Shown here in pieces: positions 1 through 33,783 of a stretch of DNA of 33,783 nucleotides. The position numbers and the translations under genes are program-made. The notes below the pieces were generated by a model. It searched no databases, was not told the DNA's origin, and saw nothing but the letters and a program-made list of their open reading frames with translations. How positions within the stretch are numbered: position 1 is the first letter of the stretch; the number at the start of each line of letters is the position of its first letter. This DNA comes from Labilithrix sp. (lineage in GTDB: Bacteria; Myxococcota_A; Polyangia; Polyangiales; Polyangiaceae), in NCBI GenBank assembly GCA_044227045.1, contig JBGAFW010000037.1, forward strand, positions 65,129 through 98,911. The letters are read 5' to 3'.

Positions 1-2
1 GT

Positions 3-551
3 GCGGACGCCGATGTTCGTGACTTCGTCTTCGACGACATCAAGTTTGCGTCCGATCCGAAGTGCCCGCAGCTAGCGAACATCCTGAACGGCGACTTCGA
101 GACCACCGGCTTCACGCAGCCCTGGGTGCTCCAAGCGACCGAGACGTATGGCCAGCCTCCGGTCATCCTCTCGAATCCGACGATCGCGCACACGGGTAAC
201 GGAGCGTTGCAGCTGCAGGCGACAGCGTACTGCGGGGCGTCGTACGCGACGCAGACGATCACGATTCCGCCTCCGGTGGGGAACGCCGGTCCTGCGCTGA
301 AGTTTTGGTACAAGCTCCCGACGCAGGCTCAGGGCACCTTCTACGCTGCCGGGGTCACGCTCCCCGCCAGCGCGACGTACGTTCAGAAGACGCAGTGCCT
401 CGACCCGAACTATGTCGGTCGCTCGCAGCCGATCTCCATTCAAGCAAACAGCCCATACAACGCCTCGATGTGCGGGCAGTACTTCGGCAGTGAAGTGCTC
501 TACGTCGACGACGTCGAAGTGACGACCGACGCCACCTGCCCGGCCAAGTAG
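3..551 (+). CDS. 3' end of a gene that starts upstream of the window. The C-terminal region is a secreted beta-sandwich, possibly a CBM4/9-like carbohydrate-binding domain.
   Basis: Frame 3 is open from base 3 to the TAG at 549-551, and third-codon positions are GC-rich. The sequence NGDFETTGFTQPW resembles the start of CBM_4_9 domains, and four Cys follow. Confidence 0.5.
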   Translation, partial: ADADVRDFVFDDIKFASDPKCPQLANILNGDFETTGFTQPWVLQATETYGQPPVILSNPTIAHTGNGALQLQATAYCGASYATQTITIPPPVGNAGPALKFWYKLPTQAQGTFYAAGVTLPASATYVQKTQCLDPNYVGRSQPISIQANSPYNASMCGQYFGSEVLYVDDVEVTTDATCPAK

Positions 552-699
552 GCTCGGGAGCTGAGTCTCGAACGGAGGCTCGAACAGCTGCCGTCGGCCC
601 GATCACGTCCTGCCAGATCATATAAAAACAGTGTCGTTTTGATGTAGCATTCCAGCCGGCTTGCACACATTGTGGTCTCGCATTTGCGAGGGGAAAACC

Positions 700-2382
700 A
701 TGCTTAAAACCGGCCTCGGACTTTCCGCGCGATTGGGTCACTCTCCTCTTCTTTGTCTGGTCCTCGCAGGCACCACCCTGCTGGCAGTTGCCTGCGGTGC
801 CGACGACGCGTCCTCGAAGCATCGTCTTCGGAATGGACAAGGAGACGGCGATGGAAGCGGCGCCGGTGGCAATGGCGGTGGCGCGAACAACGACGACAGC
901 AACAACCCCGAGACTCCGACGAACCAAGGGCCCGAGCACAACGCGGCAGGTTTCACCGCGCTCGCTCCGCTCCTTCGCGCGAGCTGCAGCGAATGCCATC
1001 ACGCGGGGACCTGGCTCGATCTCACGAGGGGTGCAGACGTAGGCACAGCGGACAAGATGATTCACTCGATCGAGCAGGGGACGATGCCGCCCGCTCCGCG
1101 CACACCGCTCGCGGCATCGGCGCTCGCGAAGATGAAGACATGGCGCGCCGGTGGGGTGCCCGAGGCCATCGTCCCGAGCGACCTTCCCGGAACGAGCCAG
1201 ACACCGTCGAGCTCGGCGATCACCCAGGTGCTCTCGGGGGCCACGCTCACCGCGTACAAAGCAGCGCTGCCAAACGTCGCGTGGCCCCGCCTGAGCGAGA
1301 TCTTGAAGAGCCCCTCGACGTTGTTCTGGGACAAGGCGGCCATTCCGCCCGCTTACCAAGACACCGTCGGGGACGGCGCAGGGCTTCCTCTCGGCGCGCG
1401 CTTCAACAACGCGGGCAAAGGCTTGATCGTCCCCGAGGGCAAGAAGCTGTTCTCCGATGACGGCAAGACGTGGAGCTTTCCGTTCGGCCATACCGCGGGC
1501 GCCGATGACTCCGCAAACGCCGTGATCGTCGACTTCATGAGCCTGCCTGTCTCCGCGGATGGCGCGATGATGCCCATCACCTACAAGATCGAGACAGGAT
1601 CGACCGGCGGACTGCCGATCAAGCGATGGAATTGGAGCTTTCCGAAGGGCACGATCGTCGGAGAGATCATCATGGTGCGCGACGGAGCATCGCTCCTGAC
1701 GACGGAGATCCGTGTTCGCGAGCGATTCAGCGACACGTGGGCGACGAACTCGTTTCGACCGTTCCCGACGGCGAAGATCATGTCGGCAGCGATCAAGCAA
1801 CGACGCCCGAGCTGGCAGTCGTCTTCCGAGCTGTCGTCGCTCGTGGCGGCGCTCGAGAACACAGCGTCGCTCCAGAGCAAACGCGTTGGGTCGCCTGCGT
1901 TCTCGGAGCTCGTCTCACTCGATGGCTTCATCGATGCGCCCTTGCCGAGCGCGAACGACGACGACCTCGTTCGGGATCTCTTGAAGAGCACGGCGTTCGT
2001 GGGCGCCTACGGCACGGCGTGGAAGCAAAACGGCACGCAGCGTTCGTTCGGGATCACGGGCCCTGCCTCCGGCTCTCTCTCCGTCGTCCCGAGCTCGTTC
2101 GAGGCCGGTCTCCTCGAGGTGCGCGAGACGACCTGCGAGAAGTGCCACAACCAAGGCGGCTACTTCATCGGCGACTTGGTCGACCAAGCCGTGCTCTACG
2201 GCGACATCTGGGGTGTTGACCGCATCTTCTCCTTTCACCCGTTCGACCCGGCTCGCATCGATGCTTCGGGTAACGAGAACCGATCGGTCCGATCGGAGCT
2301 CGCGTCGATCGTCGTCCCCTACGACGCGTCGAAGCATCCAAGCGCGACCTACACGTTCTATCGACCCGCGGTCGTCCCGTAG
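700..2382 (+). CDS. Lipoprotein c-type cytochrome with a Planctomycete-cytochrome-C (PSCyt1)-like domain and a second CXXCH motif
   Basis: ATG at 700 is preceded by GAGGGGAAAA. The signal peptide has the lipobox LLAVAC. The stretch FTALAPLLRASCSECHHAG...MPP...MKTWRAGGVP matches the PSCyt1 pattern (CxxCH...MPP...WI.GA). A second CXXCH (CEKCH) lies near the C-terminus. The 661 ATG would add 13 aa with no RBS. Confidence 0.65.
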   Translation: MLKTGLGLSARLGHSPLLCLVLAGTTLLAVACGADDASSKHRLRNGQGDGDGSGAGGNGGGANNDDSNNPETPTNQGPEHNAAGFTALAPLLRASCSECHHAGTWLDLTRGADVGTADKMIHSIEQGTMPPAPRTPLAASALAKMKTWRAGGVPEAIVPSDLPGTSQTPSSSAITQVLSGATLTAYKAALPNVAWPRLSEILKSPSTLFWDKAAIPPAYQDTVGDGAGLPLGARFNNAGKGLIVPEGKKLFSDDGKTWSFPFGHTAGADDSANAVIVDFMSLPVSADGAMMPITYKIETGSTGGLPIKRWNWSFPKGTIVGEIIMVRDGASLLTTEIRVRERFSDTWATNSFRPFPTAKIMSAAIKQRRPSWQSSSELSSLVAALENTASLQSKRVGSPAFSELVSLDGFIDAPLPSANDDDLVRDLLKSTAFVGAYGTAWKQNGTQRSFGITGPASGSLSVVPSSFEAGLLEVRETTCEKCHNQGGYFIGDLVDQAVLYGDIWGVDRIFSFHPFDPARIDASGNENRSVRSELASIVVPYDASKHPSATYTFYRPAVVP

Positions 2383-2958
2383 CGCTTCACGCGCGTCAGA
2401 AAAACCTGCACGTCTTGCATCATCCAACGTAATTCGTGCGCTCGGGCATGAAGGCGCAGCTGCGAGCTCGTCCGCGCACGACGTCTCATCACGTCGAACG
2501 TTTGAGCTCCAACCATCAAGCTCACCGGCACCAACGTCGCACCCGCACGCCACTGTGTGTGTCCAGCCGCGGAGATGCTTGGCCTAGCGTCCGCGTGACG
2601 TTCGTCCGCGCACGCGCGGACACGCCTCACACGTAAGAGCCGGATAGCCCAACATTTCCAATCGCCTCTTGAGAGAAACTCCAAGATCGATCACGGCGTC
2701 GTCACCACGCGAAGACGTCGAAGCGCTCGTAACGAACGGGTGCGTTCGACCAAGAAACGACGTGCATCGTCGTTTCGACCGTCGATCGAGCCCGAACGGA
2801 GACGCCGCATTCCGCCACATCGATGCACGCCGGAACGTCTCGTTTCATGGGCGTCTTCCCATGAGCGGCGGCTCCGTTTGCGTTGTTGACCGCCAGAACG
2901 GTGACGTGTCTGATTGGTATGCGGCCTGCTCTACGTCTTCAGTGAAGAAGGAGTGAGG

Positions 2959-3318
2959 ATGTTTTTCGGAACGCGTGTTGTGGGTCTCGTTGCAGTTGTC
3001 CTGAGTGCGACTGCCTGTTTCGCACCCACCACGCCCTCGTCTGACGGCGAGGAGAGCCGACAGGGTGTCGCCGAGCCGACATCTCAATCGCAAGCGTTCT
3101 CGTACTGGGGAGATGAGTCGCCCACGCCGCTCGACCATCCGATCCCGTCCTTCAAGATCCCGACAGGCGTGGCGCCTCCTGCGCCGCCGGATCTCGATCT
3201 GTTCAACGAGCCGTACGACAAGCTGCTGCTCTCGAAGGGCTGCTACTTGAAGACGGTCTCCCTCTACGACCCGTCCCGCGGCAAGAAGATCGAGATCCTC
3301 GTCACCGTCTGCGAGTGA
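2959..3318 (+). CDS. Small lipoprotein (119 aa), hypothetical
   Basis: A strong SD (GAAGGAGTGAGG) precedes ATG 2959. The signal is MFFGTRVVGLVAVVLSATAC with lipobox LSATAC. The ORF track's start at 2914 lacks an RBS. Confidence 0.5.
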   Translation: MFFGTRVVGLVAVVLSATACFAPTTPSSDGEESRQGVAEPTSQSQAFSYWGDESPTPLDHPIPSFKIPTGVAPPAPPDLDLFNEPYDKLLLSKGCYLKTVSLYDPSRGKKIEILVTVCE

Positions 3319-3324
3319 TCGCGC

Positions 3325-3801
3325 TCAGGGCGCGCCGTTGCTCGCCACCGTCTCGGCGGGCGTCAAGACGTTGTCGGTTTCGAACGTGATCGAGACCGCC
3401 TTGCAGATGACGCTGATCTCGATCGCGTCGCCGCCGTCGATCGTCCCGGTCGTACGATCGAGCGAACAAGCCTGCACCGGCGCGATGGGCTCCTGCTCGA
3501 TCGTCACCGTGTAGCGCGCCTTGTCTTGCATCGGCGACGCGAAGACGAACGAGCCGTCGTTCTTGATCTTCACGACCTCGCCACGTCCATCGCGAAGCGT
3601 CAGCCCGATTCCACGGAGGCCCGTGACCTGACCACCGACCATGTAAATCGCGTTGCCGCCCGACGGCGCCGGCGCGGAGAGCGCGGTCTTCGCGGGCGTC
3701 GTCGATGCGTTCGAGCACCCTCCGAGGCCAAAGGAAGCCGCTGCCACGAACGCCGCCACGATCATCGAACCGATTTGCATGACGAGAGCATTCGCACGCA
3801 T
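3325..3801 (-). CDS. Lipoprotein, hypothetical (158 aa)
   Basis: ORF on the minus strand. The N-terminus carries a signal peptide ending in the lipobox LGGC. Codon third positions are GC-rich. Confidence 0.5.
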   Translation of the reverse strand: MRANALVMQIGSMIVAAFVAAASFGLGGCSNASTTPAKTALSAPAPSGGNAIYMVGGQVTGLRGIGLTLRDGRGEVVKIKNDGSFVFASPMQDKARYTVTIEQEPIAPVQACSLDRTTGTIDGGDAIEISVICKAVSITFETDNVLTPAETVASNGAP

Positions 3802-3877
3802 CGCTTGGCGATGAAGTGGGTGTGCTCCTATAGGCGCGATAGCCCGCCTTTATGACGCCGTTCTGCGCGGAAAACCG

Positions 3878-5116
3878 CTATCGAACGTTCGACTTGCGCG
3901 GAAGAATCCCACGGCCCGGAAGCGGCAGGCGCATCGTCGAGGCGGCGTCTTCTTGACCGGCTGCCCACTCGTGGACGACGCGGGAGAACGGCGACGTCTC
4001 TTCACCTTCGACGCCAGCCTCGCTGCGCGCTTGAATCGCCACGACGTCACGTCGCGTCGGCGGAGGAACCGGCACCGGCGTGGTGGAAGGTGAGGTGGAC
4101 GCGGCCGGCGCGACGCGAATCGCGAAGCCCGACTGGCGAACGCTCGCAGGGGGCGCGAGCGAAGGCGGGGGCGGCGGCGCATACGACTTCGTCGCGTTCT
4201 TCGTGACGATCTCATCGCGATCGTCGGTGAGGCTCGTCATCGTCGTCGCCGGCGGCATGGTCGTCATGCGCGCGAACATGTTCGTGATGTCGTCGTCGTC
4301 GAAGAGGTTCGCCAGCGCGTCGGGATCGTTGTCGAGATCGACGACGCCGTCACGCGCTGCCGGGTAGATCTCGTGCGCCGGAGCGGGAAGAGGGTCGATG
4401 ACCGCGGCGGGCTTTGGCGCGACGAGTGATGAGAAGATGTCGTTGTCGTAGTCCGTCGCGCCTGCCTCCACACGCGCCTCCTCCGCGTGCTCATTTTCAC
4501 GCGCCGGGAGCTCGGCGGTCTTGGGGAGATCCTCGTCGAGGACCAGCTCGCGCTGAACGAGCGCCGCGTCGAGCTTGGCCGCGGCATTGCGATCGAGCGT
4601 GAGATCGTCCGCGTCGGCTTCGCTCGCGTCTTCCTCGATGTCGCTTGCGTCGTTCGCGTCGTCCTTCGCGTCGGCTTCGTTCGTGAACGACACGCGCGCC
4701 GTCTCAGCGGTCTCGGGCTTCGGCCCTTCGGCGGCTGGCTCGGACGCCGGCGCAGACGACGTAGCGTTGCGCGAGAAGTCGCGTTCGGTGAGCGCGGCAG
4801 GCTGCTCGTCGATCACCTCGACGCGCGTCTTGGAGTCCATCGTGTCGAAGCGGAGGAGCGGACCGACGCGAACGAGCGCGAATCGGTCCTCGATCATCAG
4901 TCCGAAGAGGAGCTGCGAGCCCACGCGCGGCTCGTGCACGAGCCAGCCCTCGACCTCGGGATCGAGCGATGCCACGAAGCGTGCGCCGATGCATCGCTTC
5001 GACGTCGCGATCAGCTGCTCCGTCGCGTTCGCGCGAGGGACGATCCAACGGCAGACGCCGTCCTCGTCGAGGAGCAATGCACAGCTCTCGGTATGGGCGA
5101 CGTAGGCGAGGTCCAT
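3878..5116 (-). CDS. Hypothetical protein with a structured N-terminal domain of about 110 aa followed by a long acidic, Pro-rich disordered tail
   Basis: 412-aa ORF with GC3 bias. No recognisable catalytic motif. The low-complexity region is rich in D/E/A/P. Confidence 0.45.
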   Translation of the reverse strand: MDLAYVAHTESCALLLDEDGVCRWIVPRANATEQLIATSKRCIGARFVASLDPEVEGWLVHEPRVGSQLLFGLMIEDRFALVRVGPLLRFDTMDSKTRVEVIDEQPAALTERDFSRNATSSAPASEPAAEGPKPETAETARVSFTNEADAKDDANDASDIEEDASEADADDLTLDRNAAAKLDAALVQRELVLDEDLPKTAELPARENEHAEEARVEAGATDYDNDIFSSLVAPKPAAVIDPLPAPAHEIYPAARDGVVDLDNDPDALANLFDDDDITNMFARMTTMPPATTMTSLTDDRDEIVTKNATKSYAPPPPPSLAPPASVRQSGFAIRVAPAASTSPSTTPVPVPPPTRRDVVAIQARSEAGVEGEETSPFSRVVHEWAAGQEDAASTMRLPLPGRGILPRKSNVR

Positions 5117-5242
5117 TCGCGGCGCGGCATTCGTATGACCGCAAGCGGTGACCTCGGCAAGGAAAAGTAAGATTCCGACAGCAATTGAGATGGCCGAAGG
5201 CGTGTCCGAAGAAAATTCTACGGATCGGGCCTGCCCGAACGC

Positions 5243-5995
5243 TCAGGTCTCGGTCTTCGGCTTTGGTCGCTTCGGGACGGGTGGCGGGCCGCGTTTCTCG
5301 CTTGGTCCGGGCATCAAGTTGCTGAAATCCAACGTCTTCGCGGCGCGCGGAATCTCGAAGCTGAAGCCAAATTCGTCCTTCTTCTTCGGCGGTTCGCGCG
5401 CCGGCGCTGGCGCGGGTGGACGCGCCGATCCCTCGCGGGGCTTTGGCTTGGGAGGCGTAGGCGCGAGCTCCTTCTTCACCTCGGGAGGAAGGGACTTGCG
5501 AAGGCAGTCTTCCGCGAGCTTGAAGCTCGGTGGCTTCACCGTCTGCCGAGCCTTGCCCTTCGTCAAGATGATGACCTTCGTGTCGCTCTTCGGCGACGCG
5601 ACCACGAGCGGCTCGATCACACGCGGCGCTGTCTTGATGCTTCGCTCGATCTCCGAGAGCGGAACGGGGATCGAGTAACGGGGAAAGACGCGCTCGCGGA
5701 CGTTGCCACCGAGATCCTCGAGGACGGAGATCGCGGTCGTGTCATTCGGCGCGGCGCTGATCTCGACACGCAGCGACCCCTCGATCCAGTCACACGACGG
5801 TCGCGCCATGCGCGCGAGCACGATCAAGATCTTCGATGCGCCTTCGTTGGGCCGCGCCACGCTGACCATCTTGTCGAGCAGCTCCGCCATCGCGCTGCGC
5901 GATTTGATCGCCTCTTTGAGATGCGATTCCGTCACGTCCCAGCATCGCTCGATCGGACGAGTCGATGCCGCATTCGGGGCCGTCGGGTCCGCCAT
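5243..5995 (-). CDS. Hypothetical protein with a globular N-terminal domain of about 150 aa followed by a Pro/Lys-rich basic tail
   Basis: 250-aa ORF on the minus strand. The tail reads PPKPKPREGSARPPAPAPAREPPKKK...PPPVPKRPKPK. No known motif recognised. Confidence 0.45.
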   Translation of the reverse strand: MADPTAPNAASTRPIERCWDVTESHLKEAIKSRSAMAELLDKMVSVARPNEGASKILIVLARMARPSCDWIEGSLRVEISAAPNDTTAISVLEDLGGNVRERVFPRYSIPVPLSEIERSIKTAPRVIEPLVVASPKSDTKVIILTKGKARQTVKPPSFKLAEDCLRKSLPPEVKKELAPTPPKPKPREGSARPPAPAPAREPPKKKDEFGFSFEIPRAAKTLDFSNLMPGPSEKRGPPPVPKRPKPKTET

Positions 5996-6016
5996 CCCTT
6001 CGAGTATAGCGATCGC

Positions 6017-7090
6017 TCAAAACCCGTTTGCCTTTTTCGCAACTGCGAAAAGGTCCCCCACTTCGTAGAAGTCGACGCCGATGAAGGTGGGCTGTTGCGT
6101 CGCCTCGAGCGTGCATTGGTTGAACCGTGGACCGAGCACCGCATCCACGTTCACTTCGCGGGCGTATTCGATCTTCGAGGTCGGTGCGCCGAGCCAGTGA
6201 TTGAGGAGAAAGAGCGGGTCGCCTTTCTTTCCTCGATTGAGCCTGCAGGAGAAATCCGCCTGGGTCGCGAACGTGTATGGCGTGTCCCAGATGTTTCCGA
6301 TGAATGCAGAATGCATGTAAGTAGGAGACGCGGGATTGGAGCCAACGCCGCTCTGCTCGAGGAAGATGACGATGCGCTTGTCACTGTCGATGAGCTCGCG
6401 CAGCGTCGGCCACGCGGTCCCTGTCTTGTGCGCGTAGGCGCGCTCGGCGATGCCCGCCTCGCGCAAGACGCCGTCGAGATCCGTGTCGGTCACATAGCTC
6501 TCGAAGATGATCGTCAGCACCTCGGCGGGGTGCTGGTCGAGGAAATCGGTGATGACGCAGAGCTGATCGAGGAGACGCGCTCGCCCGAGCAAACACGAGG
6601 CGTGACAGAGCTCCACTTGATCCATCAAGGTCGCGGTGGCGACGTGCTCGTCGGCGTTGTTCTTCGACTCGGGATCGAAGTAGTGCACGTCGAGCATCAG
6701 GCCGCGAATGCCGTCCTCGAGCTGCTTTGCGATGCCATGGGTCTGGTTTGGAACCGCCCAGCCATCGTCGGCGTTCGACATCGCGTTGTGCGTCATCGGC
6801 ACGACCACGCGATCGTACGAGCGCCCGCACAGCTCCGGCATCCCGTTGCACGCGGATGTCCCTGCGGGGCTGATCTTCGGCTTTCGTGCAGCGCACGTCT
6901 GAGGCAGCGTGCTCGTCGGCGCGGGCGCGGCGGTTTCGGCGCCGGCATCGGCCGCCGTCACCGGCGCGTCCGACGTCGAGCAGCCTGACGCGAAGAAGAA
7001 TGCAGGCGTCGCGATCGCGGAGGCGGACAGAGCGATGATGCCGGCGCGGATAGCAGCGTGTCGTCCTGCCATGGGCTCAGCGTAGCGCAT
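6017..7090 (-). CDS. Lipoprotein with a PLC-like phosphodiesterase (PI-PLC X-domain-like) fold
   Basis: The signal has the lipobox FASGC. The motif MTHNAMS...HG...GIRGLMLDVHY resembles the PI-PLC X-box (xTHNSY ... R.lelD). The start could instead be M7 at 7072. Confidence 0.5.
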   Translation of the reverse strand: MRYAEPMAGRHAAIRAGIIALSASAIATPAFFFASGCSTSDAPVTAADAGAETAAPAPTSTLPQTCAARKPKISPAGTSACNGMPELCGRSYDRVVVPMTHNAMSNADDGWAVPNQTHGIAKQLEDGIRGLMLDVHYFDPESKNNADEHVATATLMDQVELCHASCLLGRARLLDQLCVITDFLDQHPAEVLTIIFESYVTDTDLDGVLREAGIAERAYAHKTGTAWPTLRELIDSDKRIVIFLEQSGVGSNPASPTYMHSAFIGNIWDTPYTFATQADFSCRLNRGKKGDPLFLLNHWLGAPTSKIEYAREVNVDAVLGPRFNQCTLEATQQPTFIGVDFYEVGDLFAVAKKANGF

Positions 7091-7105
7091 GGCTCGCGGC
7101 CGTGT

Positions 7106-7786
7106 TTAGCGCCGGCGAGCGGTGAGCTTCACGACCGAGTGCCATGTCTTCTTCGCGAGCTCGGCGGCATGCGCCGGCGCACGCCCCCGCTTCGTCGCGA
7201 CGAGGAAGCTCGCCGACCCCACGAAGCCAAGGAGGATCATGATGAGAAGAAGACGGACACACCGCCACGCGATCGACGGCGCGCGCGTACGCTGCGTCGT
7301 CGACGCCACCGAGCGCGCGTGGACGACCGAAGATTGCATCGAGACGGCCGGAGACGATCCGGAGTCCCACGAACGAACCCAATCCGGCGGCGGCGGGCGA
7401 TCCGAGGTCGCGATCAACGGTACCGACGCGCGCATCGCACGCATCGACATGGTCGGCGGCGTCGATGGGCCGACCTCGTCGTCGACATCGACAGGGATGC
7501 GATCGCTCCAGGAGACCGGATCGCGAAGCGTGGAGGGGGGTGCCTCGGTGAGCTCGAGGTCGACGAGCGGCGGTGAGGGGTGCACCGGCGTGCTCACGCT
7601 CAGGGCCTTGAGCGACTTGAAGCTCGGACGCACGACGACCGTCGGGGCGTCCTCTTCATCCTCATCCACGACCGCGCGCTCGACGGGCCATTTGCACCCG
7701 AGCCGTCCGACCGATTCACGGACGGATGCCGAGTACAGCCCTTCGATCTGGCTGCTGCGGATGGCCGGGCGCGAGCTTCGGCTCAT
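7106..7786 (-). CDS. Hypothetical tail-anchored membrane protein
   Basis: 226-aa ORF whose minus-strand frame has GC-rich third codon positions. One TM helix (LLLIMILLGFVGSASFLVA) lies near the C-terminus. It sits 15 bp upstream of the next gene on the minus strand, so the two are probably cotranscribed. The overlapping plus-strand ORF 7122-7976 is Ser/Arg/Thr-rich and looks spurious. Confidence 0.4.
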   Translation of the reverse strand: MSRSSRPAIRSSQIEGLYSASVRESVGRLGCKWPVERAVVDEDEEDAPTVVVRPSFKSLKALSVSTPVHPSPPLVDLELTEAPPSTLRDPVSWSDRIPVDVDDEVGPSTPPTMSMRAMRASVPLIATSDRPPPPDWVRSWDSGSSPAVSMQSSVVHARSVASTTQRTRAPSIAWRCVRLLLIMILLGFVGSASFLVATKRGRAPAHAAELAKKTWHSVVKLTARRR

Positions 7787-7924
7787 CTTCTATCTCTCTC
7801 TCTCCGCTTGGCGTGACAGCAGTCTCCGTGCCTCTCGGATGTGCACGAATGCATTGAGCTTGGCTGCTGCTTGTAACCCTCCGATTGGGTTAACCAGGGA
7901 CCACTTTTTCGCTGGCTCAGCCGT

Positions 7925-8629
7925 TCAGAACGTCGTGATGCCCGGCGAGCAGAAGTCCTCGGTCGCGTGCGCGTAGTGGTCACGAATGAACGTGGAGAGC
8001 GACGGCGCGTCGACGCATTGCGCTTTGTACGTGAACCCCCAGGCCGTCGCGGCGACGGGCACGTCGAGGTCGGGCCTCGGCACGAGGATCACGCGAACAC
8101 GAATCGACGGATCGCAGCCGGGATCGGTCGCGACTTGATCACGCACCGCTCGCAGCGCGGTGGCGACCTCGGGACAGAGGTCCTTCATCGCGCAGCGGTA
8201 GTAGAGGACGACCGCGCCGTGCTCCATGCTGTGGACGAGGTATCCGTCGAGCACCGGATGATCGTATTCCTGGAAGTTTGCCCATCGCGGATAGTGCGGG
8301 CCGCTCGACGGCGGATTCGTCGCGTACGTGGGGAAGGTGTCCTCGGGGACATGCGTCCCTGGGACGACGATATCAGCGGTGGTCGACACAGCGCACGAGG
8401 CGTCGATGGGCTCCGGCGTCGGCACGGTCGTTGGCGTGGGCTTGGGTCCGAGAGAAGGGGTCGCCACCCGTCGATCGACACTGGCGTCCGCGTCGTTTCG
8501 TGACGATGTTGTTTCGTCGTTGTCGTCCCCACAACCCATCGTGAGCCCGGAGACGAGGAGCAGAGAGAGCAGCCCGGAAAGGAAGAGCAGAGAGACCAGC
8601 GCTGAGCCCCTGAGATCTCGCTTCGCCAT
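7925..8629 (-). CDS. DUF3105-family lipoprotein
   Basis: The signal has the lipobox LTMGC. The motifs SGPHYP and HSMEHGAVVLYY are typical of DUF3105. Confidence 0.55.
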   Translation of the reverse strand: MAKRDLRGSALVSLLFLSGLLSLLLVSGLTMGCGDDNDETTSSRNDADASVDRRVATPSLGPKPTPTTVPTPEPIDASCAVSTTADIVVPGTHVPEDTFPTYATNPPSSGPHYPRWANFQEYDHPVLDGYLVHSMEHGAVVLYYRCAMKDLCPEVATALRAVRDQVATDPGCDPSIRVRVILVPRPDLDVPVAATAWGFTYKAQCVDAPSLSTFIRDHYAHATEDFCSPGITTF

Positions 8630-8778
8630 CCGATGCTCGCCATCCTACCAGGAAAGCCGTGCTCGCATGACGTAGTCGTCTATCCAAACCTCCCCTCCGC
8701 CGTGTCTTTACGGCGCCTTCACCTTGGTTTTAGGCTCTCGCTTCTTTTCTCGCTCGCCCTCATCCTCGAGGACATTTC

Positions 8779-11148
8779 ATGCCCGGCAAAACGACGAACA
8801 CCAACTCGAACAAACAACGCATTCACGAGCTCGAAGGCCTCCTCCGCAAATACAAGGACGCCTACTACAACGGGGAAGCTCTGGTCTCCGACGCAGCGTA
8901 TGACGCGCTCGAAGACGAGCTTCGTGCGCTCGACCCGAACCACGCGATCCTGAAGAGCGTCGGCGCGCCTGTTCGAGCGAAGAAGGTCGAAGAGGTCGAG
9001 GAGGACGAAGGCGCCGTCACCGAGTGGGAGAAGGCCAACCACGCGATCCCGATGGGGTCGCTCAACAAAGCCGTCAACGACGGTGAGTTCCGCCAGTGGG
9101 CCGCGCGATGCGATCAGCTCGCCGCCGAGAGCAAGCTAGGCAAGGTGGCGCAGAACCTCCTCGTCACCGAGAAGCTCGACGGGCTCTCGCTCGCGGTGAA
9201 CTACGAGAAGGGCAAGCTGGTCGAGGCGATCACACGTGGTGACGGTCATGTCGGCGAGCGCATCACCCCGAACGCACGCCGGATGAAGGGCGTCCCGGCG
9301 AAGCTCCCCGAGCCGCTCACGGTCTCGATTCGTGGCGAGATCATCCTGAAGCTCTCCGACATGAAGAAGGCGTGGCCGGGCTACGACAGCCCCCCGCGCA
9401 ACAAAGCGGCGGGCACGTCCAAGCGCTTCGACGGGCAGGGCTGCGAGCACCTCACGGTGATGTTCTACGACCTCGCCGGCGACGAGCAGTTCGCGACGGA
9501 AGAAGACAAATACAAGCGCATCGCCGAGCTTGGCCTGATCGTCCCCGAGTTCACCGTCACCGATCTCGAAGGCGCGCTGAAGATCCACAAGGAGTACGCG
9601 CGTTCGAAGCGCGCAGCCCTCGACTACGAGATCGACGGTCTCGTCATCCGCGCCAACGATCTGCGCACCCAGGAGCTGCTCGGTGAGCTCGGCGGCCGGC
9701 CGCGTGGCGCGGTCGCCTTCAAGTTCGCGTCGATGGCGAAGACCACGAAGGTCATCCAGATCGACTGGGAGACCGGCCCGACGGGACGTGTCACGCCCAT
9801 CGCGACGGTCGAGCCGATCGAAATCGGTGGCGCCGTCGTCCAGCGCGTCGTCCTCCACAACGTGTCGAACATCGAGCGTCTCGGCATCGGCGTCGGCGAC
9901 GAGGTCCTCGTGTCGCGCCGCAACGACGTCATTCCTCATATGGAGGAGGTGGTCGTCAAGCATGGCAAGACGGAGGTCCCACCCACCAACTGCATCACCT
10001 GCGAAGGCGAGCTCGTTCGCAAGGGCGAGTATCTCTGCTGCACCAACCTCGAGTGCAGCGATCTCGTCGAAGGTCGAATTCATCGCTGGGTCGGCGCCCA
10101 AGACATTCACGAATGGGGCGACAAGCTCATCGCCCAGCTCGTCGAGGCAGACCTCGTGCGCGAGCCGGCCGACCTCTACAAGCTCACGGTCGACGACATC
10201 GCCAAGCTCCCGGGGCGCGGCAAGATCATCGGCAAGAAGGTGATCGACAACCTCCACGCCAAGCTCCCGCTGTCGCTTCCACTCTTCCTCGCGTCGCTCG
10301 GCATCGAGGAGTTCGCGCTCGAGACGGCGAAGCTGCTCGTCTCGAAGGGCTACGACACGCTCGAGAAGCTGCAGAGCGCGAACGTCGACGAGATCGCCGC
10401 GATCAAAGGCATGGGCGCGATCCGCGCGAAGCATGTCGTCGGTGGATTGGCGGCGCGCAAAGAGGAGATCGAGCGTCTCCTCGCCGTCGGCGTCGTGCCG
10501 GTCATCCCCGGCGCGAAGGGCGCGGGTGGCCTCGCCGGCAAGAGCTTCTGCTTTACCGGCACGCTCCCACGACCGCGCAAAGAATACGAAGACATGGTCG
10601 AGAAGAACGGCGGCACGCTGCTCTCGGGCGTGACGAAGGAGCTCAACTACCTCGTCATGGCGGATCCGAACTCCGGCTCGACGAAGGCGGAGAAGGCGCG
10701 CAAGTATGGGACCGAGTGCATCAGCGCCGAGCAGTTCATGGAGCTCATCGCCGCGGCCGCTGCGGGTGGTGGCGGCGCCGCGACGAACGGCGCAGGCGTC
10801 TTCGAAGACGAGGGCGAAGACGAAGACGAAGACAAACCGAAGAAGAAGGCGAAGGCCGCGCCAGCGGCATCGTCCGGCTCGCTCTCGACCGCGCTCGAAG
10901 GTAAGACGGTCTGCTTCACCGGCGCGCAGCCACGCAAGCGCTCCGTGCTCGAGCAGATCGTGCAAGACAACGGCGGCACCGTCCTCGATCGCGTCACGAA
11001 GGGGCTCACCTACCTCGTCATGGCCGACCCCGACTCGGAGTCGACGAAGGCACGCAAGGCCCGAGAGTACGGCACCGAATGCATCGATCTGGCCACGCTC
11101 GAGGGCATCATCAAGAAGAACGGCGGCGTCGTCCCCGACGACGAGTGA
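8779..11148 (+). CDS. ligA: NAD-dependent DNA ligase LigA with a duplicated C-terminal BRCT domain
   Basis: Adenylation motif KLDG, OB fold, Cys4 Zn finger (CITCEGE...CCTNLEC), HhH motif (LPGRGKIIGKK). Two near-identical BRCT units (LAGKSFCFTG...YLVMADP / LEGKTVCFTG...YLVMADP) are separated by an acidic/Lys-rich linker. GAGGA lies 8 nt before the ATG. Confidence 0.9.
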   Translation: MPGKTTNTNSNKQRIHELEGLLRKYKDAYYNGEALVSDAAYDALEDELRALDPNHAILKSVGAPVRAKKVEEVEEDEGAVTEWEKANHAIPMGSLNKAVNDGEFRQWAARCDQLAAESKLGKVAQNLLVTEKLDGLSLAVNYEKGKLVEAITRGDGHVGERITPNARRMKGVPAKLPEPLTVSIRGEIILKLSDMKKAWPGYDSPPRNKAAGTSKRFDGQGCEHLTVMFYDLAGDEQFATEEDKYKRIAELGLIVPEFTVTDLEGALKIHKEYARSKRAALDYEIDGLVIRANDLRTQELLGELGGRPRGAVAFKFASMAKTTKVIQIDWETGPTGRVTPIATVEPIEIGGAVVQRVVLHNVSNIERLGIGVGDEVLVSRRNDVIPHMEEVVVKHGKTEVPPTNCITCEGELVRKGEYLCCTNLECSDLVEGRIHRWVGAQDIHEWGDKLIAQLVEADLVREPADLYKLTVDDIAKLPGRGKIIGKKVIDNLHAKLPLSLPLFLASLGIEEFALETAKLLVSKGYDTLEKLQSANVDEIAAIKGMGAIRAKHVVGGLAARKEEIERLLAVGVVPVIPGAKGAGGLAGKSFCFTGTLPRPRKEYEDMVEKNGGTLLSGVTKELNYLVMADPNSGSTKAEKARKYGTECISAEQFMELIAAAAAGGGGAATNGAGVFEDEGEDEDEDKPKKKAKAAPAASSGSLSTALEGKTVCFTGAQPRKRSVLEQIVQDNGGTVLDRVTKGLTYLVMADPDSESTKARKAREYGTECIDLATLEGIIKKNGGVVPDDE

Positions 11149-11230
11149 CCTGGAAAATAGGCCCCGCGTCATGATGGGGAGCCTGAGGACATGGGATCGG
11201 GGTAGGGGGTAACGCTTGTTAGAACGAAGA

Positions 11231-11272
11231 GACTCCTGCGAAAATCATGGTAGGAGTCCTCCTCTCTTTTCC
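11231..11272 (+). terminator. Candidate intrinsic terminator downstream of ligA. It is weak.
   Basis: Stem GACTCCT / AGGAGTC (7 bp, 14-nt loop) is followed by the pyrimidine/T-rich tract CTCCTCTCTTTTCC, about 80 nt after the ligA stop. Confidence 0.25.
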
Positions 11273-11288
11273 TTGGCCACCCGCTCCC

Positions 11289-11352
11289 AACCCTCCCGCT
11301 GATCACGTTCGGTCTCGTACAACCCTCCCGCTGATCACGTTCGGTCTCGTAC
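11289..11352. repeat. Perfect 2 x 32-bp direct tandem duplication (AACCCTCCCGCTGATCACGTTCGGTCTCGTAC), ending 15 nt before the ATP-grasp start codon
   Basis: Exact match seen by eye between 11289-11320 and 11321-11352. Confidence 0.9.
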
Positions 11353-11367
11353 CATCGAGCCTCCATC

Positions 11368-12585
11368 ATGCGCGTCGTATTCCTTTCACCTGCTTATCCC
11401 GTGGACATGATCAAGTTCACGCGTGGCCTCGCCGAGGTCGGAGCGCAGGTCTATGGCGTTGGCGACACCCACCGCGACCAGCTCTCGCCCGCGGTGAAGC
11501 CTTACCTCCACGATTACTTGCAGGTTCCACGCATCCTCGACGAGGGCGATGTGATGGAGCGCATCTCGGGCTGGCTGCGCGGCCGCACGGTCGATCGCGT
11601 GCTCACCAACTGGGAGCCGCTCGTGATGCTCGCCGCTCGGCTCCGCGAACGGTGGGGCATGCCGGGGATGTCGGTCGACACCGTGCGAGCGTTTCGTGAC
11701 AAGGAGATCATGAAGCAGCGCGTTCGTGCTGCGGGCCTTCGCGTCCCGAAGTCACGCCGCGTGCACACCGCCGCGCAGGTGCGAGAGACGGCGGAGGAGT
11801 TTGGCTATCCGCTCATCTTGAAGCCGATCGCCGGCGCTGGCTGCGCCGACACCTACGAGGTCCGCAGCGTCGCCGAGCTCGAGCAGGTGCTCCCACGCCT
11901 CGGCGGATTGCCCGAGGCGTCTTGCGAGGAGTACATCGAAGGCGAAGAGCTCACCTACGACACGATCTGCATCGATGGCAAAGCGAAGATGGAGAATGTG
12001 TCCCAGTACTTCCCGAAGCCACTCGAAGCGCGCACGCACGAGTGGATCAGCCCGATCGCGATCAGCGTCCGCGATCTGACGCAGCCCCGCCTTCAGGCCG
12101 GCCTCGCGCTCGGCCGCGCCGTGAACGACGTGCTCAAGATGGGCGACGGCTTCACGCACATGGAGTGGTACCTCACACCCAAAGGTGAGGCGGTGTTTGG
12201 TGAGATTGGATGCCGTCCAGGCGGCGCCGGCCTCGTCGACCAAATGAACTACACGTTCGACGCCGACCTCTTTCGCGAGTGGGCACGCGTGTGCTGTTGG
12301 GGGCACTTCGAGGCGAGCACCGAGCGCAAGTACAACGTCGGCATCGTCTTCAAGCGCGCCCAGGGCTGGGGCTACATCACACGCATCGAAGGCCTACAAA
12401 ATTGGCTGCGCATGTGTGGCCGATGGGTCGTCGAGGAGAGCCTCCTCAAGCCCGGCACGCATCGTCGCGACTGGAAGCAGACGCAAACCTCCGACGGGCA
12501 CGTCGTCGTGCGTCATCCCGACTGGGACGAGGCGCTCCGCATGTGCTACGCGGCCGCGACCGACATCAAGATGTACGCGCAATGA
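11368..12585 (+). CDS. ATP-grasp domain protein (carboxylate-amine ligase, or L-amino-acid-ligase-like)
   Basis: 405 aa. ATP-grasp signatures present: GYPLILKP.AGAG, EEYIEGEE, and ME.YLTPKGEAVFGEIGCRPGG. GC3 is high. Confidence 0.7.
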   Translation: MRVVFLSPAYPVDMIKFTRGLAEVGAQVYGVGDTHRDQLSPAVKPYLHDYLQVPRILDEGDVMERISGWLRGRTVDRVLTNWEPLVMLAARLRERWGMPGMSVDTVRAFRDKEIMKQRVRAAGLRVPKSRRVHTAAQVRETAEEFGYPLILKPIAGAGCADTYEVRSVAELEQVLPRLGGLPEASCEEYIEGEELTYDTICIDGKAKMENVSQYFPKPLEARTHEWISPIAISVRDLTQPRLQAGLALGRAVNDVLKMGDGFTHMEWYLTPKGEAVFGEIGCRPGGAGLVDQMNYTFDADLFREWARVCCWGHFEASTERKYNVGIVFKRAQGWGYITRIEGLQNWLRMCGRWVVEESLLKPGTHRRDWKQTQTSDGHVVVRHPDWDEALRMCYAAATDIKMYAQ

Positions 12586-12721
12586 GCTGAGTCGGAGGTC
12601 TCCCGACGAGCTTCCCGGCGGCGTGACACCTCGATCTCAGGAGGGCCCGCGCGACGACGATCGGCGCGCCGTCACAGAATGGGCACCGTCCGCGAAGAGC
12701 CTTGAAACAAGGAGCTCGCGC

Positions 12722-13366
12722 ATGGCGTTTCCAATCTCGATGGCCCCCTCGTCTTCCTCACAGTCCGCTCGCAGCTTCGCCGCGCGCCGTGCCGCGCTCT
12801 TCTTCGCCAGCCGGCTGATCCTCGCCGCCGGCATCGCCGCGAGCGCGCTCATCGTCTTTCTCCCCAAGAACACCCACGCCGACGACTCGGATGAGGTGAA
12901 CGACTGGGAGCGCGCCGGTGAGTACGTCACCAACGACGAGGGCGAATACCAAGGGCAGATGTTCGGCAAGGTGCTCGTCAAAGGCGAGCTGAAGAGCACG
13001 GCGACCGGCTGGGTGCTCGTTCGCACGTTCGAGAACCAGAGCGACGAGCCGCAGACCGCGGTGGTCGAGGAGAAGCTCTCGCAACAGCTGACCGCCAACT
13101 ACGCACGCGTCTCGCCGCCCTCCGTGACGCTGATCCTCCGCACGCAGAAGGTGGCGCTGAAGCCGCACGAAAAGAAATCGATCGGCATCATCATCCCTCC
13201 TGCGATCAGCGCCGAGATGGATCGCAACGCCAAGATTCAAGCGGCGATCGCCCAAGAGCAGAAGCGCATGGCGGAAGACGAGACGGGCGAGCATCCGATG
13301 AACCTCGCGCTCCTCCAGCGAACGTATACGGCCTACAACGTCGGGATCCCAACGAAGGGCTCGTGA
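12722..13366 (+). CDS. Hypothetical secreted or membrane-anchored protein (214 aa)
   Basis: The in-frame ATG at 12722 begins a hydrophobic signal/anchor (FFASRLILAAGIAASALIVFL). The upstream part of ORF 12416 overlaps the ATP-grasp gene out of frame and is rejected. Confidence 0.5.
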   Translation: MAFPISMAPSSSSQSARSFAARRAALFFASRLILAAGIAASALIVFLPKNTHADDSDEVNDWERAGEYVTNDEGEYQGQMFGKVLVKGELKSTATGWVLVRTFENQSDEPQTAVVEEKLSQQLTANYARVSPPSVTLILRTQKVALKPHEKKSIGIIIPPAISAEMDRNAKIQAAIAQEQKRMAEDETGEHPMNLALLQRTYTAYNVGIPTKGS

Positions 13367-13511
13367 CGAAGCCCGAGTTCATGCCCGAGCCGCCTCCGCT
13401 CGAGAACGCAAAGCTCGTCGCCGGCAGCGCGAAGGTCGCCAACAACCGAGCCGACACCCTCTGATTTTTGGCCGGCGCGACGCTTCGGACCCAACGCACG
13501 CTGTCTGCTCG

Positions 13512-14771
13512 ATGATGACCGCCCAACACACGAAGCTCCAGCGCTCGAGCTCGAGGCTCCTGAGCTCGAAGGTGAAGCCCGCGCTCACGCTGGCGTTCGG
13601 GCTCCTCCTCGCGTGCGCCGCGTTCGTCATCCACATGCGGCTCACGCGTGTCGTCGCGAAGCCCTCCGCGCCACCGCAGCTCGCCGGCCATCACGTCGTG
13701 TCGGACGACGTCGGCGGGCTCGACGAGGTGTTGATGCACTACGTGCCGGAGCTCGAGCCGGTATTCGATGTAACCTACAAGGACTTTCTCGGTACCCTCC
13801 CGCCCGAGACGCGGCTCGTGTTCGTCATTCAACGAGGTCGCCGCGCCTCGCTCGACGCGTTCCTGCGTCGCATCGGCGCCCAGACGCGCCTCGAAGCGGG
13901 ACGAGGCCGCGTCGTCGAGCTCGACGTCCCGATCGGCATCTGGTCGAAGGATCGCGCGCTCGTCCTCGCGAGCGACCGCGATCCGCGTGCGAGCATGCTC
14001 CTCGTTCCACCAAAACCCCAAACGGGCGACGGCGCGACGCTGGGAGCGTCAGGGTCGTCACGTCCCTTCGATTGGCAAATCATCCCGGCGGTGGCCCGCG
14101 CGATGCCCGACCGCGGCTTCGAGGTGAAGGAGCTGCCGCTCGCGTTCGACGCCGGCGACTTCGCGATCGCGGGCAACAAAGTCATCTTCGACGCGAACCT
14201 CCTCGGCCGCAACCGCACGCGTGGCTACGCGACCGCCGCGGCGCTTCACGAAAAGATGCGTGCGCTGCTCGGTCGTGACGTCGTGATGCTCGGCACCGAA
14301 GAAGGCGACGTGCCTCGTCATCACATGTCGATGTACATGGCGCCGCTGCCTGGAGGCACCGTCCTCGTCGGCGACCCCTCGCTCGCCGAGCGCATCGTCG
14401 GCAAGGGCTACGTGCCAGGAGAGACGAGCGTCGAGACGGGCCAAGCGCTCACCGCGGACTTCTCCGCAGCGACGCAAGCCCGCTTCGACCGCGCCGCGCG
14501 CGACCTGACGCGAGCCGGCTTCCACGTCGTGCGCGTCCCGAACGTTCCGTTCGACGACAAAACGTACTTCGCCTACACGAACGGCGTGTACGAGACGCGC
14601 GGCGGCCATCGCCGAGCGTGGGTCCCGAAGCTCGACGTACCCGACCTCGACCGCGCCGCGTTCCGCGTCTACGAGGACCAAGGCTTCGAGGTCATCCCCA
14701 TCAACGTACGCAAGGTGTATCCCCAACACGGCACGATCGGCTGCCTGGTCAACGTGCTCTCCCGAAGCTGA
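13512..14771 (+). CDS. Membrane-anchored guanidino-group-modifying enzyme superfamily (pentein fold) protein. It resembles the agmatine deiminase / peptidyl-arginine deiminase family.
   Basis: N-terminal TM helix (LTLAFGLLLACAAFVI). IWSKDRA resembles the W.RD motif. A Cys lies near the C-terminus in G.IGC (HGTIGCLV), which looks like the catalytic-Cys motif of that superfamily. The family assignment is tentative. Confidence 0.45.
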   Translation: MMTAQHTKLQRSSSRLLSSKVKPALTLAFGLLLACAAFVIHMRLTRVVAKPSAPPQLAGHHVVSDDVGGLDEVLMHYVPELEPVFDVTYKDFLGTLPPETRLVFVIQRGRRASLDAFLRRIGAQTRLEAGRGRVVELDVPIGIWSKDRALVLASDRDPRASMLLVPPKPQTGDGATLGASGSSRPFDWQIIPAVARAMPDRGFEVKELPLAFDAGDFAIAGNKVIFDANLLGRNRTRGYATAAALHEKMRALLGRDVVMLGTEEGDVPRHHMSMYMAPLPGGTVLVGDPSLAERIVGKGYVPGETSVETGQALTADFSAATQARFDRAARDLTRAGFHVVRVPNVPFDDKTYFAYTNGVYETRGGHRRAWVPKLDVPDLDRAAFRVYEDQGFEVIPINVRKVYPQHGTIGCLVNVLSRS

Positions 14772-14937
14772 GCCACGCTGGCGCGGGTTGGCCACGCTGG
14801 CGCGGGTTGGCCACGCTGGCGCGGGTTGGCCACGCTGGCGTGGGTAGGCCACGCTGGCGTGGGTGGGCCACGCTGGCGCGGGTGGGCCACGCTGGCGCGG
14901 GTGGGCCACGCTGGCGCGGGTGGGCCACGCTGGCGCG
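14772..14937. repeat. 19-bp tandem array (GCCACGCTGGCGCGGGTTG), 8 full copies plus a partial one. It starts on the base after the stop codon of the upstream CDS.
   Basis: Unit starts fall at 14772, 14791, 14810, 14829, 14848, 14867, 14886 and 14905, with a partial unit at 14924. Variant units differ by 1-2 nt (cgcgggttg, cgtgggtag, cgcgggtgg). Confidence 0.9.
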
Positions 14938-16106
14938 AGTTACCCCACGCGGATTCGCGAAACGCCTTGGTTGAAAAGGGTGAAAGAAGAGAGAGACGTG
15001 CGTCAGGTTGAGCGCGGGCTCGCGAAAGCACCTTGGTTGAAAAGGGTGGTCCGTGGAAAACGAGCAGGTTGGGCCACGCTGGGCGCGAGACCTTGGTTGA
15101 AAAGGGTCGTTCGACAAAACACGTCGTGGAACGACCACGCACGGTCCGACAGCCGCCAGCGACCGACGCCAGCGCGAGCTGAGTCGCCACTGGGCGAAAA
15201 CGCCTTTGTTGAAAAGGGAGAGCCCTGCACGTCGGCGACCGCGCTGGCGCGGGTAGGCCACGCTGGCGCGGGTAGGCCACGCTGGCGCGGGTCGCCACGC
15301 GGGCGCGGGTCGCCACGCAGGCGCGAGTTAACCCACGCGGATTCGCGAAACGCCTTGGTTGAAAAGGGTGGAGGAACCGCTCGACGAAACACGTCCTTAG
15401 AACCAGCGCGAGCTCTGGGGAAGAGGGTGGAGAGCACCCATGCACGGGGTTGCACGCTGGCGCCGCTGGGCGCGAAATACCCTGGTTGAAAAGGGTCGTT
15501 CGGAAACGCATCTGTGGACGACCCGCGGTCTGATGCATGCGCCAGCGACCGACGCCCGCCAGCGCGAGCACCTCTGAGCCGCGCGCGCCGCCTCGCGTCA
15601 CTTCGCGAAAACGCCTTTGCTGAAAAGGGGAAAACCGCGCGGCTTGGCCACGCTGGCGTGGGTTGGCCGCGCTGGCGCGGGTTACGCTGGCGCGAACACC
15701 TGGTTGAAAAGGTGGAGGATCCGTTCGACGAAACGCGTCTTTGAACGAGCGCGCGGCGTCACTTCGCGAAAACGCCTTTGTTGAAAAGGGTGGACCCTGC
15801 GCACGGCTGCGACGCGTGGGTTGGCCACTCTGGCGTGGGTTGGCCACGACGGCGCGGGTTGGCTACGACGGCGCTGGATGAAGGCGCGGCGAGCTTCGGG
15901 CGAAAACGCCGTTGTTGAGAAGGGTGAACCCTGCGCACTGCTTGGCCACGCTGGCGCGGGTCGGCTGGGTTCGCGAGAGGTATCGGCGAGCTCGAGGGGC
16001 GCCAAGATCTGGATCTCGCCGCGCCTCTCGTCCAGCGCGCGAGCGAAAACACCTTTGTTGAAAAGGGTGAAGGCCACGCTGGCGCGGGTCGGCCATGCTG
16101 GCGTGG
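14772..16106. repeat. Composite higher-order tandem repeat region. It has 19-mer GC-rich arrays in several places. It has 11 copies of a 28-bp motif (about CGCGAAAACGCCTTTGTTGAAAAGGGTG) with core TTGAAAAGGGTG. It also has degenerate units of roughly 130-200 bp.
   Basis: Core copies fall at 14971, 15037, 15097, 15208, 15359, 15486, 15620, 15704, 15781, 15915 and 16058. Extra 19-mer clusters lie at 15246-15318, 15645-15688, 15817-15875 and 16072-16106. Block 14925-14990 is duplicated at 15300-15370, and 15088-15270 resembles 15474-15680. Confidence 0.85.
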
Positions 16107-16249
16107 ACCTTTAGGGACTTGCCTGCCGTTCTCGCCACACTGGAAAGCGAAGTGAAATGTGGGAGACGTCGAACAAGAAGGAGGTGTGGTCCGTCGAACG
16201 CGTCATTCGATCGGGCGACATGCCCACTTACTGGAACAACCTTCGAAAA

Positions 16250-16546
16250 ATGCGTCGCTTTTCCTCACTCATCCTCGCGTCCTCACTTCTCCTCTCTGCA
16301 TTTGGCTGCGCGTCGAAGCCTGCGCCCGTCGCAGCGGCTCCGACAACGGGCGCCGAGATCGATACGAGTGACCCTTCGTGGGCGCCGCCCCAAGATGGGG
16401 TCGTCGTCGTGGAGAAGCCTGCGGTTAATGAGAACGAGAACGTGGCGGGCGCGGCGCGGAAGCCAGGTGCGCCTGCGGTCGCGATGCCGGCGCCGAACGC
16501 GCGGGCCTCGGCGGCCAAAGGGTCGATTCACGCAGCGACGAACTGA
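16250..16546 (+). CDS. Small lipoprotein (98 aa), hypothetical
   Basis: ATG 16250 begins MRRFSSLILASSLLLSAFGC with lipobox LSAFGC. The mature part is Ala/Pro-rich. Confidence 0.45.
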   Translation: MRRFSSLILASSLLLSAFGCASKPAPVAAAPTTGAEIDTSDPSWAPPQDGVVVVEKPAVNENENVAGAARKPGAPAVAMPAPNARASAAKGSIHAATN

Positions 16547-16570
16547 GGGTGAACTACAGTCGCGCGCACG

Positions 16571-17608
16571 ATGAAGCGCGTGCGAATTCACAAGGCTGGC
16601 GGCTACGAGCGGCTCGCGATCGAGACCTCGCTCCCCGATCCCACTCCAAAGACTGGTGAGGTGCGCGTCGCCGTGGAGGCGATTGGCGTGAACTTCGCGG
16701 ACTGCATCGTGCGGATGGGGCTCTACGCGTCGGCGAAGGAGTACGTCGGCTGGCCGATCACGCCTGGCTTCGAGGTGGCTGGGACGATCGACGCGGTCGG
16801 CGACGGCGTCACGCAGTGGAAGGTGGGGGGCCGCGTCATCGGGCTCACGCGATTTTTCGGTTACTCGTCGAGCGTCGTCGTTCCAGAGGAGCAGGTGTTT
16901 GCGATCCCTGATGCGTGGTCGATGGAGCAGGCCGCGGCGTTTCCCGTCGTCTACCTCACCGCGGACTACGCGCTGTTCGAGCTGGCGCGACCTCGCAAGG
17001 GCGCGAAGGTGCTCGTTCACTCCGCGGCGGGCGGCGTCGGCGGCGCGCTCTTGCAGCTCGCGCGCACGGCGGGCTTCGAGACGGTCGGCGTGGTGGGGCG
17101 CACGGAGAAGGTCGAGGCTGCGAAGAAGCTCGGCGCCACCCATGTCATCGACAAGAGCACGCAGGATCTTTGGGCGGAGGCCGAGCGCATCGCACCGAAG
17201 GGATACGACGCGGTGCTCGACGCGAATGGCGTGTCGACGCTACGTGCAAGTTACAAGCATCTACGGCCCACCGGGCGGCTCGTGATTTATGGGTTCCACT
17301 CGATGATGCGCAAAGACGGGCCGGGCACTCCAAGCTGGCCGAAGCTCGCGGCGGATTGGGTGAGGACGCCGCGGTTCAATCCGCTCGACATGACGAACGA
17401 CAACAAGAGCGTGATGGCGTTCAACCTGTCCTACTTGTTCGAGGAGAAACACCTCCTCGAAGAGGCGATGGAGCGGCTGATGCGGCTCGTGAAAGAGGGG
17501 AAGATCGAGCCACCTCCCACGCAGACGTTCAAGCTCGAGGCAGTCGCCGATGCCCACCGCGCGATCGAGTCGGGCAGGACGACCGGCAAGCTCGTGCTGC
17601 TTACCTAG
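16571..17608 (+). CDS. MDR-superfamily NAD(P)H:quinone oxidoreductase / zinc-binding dehydrogenase-like (VAT-1-like)
   Basis: GroES-like N-terminus. The Rossmann motif is LVHSAAGGVGGALLQLAR. The overall length and layout match quinone oxidoreductases. Confidence 0.75.
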   Translation: MKRVRIHKAGGYERLAIETSLPDPTPKTGEVRVAVEAIGVNFADCIVRMGLYASAKEYVGWPITPGFEVAGTIDAVGDGVTQWKVGGRVIGLTRFFGYSSSVVVPEEQVFAIPDAWSMEQAAAFPVVYLTADYALFELARPRKGAKVLVHSAAGGVGGALLQLARTAGFETVGVVGRTEKVEAAKKLGATHVIDKSTQDLWAEAERIAPKGYDAVLDANGVSTLRASYKHLRPTGRLVIYGFHSMMRKDGPGTPSWPKLAADWVRTPRFNPLDMTNDNKSVMAFNLSYLFEEKHLLEEAMERLMRLVKEGKIEPPPTQTFKLEAVADAHRAIESGRTTGKLVLLT

Positions 17609-17617
17609 TTTGGGTGA

Positions 17618-19861
17618 TCACGCGCGGATCGCGGCGGTCGATGAGGAGGACGCGGACGTCGACGAGGTCTCTGCGTCCGAGGTCTCGGCGACGGCGGCGA
17701 CGGTGACGGGGACGGCGCTGAACGCGGCGTTGCCGGTGAGGCGGTCGATGCGCATCTCGTCGGTGAGATCGTTGATGCTCACGCCCGCGTGCGCGGTCGC
17801 GACGGACGTGCGCGTGCGTGCTGCGCCGTTCGCTTTGCGGTCGTGTCCCCAGCCGTGTGGAAGGCTCACGACACCAGGCATCATCTCGTCGCTGATCGCC
17901 ACGACGGCGTCGACCTGGCCGCGCACGCTCTTCACGCGGGCCTTCGAGCCATCGCGAAGATCAAGTCGCTCGGCGTCCTTCGGGTGAACGAGCAGCGTGC
18001 ATCGCGCCGGGCCCTTCACGAGGCGCGCTGCGTTGTGGAGCCACGAGTTGTTGCTGCGGAGATGACGGCGGCCGACGAGCATGAGGGCAGGCACGTCGCG
18101 ATCGATCGTGGACTCGAGCGCGTCGACTTCGGCGACGAAGGCCTTTGGCGCGAGCTCGACCCGGCCGCTCTTCGTTCGGAGCATGCCGGGCAAGCGCGGC
18201 TCGAGCGGGCCGAGCTTGATGCCATGCGGGTGCTTGCGGAGCTCTTTCACCGAGAGGCCACCGCCGCCCACGACATGCTTCTTCGTTCCGAACGCGCCAT
18301 AGGGACCGGCGCGGAGCGCGAGGTCGATCGTGCGCTCCGGGTTCAGGAGCTGCTCGAAGGCCGCGCGCGCGATGCGTTGGCGAAGGCCGTCGCCGAAGCG
18401 ATAGCGGGCGATGAGATCGCGGATGATCTCTCCGTCGTCGCGTTCGTTGGGATCTTTGGGCAATGCGGCGTCGACCCACTTCGCGGAGTTCTCGACCGCG
18501 TAGCCATGGAGCGCGAGATCGTAATGCGGACGCTGGAGTGGAGAGCACGGCGGCAAGATGACGTGGGCGTGGCGCGTCGTCTCGTTGATGTAGCTGTCGA
18601 TCGACACCATGAAGTCGAGGTGCGCCCCGAGGGCATGATCGAGCTTGGCGCCGTTCGGAGCGGAGAGCACCGGGTTGCCCGCGCTCGTGATGAGCGCACG
18701 GACGCGGTCGGGGCCTTCGGTCTCGATCTCGTCGGCGAGCGTGGCGATCGGGAGCTCGCCGCCGGTCTCGGAGAGGCCACGCACGCGGCTCTTGAAGCGG
18801 CCGTGTCCGCTCAAGCCAGCGATGTCGGCGATGCGCACCACGTCGGCGGCGGGCGTCGTCCACATCAGGCCGCCTGGGCGGTCGAGGTTGCCGGTCACCG
18901 CTGCGAGCGCATAGGCAAGCCATGAGGTGAGCGTCGCGTGCTCTTGATGGCAGGTGCCGACGCGCACGTAACACGCCGCGCTCTTGGCCTTCGCGAACGC
19001 ATGCGCGATCGATCGCACGACGCTCGGAGCGATGCCGACCGCCTTGCTCACGCGCTCGGGCGTGAAGCGCTTCGCGAGAGAGCGCAGCTCGGTCATCCCC
19101 GCGAGGAGAGGCTCGAGATGCGTGCTGGGGTTTGCGAGCCCGTCTTCGAAGACGACGTTGAGCAGCGCGAAGAAGAAGAGCGCGTCGGTCCCCGGACGCA
19201 AGAACACGTGCTCGTCGGCGAGCTCGGCGGTCTCGGTGCGTCGTGGATCGACGACGACGAGCCGACCGCTGCGCGCCTTCAGCTCCTTGATCCGACGGCG
19301 CACGTCCGGAGCCGTCATGATGCTGCCGTTCGACACGATTGGATTGGCGCCAACGCAGAGCCAGTAGTCCGTTCGATCGATGTCGGGGACTGGCATGAAG
19401 AGCACGTGCCCGAACATGTCGTTGGACGCCCGCATGTGCGGGACCTGATCGGAGGTCGACGCGGAGTAGAGGTTCTTCGTGCCGAGCGTGCGAAACGCGA
19501 TCTGGCCGACCGTCATCAGGCCGAGGTTGTGCGCGGTCGGATTGCCTTGGTAGATCGCGAGCGAGTGCTTGCCGTGCCGCTTGGTGACACGACGCAGCCC
19601 CTCGGCGGCGATCGTGAGCGCCTCGTCCCACGAGACCTCGCGGAACGTCTGGCTCTCCTTCTCTCGAACGAGCGGACGGCGCACGCGATCGGGATCCTCG
19701 TGGAGGTCCTGCATCGCGACGACCTTTGGGCACACGTAGCCACGGCTGACCGGATCGTCGGCGTCACCCCGGATGCCTGCGATGCGCCGTCCGCCGTCCT
19801 CGACGTCGACGACGATCCCGCACGTCGCTTCGCAAATCGTGCATGTTGCAAGCTTCTTCAT
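17618..19861 (-). CDS. Molybdopterin-dependent oxidoreductase (MopB superfamily: formate dehydrogenase, or assimilatory nitrate reductase-like). It is cytoplasmic and has no Tat signal.
   Basis: The N-terminal 4Fe-4S motif is CTICEATC...C. The length (747 aa) fits MopB. I chose the start at MKKLATC (19861). The ORF track's 807-aa version adds an Arg-rich 60-aa extension and is unlikely. Confidence 0.75.
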   Translation of the reverse strand: MKKLATCTICEATCGIVVDVEDGGRRIAGIRGDADDPVSRGYVCPKVVAMQDLHEDPDRVRRPLVREKESQTFREVSWDEALTIAAEGLRRVTKRHGKHSLAIYQGNPTAHNLGLMTVGQIAFRTLGTKNLYSASTSDQVPHMRASNDMFGHVLFMPVPDIDRTDYWLCVGANPIVSNGSIMTAPDVRRRIKELKARSGRLVVVDPRRTETAELADEHVFLRPGTDALFFFALLNVVFEDGLANPSTHLEPLLAGMTELRSLAKRFTPERVSKAVGIAPSVVRSIAHAFAKAKSAACYVRVGTCHQEHATLTSWLAYALAAVTGNLDRPGGLMWTTPAADVVRIADIAGLSGHGRFKSRVRGLSETGGELPIATLADEIETEGPDRVRALITSAGNPVLSAPNGAKLDHALGAHLDFMVSIDSYINETTRHAHVILPPCSPLQRPHYDLALHGYAVENSAKWVDAALPKDPNERDDGEIIRDLIARYRFGDGLRQRIARAAFEQLLNPERTIDLALRAGPYGAFGTKKHVVGGGGLSVKELRKHPHGIKLGPLEPRLPGMLRTKSGRVELAPKAFVAEVDALESTIDRDVPALMLVGRRHLRSNNSWLHNAARLVKGPARCTLLVHPKDAERLDLRDGSKARVKSVRGQVDAVVAISDEMMPGVVSLPHGWGHDRKANGAARTRTSVATAHAGVSINDLTDEMRIDRLTGNAAFSAVPVTVAAVAETSDAETSSTSASSSSTAAIRA

Positions 19862-20068
19862 GATGCCCCGCCCGGTAGAAGGAGCGTCGATTGTTGCACA
19901 AGAGCAAGGCTGGTGGATGGTCGATCCATGACGGTTCGCACGAGAAAAATAGAGCGATCGAGCCACCTTCAAGAAATCACGCCCGCGAAGATCGATTTCG
20001 AACCGCACTCGTAAAAGAAGAGCTCGGCCGCGACCGAGCATCCAACGGCGAGTCGGGAGAGACCAGTC

Positions 20069-20896
20069 ATGGCGGCGTACCGGGATGAGGCAGCGTCACT
20101 CGAGGAGCGGCATCGCCAACTGCGTCGAGCGCTCGAAGAGACACGGGCGCGCTCGAGCGCGCTCACGCAAGAGGAGGCGCATCTCCACCAGGAGCTCGCC
20201 AAGATCCATCGCGAGCTCGAGGCCCGTGCACGCGCGCCGCGCCGCTCGCTGCCGATGGTGAACATGCTGATCGCGTCGCCGTGCGACGTGCCGTGGGAGA
20301 AGATGGTCGGCGACGATCGCGTGCGTCACTGCGGCCAGTGCGACAAGAACGTCCACAACCTCTCCGCGATGACGACGGACGAAGCGCACGCCTTCCTCGA
20401 GAGCATGACGCGCACAAACCACAAGACGGGCGCGCCGCTGCCTTGCCTGAACCTTTGGCAACGCCACGACGGCACCGTCATCACCGCCGACTGCCCGGTC
20501 GGTGTTCGCCGCCGGCGCATGCGCTCGCTCTTGGCCGCGTCGCTCGGCGTCGGGGGCGCGGCCGTCATCGCGGCCACCGCGCTTGCGGTGATGGGTGCGT
20601 CACCCGCATCACCGCAGTCATTCACCATCACCACGTCACCAACGATTCAACCCATCACGCCCACGGCTTACGTCGACACGAACGGCTACATCGCCGTCGA
20701 AGGCACGCCGGGCATTCGCATTTACGACGACCACGGCTTCGTCGGGGTGACGCCGCTCACCTACGTGGCGAACCTCACGACATACGTGCAGGCGCAGTCG
20801 GTGGCGCACGTACGTGTCGACATGCAGCCGACGCCGCCGATTCGCATGGCGGGCGCGCCGCCGCCGTCGCTTCGGGTCGGAGGAGGAAAGCGATGA
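20069..20896 (+). CDS. Membrane protein with an N-terminal coiled coil, a conserved 5-Cys domain, one TM helix, and a degenerate C-terminal PEGA-like domain
   Basis: The Cys domain reads LPMVNMLIASPCDVPW...HCGQCDKNVHNLSAMT...PCLNL...TADCPVG. The TM helix is LLAASLGVGGAAVIAATALAVMG. It is a paralogue of the next gene. Confidence 0.6.
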   Translation: MAAYRDEAASLEERHRQLRRALEETRARSSALTQEEAHLHQELAKIHRELEARARAPRRSLPMVNMLIASPCDVPWEKMVGDDRVRHCGQCDKNVHNLSAMTTDEAHAFLESMTRTNHKTGAPLPCLNLWQRHDGTVITADCPVGVRRRRMRSLLAASLGVGGAAVIAATALAVMGASPASPQSFTITTSPTIQPITPTAYVDTNGYIAVEGTPGIRIYDDHGFVGVTPLTYVANLTTYVQAQSVAHVRVDMQPTPPIRMAGAPPPSLRVGGGKR

Positions 20897-22053
20897 GCGA
20901 CACGATCCGCATCCTGCCTCGTGGCGCGACGAGCGGCGAGGACGGCGTGACGCCGACGACGCGTGGTCGCGCCTTCGAAGCCTCTTCGGAGGCGGAGACG
21001 CCGTACGGCATGATGGCGAAGGGCGCGCCCGCGCGCATTCCGCGCCGGTCATCACCCGCGGTGATCCTGAACGCGGGCGAGCTCCCGACGAGCGCACCTG
21101 CCGACGACGTGATCGAACGCCAGCGCGCGCTCGCGCAGCGGCTCGACGAGGTGCGCGAGCAGAACACCCGCCTTCGCGTGGAAGAGAAGCGACTCGAACG
21201 AGAGATCGCGTCGGTTCAGGAAGGGCTGAGGGCAGGGCGACGGCAGCTGCCAATGGCCAAGATGCTGATCGCGAGCCCTTGCGATGTGCCGTGGAGCGCG
21301 ATGCAAGAGGAGGATCGCTCGGGGGATCGACGGCGATTCTGCGGCAAGTGCCACAAGCACGTCCACAACCTCGCCGCGATGACGCGCGTCGAAGTGGAGG
21401 ACTTCCTCGAAGCGAACGCGCGGGCGAGCGACGACAACAGCGGAGTCTGCGTCCGTCTCTACGAGCGCACCGATGGCACCGTGCTCACAGCAGATTGTCC
21501 GGTCGGGCTGAACCGCCGGCGTTCGCGCGCGGTGCTGCTCGCGTCGCTCGGCGCCGGCGCCTGCGCGCTCTTTGGCTTCAGCGCGATCGCGCTTGCGATG
21601 ACCACGTTCTCGCCGACGCCGCCACCGCCAGCGCCGGCGCCGCGGATCGTCGTCGAGCAGGGGCCCACGGTGTACGTGCCGCAGGTGATCGAGCGAATTC
21701 CTGCAGGATACACGCGTCTCCCCGACGCTGCGGCCGGCGCGGGCTGGGTCTTTCTTCGCGCTCCGGAAGGCGCGAAGATCTTCGAGGGCAAGCGTTTGCT
21801 CGGCACCGGTCCGCTCGTCCTCACGATGAGCGCCGGAGAGCACACGCTGCGCGCGGAAGGCGTCGACGCGGCGACGGGCAAGAAGTGGACGGACTCACGC
21901 TCGTTCACGATCGCCGCCGGAAACGCTCCGGGCGGCGTCGCGAAGACCGACGTGGTCTTCATGAAGCCGGCCATGCGCCCAAGCCCTCCGAAGCCCGCGG
22001 CCGAGGACATCGCCGAGCTCGCCGGTCTCCTCCAGAGCACGAACCAGCTCTGA
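20893..22053 (+). CDS. Membrane protein with an N-terminal coiled coil, a conserved 5-Cys domain, one TM helix, and a canonical C-terminal PEGA domain
   Basis: Its ATG at 20893 overlaps the upstream TGA (ATGA), and GGAGGAAAG lies just before it. The Cys domain reads LPMAKMLIASPCDVPW...FCGKCHKHVHNLAAMT...VCVRL...TADCPVG. The PEGA motif is LRAPEGAKIFEGKRLLGTGPL...GEHTLR. Confidence 0.65.
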   Translation: MSDTIRILPRGATSGEDGVTPTTRGRAFEASSEAETPYGMMAKGAPARIPRRSSPAVILNAGELPTSAPADDVIERQRALAQRLDEVREQNTRLRVEEKRLEREIASVQEGLRAGRRQLPMAKMLIASPCDVPWSAMQEEDRSGDRRRFCGKCHKHVHNLAAMTRVEVEDFLEANARASDDNSGVCVRLYERTDGTVLTADCPVGLNRRRSRAVLLASLGAGACALFGFSAIALAMTTFSPTPPPPAPAPRIVVEQGPTVYVPQVIERIPAGYTRLPDAAAGAGWVFLRAPEGAKIFEGKRLLGTGPLVLTMSAGEHTLRAEGVDAATGKKWTDSRSFTIAAGNAPGGVAKTDVVFMKPAMRPSPPKPAAEDIAELAGLLQSTNQL

Positions 22054-22225
22054 TTTCACGCCCTGCCCGCGCAGCGTCTCTCCGCGCGGTTGCCATCGAT
22101 TTCCGCGACACCTCGAAATCGTTTCTGAAATTGGGCTTCTTCAGGCCGTTTCAGGGCCCCGCGACAGGGCTGCGACGTTCGTGCTGTCGCTCGAACGGGT
22201 CGATGCTAAGACGCCGCTCACGATC

Positions 22226-23269
22226 ATGAAGACGACGTCCAGCAAGCCGCTTCTCCTCCTCCTTGCCTCTGCATCGCTTGCGTTCGGTATCGCGACCGGC
22301 GGTTGCGCCGCCGAGCCCCGCACGCTGTCCGATCCGCACAAGCCGAGCGAGATGGCGTCGGCGCCCCGCACGACCTCGGCCAGCGCGGACATGAGCGTTG
22401 GCGACGCGCAGAAGCTCTTGATCAACGCCGGCGTCGAGTCCCAGCCGCCGCCCGCGGGCGCGGCCGGATCGATGGACGAGGCGCTCGCGATCCTGAAGAG
22501 CGACGAGCTTGCTCAGTTCCCGAAGGCGCTCAGCTACGCGAAGTCCGCCGCCAAGGGCAAGGACAGCAAGAAGGCGACCGCGCTCGCCGCGCAGATCGAG
22601 ATCGCGTGGGGAGAGAACCTTCGCATCGTCGCCAAGGTCGTCGACCTCCTCGCGGCGGATCTCCGCAACGAGCGTCATGACCTCGAGGATCTCGAGGCCC
22701 TCGGCAAGCTCACGCCGGACGACAAGGCTCACCTCGAGACGTTGAAGAAGCTGCTCGACGAGAAGGAGCCGCTCGCCAACGCGATGTCGCGTCTCGCGCC
22801 GGTTCACCTCGCCGAAGGTCGCACGCTCGCAGAGAGCGTCGTCAAGGATGCACCCGATAGCTACGAAGGTTATCGCGTCCTCGCCGACTACTACCGCATC
22901 CGCGGCGACTGGGATCGCTACGACGCGATGGTGAAGGAAGTCGAGTCACGCTACCCGCAGAGCCACGGCCTCCTCTTCTTGAAGGGCATCGCGCTCGCGG
23001 AGCGTCAGAACGACAACGAAGGCGCGACGAAGATGCTGAACGAGGCCCTCAAGGCCGATCCGAAGTTCTCGCGCGCACGCGTGCAGCTCTTCTTCATCGC
23101 GAAGGGCCTCACCGCGAAGCGTGACGAGTACCAGAAGCTCAAGGCCGAGAGCCCGCACCACCAGCTCGTCGAGATCGCCGGCCCGGTGCTCGAAGAAGTG
23201 TTCAAGATGCGTGAGCGCCGCCGCGCCACCATCCAGCGCTACGACTGGCGCGGCACGCTCCGCGACTGA
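22226..23269 (+). CDS. Helical (TPR-like?) lipoprotein, hypothetical
   Basis: ATG 22226 begins a signal with lipobox ATGGC. The mature part is predicted helical and rich in K/E/A/L. The ORF track's GTG start at 22181 is less likely. Confidence 0.5.
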   Translation: MKTTSSKPLLLLLASASLAFGIATGGCAAEPRTLSDPHKPSEMASAPRTTSASADMSVGDAQKLLINAGVESQPPPAGAAGSMDEALAILKSDELAQFPKALSYAKSAAKGKDSKKATALAAQIEIAWGENLRIVAKVVDLLAADLRNERHDLEDLEALGKLTPDDKAHLETLKKLLDEKEPLANAMSRLAPVHLAEGRTLAESVVKDAPDSYEGYRVLADYYRIRGDWDRYDAMVKEVESRYPQSHGLLFLKGIALAERQNDNEGATKMLNEALKADPKFSRARVQLFFIAKGLTAKRDEYQKLKAESPHHQLVEIAGPVLEEVFKMRERRRATIQRYDWRGTLRD

Positions 23270-23326
23270 AGCTCACTCATCGTCACGGACTTCGGCAGAG
23301 GCCGGGGTCGACGGAGTCTAAGACCT

Positions 23327-24313
23327 CTACGGCAACACGACGATCGTGTCGTGGACGTCGAGCGCGGACCAGAGGACATCGATGGATCCGTCATCGACGG
23401 CCACGCATCCGGCCGTCCAGTCTTTGCTGCTTCCATTCCCGTGGATCTCGACCTCGCCGCCGAGGTTCGTCGACTGTGACGGCTCGGTGCACGCGTCGAA
23501 GGCGCTCTCGATCTGCGCTTGCTGCGCCTTCGTGATCAAGCCTGCGCCGGCGCCGCGCTTGGCGTCTTCGGGCGTCGGGTAGCTGAGCAGAAACGCCTTG
23601 TAGTACGACGAGTCCGGCACGAGCCGCGGGATGTAGAAGACGCCTTCGGGCGTCTTGCCGTCGCCTTGCTTCTGCTTCGCGCCCGTCGGCTCGAAGCCAA
23701 GGCCCGAGCGGAAGTTCTTCACGAGCGAGCCGTTCTTGCAGAGCGCGACGTTGCGCTTGCTCTTGTGGACGACGACGTAGTCGTCTGGGGTCGTGTCGCA
23801 AGGCGAGAGCTTGTCACCGGCGTTGCCCCACGCAGCGACGCAGTCGATCGCGCCGACCGAAGGATCCCAACGTGGATCGATCTGCTTGGCGACGCTCGTG
23901 ACCTTCGTGTCCTTCGTCAACGTCACGATCGAGCACGACGTCGCGCTCGCGGGCGGGGCACACGACTCGCCCTCCGCGCCGAAGTGATCGAGCTTCCATC
24001 CCTCCGCCGCCGTCGCCGTCAGCGTGACCGCGGTCGAAGGATCGAACGTCGCTGCGCATTGACCCGGGCAGTCGATGCCTTGTGGCTCGGAGCGGACCGA
24101 GCCATGCGCGCCGTCGAGGATGACCTCGAGCTTCACGCGACCATCCGCGGACCCCTCGGTGGATGCGTTCTCGTCGGGTGTGCCTGCCTTCGGCGACGGC
24201 GCGGCCGGACCAGCGATGCCTCCGCCGTCACTTCCTCCGCACGCTCCGATCGCGCTCGCGGTCACGGACAGCAGCGCGAAGACGGACCTAGAAAATAGGC
24301 ACTTGGTGATCAT
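23327..24313 (-). CDS. L,D-transpeptidase (YkuD/ErfK family) lipoprotein with a Cys-rich N-terminal domain
   Basis: Lipobox AIGAC. The YkuD catalytic region is HKSKRNVALCKNG...GDGKTPEGVFYI...IHGNGSS...TAGCVAV, which matches the His/Cys motif. Confidence 0.7.
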   Translation of the reverse strand: MITKCLFSRSVFALLSVTASAIGACGGSDGGGIAGPAAPSPKAGTPDENASTEGSADGRVKLEVILDGAHGSVRSEPQGIDCPGQCAATFDPSTAVTLTATAAEGWKLDHFGAEGESCAPPASATSCSIVTLTKDTKVTSVAKQIDPRWDPSVGAIDCVAAWGNAGDKLSPCDTTPDDYVVVHKSKRNVALCKNGSLVKNFRSGLGFEPTGAKQKQGDGKTPEGVFYIPRLVPDSSYYKAFLLSYPTPEDAKRGAGAGLITKAQQAQIESAFDACTEPSQSTNLGGEVEIHGNGSSKDWTAGCVAVDDGSIDVLWSALDVHDTIVVLP

Positions 24314-24404
24314 GAGCGACGCGACGACGCTATCGCCTCCGCTCGAACGCGCCGTCTTACATCACTTGTCCGGCGCGTCTCTTGGACCTCGCAATTCGCC
24401 GGGA

Positions 24405-25412
24405 TCAGCGGACGGCGTTGTCGAGGATGCGCTGAATGAGCGCGTCGTAGTCGAGGCCGGTCGATGCCGCGGCCATCGCGAAGTCGTCCGTCTTGGCGAG
24501 CGAGGGGTTCGGGTTGACCTCGATCACGACGATCTCGCCTTCTTCGGTGAGACGAACGTCGAGGCGGACCACGCCGCGGATCTTCAAGATGCGGTATGCG
24601 AGGCGCGCCGTCTTGGCGAGGCGCTCCACGGTGCCCGCGGGGAGGGGATCCGGCTCGCCATTTCGGATGCGCCACTTCCGGCGGTAGGCGTCATCCCATT
24701 TCACCTTCTGCGTCGTGAAGCGAGGCGCCGACTCGTCGTCGTCAGCCTTGCCGAAGAAGATCTCGCGGGGCGGGAACGCGACCGGCCTTGGATTGCCGAG
24801 GACACCCACGGTGAGCTCGCGTCCTTCGATGTACTCCTCGATCAACGCGTCGCACTCGAAGCTGCGGTGGATGAAGCCGGCGCGCTCGATCGCCTCTTCG
24901 GCGGTCGTGCAGAAGGAGGCCTTGCTGATGCCGTTGCTGCCTTCTTCGCCGAGAGGCTTCACGAACGCGGGGAAGCGAAAGCGCCGCAATTTTCGGAGGG
25001 GCCGAGCCTTCGACGAGACGACGCCGCTCGCGACCCGCACGTGATGAAAGGCGAGGAGCTTCTTCGCGAGCGCCTTGTCACGGCAGAGCATGAGCGCCTC
25101 AGGCCCTGCTCCGGTGTAACGCACCTTCATCAGATCGAGCAGGCTCGGGATGCTCGGCTCGTGGGAGCGGTCGAGGTAGAACGACTCGACCATGTTGAAG
25201 ACGACATCCGGCGCGAAGCTCGAGATGCGATCGAACATGTCACGGACGTTGTCGTAGACCGCGAGCGTCTCGACCTCGTGGCCGAGGTTGCGGAGCGACG
25301 AGATGACGTCCGCCTCCATCGGCTTCTTCTCCTCACGGCGCAGCGCGGTGACGGAGAACGTATCCGTCGGCTCCGGAGGCCGACCGATGTCGAACAAGCA
25401 GAGAACCTTCAC
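24405..25412 (-). CDS. D-alanine--D-alanine ligase family ATP-grasp protein
   Basis: Ddl-like central and C-terminal regions are present (LCRDKALAKKLL, FVKP...GSNGISKA, EEYIEGRELTVGVLGN, VRLDVRL...EVNPNP). The start is GTG and there is no clear SD. The N-terminal Gly motif is atypical. Confidence 0.65.
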   Translation of the reverse strand: MKVLCLFDIGRPPEPTDTFSVTALRREEKKPMEADVISSLRNLGHEVETLAVYDNVRDMFDRISSFAPDVVFNMVESFYLDRSHEPSIPSLLDLMKVRYTGAGPEALMLCRDKALAKKLLAFHHVRVASGVVSSKARPLRKLRRFRFPAFVKPLGEEGSNGISKASFCTTAEEAIERAGFIHRSFECDALIEEYIEGRELTVGVLGNPRPVAFPPREIFFGKADDDESAPRFTTQKVKWDDAYRRKWRIRNGEPDPLPAGTVERLAKTARLAYRILKIRGVVRLDVRLTEEGEIVVIEVNPNPSLAKTDDFAMAAASTGLDYDALIQRILDNAVR

Positions 25413-25501
25413 GCAGAGACGATGTTAGCGGACGAGCGTTCGTTAAGCCCAATCCGTAGCGTCATCTCTGTCGCCATAGTCGACCGTGTGCCACCTTCGC
25501 T

Positions 25502-26188
25502 TCATGAAGCGGTAGGAGGAGTCGCTGGAGCGATCGCGCGGTAGCCGACGCCTCGCACCGTCTCGATCATGCCGTCGTGGCCACCGAGCTTCTCGCGAAG
25601 GTTCTTCACGTGGACCTCGACGACGTTCGACGAAGGGTCGAAGCTCGTCGACCACACCTTCTGGAGTAGCTCGGAGCGGCTCACCGCCCGACCTGCGTGC
25701 TGCATCAAGTAGGCGAGGAGGGCGAGCTCACGTGAGGTGAGATCGATCGTGCGGCCATCGATCGTCGCGCGACGTGCGACGGTGTCGACGGTGAGCGGAC
25801 CGAGGCGCAGCGTGCTTCCTCCACCACCGCCGGCCCGCCGTCCGAGGGCACGCACACGCGCGAGCAGCTCGCCGAGATCGAACGGCTTCGACAAGTAGTC
25901 ATCCGCGCCGGCGTCGAGGCCGAGGATGCGCTCGCCCACCTCGGCACGGGCGGTGAGCATCAAGATCGGCGTGCGCACTCCACGATCGCGCACGGCCCGG
26001 CACACCGCGATCCCATCCATGCCGGGAAGCATCCAGTCGAGCACGACCGCGTCGTAGGCGACCGCTTCGATTTGATCGATCGCGCGTGTCCCGTCACCCA
26101 CTTGATCGACGACATGCCCTTCTTCGGTAAGTGCACGCACGAGGAAGCGAGCGACCTTCGGGTTGTCCTCGACGACGAGGAGCTTCAT
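25502..26188 (-). CDS. OmpR/PhoB-family two-component response regulator
   Basis: The receiver domain begins MKLLVVEDN and contains the phospho-acceptor context VLDWMLPGMDG and LTA. The C-terminal winged helix reads LTSRELALLAYL...GVGYR. An alternative start lies 8 or 17 codons upstream. Confidence 0.85.
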   Translation of the reverse strand: MKLLVVEDNPKVARFLVRALTEEGHVVDQVGDGTRAIDQIEAVAYDAVVLDWMLPGMDGIAVCRAVRDRGVRTPILMLTARAEVGERILGLDAGADDYLSKPFDLGELLARVRALGRRAGGGGGSTLRLGPLTVDTVARRATIDGRTIDLTSRELALLAYLMQHAGRAVSRSELLQKVWSTSFDPSSNVVEVHVKNLREKLGGHDGMIETVRGVGYRAIAPATPPTAS

Positions 26189-26299
26189 GCCTCGATCATA
26201 CCGCTCGGACATGCAGATTCCTGCGGTCTTCGCGAACATGAAGAAACCTTCACGTGCGCTTCAGCCATCTCCGGACCGGAGATCGTAGGGTTCGGAAGG

Positions 26300-27430
26300 A
26301 TGCGGAAATTCCCGGCAAAGGCGAGCGCGATCGTCTACCTCTCGACGAGCCTGATGCTTCTCGGCTGCCCGACGAAGCACGACAGCGGCAGCGCCGAGGC
26401 GCCGAGCCATTCACGTCGCGCCGATCGATCGATCGTGCTCTCGGACGCGAGCGCTCTCTACGTCCGCGTCGAGCCAGCCAAGGCAGCGACCGCGGCGCGC
26501 ACGCGCTCGTTCGCCGGTCGTGTCACGTTCGACGAGCGCCATGTCGCGCGCCTCGGCCCGGCCGTCGGCGGGCGTGTGTCGTCGATCAACGTCGTCACGG
26601 GTGACACGGTGAAGAAGGGCGACGTGCTCCTCACGATCTACGCGCCGGATGTCGCGAGCGCGCAGGCGCAGGTGACGCAAGCGAAGACCACACGGACGCT
26701 CGCCGAGCGCGCGGCCGAGCGTGCACGCATCTTGAAGCGCGACGGAGCGGGGTCGGACGCCGAGCTTCAAACGGCCGAGGCGGCGCTCGCCCAAGCCGAG
26801 AACGAAGAGCGTCGTGCCTCCGCTGCGCTCGGCGCGATCGGCGGCGCGTCCGGCGCGACGGAGTACGTGCTTCGTTCCCCGATCGCCGGGAAGGTGATCG
26901 AGCGCAACGTCGCGGTCGGCGCGCAGGTGACGCCAAGCGCGGAGAAGACGCTGTTCACCGTCGGCGACCTGTCGACGGTGTGGGTCATTGCTGATGTCTT
27001 CGAGCAAGACCTCGCGTCGGTGCAGCCCGGCGCCGAGGCGACGATCCAGCTCCTCGCGCTACGCGGAAAGACCTTCTCGGGCAAGGTGACGCATCTCTCC
27101 AACGTGATCGATCCGCTCACTCGCGCCGCCGAAGCGCGCATCGAGCTCGCCAACGCGGATGGGGAGCTCAAGCCAGGCATGAGCGCGCGCGTCCTGATGC
27201 GTGGGTCGCTCCCGAATGGCTCCGAGATCCCAGTAAGCTCCGTGCTGGCGCGCCGTGACCAGTTCTTCGTGTTCGTGAAGCAGAAGGACGGCTCGTTCGT
27301 GCAGCGCGAGGTTCAGCTCGGCGATCAACACGGCGAGCACGCCACGATCATGGCAGGCCTGACGCCCGGTGAGGAGGTCGTCACCGAAGGCGCCATCCTG
27401 CTCGATGCCGAGGCGAACGAGGCGCTCTAG
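26300..27430 (+). CDS. RND efflux membrane fusion protein (CzcB/CusB-like periplasmic adaptor), lipoprotein
   Basis: GGAAGG precedes ATG 26300. Lipobox LLGC. HlyD-like beta-barrel/lipoyl motifs are present (VLRSPIAGKVIE..., FTVGDLSTVWVIADV). Confidence 0.75.
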   Translation: MRKFPAKASAIVYLSTSLMLLGCPTKHDSGSAEAPSHSRRADRSIVLSDASALYVRVEPAKAATAARTRSFAGRVTFDERHVARLGPAVGGRVSSINVVTGDTVKKGDVLLTIYAPDVASAQAQVTQAKTTRTLAERAAERARILKRDGAGSDAELQTAEAALAQAENEERRASAALGAIGGASGATEYVLRSPIAGKVIERNVAVGAQVTPSAEKTLFTVGDLSTVWVIADVFEQDLASVQPGAEATIQLLALRGKTFSGKVTHLSNVIDPLTRAAEARIELANADGELKPGMSARVLMRGSLPNGSEIPVSSVLARRDQFFVFVKQKDGSFVQREVQLGDQHGEHATIMAGLTPGEEVVTEGAILLDAEANEAL

Positions 27431-27446
27431 CCAACGGGCTTCCATC

Positions 27447-30400
27447 ATGTCGATCGCCAAACTGCTCGACTTCGCGCTCCACCGACGAGGCGTCATCCTC
27501 GCCATCGCCGCTGTGCTCGTCTTGGTCGGCGCGCGCAGCTTCCAGCGCCTGCCGATCGAGGCGTACCCCGATGTCGCAGACACGTGGGTGCAGATCATCA
27601 CGCAGTGGCCTGGCCACGCGGCGGAGGAGGTCGAGCGTCAGATCACGATCCCGACCGAACGCGTCATGAACGGCGTGCCGCGAAAGACGGCGCTTCGCTC
27701 GACGTCGATCGGCGGCCTCAGCGTCGTCACGCTCGTCTTCGAAGACGGCACGGACAGCTATTTCGCTCGCCAGCAGGTGTCCGAGCGACTCGACAAGGTC
27801 GAGCTGCCGCAAGGCGTCGAACGTCAGCTCGGGCCGCTCGCGAGCCCGGTCGGCGAGATCCTGCGCTATCGCCTCGTCAACTGCGCGAACGTCCGCGTCC
27901 CTGCGTGTCGCGACGACGACGTCGCGCAAGGGCCAAAGCCGCTCAGCGAGCTGAAGGACATCGAAGAGTACGTCGTCGAGCGTGAGCTCCTCGCGACCAA
28001 CGGCGTCGCCGACGTGGTGAGCTTCGGCGGGACGACGAAGCAGTTTCAGGTCTTCGTCGATCCGCTCATGCTCGCGGCGCACTCGCTCACGTTCGAAGAC
28101 GTCGCGAAGGCGCTCGCCGACGCGAACGGCAACGCCGGCGGTGGCGTGATCGCGCTGGGTCGCGCTGCGCTCAACGTGCGCGGCATCGGTCTCTTGTCTC
28201 CGGAGCAGATCGGCGACGTGATGTTGCCGTCGACGAAGGACGACGTGCCGGTTCGCGTGCGGCAGGTCGCGCGCGTGCAGGTGGGGCATCGACCGCGGCT
28301 CGGGCGTGTGAGCGTCGACAGCGAGCGCGATGTCGTCGCCGCCACCATCCTTCTCCGCAAGGGCGAGCAGGCGGACGCCACCCTCGAGGCGGTGCACAAG
28401 CGCATCGACGAGGTGAACGATCGAGTGCTTCCCCGAGGCGTAAAAATAGGGGTCTACTACGATCGCACCGAGCTGATGAAGAGCACGACGCACACCGTGC
28501 TCTCGAACTTGGTCGAGGGAATGCTCCTCATCACGTTCGTGCTCTTCCTCTTCGTGGGTAACGCACGGGCGGCGGTCGTCGCGGCCGTCACGATCCCGCT
28601 CTCGCTCCTCTTCGCGTTCATCTGCATGGACGCGGCCGGCATCCCGGCGAACCTCTTGTCGATCGGCGCGCTCGACTTCGGCATGATCGTCGACGGCGCG
28701 ATCGTCATGGTCGAGAACACGTTCCGGCACGTCGCGGAGGCGCAAGAGAAGAAGGAGCCCTACGACCTGCGCAGCGTCGCGCGTGCGGCGAGCCAAGAGG
28801 TGGCGCGACCGGTCGTCTTCGCGATGGCGACGATCATCCTCGCCTACCTCCCGATCTTCACGCTCGAGCGCGTCGAAGGGAAGCTGTTCCGTCCGATGGC
28901 GTGGACGGTCGCCTTCGCGCTCGTCGGCGCGCTCTTGATCTCGATCACCGTCGTGCCGGTGCTCACGACGTACTTCTTTCGCACCCGCCTCAAGGAGTTC
29001 GAGAATCCGATCCTGAAGTGGTCGTGGAAGATCTATCAGCCGATCCTCAAGCGGCTTCTGATCGCCCCGAAGCTCGCGATCCTCCTGAGCGTCCTCTTGC
29101 TGGCGGGCGACGCCGGGCTCCTCAAGCGCGTCGGCAGCGAGTTCCTTCCGCACCTCGACGAAGGAGCGGTGTGGATGCGCGCGACGATGCCGTCGAACGT
29201 ATCGCTGCAAGAAGCCGAGGCGCTCGTCGACGGCGTGCACACGAAGGACCGCGACACGATCGGCGTGCGCGAGATCCTCGCGCGGTTCCCCGAGATACGA
29301 ACGCTCGCGATTCAGGTGGGTCGACCCGACGACGGCACAGATCCAACGGGCTTCTACAACGCCGAGTTCTTGCTCGTCTTGCACGACAGGTCGCAGTGGC
29401 GCAAAGAGTTTCACGGCAGCAAAGACGCGCTCATCGCGGCGATCAACGATGACGTCTCCGTCATCCCTGGCGTCGCGTTTGGCTTCTCACAACCCATCGC
29501 CGACAACGTCGAAGAGGCGCTCACGGGCGTGAAGGGTCAGCTCGCGGTGAAGATCACCGGTGAAGATCTCAACGCGCTCGACGACATCGCCGATCAGATC
29601 GCGAAGAACATCCAGCCCGTGCCAGGTGTGGTCGATCTCACCGTCGTACGCGAGCTCGGCCAATCGAACGTGAACGTCGAGATCTCGCGTGATCGCGCCG
29701 AGCGCTTCGGCCTGACGGTCGCGCAGGTCGAAGACGTCGTCGAGAACGGCGTCGGCGGGCAGGTCGTCTCGAACATCGTCGAGGGAGAACGCCGGCACGA
29801 GCTCGTCGTTCGCTACGGCGAAGAGTTTCGCGACAACACGGATGCGTTGAAGCAAGTCCTCATCCCGCTCAAGGGTGGCCATCTCGTCCCGCTCGCGCAC
29901 GTCGCCGACGTGAGCGTCGTCGGCGGCGCTTCGCGAATCTTCCGCGAGAATGGTCGCCGGTACATCGCCGTTCGCTTCGGCGTGCGCGGTCGCGATCTTG
30001 GGTCCACCGTCGATCAGGCGCAGGCGAACGTCGCGAAGCACGTGCGCATCCCGCCGGGCTACGACGTGCAGTGGGGCGGCGAGTTCGAGAGCGCGCGCCG
30101 CGCAGGCAAGCGCCTCGCGTTCATCATTCCGATCACGCTCCTCGCCATCTTCGTGTTGCTCCTCGGCGCCTTCAAGAACCTCCGTGACGCCGGGATCGTG
30201 TTCCTCAACGTGCTCCTCACCTCGCCGGTGGGTGGTCTCGCCGCGCTGCTAGCGACAGGGACGAACTTCTCGGTGTCCGCTGGCGTCGGCTTCCTCGCGC
30301 TCTTCGGCGTCGCCGTGCAGACGGGCGTCATCCTCATCTCCCATGTCAACGAGCGCCGGTCGGAGGGCGCGACGGTCGACGAAGCCATCACCGACGCGGT

Positions 30401-30683
30401 GCGCACACGTCTCCGCCCGATCGTCATGATGGCGTTGGTGGCGACGCTCGGCCTTCTCCCCGCGGCGGTGAGCACTGGCATCGGCTCCGACTCGCAGAAG
30501 CCTCTCGCGATCGTGGTCGTCGGCGGCTTGTTCTCGTCGCTCGGGCTCTCGCTCCTGATCTTGCCCATGCTCTACAAGTTGATCGGTCGCCGGCATGTCC
30601 CGAAGAAGAAGCCCGAACATCACGAGCCGCAGGACGAGGTCGACGACGACGACGACGCCCGCGTGGAGGAGCCCGCCACATGA
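27447..30683 (+). CDS. Heavy-metal-efflux RND permease, CzcA/CusA family
   Basis: 1078 aa with 12-TM RND topology. The HME-type N-terminal signature is LPIEAYPDV...FEDGTDSYFARQQVSERL (compare CzcA FKDGTDVYFARQLV). It starts 16 nt after the MFP stop. Confidence 0.85.
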   Translation: MSIAKLLDFALHRRGVILAIAAVLVLVGARSFQRLPIEAYPDVADTWVQIITQWPGHAAEEVERQITIPTERVMNGVPRKTALRSTSIGGLSVVTLVFEDGTDSYFARQQVSERLDKVELPQGVERQLGPLASPVGEILRYRLVNCANVRVPACRDDDVAQGPKPLSELKDIEEYVVERELLATNGVADVVSFGGTTKQFQVFVDPLMLAAHSLTFEDVAKALADANGNAGGGVIALGRAALNVRGIGLLSPEQIGDVMLPSTKDDVPVRVRQVARVQVGHRPRLGRVSVDSERDVVAATILLRKGEQADATLEAVHKRIDEVNDRVLPRGVKIGVYYDRTELMKSTTHTVLSNLVEGMLLITFVLFLFVGNARAAVVAAVTIPLSLLFAFICMDAAGIPANLLSIGALDFGMIVDGAIVMVENTFRHVAEAQEKKEPYDLRSVARAASQEVARPVVFAMATIILAYLPIFTLERVEGKLFRPMAWTVAFALVGALLISITVVPVLTTYFFRTRLKEFENPILKWSWKIYQPILKRLLIAPKLAILLSVLLLAGDAGLLKRVGSEFLPHLDEGAVWMRATMPSNVSLQEAEALVDGVHTKDRDTIGVREILARFPEIRTLAIQVGRPDDGTDPTGFYNAEFLLVLHDRSQWRKEFHGSKDALIAAINDDVSVIPGVAFGFSQPIADNVEEALTGVKGQLAVKITGEDLNALDDIADQIAKNIQPVPGVVDLTVVRELGQSNVNVEISRDRAERFGLTVAQVEDVVENGVGGQVVSNIVEGERRHELVVRYGEEFRDNTDALKQVLIPLKGGHLVPLAHVADVSVVGGASRIFRENGRRYIAVRFGVRGRDLGSTVDQAQANVAKHVRIPPGYDVQWGGEFESARRAGKRLAFIIPITLLAIFVLLLGAFKNLRDAGIVFLNVLLTSPVGGLAALLATGTNFSVSAGVGFLALFGVAVQTGVILISHVNERRSEGATVDEAITDAVRTRLRPIVMMALVATLGLLPAAVSTGIGSDSQKPLAIVVVGGLFSSLGLSLLILPMLYKLIGRRHVPKKKPEHHEPQDEVDDDDDARVEEPAT

Positions 30684-32014
30684 TCACGTTGAAGCTCTTA
30701 CGGCGATCGATCACGGCCTGCGTCGTCGCGCTCGCGACGAACGCGCACGCGCAGCCACCTTCACCCGCGCCTCCTTCGCCTGCGGCTCCGCCGACGCAAG
30801 CTCCCGAGCCTGAGAACGACGGCGTCCCGTCCTTCACCGAGGAGCAGCTCTTCGATCGATGGCTGCGGACGAGCGCGGAGGTGGCTGCGTGGAAGGCGCA
30901 GGTGGGCAGCGCGCGCTTCGACGTCATCACGGCGAAGCTCCTCCCAAACCCAGAGGTCGCGCTGAGCGTCAACGCGCTCGCGGCGGGCACGCCGCCGGAC
31001 GGCACGATGGGCTACCAGGCGCAGCTCACCGTTCCGCTCCCCGTGTTCGGTCAGATCGGGGCACGGCGTGAGGCAGCCGAGGCGCTCGTGACGGTGGCGG
31101 AGGCGAACGCGCTCGCGACGCTCTGGCAGCGCGCGGCGGATCTGCAGGCGGCGATGGTCGACGCGGCGTTCGCCGACGCGCGCGTCGTGATGCTCGGAAA
31201 GAACCTCGTCGAGCTCGAGCGCTTGCAGCGCATCATTCAGACGCGGGCCGCGGCGGGAGCGAACAGCGCATACGACGTGCTTCGCGTGACGACGTCCGAG
31301 ACGACGGTACGCGCGGCGCTGACGACCGCCCTCACGGATCGCGCAGAGGCGGAGTCACGGCTGCTCGCGTTGATGGCCGAGGCGACCCTCAATCGCGTGC
31401 ATGTGACACGTGATGGTTTGTCGTCGTTTCGTGGTCCATCGGACGAAGCCGGCCTCGTGAAGCTTGCGCTCGCGCGGAGACCCGATCTCGAGCTCGCGCG
31501 GCGCAACGTCAACGCGTCGGAGCGTTCGGCGACGCGCTATCGCAAAGACGCCATTCCCACGCCGAGCGTCTTCGCCGCAGGGTATGTCGTGACGGGACAG
31601 TTCGGCGTGCAGGTCACCGGTGGCGTTTCGTTCCCGCTGCCCGTCTTCGATCGCAACCAAGGGCAGGTCGGGCGTGCGCTCTCGGACGCCCAAGCGAACG
31701 AGCTGCTCGTGAAGGCGCTCGAAGCACGCATCAAGAACGAGGTGGGCGGCGCGTGGCGTGCGCGCGAGACCGCGCGCGTCGCGCTCGATCGGTACCGCCA
31801 GGCGGCGATGCCTGCGGCACAAGAGCTCCTTCGGCGTGCCGAGGTCACGTACCAGGCTGCGACGTTCTCGATCGCAGAGCTCTTCGACGCGTACCGAACG
31901 ATGTGGGACGCTCGTTTGCAGGAGATTGATCTCGAGCGACAAATGGCGCTCGCGGAGATCAACCTCGAACGAAGCGCCGTGCTCATGCCGCTCGCTCCAG
32001 CGCCTGCGAAATAG
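30680..32014 (+). CDS. Outer-membrane efflux factor (CzcC/TolC-like OMF)
   Basis: The ATG overlaps the RND stop (ATGA). It has a signal peptide and tandem OEP repeats with typical Arg/Asp-rich helices (PDLELARRNVNASE...). Confidence 0.75.
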   Translation: MITLKLLRRSITACVVALATNAHAQPPSPAPPSPAAPPTQAPEPENDGVPSFTEEQLFDRWLRTSAEVAAWKAQVGSARFDVITAKLLPNPEVALSVNALAAGTPPDGTMGYQAQLTVPLPVFGQIGARREAAEALVTVAEANALATLWQRAADLQAAMVDAAFADARVVMLGKNLVELERLQRIIQTRAAAGANSAYDVLRVTTSETTVRAALTTALTDRAEAESRLLALMAEATLNRVHVTRDGLSSFRGPSDEAGLVKLALARRPDLELARRNVNASERSATRYRKDAIPTPSVFAAGYVVTGQFGVQVTGGVSFPLPVFDRNQGQVGRALSDAQANELLVKALEARIKNEVGGAWRARETARVALDRYRQAAMPAAQELLRRAEVTYQAATFSIAELFDAYRTMWDARLQEIDLERQMALAEINLERSAVLMPLAPAPAK

Positions 32015-32145
32015 TCGTCGACCGCGACGAGCCCGCGTGCAAGGAAGAGATCGACGCGGAGGTGCGTAACTTGGCATATAACCTGCCGTGATCGCCCTCG
32101 TTCGCACGCGATTTTCAAACCTTCCCTAAAATTTTCGAGCAAAGC

Positions 32146-33639
32146 GTGTTTCTCATGAGCGCCGCGAACCGGCCGGACGACGACTCCATCGACTTCGATC
32201 CCGCGTCGTCGGGACCCATCACCAAGCCGATGACACAACGTGGTGGCTCGAGCGCCTCATGGCCCGAGTACACGGCGGTCGATTCGGACTCGGATTACAT
32301 GGAGGTCGATTCGCTGGACGTGAGCCTCGGAAGCGTGACGCCCACGACGCCGGGCATGCCGCTTCGTCTGGAGAGCGCGCACGCGCACGAAGAAGCCTCA
32401 CCCCACACGATCCGATCCGGGTCGTGGACAGCGCCGCCGATCGCGCCTGCACCGGTGCTCGTCATCCCTGCAGCTCCGCCCGCGCCTCCGACGCCGCCGC
32501 CCGCGACGGCCCCTGCGACGCCGTTCGTCGCGAAGAGCGAGCTGCAAGGCGGCACCAACGAGACGAGCTCAGGCACGAACGAGAAGAAGACGCTCCTCGA
32601 GCCCGCGATCGCGAGGCGAAAGGTCGCGCAGCCCACGGTCATGGAGCCCGCGATCGCCAAGAAGCGACAGTCGCCGCCGCCGTTGCCCGACCTCACCGAG
32701 ACGGTCGATGATCTTCGTCCTCGGCGAAACGTCGCGCCGACCGTGATCGATCGGCCGCTGGCGCCGAGCGCGAGCGCGACGCCGACCGTCGACGATCACA
32801 CGGTGATTCTGCCTCCGGCTCCTGGCGCATCGCCCTCGTCGCCACCGCCTTCTCCTTCTTCTCAGGAGCGCCAGATCACGCACGCCGAGCGTCTCGCTGG
32901 TCTCCACTGGGAAGACGTCGCTCATGCGAGGCTCTCGTCATCGCCTCCACCGAACGTCACGGTCCTTCTCCGGCGTGCAGACATCCAAGCGGCCGTCGAG
33001 GCGTCGCCTTCGAGCCCTCCCGCGCTGCCGAGCGCGAATCCGTTCGACGTCGAGCTCGTCGAGAACGTCTCGCAGCCCATGCGCTACCGCGACGCGATTC
33101 AGCTCGGCGACGGTCACGCGATGCTCGTGATGACCGACTTCGGCGCTGCGCCGGTATCGAGCGAGCTCATCGATCGGCTGAGGCGCGTCGTGCGCAACGC
33201 CGCCGGGCGTGGCGACAGTCCAGGTGAGATCCTTCGCATCTTGAACCGCGAGGTGGAGGAGGTCGGTCTCACCGCGACGGCGCTCTGCGTGAAGATCGAC
33301 CTCGTTGATCAGGTCGCCGCCGTCGCGTCAGCCGGCGCCAACGCGCCGTTCGTGCTTCGCGGGAGCGACACCGAACGCATGGTCCGTGCCGCGGGAGATG
33401 GCGCGACGGTGGGGCTTGGCCTCGTCCACTCCGCCCAGTTCACCGAGCGCTCCGTTCATTTCGAGGCGGGTGACATGCTGCTCGTCGCGTCGCATGCCTC
33501 GTGTGTGGCGCTCGAGCGGCTCTTCTCCCAGCCGGCGCTGCTCGCCTCTCTGAAATCCATGCGATCGGTCGACTGGCAGCGTCCTTGCGTTCCGCCGGGT
33601 TCCTCGCTGCTTTCGCTCGTTTTGCGCGCCTCACGCTAG
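32146..33639 (+). CDS. Protein with a long Pro-rich disordered N-terminal half and a C-terminal SpoIIE/PP2C-like (PPM) phosphatase-like domain
   Basis: The C-terminal 200 aa follow the PPM pattern (QLGDGHAMLVMTDFGA..., TATALCVKIDL..., FEAGDMLLVASHAS). The canonical DVSGHG metal motif is replaced by TDFGAA. Confidence 0.45.
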   Translation: MFLMSAANRPDDDSIDFDPASSGPITKPMTQRGGSSASWPEYTAVDSDSDYMEVDSLDVSLGSVTPTTPGMPLRLESAHAHEEASPHTIRSGSWTAPPIAPAPVLVIPAAPPAPPTPPPATAPATPFVAKSELQGGTNETSSGTNEKKTLLEPAIARRKVAQPTVMEPAIAKKRQSPPPLPDLTETVDDLRPRRNVAPTVIDRPLAPSASATPTVDDHTVILPPAPGASPSSPPPSPSSQERQITHAERLAGLHWEDVAHARLSSSPPPNVTVLLRRADIQAAVEASPSSPPALPSANPFDVELVENVSQPMRYRDAIQLGDGHAMLVMTDFGAAPVSSELIDRLRRVVRNAAGRGDSPGEILRILNREVEEVGLTATALCVKIDLVDQVAAVASAGANAPFVLRGSDTERMVRAAGDGATVGLGLVHSAQFTERSVHFEAGDMLLVASHASCVALERLFSQPALLASLKSMRSVDWQRPCVPPGSSLLSLVLRASR

Positions 33640-33783
33640 AAGTCGCGGGTTGAGGCCGATCGGCGTCACTTGTGATGCCGCTTCTAGAAATCGTCGTGTC
33701 ACCCGTTCGAACGTCCACGTTTGGGGTGGTTGGCGCTGGCCAAATGCGTCATACGCTAACCCACTCATGGTCGCCCACGTCGT

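Follow-up and report, generated by a model that had tools for sequence, protein, structure and literature searches.

What is a perfect tandem duplication of 32 bp doing directly ahead of an ATP-grasp gene in Labilithrix sp.? The initial annotation of this DNA described two identical 32-bp units that end 15 nt before an ATG at 11368, with no obvious Shine-Dalgarno (SD) sequence. It took the duplication to be recent, and it suggested that the repeat might double a promoter or operator element, lie in a 5' leader, or act as a slippage-prone switch on expression. We followed this up in the window, by which we mean the whole 33,783-nt stretch of DNA that was analysed, and in related loci from other assemblies. 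The reading that we favour, with a probability of about one half, is that the repeat would be a fixed and fairly old duplication of promoter-proximal DNA. The core promoter would lie in the proximal copy and the spacer next to it, and the consequences would be neutral or mild, rather than those of a switch.

The repeat is as first described. Tandem Repeats Finder returned a period of 32, 2.0 copies, 100% matches, and a score of 130 at 11288-11352. The 32-nt unit, AACCCTCCCGCTGATCACGTTCGGTCTCGTAC, occupies 11289-11320 and 11321-11352 in two identical copies. The whole window holds no further match to it, even with 3 mismatches, and 100 shuffles gave 0 matches. The local order from 5' to 3' is ...cccgctccc, AACCCTCCCGCTGATCACGTTCGGTCTCGTAC, AACCCTCCCGCTGATCACGTTCGGTCTCGTAC, CATCGAGCCTCCATC, ATG. 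There is one base of extra periodicity (C at 11288, 11320, and 11352), which gives 1 nt of microhomology at the junction. The 15 nt that separate the repeat from the ATG were also confirmed, and there is no purine-rich SD in the sequence upstream of the ATG. The repeat sits in the 219-nt intergenic spacer between ligA and the ATP-grasp gene, which bears out its description as non-coding DNA that adjoins the ATP-grasp start. The flanking genes are as follows.

8779..11148, plus strand: NAD-dependent DNA ligase of the LigA type, with two BRCT domains (Pfam DNA_ligase_aden, DNA_ligase_OB, HHH, and two BRCT matches)
11368..12585, plus strand: ATP-grasp gene of uncharacterised function, 405 aa (Pfam ATP-grasp_3, ATPgrasp_N, and related families)

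The start of the ATP-grasp gene is secure, because ATG 11368 is the first possible start of the open reading frame (ORF) after the upstream in-frame stop and agrees with the MRVVFL start of its homologues. There are 5956 of these, mostly of 405 aa, from Labilithrix and other Polyangia/Myxococcota. Every match of the protein in NCBIfam fell far under its cut-off.

Exact-protein look-ups yielded four more assemblies from this species-level clade, each from a separate sample: L001 (JGI 3300006092), L087 (JGI 3300009870), L088 (Logan SRR27900776), and L090 (Logan SRR26871262). Together with the window they form three roughly equidistant lineages, which are the window itself, L001 with L087 and L088, and L090. 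Between lineages, 7.4 to 8.1% of third positions differ in the ligase gene and 4.9 to 9.1% in the ATP-grasp gene. Two units were found in all five assemblies (assembled consensus sequences from five samples and three lineages). An assembly artefact is excluded, because the four other assemblies come from other samples and carry the same duplication with SNPs of their own. In L001 and L088 the copies differ by 1 substitution (T to C in copy 2), and in L087 they differ by 2 (the T to C in copy 2, and C to G in copy 1). Copy 1 of L090 has lost 7 nt (the central GCTGA, an A, and a G) and has 2 substitutions, with its ends, AACCCTCCC and GGTCTCGCAC, still recognisable; copy 2 of L090 has one extra C. 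Apart from the decay of copy 1 in L090, the repeat has no length polymorphism.

Since all three lineages carry two units, the duplication, as judged by this divergence, is old and predates the split of lineages that differ at about 5 to 9% of silent sites. The initial claim that a perfect duplication is recent does not hold here, and the general lesson is that a perfect tandem duplication need not be recent. Under neutrality, 64 nt at ~3% divergence per lineage would show no difference at all with a probability of ~0.1 to 0.2. The perfect identity in the window probably represents the retained ancestral state, later homogenisation being less parsimonious. The polarity could also be the reverse, with the decayed L090 copy ancestral and the window and L001 lineages homogenised later.

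A BLAST search with the spacer against 86 loci (83 of them ATP-grasp loci) found L001 as the sole homologue, and the spacer was not alignable beyond the species-level clade. Because it can be aligned only inside the clade, more distant relatives set no bound on how old the duplication is. The 32-nt unit is absent from 83 related loci, and a metagenome scan for the unit CCCTCCCGCTGATCACGTYCGG gave only 3 matches, all chance 22-mers in otherwise unrelated sequence. We also looked for an older, degenerate third copy ahead of copy 1, but local alignments there were no better than shuffles (P = 0.27 to 0.95). A mobile-element footprint was rejected too. Nothing is inserted between the two adjoining copies, terminal inverted repeats are absent, and the window has no other copy with up to 3 mismatches.

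These data bear directly on whether the repeat is a slippage-prone copy-number switch (phase variation) like the promoter tandem repeats of Mycobacterium tuberculosis. Perfect tandem copies lend themselves to slippage and unequal exchange, and the place of the repeat near a probably leaderless start mirrors that of a 58-bp repeat 12 bp upstream of M. tuberculosis lpdA (PMC12817950). The segment from the hairpin block to copy 1 (11271-11288) is also unusually variable, at 8 of 19 columns. However, the five assemblies from five samples have exactly two units each, and there is no 1- or 3-copy allele. The copies have gathered substitutions and deletions and have not been homogenised or turned over. 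Nor is the repeat a family trait, since only one other tandem repeat of at least 20 nt was found within 250 nt upstream among 81 related loci. A switch is therefore unsupported, and we consider it very improbable. The initial annotation had held that a regulatory switch would be unlikely if orthologous loci all carried the duplication and the transcription start site (TSS) lay downstream of it. The first half of that statement is borne out, as every conspecific locus has the duplication.

The same assemblies allowed a comparison of the flanking genes. Between the window and L001, the ATP-grasp gene has 21 differences in 1215 nt, all of them synonymous, with 0 non-synonymous changes. By this measure the gene is clearly under purifying selection, and so it must be expressed. 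L087 has an in-frame deletion of 114 nt (38 codons) near the 3' end of this gene, at window-equivalent positions 12408-12521, which gives a 367-aa product. In the ligase gene, 10531-10722 and 10894-11085 have ~70% DNA similarity, and the second C-terminal BRCT domain looks like an internal duplication. The ligase linker holds a CGAAGA hexanucleotide array of 8.8 copies (10803-10854), and of the 100-nt bins compared between the window and L001, the linker is the one that diverges most (18 differences).

To see how constraint is distributed across the spacer, we counted variable columns in an alignment of the four long assemblies. At third codon positions, 125 of 1053 were variable (11.9%). The first 80 columns of the spacer are neutral-like (10 of 80), and they are followed by an invariant block that contains a predicted hairpin and a CT tract (11228-11270; 0 of 43, P = 0.006). 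Variation is high at 11271-11320, which includes copy 1 (22 of 51). Within it, the stretch between the invariant block and copy 1 (11271-11288) has 8 of 19 columns variable, compared with the 11.9% at third codon positions. The parts of the repeat and its right flank are as follows.

11289..11320, plus strand: distal copy of the 32-nt unit (copy 1), identical to copy 2 in the window; 14 of 32 columns variable across lineages
11321..11352, plus strand: proximal copy of the 32-nt unit (copy 2); 2 of 33 columns variable, a T to C change at 11341 (L001, L087, and L088) and an extra C (L090)
11353..11367, plus strand: 15-nt spacer CATCGAGCCTCCATC from the repeat to the ATG, without SD; 0 of 15 columns variable
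11343..11361, plus strand: small inverted repeat GGTCTCG-TACCAT-CGAGCC, left arm within the unit and right arm in the unique flank; a 6-bp hairpin in the predicted fold

Copy 1 taken alone is thus far more variable than copy 2 or the 15-nt spacer. Copy 2 and the 15-nt spacer together have 2 of 48 columns variable (P = 0.08, marginal on its own). The comparisons show a genuine and old repeat with a stable copy number, in which the proximal copy is conserved whereas the distal copy is decaying. The alignment indicates that the proximal copy is kept, that the distal copy is free to decay, and that one copy suffices. A conserved proximal copy beside a decaying distal one may serve to locate the functional promoter or initiation region without experiment.

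The pattern of constraint also bears on a doubled regulator site. The duplication would provide either two TGATCA sites 32 bp apart or an extra left half-site of GGTCTCG-TACCAT-CGAGCC, which might allow cooperative binding or titration. Each unit does contain the 6-bp palindrome TGATCA, and 32 bp is close to 3 x 10.5, so that the two sites would be three helical turns apart and on one face of the helix. The lineages do not vary in the inverted repeat around TACCAT, and the proximal block is conserved. However, the distal copy in L090 has lost exactly the TGATCA core while its ATP-grasp frame is intact to the contig end, so two sites are not required. The palindromes are short and not statistically unusual, there is no adjacent regulator gene, and no such motif is conserved upstream of 81 related genes. 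We therefore regard operator doubling as improbable. The initial annotation had offered promoter or operator duplication and a 5' leader location as alternatives; a promoter or leader location is plausible, whereas the operator does not fare well against the L090 distal copy. The inverted repeat itself, unchanged in all lineages, may be a chance occurrence, and the fold of the whole region is not significant (z = -0.85).

There is another palindromic element nearby, inside the ATP-grasp coding sequence. It is a 22-nt near-palindrome, CGTGGACATGATCAAGTTCACG, at 11400-11421, which encodes the conserved PVDMIKFT. Its core, TGATCAAGTTC, and the TGATCACGTTC of each repeat unit are alike at 10 of 11 positions, a likeness that is probably due to chance.

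We ran a motif search on 150-nt upstream regions from 81 related ATP-grasp genes (L002-L083; GTDB species representatives and metagenomes). It returned a family motif, C[AG]TG[GA]TA[GA], which is extended -10-like (TGnTA) and comes without an SD. The best TGnTA motif match ends 5 to 15 nt ahead of the ATG in 43 of the 81 loci, compared with ~6 expected if positions were uniform. A motif at that distance would place the TSS at the ATG or a few nucleotides away, which suggests that the ATP-grasp family across Myxococcota may use leaderless or very short-leader mRNAs. Paralogues with the motif ~20 nt upstream have an AGGA-like SD. Elsewhere in the window, some genes have TATACT, TACAGT, or TAACAT ahead of their starts (7, 10, and 9 nt, respectively) without an SD, and further genes have clear GAGGA or GGGAGA SDs. 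The absent SD and the CCTCC strings ahead of the ATG at 11368, on which the initial annotation had remarked, thus appear unremarkable for the ATP-grasp family and would fit a family- and genome-wide leaderless or short-leader pattern. A motif that abuts the ATP-grasp start codon is also useful for start-site annotation in Myxococcota genomes.

The spacer offers the following candidates and associated features, scored where stated against the family motif as a position weight matrix (PWM).

11350..11355, plus strand: TACCAT, candidate -10 element; the only TAnnnT hexamer in the 219-nt spacer, 12 nt ahead of the ATG
11318..11323, plus strand: TACAAC, duplicated half of the candidate -10 without the final T, at the junction of copy 1 and copy 2; the surrounding 12-mer scores 2.5 bits against the PWM
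11246..11257, plus strand: CATGGTAGGAGT, the best family-motif match in the spacer and an alternative upstream promoter candidate; 11.2 bits, 110 nt ahead of the ATG
11231..11259, plus strand: conserved 9-bp stem-loop GACTCCTGC...GGTAGGAGTC and then a CT-rich tail, CTCCTCTCTTTTCC; a predicted fold, not significant for the whole region (z = -0.9)

TACCAT straddles the right boundary of the repeat, taking TAC from the unit and CAT from the unique flank. MAFFT aligned it with the TAGAAAT of the closest orthologues. It is a weak candidate, with 3.6 bits against the family motif PWM, no TG extension, and no -35-like hexamer. A sigma-70 and terminator consensus scan of 11000-11500 returned 0 promoter-like and 0 terminator-like sites, and thus did not pick up the stem-loop at 11231-11259 either. 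We checked the unit by eye for other promoter types and rejected a sigma-54 promoter (the GG-to-GC distance is 4 nt too short) and an ECF-type promoter (AAC-N14-CGT is too short).

CATGGTAGGAGT raises the possibility, which we hold only tentatively, that the repeat lies instead inside a 5' untranslated leader of ~105 nt. Transcription would then start at ~11263 from the conserved extended -10-like motif TGGTAGGAGT / TGGTAGGAG (11248-11256). TGGTAGGAG would be the true homologue of the ATG-abutting promoter in relatives, with ~100 nt, including the duplicated unit, inserted behind it. This leader would be pyrimidine-rich, weakly structured, and without an SD, and the conserved proximal copy would belong to its translation-initiation region. 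CATGGTAGGAGT is indeed the top PWM match in the spacer, and its 11.2 bits are reached by 3.4% of shuffled spacers (a chance of ~0.03) and by 3 plus-strand sites in the 33.8-kb window. Read by eye, the CATGGTAGGAGT region is identical at 11 of 13 positions to the CATGGTAGAAATC of two related loci (L005 and L006). It lies within the 0-of-43-variable block, the most conserved in the spacer. The segment 11259-11367 is 72% pyrimidine, and the predicted fold is weak (-21.6 kcal/mol for 138 nt, z = -0.85). If 11264-11364 were removed, the ATG would fall 9 nt past TAGGAG, which is the geometry of L005 and L006 (again read by eye).

However, the CATGGTAGGAGT motif doubles as the 3' arm of the conserved 9-bp hairpin, which is possibly the predicted terminator of ligA, and this alone could explain its conservation. 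The final T is missing from the hexamer TAGGAG. Without an SD, a 105-nt leader would need SD-independent initiation, whereas paralogues with leaders of only ~20 nt carry AGGA. No terminal inverted repeats bound the supposed insertion, and the repeat unit has no other copy in the window. A miniature inverted-repeat element (MITE) or target-site duplication marked by the CCTCC pair at 11259 and 11360 was rejected as well, for terminal inverted repeats are lacking and this C-rich stretch has many CCTCC strings.

For productive expression we would favour TACCAT over CATGGTAGGAGT, because leadered relatives use an SD and the conserved 47-nt block has none. Paralogues with a leader of ~20 nt carry an AGGA-like SD, and so the conserved SD-less 47 nt would fit a short leader better than a long one. 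This is a close call, and both candidate promoters could be active.

We also considered whether the repeat functions as RNA or as coding sequence. It is not a peptide repeat, as the initial annotation had recognised; 32 cannot be divided by 3, and 1-nt indels in L001, L087, and L088 disrupt the ORFs that overlap the repeat on either strand. A plus-strand ORF of 150 aa over the repeat is likewise broken by indels in relatives. On the minus strand, the repeat might belong to a purine-rich, GGGAGGG-containing antisense RNA or to a 66-aa ORF (11169..11369). That ORF does exist, GGA is common on the minus strand, and the hairpin could terminate transcription in both directions. However, the ORF is interrupted by 1-nt insertions in L001 (by window positions 11204 and 11272, the latter shared with L087 and L088), and the 32-nt duplication itself shifts its frame. 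There is no Rfam match, even at E<=10, and no strong minus-strand promoter-motif match points into the repeat. A minus-strand transcript or gene is thus scarcely credible. A structured RNA leader (riboswitch, attenuator, or small RNA) was rejected too. Rfam gave no match at the gathering threshold anywhere in the window, nor any at E<=10 in 11100-11450, and the folds of the putative leader and the spacer were not significant (z = -0.85 and -0.90). A tRNA/tmRNA scan found none.

We propose the following history for the locus. A 32-bp segment, at roughly -41 to -10 of the proximal promoter, would have been duplicated in a single event, probably by replication slippage or by unequal exchange with 1 nt of microhomology at the junction. 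This would have left the proximal promoter unchanged and displaced the older upstream sequence by 32 bp (about three helical turns). As a by-product, it would have created a second, crippled promoter copy with a -10 that reads TACAAC. The duplication would then have become fixed, and the dispensable distal copy would have drifted and, in L090, been partly deleted. The functional element would be the proximal copy with the 15-nt spacer, most likely a core promoter with its -10, TACCAT, at 11350-11355. The mRNA is probably leaderless or has a very short leader, as in relatives, and this proposed architecture would explain why there is no SD. The effect of the duplication on expression is probably nil or small, and the repeat would be at most a mild quantitative modifier. 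We infer from the sequence comparisons above where the promoter lies, that the mRNA is leaderless, and that any effect is small.

The significance of the duplication beyond this locus is small, and it is an ordinary feature. The window contains a much stranger set of repeats at 14772-16100, a ~1.3-kb repeat-packed non-coding stretch directly after the stop of the ORF at 13512..14771. It has four arrays of a 19-nt unit, GCCACGCTGGCGCGGGTGG, one with 8.7 copies at 97% identity (14772-14937) and the others at 15242, 15637, and 15810. Between these arrays are ~11 dispersed copies of a ~27-nt motif, GCGAAAACGCCTT(T/G)GTTGAAAAGGGTG. The 19-mer GCCACGCTGGCGCGGGTGG also occurs in L001, at 7037-7134. 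Another tandem repeat, at 8544-8600, has 2.1 copies of a 27-nt unit with 86% identity. It is in frame (9 codons) and lies in the N-terminal part of a DUF3105 gene (7925..8629, minus strand).

Several known systems resemble this locus in part. Tandem promoters, such as the P1/P2 arrangements of rrn or gal, are pairs of complete promoters with a -10 each. Here too, the candidate promoter region has a near-copy 32 bp upstream of it. Unlike in those arrangements, the distal copy ends in TACAAC and not in TAnnnT, it is dispensable in L090, and its sequence gives no sign that it would fire. The classical contingency loci, which include simple-sequence repeats in promoters of Neisseria, Haemophilus, and Bordetella, have units of 1 to 9 nt in many copies and high slippage rates. 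The Labilithrix repeat is like them in being in or near candidate core promoter elements, where it could alter promoter geometry. It differs in being a two-copy duplication of 32 nt that is stable across lineages.

The closest comparison is with the promoter tandem repeats (PTRs) of M. tuberculosis, which include a 58-bp repeat (VNTR3690) 12 bp upstream of lpdA and a 54- to 56-bp repeat 29 bp upstream of cysG (PMC12817950). These lie close upstream of leaderless promoters, and their copy number varies among strains and within cultures and is linked to changes in expression (PMC12817950). A second copy of the lpdA repeat raised expression-linked biofilm biomass (PMC12817950). The duplication described here is similar in that it is head-to-tail, tens of base pairs long, non-coding, in a high-GC bacterium, and close to the start (15 bp, compared with 12 and 29 bp). 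The repeated DNA can also be read as candidate promoter DNA, as with the leaderless promoters of the mycobacterial repeats. In contrast to those repeats, this one has two units in each of the five assemblies, and its distal copy is decaying. The unit is also shorter, and its right end cuts the candidate -10, so that the distal copy would be an incomplete promoter. The locus is thus a promoter-proximal tandem duplication of the general PTR kind and not a phase-variable repeat, with the anatomy shared but not the variation in copy number. It is unlikely that it represents a full myxobacterial counterpart of PTRs, in which a promoter-proximal unit of a leaderless gene would be duplicated now and then, would tune expression for as long as both copies stayed intact, and would then decay distally in a cycle of birth and decay, with copy-number heterogeneity to be seen only in the reads, or else an in-phase pair of TGATCA operators for some regulator of the ATP-grasp enzyme. 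If copy number did affect expression, then the promoter tandem repeat idea would extend from mycobacteria to myxobacteria.

Follow-up and report, generated by a model that had tools for sequence, protein, structure and literature searches.

What kind of sequence fills the ~1.3 kb between two same-strand genes of a soil myxobacterium, where two classes of short module, designated A and B, are interleaved? The block spans positions 14772-16106 of the window (the whole 33.8-kb stretch of DNA analysed) and is a real, non-coding composite higher-order repeat. It is best explained, with a probability of about 0.6, as a lineage-specific, fast-evolving non-coding mosaic repeat cluster of the STAR, REP/BIME or VNTR type, located in the 3′ region of a 419-residue gene of a Polyangia-type myxobacterium.

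The genes around the block have housekeeping roles (ligA, an ATP-grasp gene, ADH, a molybdopterin oxidoreductase, ddl and an RND efflux system), and the contig bears ligA together with other chromosomal genes. A domain search of the window ORFs revealed no transposase, RAYT, cas, par or rep gene within ~15 kb of the block. The GC content is about 65-66% for the window and about 67% for the block, below the 70% stated in an earlier note on this DNA. The flanking features are:

13512-14771, plus strand: upstream gene, 419 amino acids, from the ORF list; GC at codon positions 1/2/3 of 0.71/0.47/0.85
16107-16249, plus strand: leader of the downstream gene, unique, conserved and outside the repeat
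16250-16546, plus strand: probable lipoprotein gene, 98 amino acids, MRRFSSLILASSLLLSAFGC..., with the signal ...LLLSAFGC
16571-17608: zinc-type alcohol dehydrogenase gene, directly after the lipoprotein gene

The 419-residue upstream protein belongs to an uncharacterised family conserved in Myxococcota; 354 homologues were found, the named ones from Labilithrix, Polyangiaceae and Myxococcales MAGs, and searches of Pfam, NCBIfam and the PDB returned no match. Its TGA stop codon adjoins the first A unit directly. The downstream gene is most likely the 98-residue lipoprotein with a start at 16250, as judged from the signal peptide, and with this start the intergenic gap would be 14772-16249.

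Tandem Repeats Finder defines the A unit as a GC-rich, self-complementary 19-mer, GCCACGCTGGCGCGGGTGG, present at 14772-14937 in 8.7 copies with a period of 19 and a 97% match. Other 19-bp arrays were reported at 15242-15325, 15637-15683 and 15810-15873. Fuzzy matching across the window yielded 21 A units, every one on the plus strand and grouped into six clusters, which bears out the claim of a 19-bp GC-rich tandem unit in at least five clusters. At most three mismatches being allowed, 20 matches were obtained versus 0.10 expected from shuffles. The A features are:

14772-14942, plus strand: A minisatellite of nine head-to-tail 19-bp units, GCCACGCTGGCG(C/T)GGGT(T/A/G)G (Tandem Repeats Finder and unit listing)
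15238-15330, plus strand: A tract of ~5 units, the end of higher-order unit 1 and the beginning of unit 2
15647-15684, plus strand: A tract of 2 units
15824-15861, plus strand: A tract of 2 diverged units, then a third, more degenerate unit
15945-15963, plus strand: lone A unit
16073-16106, plus strand: terminal A tract of 1.7 units, with the right boundary ...GGACCTT kept in the relative L096
15160-15178, minus strand: weak inverted A-like segment, with a 15-nt arm 87% complementary to the A tract at 15240-15254
15550-15568, minus strand: weak A-like segment in inverted orientation, with 87% complementarity to the A unit at 15668-15682

Each minisatellite unit resembles its nearest neighbours most, the order being three TTG units, one TAG, four TGG and then one degenerate unit. 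The inverted A-like segments number only two, and both are weak 15-19-mers.

The B unit is ~28 bp long, with a core, GTTGAAAAGG, that is invariant in all 15 copies examined from the source strain and its relatives. A search with the core TTGAAAAGGGTG gave 10 matches at two or fewer mismatches versus 0.65 expected. Indel-tolerant and profile searches of the window place 11 B copies, the number given earlier, all on the plus strand and all within the block; in the remaining 32 kb of the window the profile search found no copy of A or B. The copies are 60-100% identical to each other and fall into two subtypes, I and II. Their spacing is irregular, and the range of 64-150 bp once quoted for it becomes 60-150 bp on measurement. 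The B copies are:

14957-14982, plus strand: B1, type II, CCTTGGTTGAAAAGGGTG
15022-15048, plus strand: B2, type II
15083-15108, plus strand: B3, type II, ending in GGGTC, then an 8-bp inverted repeat GGTCGTTC...GAACGACC
15194-15220, plus strand: B4, type I, GCGAAAACGCCTTTGTTGAAAAGGGAG, between the inverted A-like segment and the A tract
15345-15370, plus strand: B5, type II
15472-15497, plus strand: B6, type II, paralogue of B3
15605-15630, plus strand: B7, type I, paralogue of B4
15689-15714, plus strand: B8, type II
15766-15792, plus strand: B9, type I, the consensus copy GCGAAAACGCCTTTGTTGAAAAGGGTG
15900-15926, plus strand: B10, type I, with two substitutions
16043-16069, plus strand: B11, type I, orthologue of the single canonical B of the relatives

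The two modules are organized at a higher level. The nine-unit A minisatellite runs from the stop codon and is followed by two clear copies of a ~388-bp unit and then by a third, rearranged copy:

14924-15311, plus strand: higher-order unit 1, ~388 bp, comprising linker, B1, B2, B3, inverted A-like segment, B4 and A tract
15312-15688, plus strand: higher-order unit 2, ~377 bp, clearly paralogous to unit 1 by alignment
15689-16106, plus strand: third unit, rearranged with the module order kept, from alignments and the direct repeat D7

Direct-repeat families D5, D6, D9 and D11 link units 1 and 2 at a spacing of 386-390 bp. Between these two units identity is 89% at A positions, 87% in the B cores and 69% in the spacers, and the second B position of unit 2 (15410-15430) is degenerate. 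Direct-repeat search and alignment uphold the earlier note's paralogy between the regions near 15088-15270 and near 15474-15680, and the duplication that it placed at 14925-14990 and 15300-15370 corresponds to 14924-14988 and 15312-15376, which are 94% identical and 388 bp apart. The third unit reads B8, B9, two to three A units, B10, A, spacer, B11 and 1.7 A units. Its spacers barely align to those of units 1 and 2 (47-52%), and D7 pairs 15363-15398 with 15707-15742 at 86%. Over all comparisons between higher-order copies, identity is 85-91% at A positions, 73-87% in the B cores and 47-69% in the spacers, so that the modules are better conserved than the spacers.

Does any part of this block encode a protein? 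The public annotation calls a 392-residue minus-strand protein at 14669-15847. The ORF is uninterrupted in the block and was deposited as a protein, both of which speak for a coding gene. Against it, ORFs in the block have a flat GC profile over the three codon positions (0.66/0.67/0.67 versus ~0.66/0.45/0.85 in real genes here), a period of 19 bp is not divisible by three, and the ORF shares 103 bp with the 3′ end of the upstream gene. A search of 5.8 billion protein clusters with the 392-residue sequence returned no homologue but itself, with no Pfam match, and the 208-residue plus-strand ORF had no homologue among 1.84 billion representatives. The block lacks coding potential: that it is a protein-coding gene can be practically dismissed, and the annotated protein is spurious, its existence effectively refuted.

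Scans for other known features were equally negative. Rfam gave no family at the gathering score for the block and nothing meaningful at E ≤10, and the tRNA/tmRNA scan of the block found none. Between 14000 and 17000 there was no sigma-70-like promoter, and terminator-like sites were below shuffle expectation. As read from the sequence, none of the TTGAAA cores of B has a -10-like hexamer 17 bp downstream. A sigma-54 or sigma-70 promoter in A or B was discarded for want of the spacing and of a second element. A replication origin with iterons was also rejected, there being no DnaA boxes and no rep genes; a local turn in GC skew is not evidence of an origin because it is due to the G-rich repeats and gene orientation. 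An array of iterons or partition sites was discarded as well: no rep or par gene lies within ~15 kb, and the repeats are not helically phased, neither in the contiguous 19-bp A period nor in the 60-150-bp B spacing.

RNA folding of the A array (14765-14905) gave -97.6 kcal/mol for the plus strand (z = -5.38) and -73.8 kcal/mol for the minus strand (z = -4.43), with CCACGC/GCGTGG arms within and between A units. The array thus has a strong folding potential. A sliding-window scan located the strongest significant structure at the A tracts, and windows containing only B were not significant. Folds around B4 (15150-15299) and B7 (15540-15689) had z values of -2.0 and -2.26, and B alone did not fold significantly (z about -0.2 to +1.0). 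The predicted B hairpin has a 5-7-bp stem, CGCCUUU/AAGGGUG with G-U wobbles, around the AT-rich loop and 3′ arm. The CCTTT/AAAGG hairpin described before is exact in five of the 11 B copies; the others carry CCTTG, ACCCT, CACCT or GCCGT. In B8 one base is deleted from each stem arm, leaving the 5-bp stem CACCU/AGGUG. Pairing occurs in 82% of the stem cells, and shifting the partner by 1-3 columns lowers this to 45-60%. Covariation in the B stem scored 0.234 versus 0.128 in shuffles, with none of 500 shuffles reaching 0.234, a support that is overstated because the 15 copies used as input are related paralogues. Fifteen B-stem cells are G-U pairs, which work only in plus-strand RNA. Conservation of B is asymmetric: the loop and the 3′ arm are invariant, and the 5′ arm varies with G-U-compatible changes.

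Relatives of the source strain were available as six independent short-read contigs from other samples and sequencing runs (L001, L093, L095, L096, L097 and L098). All six have A and B modules at the same locus, with flanks 92-97% identical to the window. Each of these contigs ends in the repeats or at their margin, and the alleles are seen only in part. Among relatives with this flank identity there are four different alleles between the same two genes, and L095 and L097 are 91% identical to the window at third codon positions. The relatives have ~1 A unit after the stop codon versus 8.7-9 in the window, and unrelated spacers add to the contrast in architecture. L093 and L098 show one partial A and two B within 124 bp. 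L095 begins with a partial A fragment and one A unit, then has ~130 bp without counterpart in the window; L097 differs from L095 by an additional 49-bp B module, and no target-site duplication is seen at the junction of this indel. The locus is thus hypervariable among close relatives, which share the two modules at the same place in very different numbers and arrangements, as the suggestion of a satellite-like VNTR had anticipated.

The variation is uneven along the locus. Modules are 87-100% identical between strains and spacers fall to about 70%. The last ~170 bp of the third unit have their orthologue in the tail of the alleles carried by the relatives; within this tail, 26 of 27 positions of B11 and 40 of 46 positions of A are identical, versus 45 of 64 in the spacer, which also has 25 indel columns. 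B11 is identical to L095 at 26/27 positions and 100% identical to L093 and L098 over 30 bp. The 143-bp leader that follows the block has 132 of 137 aligned bases in common with L096 (96%), plus one 6-bp indel. In the relative L094 (67% protein identity), the downstream genes are different and no A or B units were found; the neighbour genes also differ in the relative on contig P0004 (69% protein identity).

Further copies were sought more widely. In 185,579 representative genomes the B core RCCTTKGTTGAAAAGGGTG had 77 single matches in unrelated taxa, none clustered and none accompanied by A. In JGI metagenome contigs the B core AACRCCTTKGTTGAAAAGGG had 14 single matches, none of them clustered, and viral contigs scanned for A and B gave single chance matches only. 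Translated repeat ORFs used as probes for other repeat loci returned themselves or nothing, a weak negative because the relatives' known repeat tails are not called as genes either. No second locus with clustered A and B was found in the window, the representative genomes, the JGI metagenome contigs or the viral contigs. An occurrence nowhere else, which the earlier note held against its own proposals, is borne out to the extent that no collection searched holds a clustered copy.

Other readings of the block deserve to be weighed against a mosaic repeat cluster. It may be an array of binding sites for a sequence-specific protein, with B as the site and the A tracts as structural spacers, acting either as DNA (regulator titration, or a nucleoid- or partition-like sink) or as RNA (a CsrB-like sponge showing GUUGAA loops). 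The invariance of the core GTTGAAAAGG in 15 copies while its surroundings diverge agrees with this, as do the AT-rich patch that the core forms in 66% GC DNA, the half-sites CCTTT and AAAGG that read from the sequence as 10 bp apart centre to centre, and the single orientation of the eleven B copies. A palindromic dimer site is unlikely because the loop and 3′ arm are invariant and the 5′ arm is variable. The close relatives have only one to two B copies, which disfavors a dosage-critical platform, and the irregular B spacing of 60-150 bp also fits poorly. No DNA-binding, par or rep gene adjoins the block, so the neighbouring genes lend no support to the partition-like or nucleoid sink suggested at the outset, and the window ORFs encode no dedicated protein partner nearby. 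A binding-site array is therefore considered doubtful. In its RNA form, the repeated predicted hairpins presenting a conserved GUUGAA loop are CsrB-like features. It is quite improbable that the B hairpin (GUUGAA loop and AAGG arm) is a recognition element for a lineage-specific protein, with the 11 copies serving as a sponge or sink; if it were, the 11-copy allele would retune the availability of that protein and would represent a strain-variable myxobacterial analogue of CsrB/RsmZ-type decoys.

An origin from MITE- or REPIN-like non-autonomous mobile elements, inserted repeatedly at one hot spot and since decayed, could account for the 49-bp B module that L097 has and the near-identical L095 lacks, for the REPIN-like placement of inverted A-like segments beside B4 and B7, and for modules better conserved than spacers. 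Yet A and B all have the same orientation, no terminal inverted repeats bound any unit, and the L097/L095 junction lacks a target-site duplication. The spacers are themselves paralogous between higher-order units, and therefore the copies arose by segmental duplication in place rather than by independent insertion. With no copy elsewhere in the window, no multi-copy genome in the collections searched and no transposase or RAYT within ~15 kb, a decayed MITE cluster, one of the original suggestions, is unlikely. Small structured RNA genes in tandem, with one discrete transcript per unit, would suit the plus-strand hairpins favored by G-U pairs (-97.6 versus -73.8 kcal/mol for the A array) and the partial covariation of the B stem. 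However, such an array is opposed by the absence of an Rfam match and of promoter-like sites in 14000-17000, by units that outside the A tracts fold no better than shuffles, and by a copy number that varies widely between close strains; this reading is very unlikely. Equally improbable is an assembly artefact, that is, collapsed, expanded or chimeric repeats in the deposited contig. In other samples every short-read unitig stops within the repeats or at their border, and nine near-identical 19-mers spanning 171 bp make a count hard to fix with short reads. Nevertheless, independent assemblies of six sequencing runs recover the two boundaries and the two module families, the divergence of 13-50% between the higher-order copies permits unambiguous assembly, and the contig extends over 98.9 kb with normal genes on both sides.

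Among known systems, the block is much like REP/BIME and STAR clusters, and by this comparison is a curiosity rather than a new kind of system. The rarity first claimed for it was overstated, as mosaic intergenic repeat clusters are well known (REP/BIME, such as REP325, and STAR). STAR elements of Staphylococcus aureus (PMC3532100) are likewise intergenic, with short direct repeats in one orientation, a composition contrasting with that of the genome and recurring spacers of at least 40 bp between repeats; at fixed intergenic loci they expand and contract between strains. In contrast to the AT-rich core in a GC-rich genome seen here, STAR has a GC-rich 14-mer in an AT-rich genome; its consensus, T[GAT]TGTTG[GT]GGCCC[CA], is unrelated, and its host is staphylococcal instead of myxobacterial. 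STAR occupies many loci per genome versus one locus in the data searched, and unlike STAR the block interleaves a second tandem module of 19 bp. A TTTGTTG heptamer is common to STAR and B, probably by chance. REP/BIME clusters such as REP325 (bioRxiv 10.64898/2026.03.23.713779; PMC3333891) similarly consist of stem-loop units and linkers between same-strand genes, begin just after a stop codon and vary between strains in location and copy number. Like A (z = -5.4) and the B hairpin, the REP unit is imperfectly palindromic and can form a stem-loop. Within BIMEs, REPs point in alternating directions, whereas 21/21 A and 11/11 B are direct repeats on the plus strand; moreover, REPs occur by the hundreds per genome and are tied to RAYT transposases, and the window holds no RAYT.

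A CRISPR array shares with B the direct repeats of ~28 bp, the small hairpin and the non-repeat sequence between. CRISPR repeats are near-identical and regularly spaced with unique spacers, whereas the B copies are 60-100% alike and 60-150 bp apart, with paralogous spacers. With no cas domain in any window ORF and no CRISPR-DR match in Rfam, this candidate was rejected, in agreement with the earlier note. The defining features of a VNTR or minisatellite are present, namely head-to-tail A units whose copy number differs between strains. The MIRU VNTRs of mycobacteria likewise lie between the genes of a high-GC genome, as tandem units whose copy number depends on the strain; they differ from the block in having uniform units of 40-100 bp that are often translationally coupled to the flanking genes. 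BOX elements of pneumococci resemble it in their modular A-B(n)-C build, in which the internal modules vary in number, and in the stable RNA structure predicted for them, but are dispersed at >100 loci. To our knowledge, neither MIRU nor BOX has a two-class interleaved higher-order arrangement. Most work on mosaic repeats between genes concerns enterobacteria, pseudomonads, staphylococci, streptococci and mycobacteria, and the literature searched yielded no description of one in Myxococcota.

As a mosaic repeat cluster, the block could have grown from a short ancestral region consisting of the stop codon, an A hairpin, a spacer, B, two A units and the leader of the next gene. Two ordinary processes would have added ~1 kb in the source strain. 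Replication slippage of the 19-bp unit may have produced the nine-unit minisatellite, and unequal recombination between A tracts may have duplicated the intervening ~388-bp segment to give the higher-order units.

REP325, situated between the tandem genes yjdM and yjdN, is both a partial terminator and a stabiliser of the upstream mRNA (bioRxiv 10.64898/2026.03.23.713779), and it is the model for the role proposed here. If transcribed, the block probably forms a stem-loop barrier in a 3′UTR, a role suggested purely by position and folding. Presumably, if co-transcribed with the gene before them, the stacked A and B stem-loops would behave like E. coli REP clusters, as barriers to 3′-exonucleases and as partial terminators, which would stabilise the upstream mRNA and reduce read-through into the lipoprotein gene. 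Alleles would then differ in their ratio of upstream to downstream expression, provided that the barrier role holds. The locus could serve as a test of REP-like terminator and stabiliser behaviour in high-GC deltaproteobacterial relatives, and could be used to type strains of an uncultured soil lineage. It also shows that a 392-residue protein in the public annotation is spurious; no new molecular system is indicated.

The locus also raises the question of how modules stay intact while spacers outpace silent codon positions. Orthologous spacers are ~70% identical versus 91% at third codon positions, so the spacers diverge faster than silent sites. Judged from these sequence comparisons, slippage with neutral drift alone does not fully explain this rate, and recombination with divergent alleles or structure-induced mutagenesis may contribute to the fast divergence of the spacers.

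The block at 14772-16106 begins directly 3' of the TGA stop codon of a gene for a 419-aa protein. Tandem Repeats Finder reports 8.7 copies of the 19-bp A unit GCCACGCTGGCGCGGGTGG (97% match) at 14772-14937 and three additional 19-bp arrays at 15242-15325, 15637-15683 and 15810-15873. With up to three mismatches, the A unit has 20 matches in the window, 19 of them in the block, where dinucleotide shuffles predict 0.10. The core of the second unit, B (TTGAAAAGGGTG), gives 10 matches with up to two mismatches against 0.65 expected; indel-tolerant matching with a profile search yields 11 copies (B1-B11) of a ~28-bp unit with consensus GCGAAAACGCCTTTGTTGAAAAGGGTG. The repeats described in the earlier note are thus real by array detection and shuffle controls, its count of 11 is reproduced, and both paralogies it pointed out hold; the surrounding DNA, which it put at 70% GC, is about 65-66% GC. 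Every one of the 21 A and 11 B units lies on the + strand, and profile searches found no further copies of either in the other 32 kb of the window.

Features of the block and of the three genes preceding it; the higher-order units and the third stretch derive from their alignment (A1) and direct-repeat families D5-D11.
11368-12585, ATP-grasp ligase-like gene, same strand as the next two genes
12584-13366, gene for a 260-aa protein, same strand
13512-14771, gene for the 419-aa protein, same strand
14772-14942, + strand, A minisatellite of nine head-to-tail units
14924-15311, higher-order unit 1, ~388 bp
15312-15688, higher-order unit 2, ~388 bp, a clear copy
15689-16106, third stretch, same modules, similar order

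The variable position of the A minisatellite shifts stepwise (TTG three times, TAG, TGG four times), the pattern left by slippage. Higher-order units 1 and 2 each comprise four B positions, of which the second is degenerate in unit 2, one short A-like segment in inverted orientation and, at the end, an A tract; the spacers of the third stretch are barely alignable to either. Identity between the higher-order copies is 85-91% at A positions, 73-87% in B cores and 47-69% in spacers. The B copies fall into type I, ...AAAACGCCTTTGTTGAAAAGGGTG (B4, B7, B9, B10 and B11), and type II, ...CCTTGGTTGAAAAGGGT(G/C) (B1, B2, B3, B5, B6 and B8). The repeat had been said to fill the intergenic gap, and does so from the stop codon onwards, but the final 143 bp are a unique leader sequence, since the downstream gene, encoding a 98-aa lipoprotein (signal ...LLLSAFGC), most probably starts at 16250. 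Five consecutive A units at 14848-14925 read GGGTGGG, which gives + strand runs of G3-N1-G3-N12-G3-N1-G3 that could form a G-quadruplex.

The block is non-coding, and no known RNA or system corresponds to it. GC at the three codon positions is ~0.66/0.45/0.85 in the real genes of the window and flat, ~0.66/0.67/0.67, in every ORF crossing the block. The public annotation places a 392-aa protein (P0121) across the repeat on the - strand (14669-15847). A search of 5.8 billion protein clusters returned only P0121 itself, which together with its flat codon-position GC makes it almost certainly a spurious gene call; a 208-aa + strand ORF likewise has no homologue among 1.84 billion representatives. 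A protein-coding block is refuted by these profiles and searches. Rfam gave nothing at gathering score and noise alone at E <=10 for the block, no tRNAs or sigma-70-like promoters were found, and terminator-like sites are not in excess.

Sliding-window folding with shuffle controls located significant structure mainly at the A tracts, with z ranging from -3.3 to -4.5 across 14750-14999 and as low as -4.0 within 15150-15299; for windows holding only B and for the flanking genes, z does not go beyond about +/-2. Folding energies of the A array are -97.6 kcal/mol (z = -5.38) for + strand RNA and -73.8 kcal/mol (z = -4.43) for - strand RNA. The B hairpin, 7 bp (CGCCUUU-GUUGAA-AAGGGUG), is not significant alone; the CCTTT/AAAGG hairpin of the earlier note exists, its exact stem being confined to five B copies. 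Across 15 copies, taken from the strain and from relatives, invariance is confined to the loop and 3' arm (G-TGA-AAGG) and does not extend to the 5' arm. Hairpin cells are paired in 82% of cases against 45-60% with the partner slid by 1-3 columns, and in three of the seven pairs both partners change. The covariation score of 0.234 (0.128 in shuffles) was reached by none of 500 shuffles. G-U pairs occupy 15 hairpin cells; the opposite strand, or a DNA palindrome, would have mismatches there. Together these counts lend modest support to a B hairpin in + strand RNA or in single-stranded DNA, and as the copies are related paralogues they fall short of proof.

Orthologous flanking genes, 92-97% identical to the window in nucleotides, are carried by six short-read contigs from six different sequencing runs; these contigs end inside the repeats, so that the allele layouts cover the sequenced part only. 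L001 (flank 97.5%; third codon positions of the 419-aa ORF 99.8% identical) ends 3 nt short of the end of that ORF, as expected for a unitig meeting a repeat. L096 reproduces both the right boundary ...CGGGTCGGCCACGCTGGCGCGGACCTT and the leader. L093 and L098 share an allele in which the stop is followed by part of an A unit, a B-like unit, ~50 bp, one degenerate A, TGGGTTCGC, B and A. In L095 the stop codon is followed by a partial A fragment and one A unit, ~130 bp that resemble nothing in the window block, then one degenerate B, a pair of A units, TGGGTTCGC, 60 bp of spacer, B and a further pair of A units. L097 has the L095 layout with an additional 49-bp module, containing B, directly after the first A; no flank is duplicated at the module junction. 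Two more distant relatives, L094 (67% protein identity) and the P0004 contig (69% identity), differ in downstream and in neighbouring genes, respectively, and L094 has no A/B modules.

The last ~170 bp of the window block are orthologous to the tails of the relatives, with 26 of 27 positions identical in B11, 40 of 46 in A and 45 of 64, with 25 indel columns, in the spacer. The spacer at 15966-16042 is ~70% identical to L095 2900-2950, with many indels, whereas identity at third codon positions of the 419-aa gene is 91% in L095 and L097. For the downstream leader it is 96%. The repeat region thus changes more quickly than silent sites. Nearly intact modules amid fast-diverging orthologous spacers suggest either module constraint or unusually mutable spacers. 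An assembly artefact, raised in the earlier note, is contradicted by independent assemblies that reproduce the elements, the exact A copy number being provisional. The comparison indicates that the elements are real and that the locus is hypervariable within roughly one species, in line with the VNTR-like variation proposed earlier, as same-locus alleles differ in module number and layout. The 1.3-kb allele probably arose in this lineage by expansion of an ancestral region that was much shorter.

Exact-pattern scans returned 77 single matches to the B core among 185,579 representative genomes and 14 in JGI metagenome contigs. Together with matches from the viral contigs, scanned for both B and A, these are isolated singles in unrelated taxa, and chance would account for their number; no locus in the scanned collections had more than one strict B match or a B match plus A units. 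B is thus not a high-copy family in any searchable genome. Nothing comparable was found in the literature on myxobacteria, and the A/B block represents a repeat family not described before, in a phylum that has received little study.

Most likely, the block is a mosaic repeat cluster specific to its lineage and belongs broadly with STAR elements, REP/BIME clusters, BOX elements and MIRU-type VNTRs, a well-known kind of bacterial genome feature. Its anatomy suggests that the minisatellite grew by slippage of the 19-bp unit and that the ~388-bp segment lying between A tracts was duplicated when those tracts recombined unequally. Given where the block lies, its strand bias and its folding, we propose that the stem-loops stacked from the upstream stop codon, if transcribed, would act as a partial terminator and 3'-exonuclease barrier, as does REP325 of E. 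coli (bioRxiv 10.64898/2026.03.23.713779); different alleles may then set different upstream/downstream expression ratios. For specialists the block is of mild interest, both for strain typing and for testing whether REP-like regulation operates from its 3'UTR.

An array that binds a protein on DNA or RNA remains a candidate because the B core is invariant, but conservation within B is asymmetric, alleles of relatives hold one to two copies and there is no partner gene; a strain-variable protein sponge or sink formed by the B hairpins seems very improbable. The inverted A-like segments, like the 49-bp indel, are reminiscent of a MITE/REPIN nest. The uniform orientation, the paralogous spacers and the absence of both terminal inverted repeats and a target-site duplication speak against it, and against the decayed MITE cluster suggested earlier. 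An array of small-RNA genes lacks support, with neither promoters nor Rfam matches nor significant folding outside the A tracts.

No machinery associated with the repeat family was found, and the neighbourhood in the window contains no transposase, RAYT, integrase, cas, par or rep genes. It is ordinary chromosome, with genes for an NAD-ligase, the ATP-grasp enzyme, two uncharacterised conserved proteins, a zinc alcohol dehydrogenase, a molybdopterin oxidoreductase, an L,D-transpeptidase, Ddl, a response regulator and an RND efflux pump. The three same-strand genes at 11368-14771 apparently form an operon. Neither the 260-aa nor the 419-aa protein matches Pfam, NCBIfam or PDB; the latter represents a conserved uncharacterised family with >350 homologues in Myxococcota genomes and metagenomes, those named being from Labilithrix, Polyangiaceae and Myxococcales MAGs. 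These names mark the organism as a Polyangia-type myxobacterium.

Other duplications occur in the window. A perfect 32-bp tandem duplication (CAACCCTCCCGCTGATCACGTTCGGTCTCGTA twice, 11288-11351) shows no sequence relationship to A or B. It stops 17 bp upstream of the start, at 11368, of the ATP-grasp gene and may be a recent slippage event in a 5' leader. Segments 20239-20400 and 21237-21410, ~1 kb apart and 71-79% identical, indicate tandemly duplicated paralogous genes without Pfam annotation. Within the 3' part of the NAD-ligase gene, a 192-nt duplication (10531-10722 and 10894-11085, 71% identity) corresponds to the two BRCT domains of the gene.

What the first reader, a model, noticed from the sequence alone, without database searches (positions are those of the whole stretch)
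20069..22053. Translationally coupled tandem paralogues: coiled coil, conserved 5-Cys domain, TM helix, PEGA domain
The two adjacent genes overlap by ATGA and share the same layout. Both have an N-terminal Arg/Glu-rich coiled coil and then a conserved Cys module, C-x14-17-(H/F)C-x2-C-x3-VHNL-x-AMT ... C-x14-TADCPVG, with five invariant Cys. A single TM helix follows, and then a PEGA-type beta-sandwich presumably outside the cytoplasm (canonical APEGAKIFEGKRLLGTGPL in the second gene, degenerate in the first). A cytoplasmic metal-binding module plus a TM helix plus a periplasmic domain is the layout of anti-sigma factors and one-component transmembrane sensors. I cannot assign the Cys module to a named family. 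The pair may form a heteromeric envelope-spanning signalling or scaffold complex.
Basis: partly seen in the sequence, partly recalled or inferred. Interest (0 to 1): 0.7.

Follow-up and report, generated by a model that had tools for sequence, protein, structure and literature searches.

The report
Paired membrane proteins with unnamed five-cysteine domain
Two overlapping neighbouring genes encode related single-pass membrane proteins whose cytoplasmic five-cysteine domain belongs to a very large, highly conserved family that no searched database names, so the pair is real but its function is unknown and the anti-sigma idea finds no support.

Summary
Gene A (20069-20896, 275 aa) and gene B (20893-22053, 386 aa) overlap by ATGA and are paralogues (37% identity, E 5e-48). 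Both have a heptad coiled coil, a roughly 85-aa module with five cysteines, a basic stretch, one TM helix (N-in) and a periplasmic part.

Gene B's periplasmic domain is a confident beta-sandwich carrying a PEGA motif, but it does not reach the Pfam PEGA threshold. Gene A's copy has a 54-nt in-frame deletion specific to this genome.

The A/B duplication is old. The 4-nt overlap is kept in at least three other contigs, and tight tandem arrays recur in 17 of 80 loci.

The anti-sigma or sensor reading is not supported. No sigma factor turned up among 152 immediate neighbours, there is no anti-sigma domain, and the periplasmic part is the variable part.

Best reading: a co-translated, probably heteromeric, membrane-tethered adaptor with a probable zinc-binding head. 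Metal binding, pairing and function are all inferred. Interest is moderate.

The parts
20069..20896 (+). Gene A, 275 aa: coiled coil, Cys5 module, TM helix, truncated beta-sandwich
   Evidence: ORF list. Paralogue of B, E 5e-48. Its 90% cluster has orthologues of 292-293 aa.
20090..20242 (+). A residues 8-58: Arg/Glu-rich coiled coil that starts with the family's conserved N-terminal M-x-YRD(D/E) motif
   Evidence: Heptad d positions are LLTLLI. Aligns with the AF2 helix of B. The N-terminal motif is conserved in Polyangia homologues.
20255..20518 (+). A residues 63-150: Cys5 module (C72, C88, C91, C126, C142), ending in DCPVG plus RRRRMR
   Evidence: Alignment A1 and conservation tables.
20525..20605 (+). 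A residues 153-179: single TM helix, G/A-rich, positive-inside (N-in)
   Evidence: Hydropathy 2.0; K+R 5 versus 0 on the flanks. G160 and G162 are invariant in the subfamily.
20666..20833 (+). A residues about 200-255: remnant of the periplasmic beta-sandwich. A 54-nt in-frame deletion lies after about position 20772.
   Evidence: Protein and DNA alignments with L081. The other four full-length members of the cluster are 292-293 aa (a sixth, P0373, is a 181-aa partial).
20879..20896 (+). Coupling junction: GGAGGAGGA (20879-20887), 5-nt spacer, then ATGA, in which B's start overlaps A's stop (20893-20896)
   Evidence: Sequence read. The same junction is present in L081. 4-nt overlaps are also seen in L084 and in the P0005 contig.
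20893..22053 (+). Gene B, 386 aa: disordered N-terminal extension, coiled coil, Cys5 module, TM helix, beta-sandwich, C-terminal helix
   Evidence: Translation. Identical protein P0001 is in the public collection. AF2 model m8decc6fa8e77.
20893..21099 (+). B residues 1-69: low-confidence, probably disordered extension specific to B-clade orthologues (MS-x-T-x-R/Q-L/I start)
   Evidence: pLDDT 35-56. The start is conserved in P0002-P0005.
21100..21237 (+). B residues 70-115: coiled-coil helix
   Evidence: AF2 helix 70-115, pLDDT 94-97. Heptad d positions are VLVLLV.
21253..21528 (+). B residues 121-212: Cys5 module (C130, C150, C153, C186, C202) plus the basic juxtamembrane run
   Evidence: In AF2 the first half has pLDDT about 80 and the C-terminal hairpin 47-62.
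21529..21609 (+). B residues 213-239: TM helix
   Evidence: Hydropathy 2.0; K+R 4 versus 0 on the flanks. AF2 helix 203-238.
21739..21957 (+). B residues 283-355: periplasmic beta-sandwich with the 'APEGAKIF...G-x-H-x-LRAEG' pattern (PEGA-like)
   Evidence: Seven strands, pLDDT 94-97. No Pfam PEGA hit. Only generic Ig-like matches in the PDB.
22000..22032 (+). B residues 370-380: short C-terminal helix
   Evidence: AF2 secondary structure, moderate confidence.

Best explanation
A and B are an anciently duplicated, co-translated pair of bitopic inner-membrane proteins, with the N-terminus in the cytoplasm and the C-terminus in the periplasm. Both belong to a very large family that carries no name in any library searched. 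The family is defined by a roughly 80-residue cytoplasmic five-cysteine module that sits 6-8 residues from the membrane.

Shown: the paralogy, the overlap, the family, Cys conservation, and the predicted topology and fold elements.

Inferred:
1. The module binds a metal, most likely one Zn. The likely ligands are the CxxC knuckle plus the two Cys at the ends of the C-terminal hairpin. The fifth Cys would be spare or complete a different site.
2. A and B pair in equal amounts through their coiled coils and their G/A-rich TM helices.
3. The conserved head docks a conserved cytoplasmic partner at the membrane, so the protein acts as a tethered adaptor or scaffold.
4. The periplasmic beta-sandwich is a lineage-specific accessory. 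It is dispensable enough that gene A has lost part of it here.
For: - Paralogy: E 5e-48.
- Overlap: ATGA plus a Shine-Dalgarno-like sequence.
- The A and B clades are old sisters. They are still adjacent with a 4-nt overlap in L081/L082, L084 and the P0005 contig.
- 17 of 80 family loci carry tandem same-strand copies. There are 18 adjacent pairs, 6 of them with 4-nt overlaps, including in Planctomycetota.
- The five Cys are at least 99% conserved.
- Family size: 16,831 representative clusters at E<=1e-3 and 7,645 at E<=1e-10; at least 596 genomic loci in six phyla.
- Core identity is about 45-55% across phyla.
- There is no signal peptide and the positive-inside rule puts the module in the cytoplasm. 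Conserved cytoplasmic cysteines most plausibly serve as metal ligands rather than disulfides (general knowledge, not tested here).
- Only the head is conserved. Tails vary: Pro-rich, PEGA-like, CarboxypepD_reg or other.
- Coiled-coil heptads and a high-confidence helix.
- Gly residues in the TM helix are invariant within the subfamily.
Against: - Nothing tests metal binding, A-B contact or any partner.
- AF2 does not fold the most conserved C-terminal hairpin with confidence (pLDDT about 50), so no Cys geometry could be checked.
- About half of family members lack the coiled coil, and many are single-copy. P0012 is an A-clade gene without a B partner. Pairing therefore cannot be essential to the family.
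- No conserved neighbour points to a partner.
Confidence: 0.5

Rival explanations
1. The pair is a transmembrane anti-sigma factor or one-component sensor. The periplasmic beta-sandwich senses an envelope signal, and the cytoplasmic zinc module holds and releases a sigma factor or other regulator.
For: The layout (cytoplasmic Cys module, TM helix, variable extracytoplasmic domain) resembles that of anti-sigma factors. An OmpR-type response regulator lies 3.4 kb downstream on the other strand.
Against: Scans of A and B found no zf-HC2 or anti-sigma-domain match in Pfam or NCBIfam. The module is predicted as beta-hairpin, helix, beta-hairpin, not a helical bundle. No sigma-70 family appears among the listed neighbour families of 75 upstream and 77 downstream neighbours, and each side has only one kinase. 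Most members have only a short Pro-rich tail outside the membrane. Gene A tolerates a deletion in its 'sensor' domain.
Confidence: 0.13
2. The five Cys hold an Fe-S cluster rather than Zn. The proteins would then be membrane-bound redox or electron-transfer accessories, or redox sensors, possibly linked to the divergently transcribed molybdopterin oxidoreductase.
For: There are five invariant Cys, including a C-P as in ferredoxin motifs. A molybdopterin/Fe4S4 oxidoreductase lies directly upstream and divergent, both here and in L081. Zn-ADH/quinone oxidoreductase genes are the most frequent neighbours in Polyangia. One member gives a noise-level hit to the FhuF-type C-terminus.
Against: The oxidoreductase link is seen only in close relatives that share the whole gene order. 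It is absent from L083, L084 and the 80 genome loci. Cys spacing matches no known Fe-S signature found by Pfam or NCBIfam.
Confidence: 0.12
3. The proteins are cell-division or cytoskeleton tethers. NCBI names Sorangium homologues 'cell division protein ZapB'. On this view the coiled coil recruits division or polarity proteins to the membrane.
For: Two Sorangium homologues carry the ZapB name. The coiled coil gives weak ZapB, SMC or prefoldin-type hits.
Against: The ZapB Pfam match is only E 0.13 in one homologue, and A and B have none. No NCBIfam model supports the name. Half of the family lacks the coiled coil. No division-gene neighbours were found.
Confidence: 0.07
4. The proteins are membrane-tethered nucleic-acid-binding zinc fingers, similar in logic to ToxR. 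The GATA-like knuckle and the basic juxtamembrane run would bind DNA or RNA at the membrane.
For: Sub-threshold matches to the KDM6 GATA-like zinc domain: 8 of 53 members with best E 0.0016, and UTY in the PDB at E 0.038. Conserved Arg and aromatic residues plus an RRRR run are present.
Against: All these matches fall below every threshold. They cover only the CxxC hairpin, and the aligned UTY segment lacks the first Cys. The module sits 6-8 residues from the bilayer, which leaves little room for DNA.
Confidence: 0.06

Closest known systems
Unnamed Cys5-module family (hypothetical proteins of Polyangia, Planctomycetota, Acidobacteriota and others; for example Minicystis rosea A7982_13188 and the Sorangium proteins XXY19401.1 and XXT21347.1, named 'ZapB')
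   Same: They share the same roughly 80-aa module (IASPC-x3-W-x2-M-x-GD-x-R-x-RFC-x2-C-x-K-x-VYNLS-x-MT...CVRLYRR-x-DGTVLT-x-DCPVG), a basic run and then a TM helix. The Polyangia members also share the M-x-YRDD coiled coil.
   Different: A and B belong to a small subfamily (about a dozen clusters found) with a periplasmic beta-sandwich. Both have loop insertions before the fourth Cys. B adds a 70-aa disordered N-terminal extension. Most members are 160-250 aa with only a Pro-rich tail.
PEGA domain (Pfam PF08308; roughly 70-aa cell-surface domain, Adindla et al. 2004, PMC2447325)
   Same: About 70 aa, all-beta and extracytoplasmic. B carries the literal PEGA motif followed by G-x-x-P-L and G-x-H. 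Other family members carry CarboxypepD_reg at the same position. From memory, not tested here, CarboxypepD_reg is in the same Pfam clan as PEGA.
   Different: No Pfam match for A or B at E<=10. One orthologue scores 15.6 bits against a cut-off of 20.8.
Zinc-binding anti-sigma factors (ZAS; zf-HC2, RsrA/ChrR/RslA type)
   Same: A cytoplasmic Cys-containing head, a single TM helix and a variable periplasmic domain.
   Different: There is no H-x3-C-x2-C helical anti-sigma domain and no match to any such model. No adjacent ECF sigma gene exists here or in 80 other loci.
KDM6 (UTX/UTY) GATA-like zinc domain (PF21326) and Pfam DUF7531 (PF24375, N-terminal 70 positions)
   Same: Both show weak sequence resemblance around W-x(n)-(F/Y)C-x2-C-x3-V-(F/Y)-N-L.
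   Different: All scores are below threshold (15 bits against 27 for DUF7531; E 0.0016-0.04 for KDM6). The first, fourth and fifth Cys have no counterpart in the aligned UTY segment.

Membership tests
Unnamed Cys5-module membrane protein family (defined here from alignments A2 and A3) | Five Cys in the pattern SPC ... C-x2-C ... C-x15-C(PVG), with the flanking invariant W, R, D, G and T residues | tested here: met
   A and B have all invariant columns. Each Cys is at least 99% conserved in 368 instances.
Unnamed Cys5-module membrane protein family (defined here from alignments A2 and A3) | The module is followed within about 8 residues by a basic run and a single TM helix, and there is no signal peptide | tested here: met
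   Hydropathy and charge counts for A and B. A TM-like segment follows the module in 111 of 142 representatives.
PEGA domain (PF08308) | Match to the Pfam model at its gathering score (20.8 bits) | tested here: not met
   No hit for the whole proteins at E<=1 or for the isolated C-terminal domains at E<=10. Orthologue P0006 scores 15.6 bits, E 0.016.
PEGA domain (PF08308) | A roughly 70-aa all-beta domain with the PEGA motif, located outside the cytoplasm | tested here: inconclusive
   B 283-355 has seven strands at pLDDT 94-97 and the motif APEGAKIF, and its outside location follows from the predicted topology. A has TPGIRIY and a deleted strand. PDB matches are generic Ig-like folds only, E>=0.18. 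The domain definition comes from PMC2447325.
Zinc-binding anti-sigma factor (ZAS) | Anti-sigma domain with the H-x3-C-x2-C motif (zf-HC2 or RsrA-like model match) | tested here: not met
   No such Pfam or NCBIfam hit for A or B at E<=1. The predicted secondary structure is beta-beta-alpha-beta(-beta), not a helical bundle.
Zinc-binding anti-sigma factor (ZAS) | Co-transcribed or adjacent ECF sigma factor gene | tested here: not met
   The window neighbours are a Mo-oxidoreductase, a TPR lipoprotein, YkuD, a Ddl-like protein, an OmpR-type regulator and an RND pump. No sigma family is listed among 152 neighbours. The gene caller used was crude, and only the 25 most frequent families per side are shown.
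ZapB (PF06005), the name given by NCBI to Sorangium homologues | Match to the ZapB model; a small soluble coiled-coil protein | tested here: not met
   No hit in A or B. E 0.13 in P0010. No NCBIfam hit for P0054, the protein so named. The proteins have a TM helix and a Cys domain.
DUF7531 (PF24375) | Match at the gathering score (27 bits) over the 288-position model | tested here: not met
   15.2 bits, covering positions 11-70 only. 7 of 53 members match, best E 3.3e-4.
Metal-binding (Zn or Fe-S) domain | Stoichiometric metal bound through the conserved Cys | not testable with these tools
   This is inferred only from Cys invariance and the predicted cytoplasmic location.

The most novel reading that the evidence does not exclude
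The Cys5 module is a previously undescribed, membrane-proximal metal-binding domain. It would define a new, widespread class of bitopic adaptor or signalling proteins in Polyangia, Planctomycetota, Acidobacteriota and allies, with more than 16,000 sequence clusters. Tightly coupled tandem paralogues such as A and B would form obligate hetero-oligomers that connect an unknown, highly conserved cytoplasmic partner to the envelope.
Probability: 0.3. Interest if true: 0.6.

Novelty: new variant of a known kind. Interest (0 to 1): 0.45.

Why it matters
A domain conserved at about 50% identity across at least six phyla, with five invariant cysteines and more than 16,000 representative clusters, has no Pfam or NCBIfam model, no solved relative and no literature found here. 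Some members carry a misleading 'ZapB' name.

Defining this domain would improve annotation of several under-studied soil phyla, many of them with large genomes. It would also open a tractable biochemical question: which metal does it bind, and which partner does it hold at the membrane?

The specific A/B pair adds a natural test case for paralogue heteromerisation. It also shows that the periplasmic domain can decay while the cytoplasmic head is kept.

Tried and rejected
- Pfam, NCBIfam and PADLOC scans of A and B returned only coiled-coil noise.
- Pfam on the isolated C-terminal domains and on 8 homologues gave PEGA only below threshold, in one orthologue.
- Pfam on 53 isolated Cys modules gave only sub-threshold KDM6_GATAL and DUF7531 hits.
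- Profile searches of PDB sequences with the full family, the Cys module and the beta-sandwich found nothing significant.
- Foldseek against the PDB with the full model gave generic Ig-like hits, E>=0.18.
- The afdb50 library was not available.
- A homologue search with B's C-terminal domain alone returned nothing, not even the parent protein, so it is uninformative.
- An exact look-up of P0001 on contigs failed.
- Neighbour clustering and Pfam counts over 80 loci found no conserved partner.
- The downstream TPR lipoprotein is not part of the conserved unit. It is absent after the pair in L084.
- Literature searches for DUF7531 and PEGA with coiled coil gave nothing relevant.
- A defence-system role was rejected.
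Full report
**Observation**

The window has about 65% G+C. Gene A is 20069-20896 (275 aa) and gene B is 20893-22053 (386 aa), both on the + strand. B's ATG overlaps A's TGA as ATGA at 20893-20896. GGAGGAGGA lies at 20879-20887, 5 nt upstream of B's start. The two products are clear paralogues: BLASTP gives 37% identity over 241 aa, E 5e-48, covering the coiled coil, the Cys module, the TM helix and the start of the periplasmic domain. B's start is real, because orthologues share the MS-x-T-x-R/Q-L/I N-terminus.

**Anatomy**

AlphaFold2 on B used a 115-sequence alignment.

| Region of B | Residues | Model confidence |
|---|---|---|
| N-terminal extension | 1-69 | disordered |
| Long helix | 70-115 | pLDDT 94-97 |
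| Cys module, first part | about 125-180 | pLDDT about 80 |
| Cys module, C-terminal hairpin | 186-202 | pLDDT 47-62 |
| TM helix | 203-238 | pLDDT about 67-76 |
| Seven-stranded beta-sandwich | 283-355 | pLDDT 94-97 |
| Short C-terminal helix | 370-380 | moderate |

Additional points:
- The coiled-coil helices have heptad d positions LLTLLI (A) and VLVLLV (B), and are rich in Arg and Glu.
- Each protein has exactly one hydrophobic segment (A 153-179, B 213-239).
- The N-side flank of that segment has 5 (A) or 4 (B) Lys/Arg residues, and the C-side flank has none.
- Neither protein has a signal peptide.

The predicted topology is therefore N-in, C-out. This puts the Cys module in the cytoplasm, directly under the membrane.

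**The Cys module**

The five Cys are A C72, C88, C91, C126, C142 and B C130, C150, C153, C186, C202. They are invariant or nearly so in 40 aligned homologues. Each is at least 99% conserved in 115 homologues and in 368 domain instances pooled from three searches.

The consensus is L-(D/E)-x-h-x-IASPC-x3-W-x2-M-x-GD-x-R-x-RFC-x2-C-x-K-x-VYNLSAMT-x2-EAE-x-LL ... G-x2-CVRLYRR-x-DGTVLT-x-DCPVG, followed by a basic run and the TM helix.

Predicted secondary structure is a beta-hairpin around the CxxC, a helix, then a second hairpin bracketed by the fourth and fifth Cys.

**Family size and spread**

- A profile of the module found 16,831 representative clusters at E<=1e-3 among 1.84 billion 50%-identity representatives. 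7,645 of these are at E<=1e-10 and 1,187 at E<=1e-30.
- A scan of one genome per species found at least 596 loci. They lie in Polyangia (Sorangium, Minicystis, Byssovorax, Labilithrix), Planctomycetota (Brocadiaceae, Pirellulaceae, Phycisphaerae, Schlesneria), Acidobacteriota (Pyrinomonadaceae, Chloracidobacterium, Holophagaceae), Chthonomonadales, Elusimicrobia and Obscuribacterales.
- Identity to B's module stays at 42-58% across these phyla.
- About 45% of instances have at least 45 aa in front of the module (the coiled coil). About 51% have 25 aa or fewer.
- A hydrophobic segment follows the module in 111 of 142 representatives.
- The extracytoplasmic tail varies. It can be short and Pro-rich, PEGA-like, CarboxypepD_reg (P0110, P0117, P0312), or another roughly 120-aa domain, as in the Minicystis group.

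**No name for the module**

- Pfam and NCBIfam give nothing for A or B at E<=1.
- Nearly all listed homologues carry no precomputed Pfam domain.
- Scanning 53 isolated modules gives only sub-threshold hits. KDM6_GATAL matches 8 members (best E 0.0016). The N-terminal 70 positions of DUF7531 match 7 members (best E 3.3e-4, about 15 bits against a cut-off of 27).
- PDB sequence profiles give only UTY/KDM6 at E 0.038 over the CxxC hairpin.
- Two Sorangium homologues are named 'cell division protein ZapB' by NCBI. No ZapB model matches them.

**The beta-sandwich**

B contains 'APEGAKIFEGKRLLGTGPL...AGEHTLRAEG'. From memory, this follows the PEGA pattern, which makes it a lead rather than a test. 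The Pfam PEGA model does not match A or B, even as isolated domains at E<=10. One orthologue, P0006, scores 15.6 bits against a cut-off of 20.8. PDB fold matches are generic Ig-like domains, and the domain profile finds nothing in PDB sequences. I call it PEGA-like rather than PEGA.

Gene A's copy is damaged. Compared with its 93%-identical orthologue in L081, the window lacks 54 nt in frame after about position 20772. This removes 'KEGAHSIRAEDPKDGRTQ', which includes the conserved G-x-H-x-(L/I)-R-A-E strand. The four other full-length members of A's 90% cluster are 292-293 aa.

**Pairing**

- L081 (86% identity for B) has the same gene order as the window and the same ATGA junction.
- L084 (about 45-50% identity) has an A-clade gene of 297 aa overlapping a B-clade gene (P0009) by 4 nt.
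- The contig carrying P0005 shows the same 4-nt overlap, with a truncated upstream gene whose identity could not be checked because no DNA was returned.
- A neighbour-joining tree separates an A clade from a B clade, and L084 contributes one gene to each. The duplication is therefore older than these lineages.
- P0012, an A-clade gene, is solitary.
- Family-wide, 17 of 80 loci carry 2-3 same-strand copies. There are 18 adjacent pairs, 6 with a 4-nt overlap, and most of the rest have gaps of 3-94 nt. Planctomycetota loci are among them.
- Several Polyangia genomes contribute more than one locus.

**Context**

In the window the pair is flanked by several genes:
- a divergent molybdopterin oxidoreductase (17618-20041, - strand);
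- a TPR lipoprotein (about 22226-23269, + strand);
- a YkuD L,D-transpeptidase, a Ddl-like ligase and an OmpR-type regulator, all on the - strand;
- an RND efflux operon.

The TPR gene does not follow the pair in L084.

Across 80 loci, BLAST clustering of all nearby ORFs finds no non-family gene in more than 13 loci. The recurrent families are generic: Ser/Thr kinases, receiver domains, SDR and Zn-ADH, plus NadE and VWA in related Acidobacteria. Pfam counts on 75 upstream and 77 downstream neighbours list no sigma factor family and one kinase on each side. My gene calling was heuristic, so this is good but not perfect evidence. PADLOC found nothing.

**Mechanism**

The conserved, constrained part of the family is a cytoplasmic, membrane-apposed five-Cys head. 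The outside part is interchangeable.

- I infer metal binding, most likely Zn. The probable ligands are the CxxC knuckle plus the two Cys that bracket the second hairpin, with the first Cys as a fifth or alternative ligand. An Fe-S cluster is not excluded.
- I infer that A and B pair through their coiled coils and their Gly/Ala-rich TM helices. G160 and G162 are invariant in the subfamily. The overlap would ensure equal production of the two.
- I infer that the head tethers a conserved cytoplasmic partner to the membrane.

None of these three steps is shown.

The anti-sigma or sensor reading shares the layout but fails both defining tests that could be run, the domain model and the adjacent sigma gene. 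It also conflicts with the dispensable outside domain.

**Verdict**

This is a lineage-specific, beta-sandwich-bearing paralogue pair within a very large, unnamed Cys5-domain family. Interest is moderate. The value lies in the undescribed domain rather than in this particular locus.

Noticed in passing
window 20772/20773 (gene A): Gene A has a 54-nt in-frame deletion relative to L081 and to the four full-length 292-293-aa members of its 90% cluster. The deletion removes a conserved strand of the periplasmic beta-sandwich. It could be a real lineage-specific decay or an assembly artefact.
   Followed up: yes
window 20022-20039: A G+C-rich 7-bp-stem hairpin (GCTCGGTCGCGGCCGAGC on the - strand, followed by a T-rich tail) lies in the A / Mo-oxidoreductase intergenic region, about 30 nt upstream of A's start. 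It also falls inside the mechanically listed N-terminal extension of the - strand ORF.
   Followed up: no
window 17618-20041 (- strand): The molybdopterin oxidoreductase ORF is listed from an ATG at 20041. The Fe4S4 motif 'MKKLATCTICEATCG' starts 61 codons later (about 19858), so the true start is probably there, which would leave a divergent intergenic region of about 210 bp.
   Followed up: no
L082 1653-2563: In this JGI contig the orthologue of gene A is called as two overlapping ORFs (122 and 181 aa). This is probably a frameshift or a sequencing error.
   Followed up: no
P0054 / P0374 (Sorangium sp. So ce216 and So ce429): NCBI names these family members 'cell division protein ZapB'. No ZapB Pfam or NCBIfam model supports this, so it looks like a misannotation driven by the coiled coil.
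   Followed up: partly
window 22226-25412 and 25502-26239: Downstream lies an envelope-related cluster: a TPR lipoprotein with a lipobox-like 'ATGGC', a YkuD L,D-transpeptidase, a D-Ala-D-Ala-ligase-like ATP-grasp protein and an OmpR-type regulator, followed by an RND efflux operon. It is syntenic in L081 but is not linked to the pair in more distant contigs.
   Followed up: partly
L005, L014, L022, L028, L031 (immediately downstream of the family gene); window 16571-17608: Zn-dependent alcohol dehydrogenase/quinone oxidoreductase genes recur next to family genes in several Polyangia MAGs, and one lies 2.4 kb upstream in the window. This may reflect only orthologous synteny among related MAGs.
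   Followed up: no
P0016, P0028, P0032, P0038, P0060, P0065 (about 305-328 aa): A second Polyangia subfamily carries a different, unassigned periplasmic domain of about 120 aa (W-x-Y-x-DG ... F-x-L-x-G-x-G) in place of the beta-sandwich.
   Followed up: no
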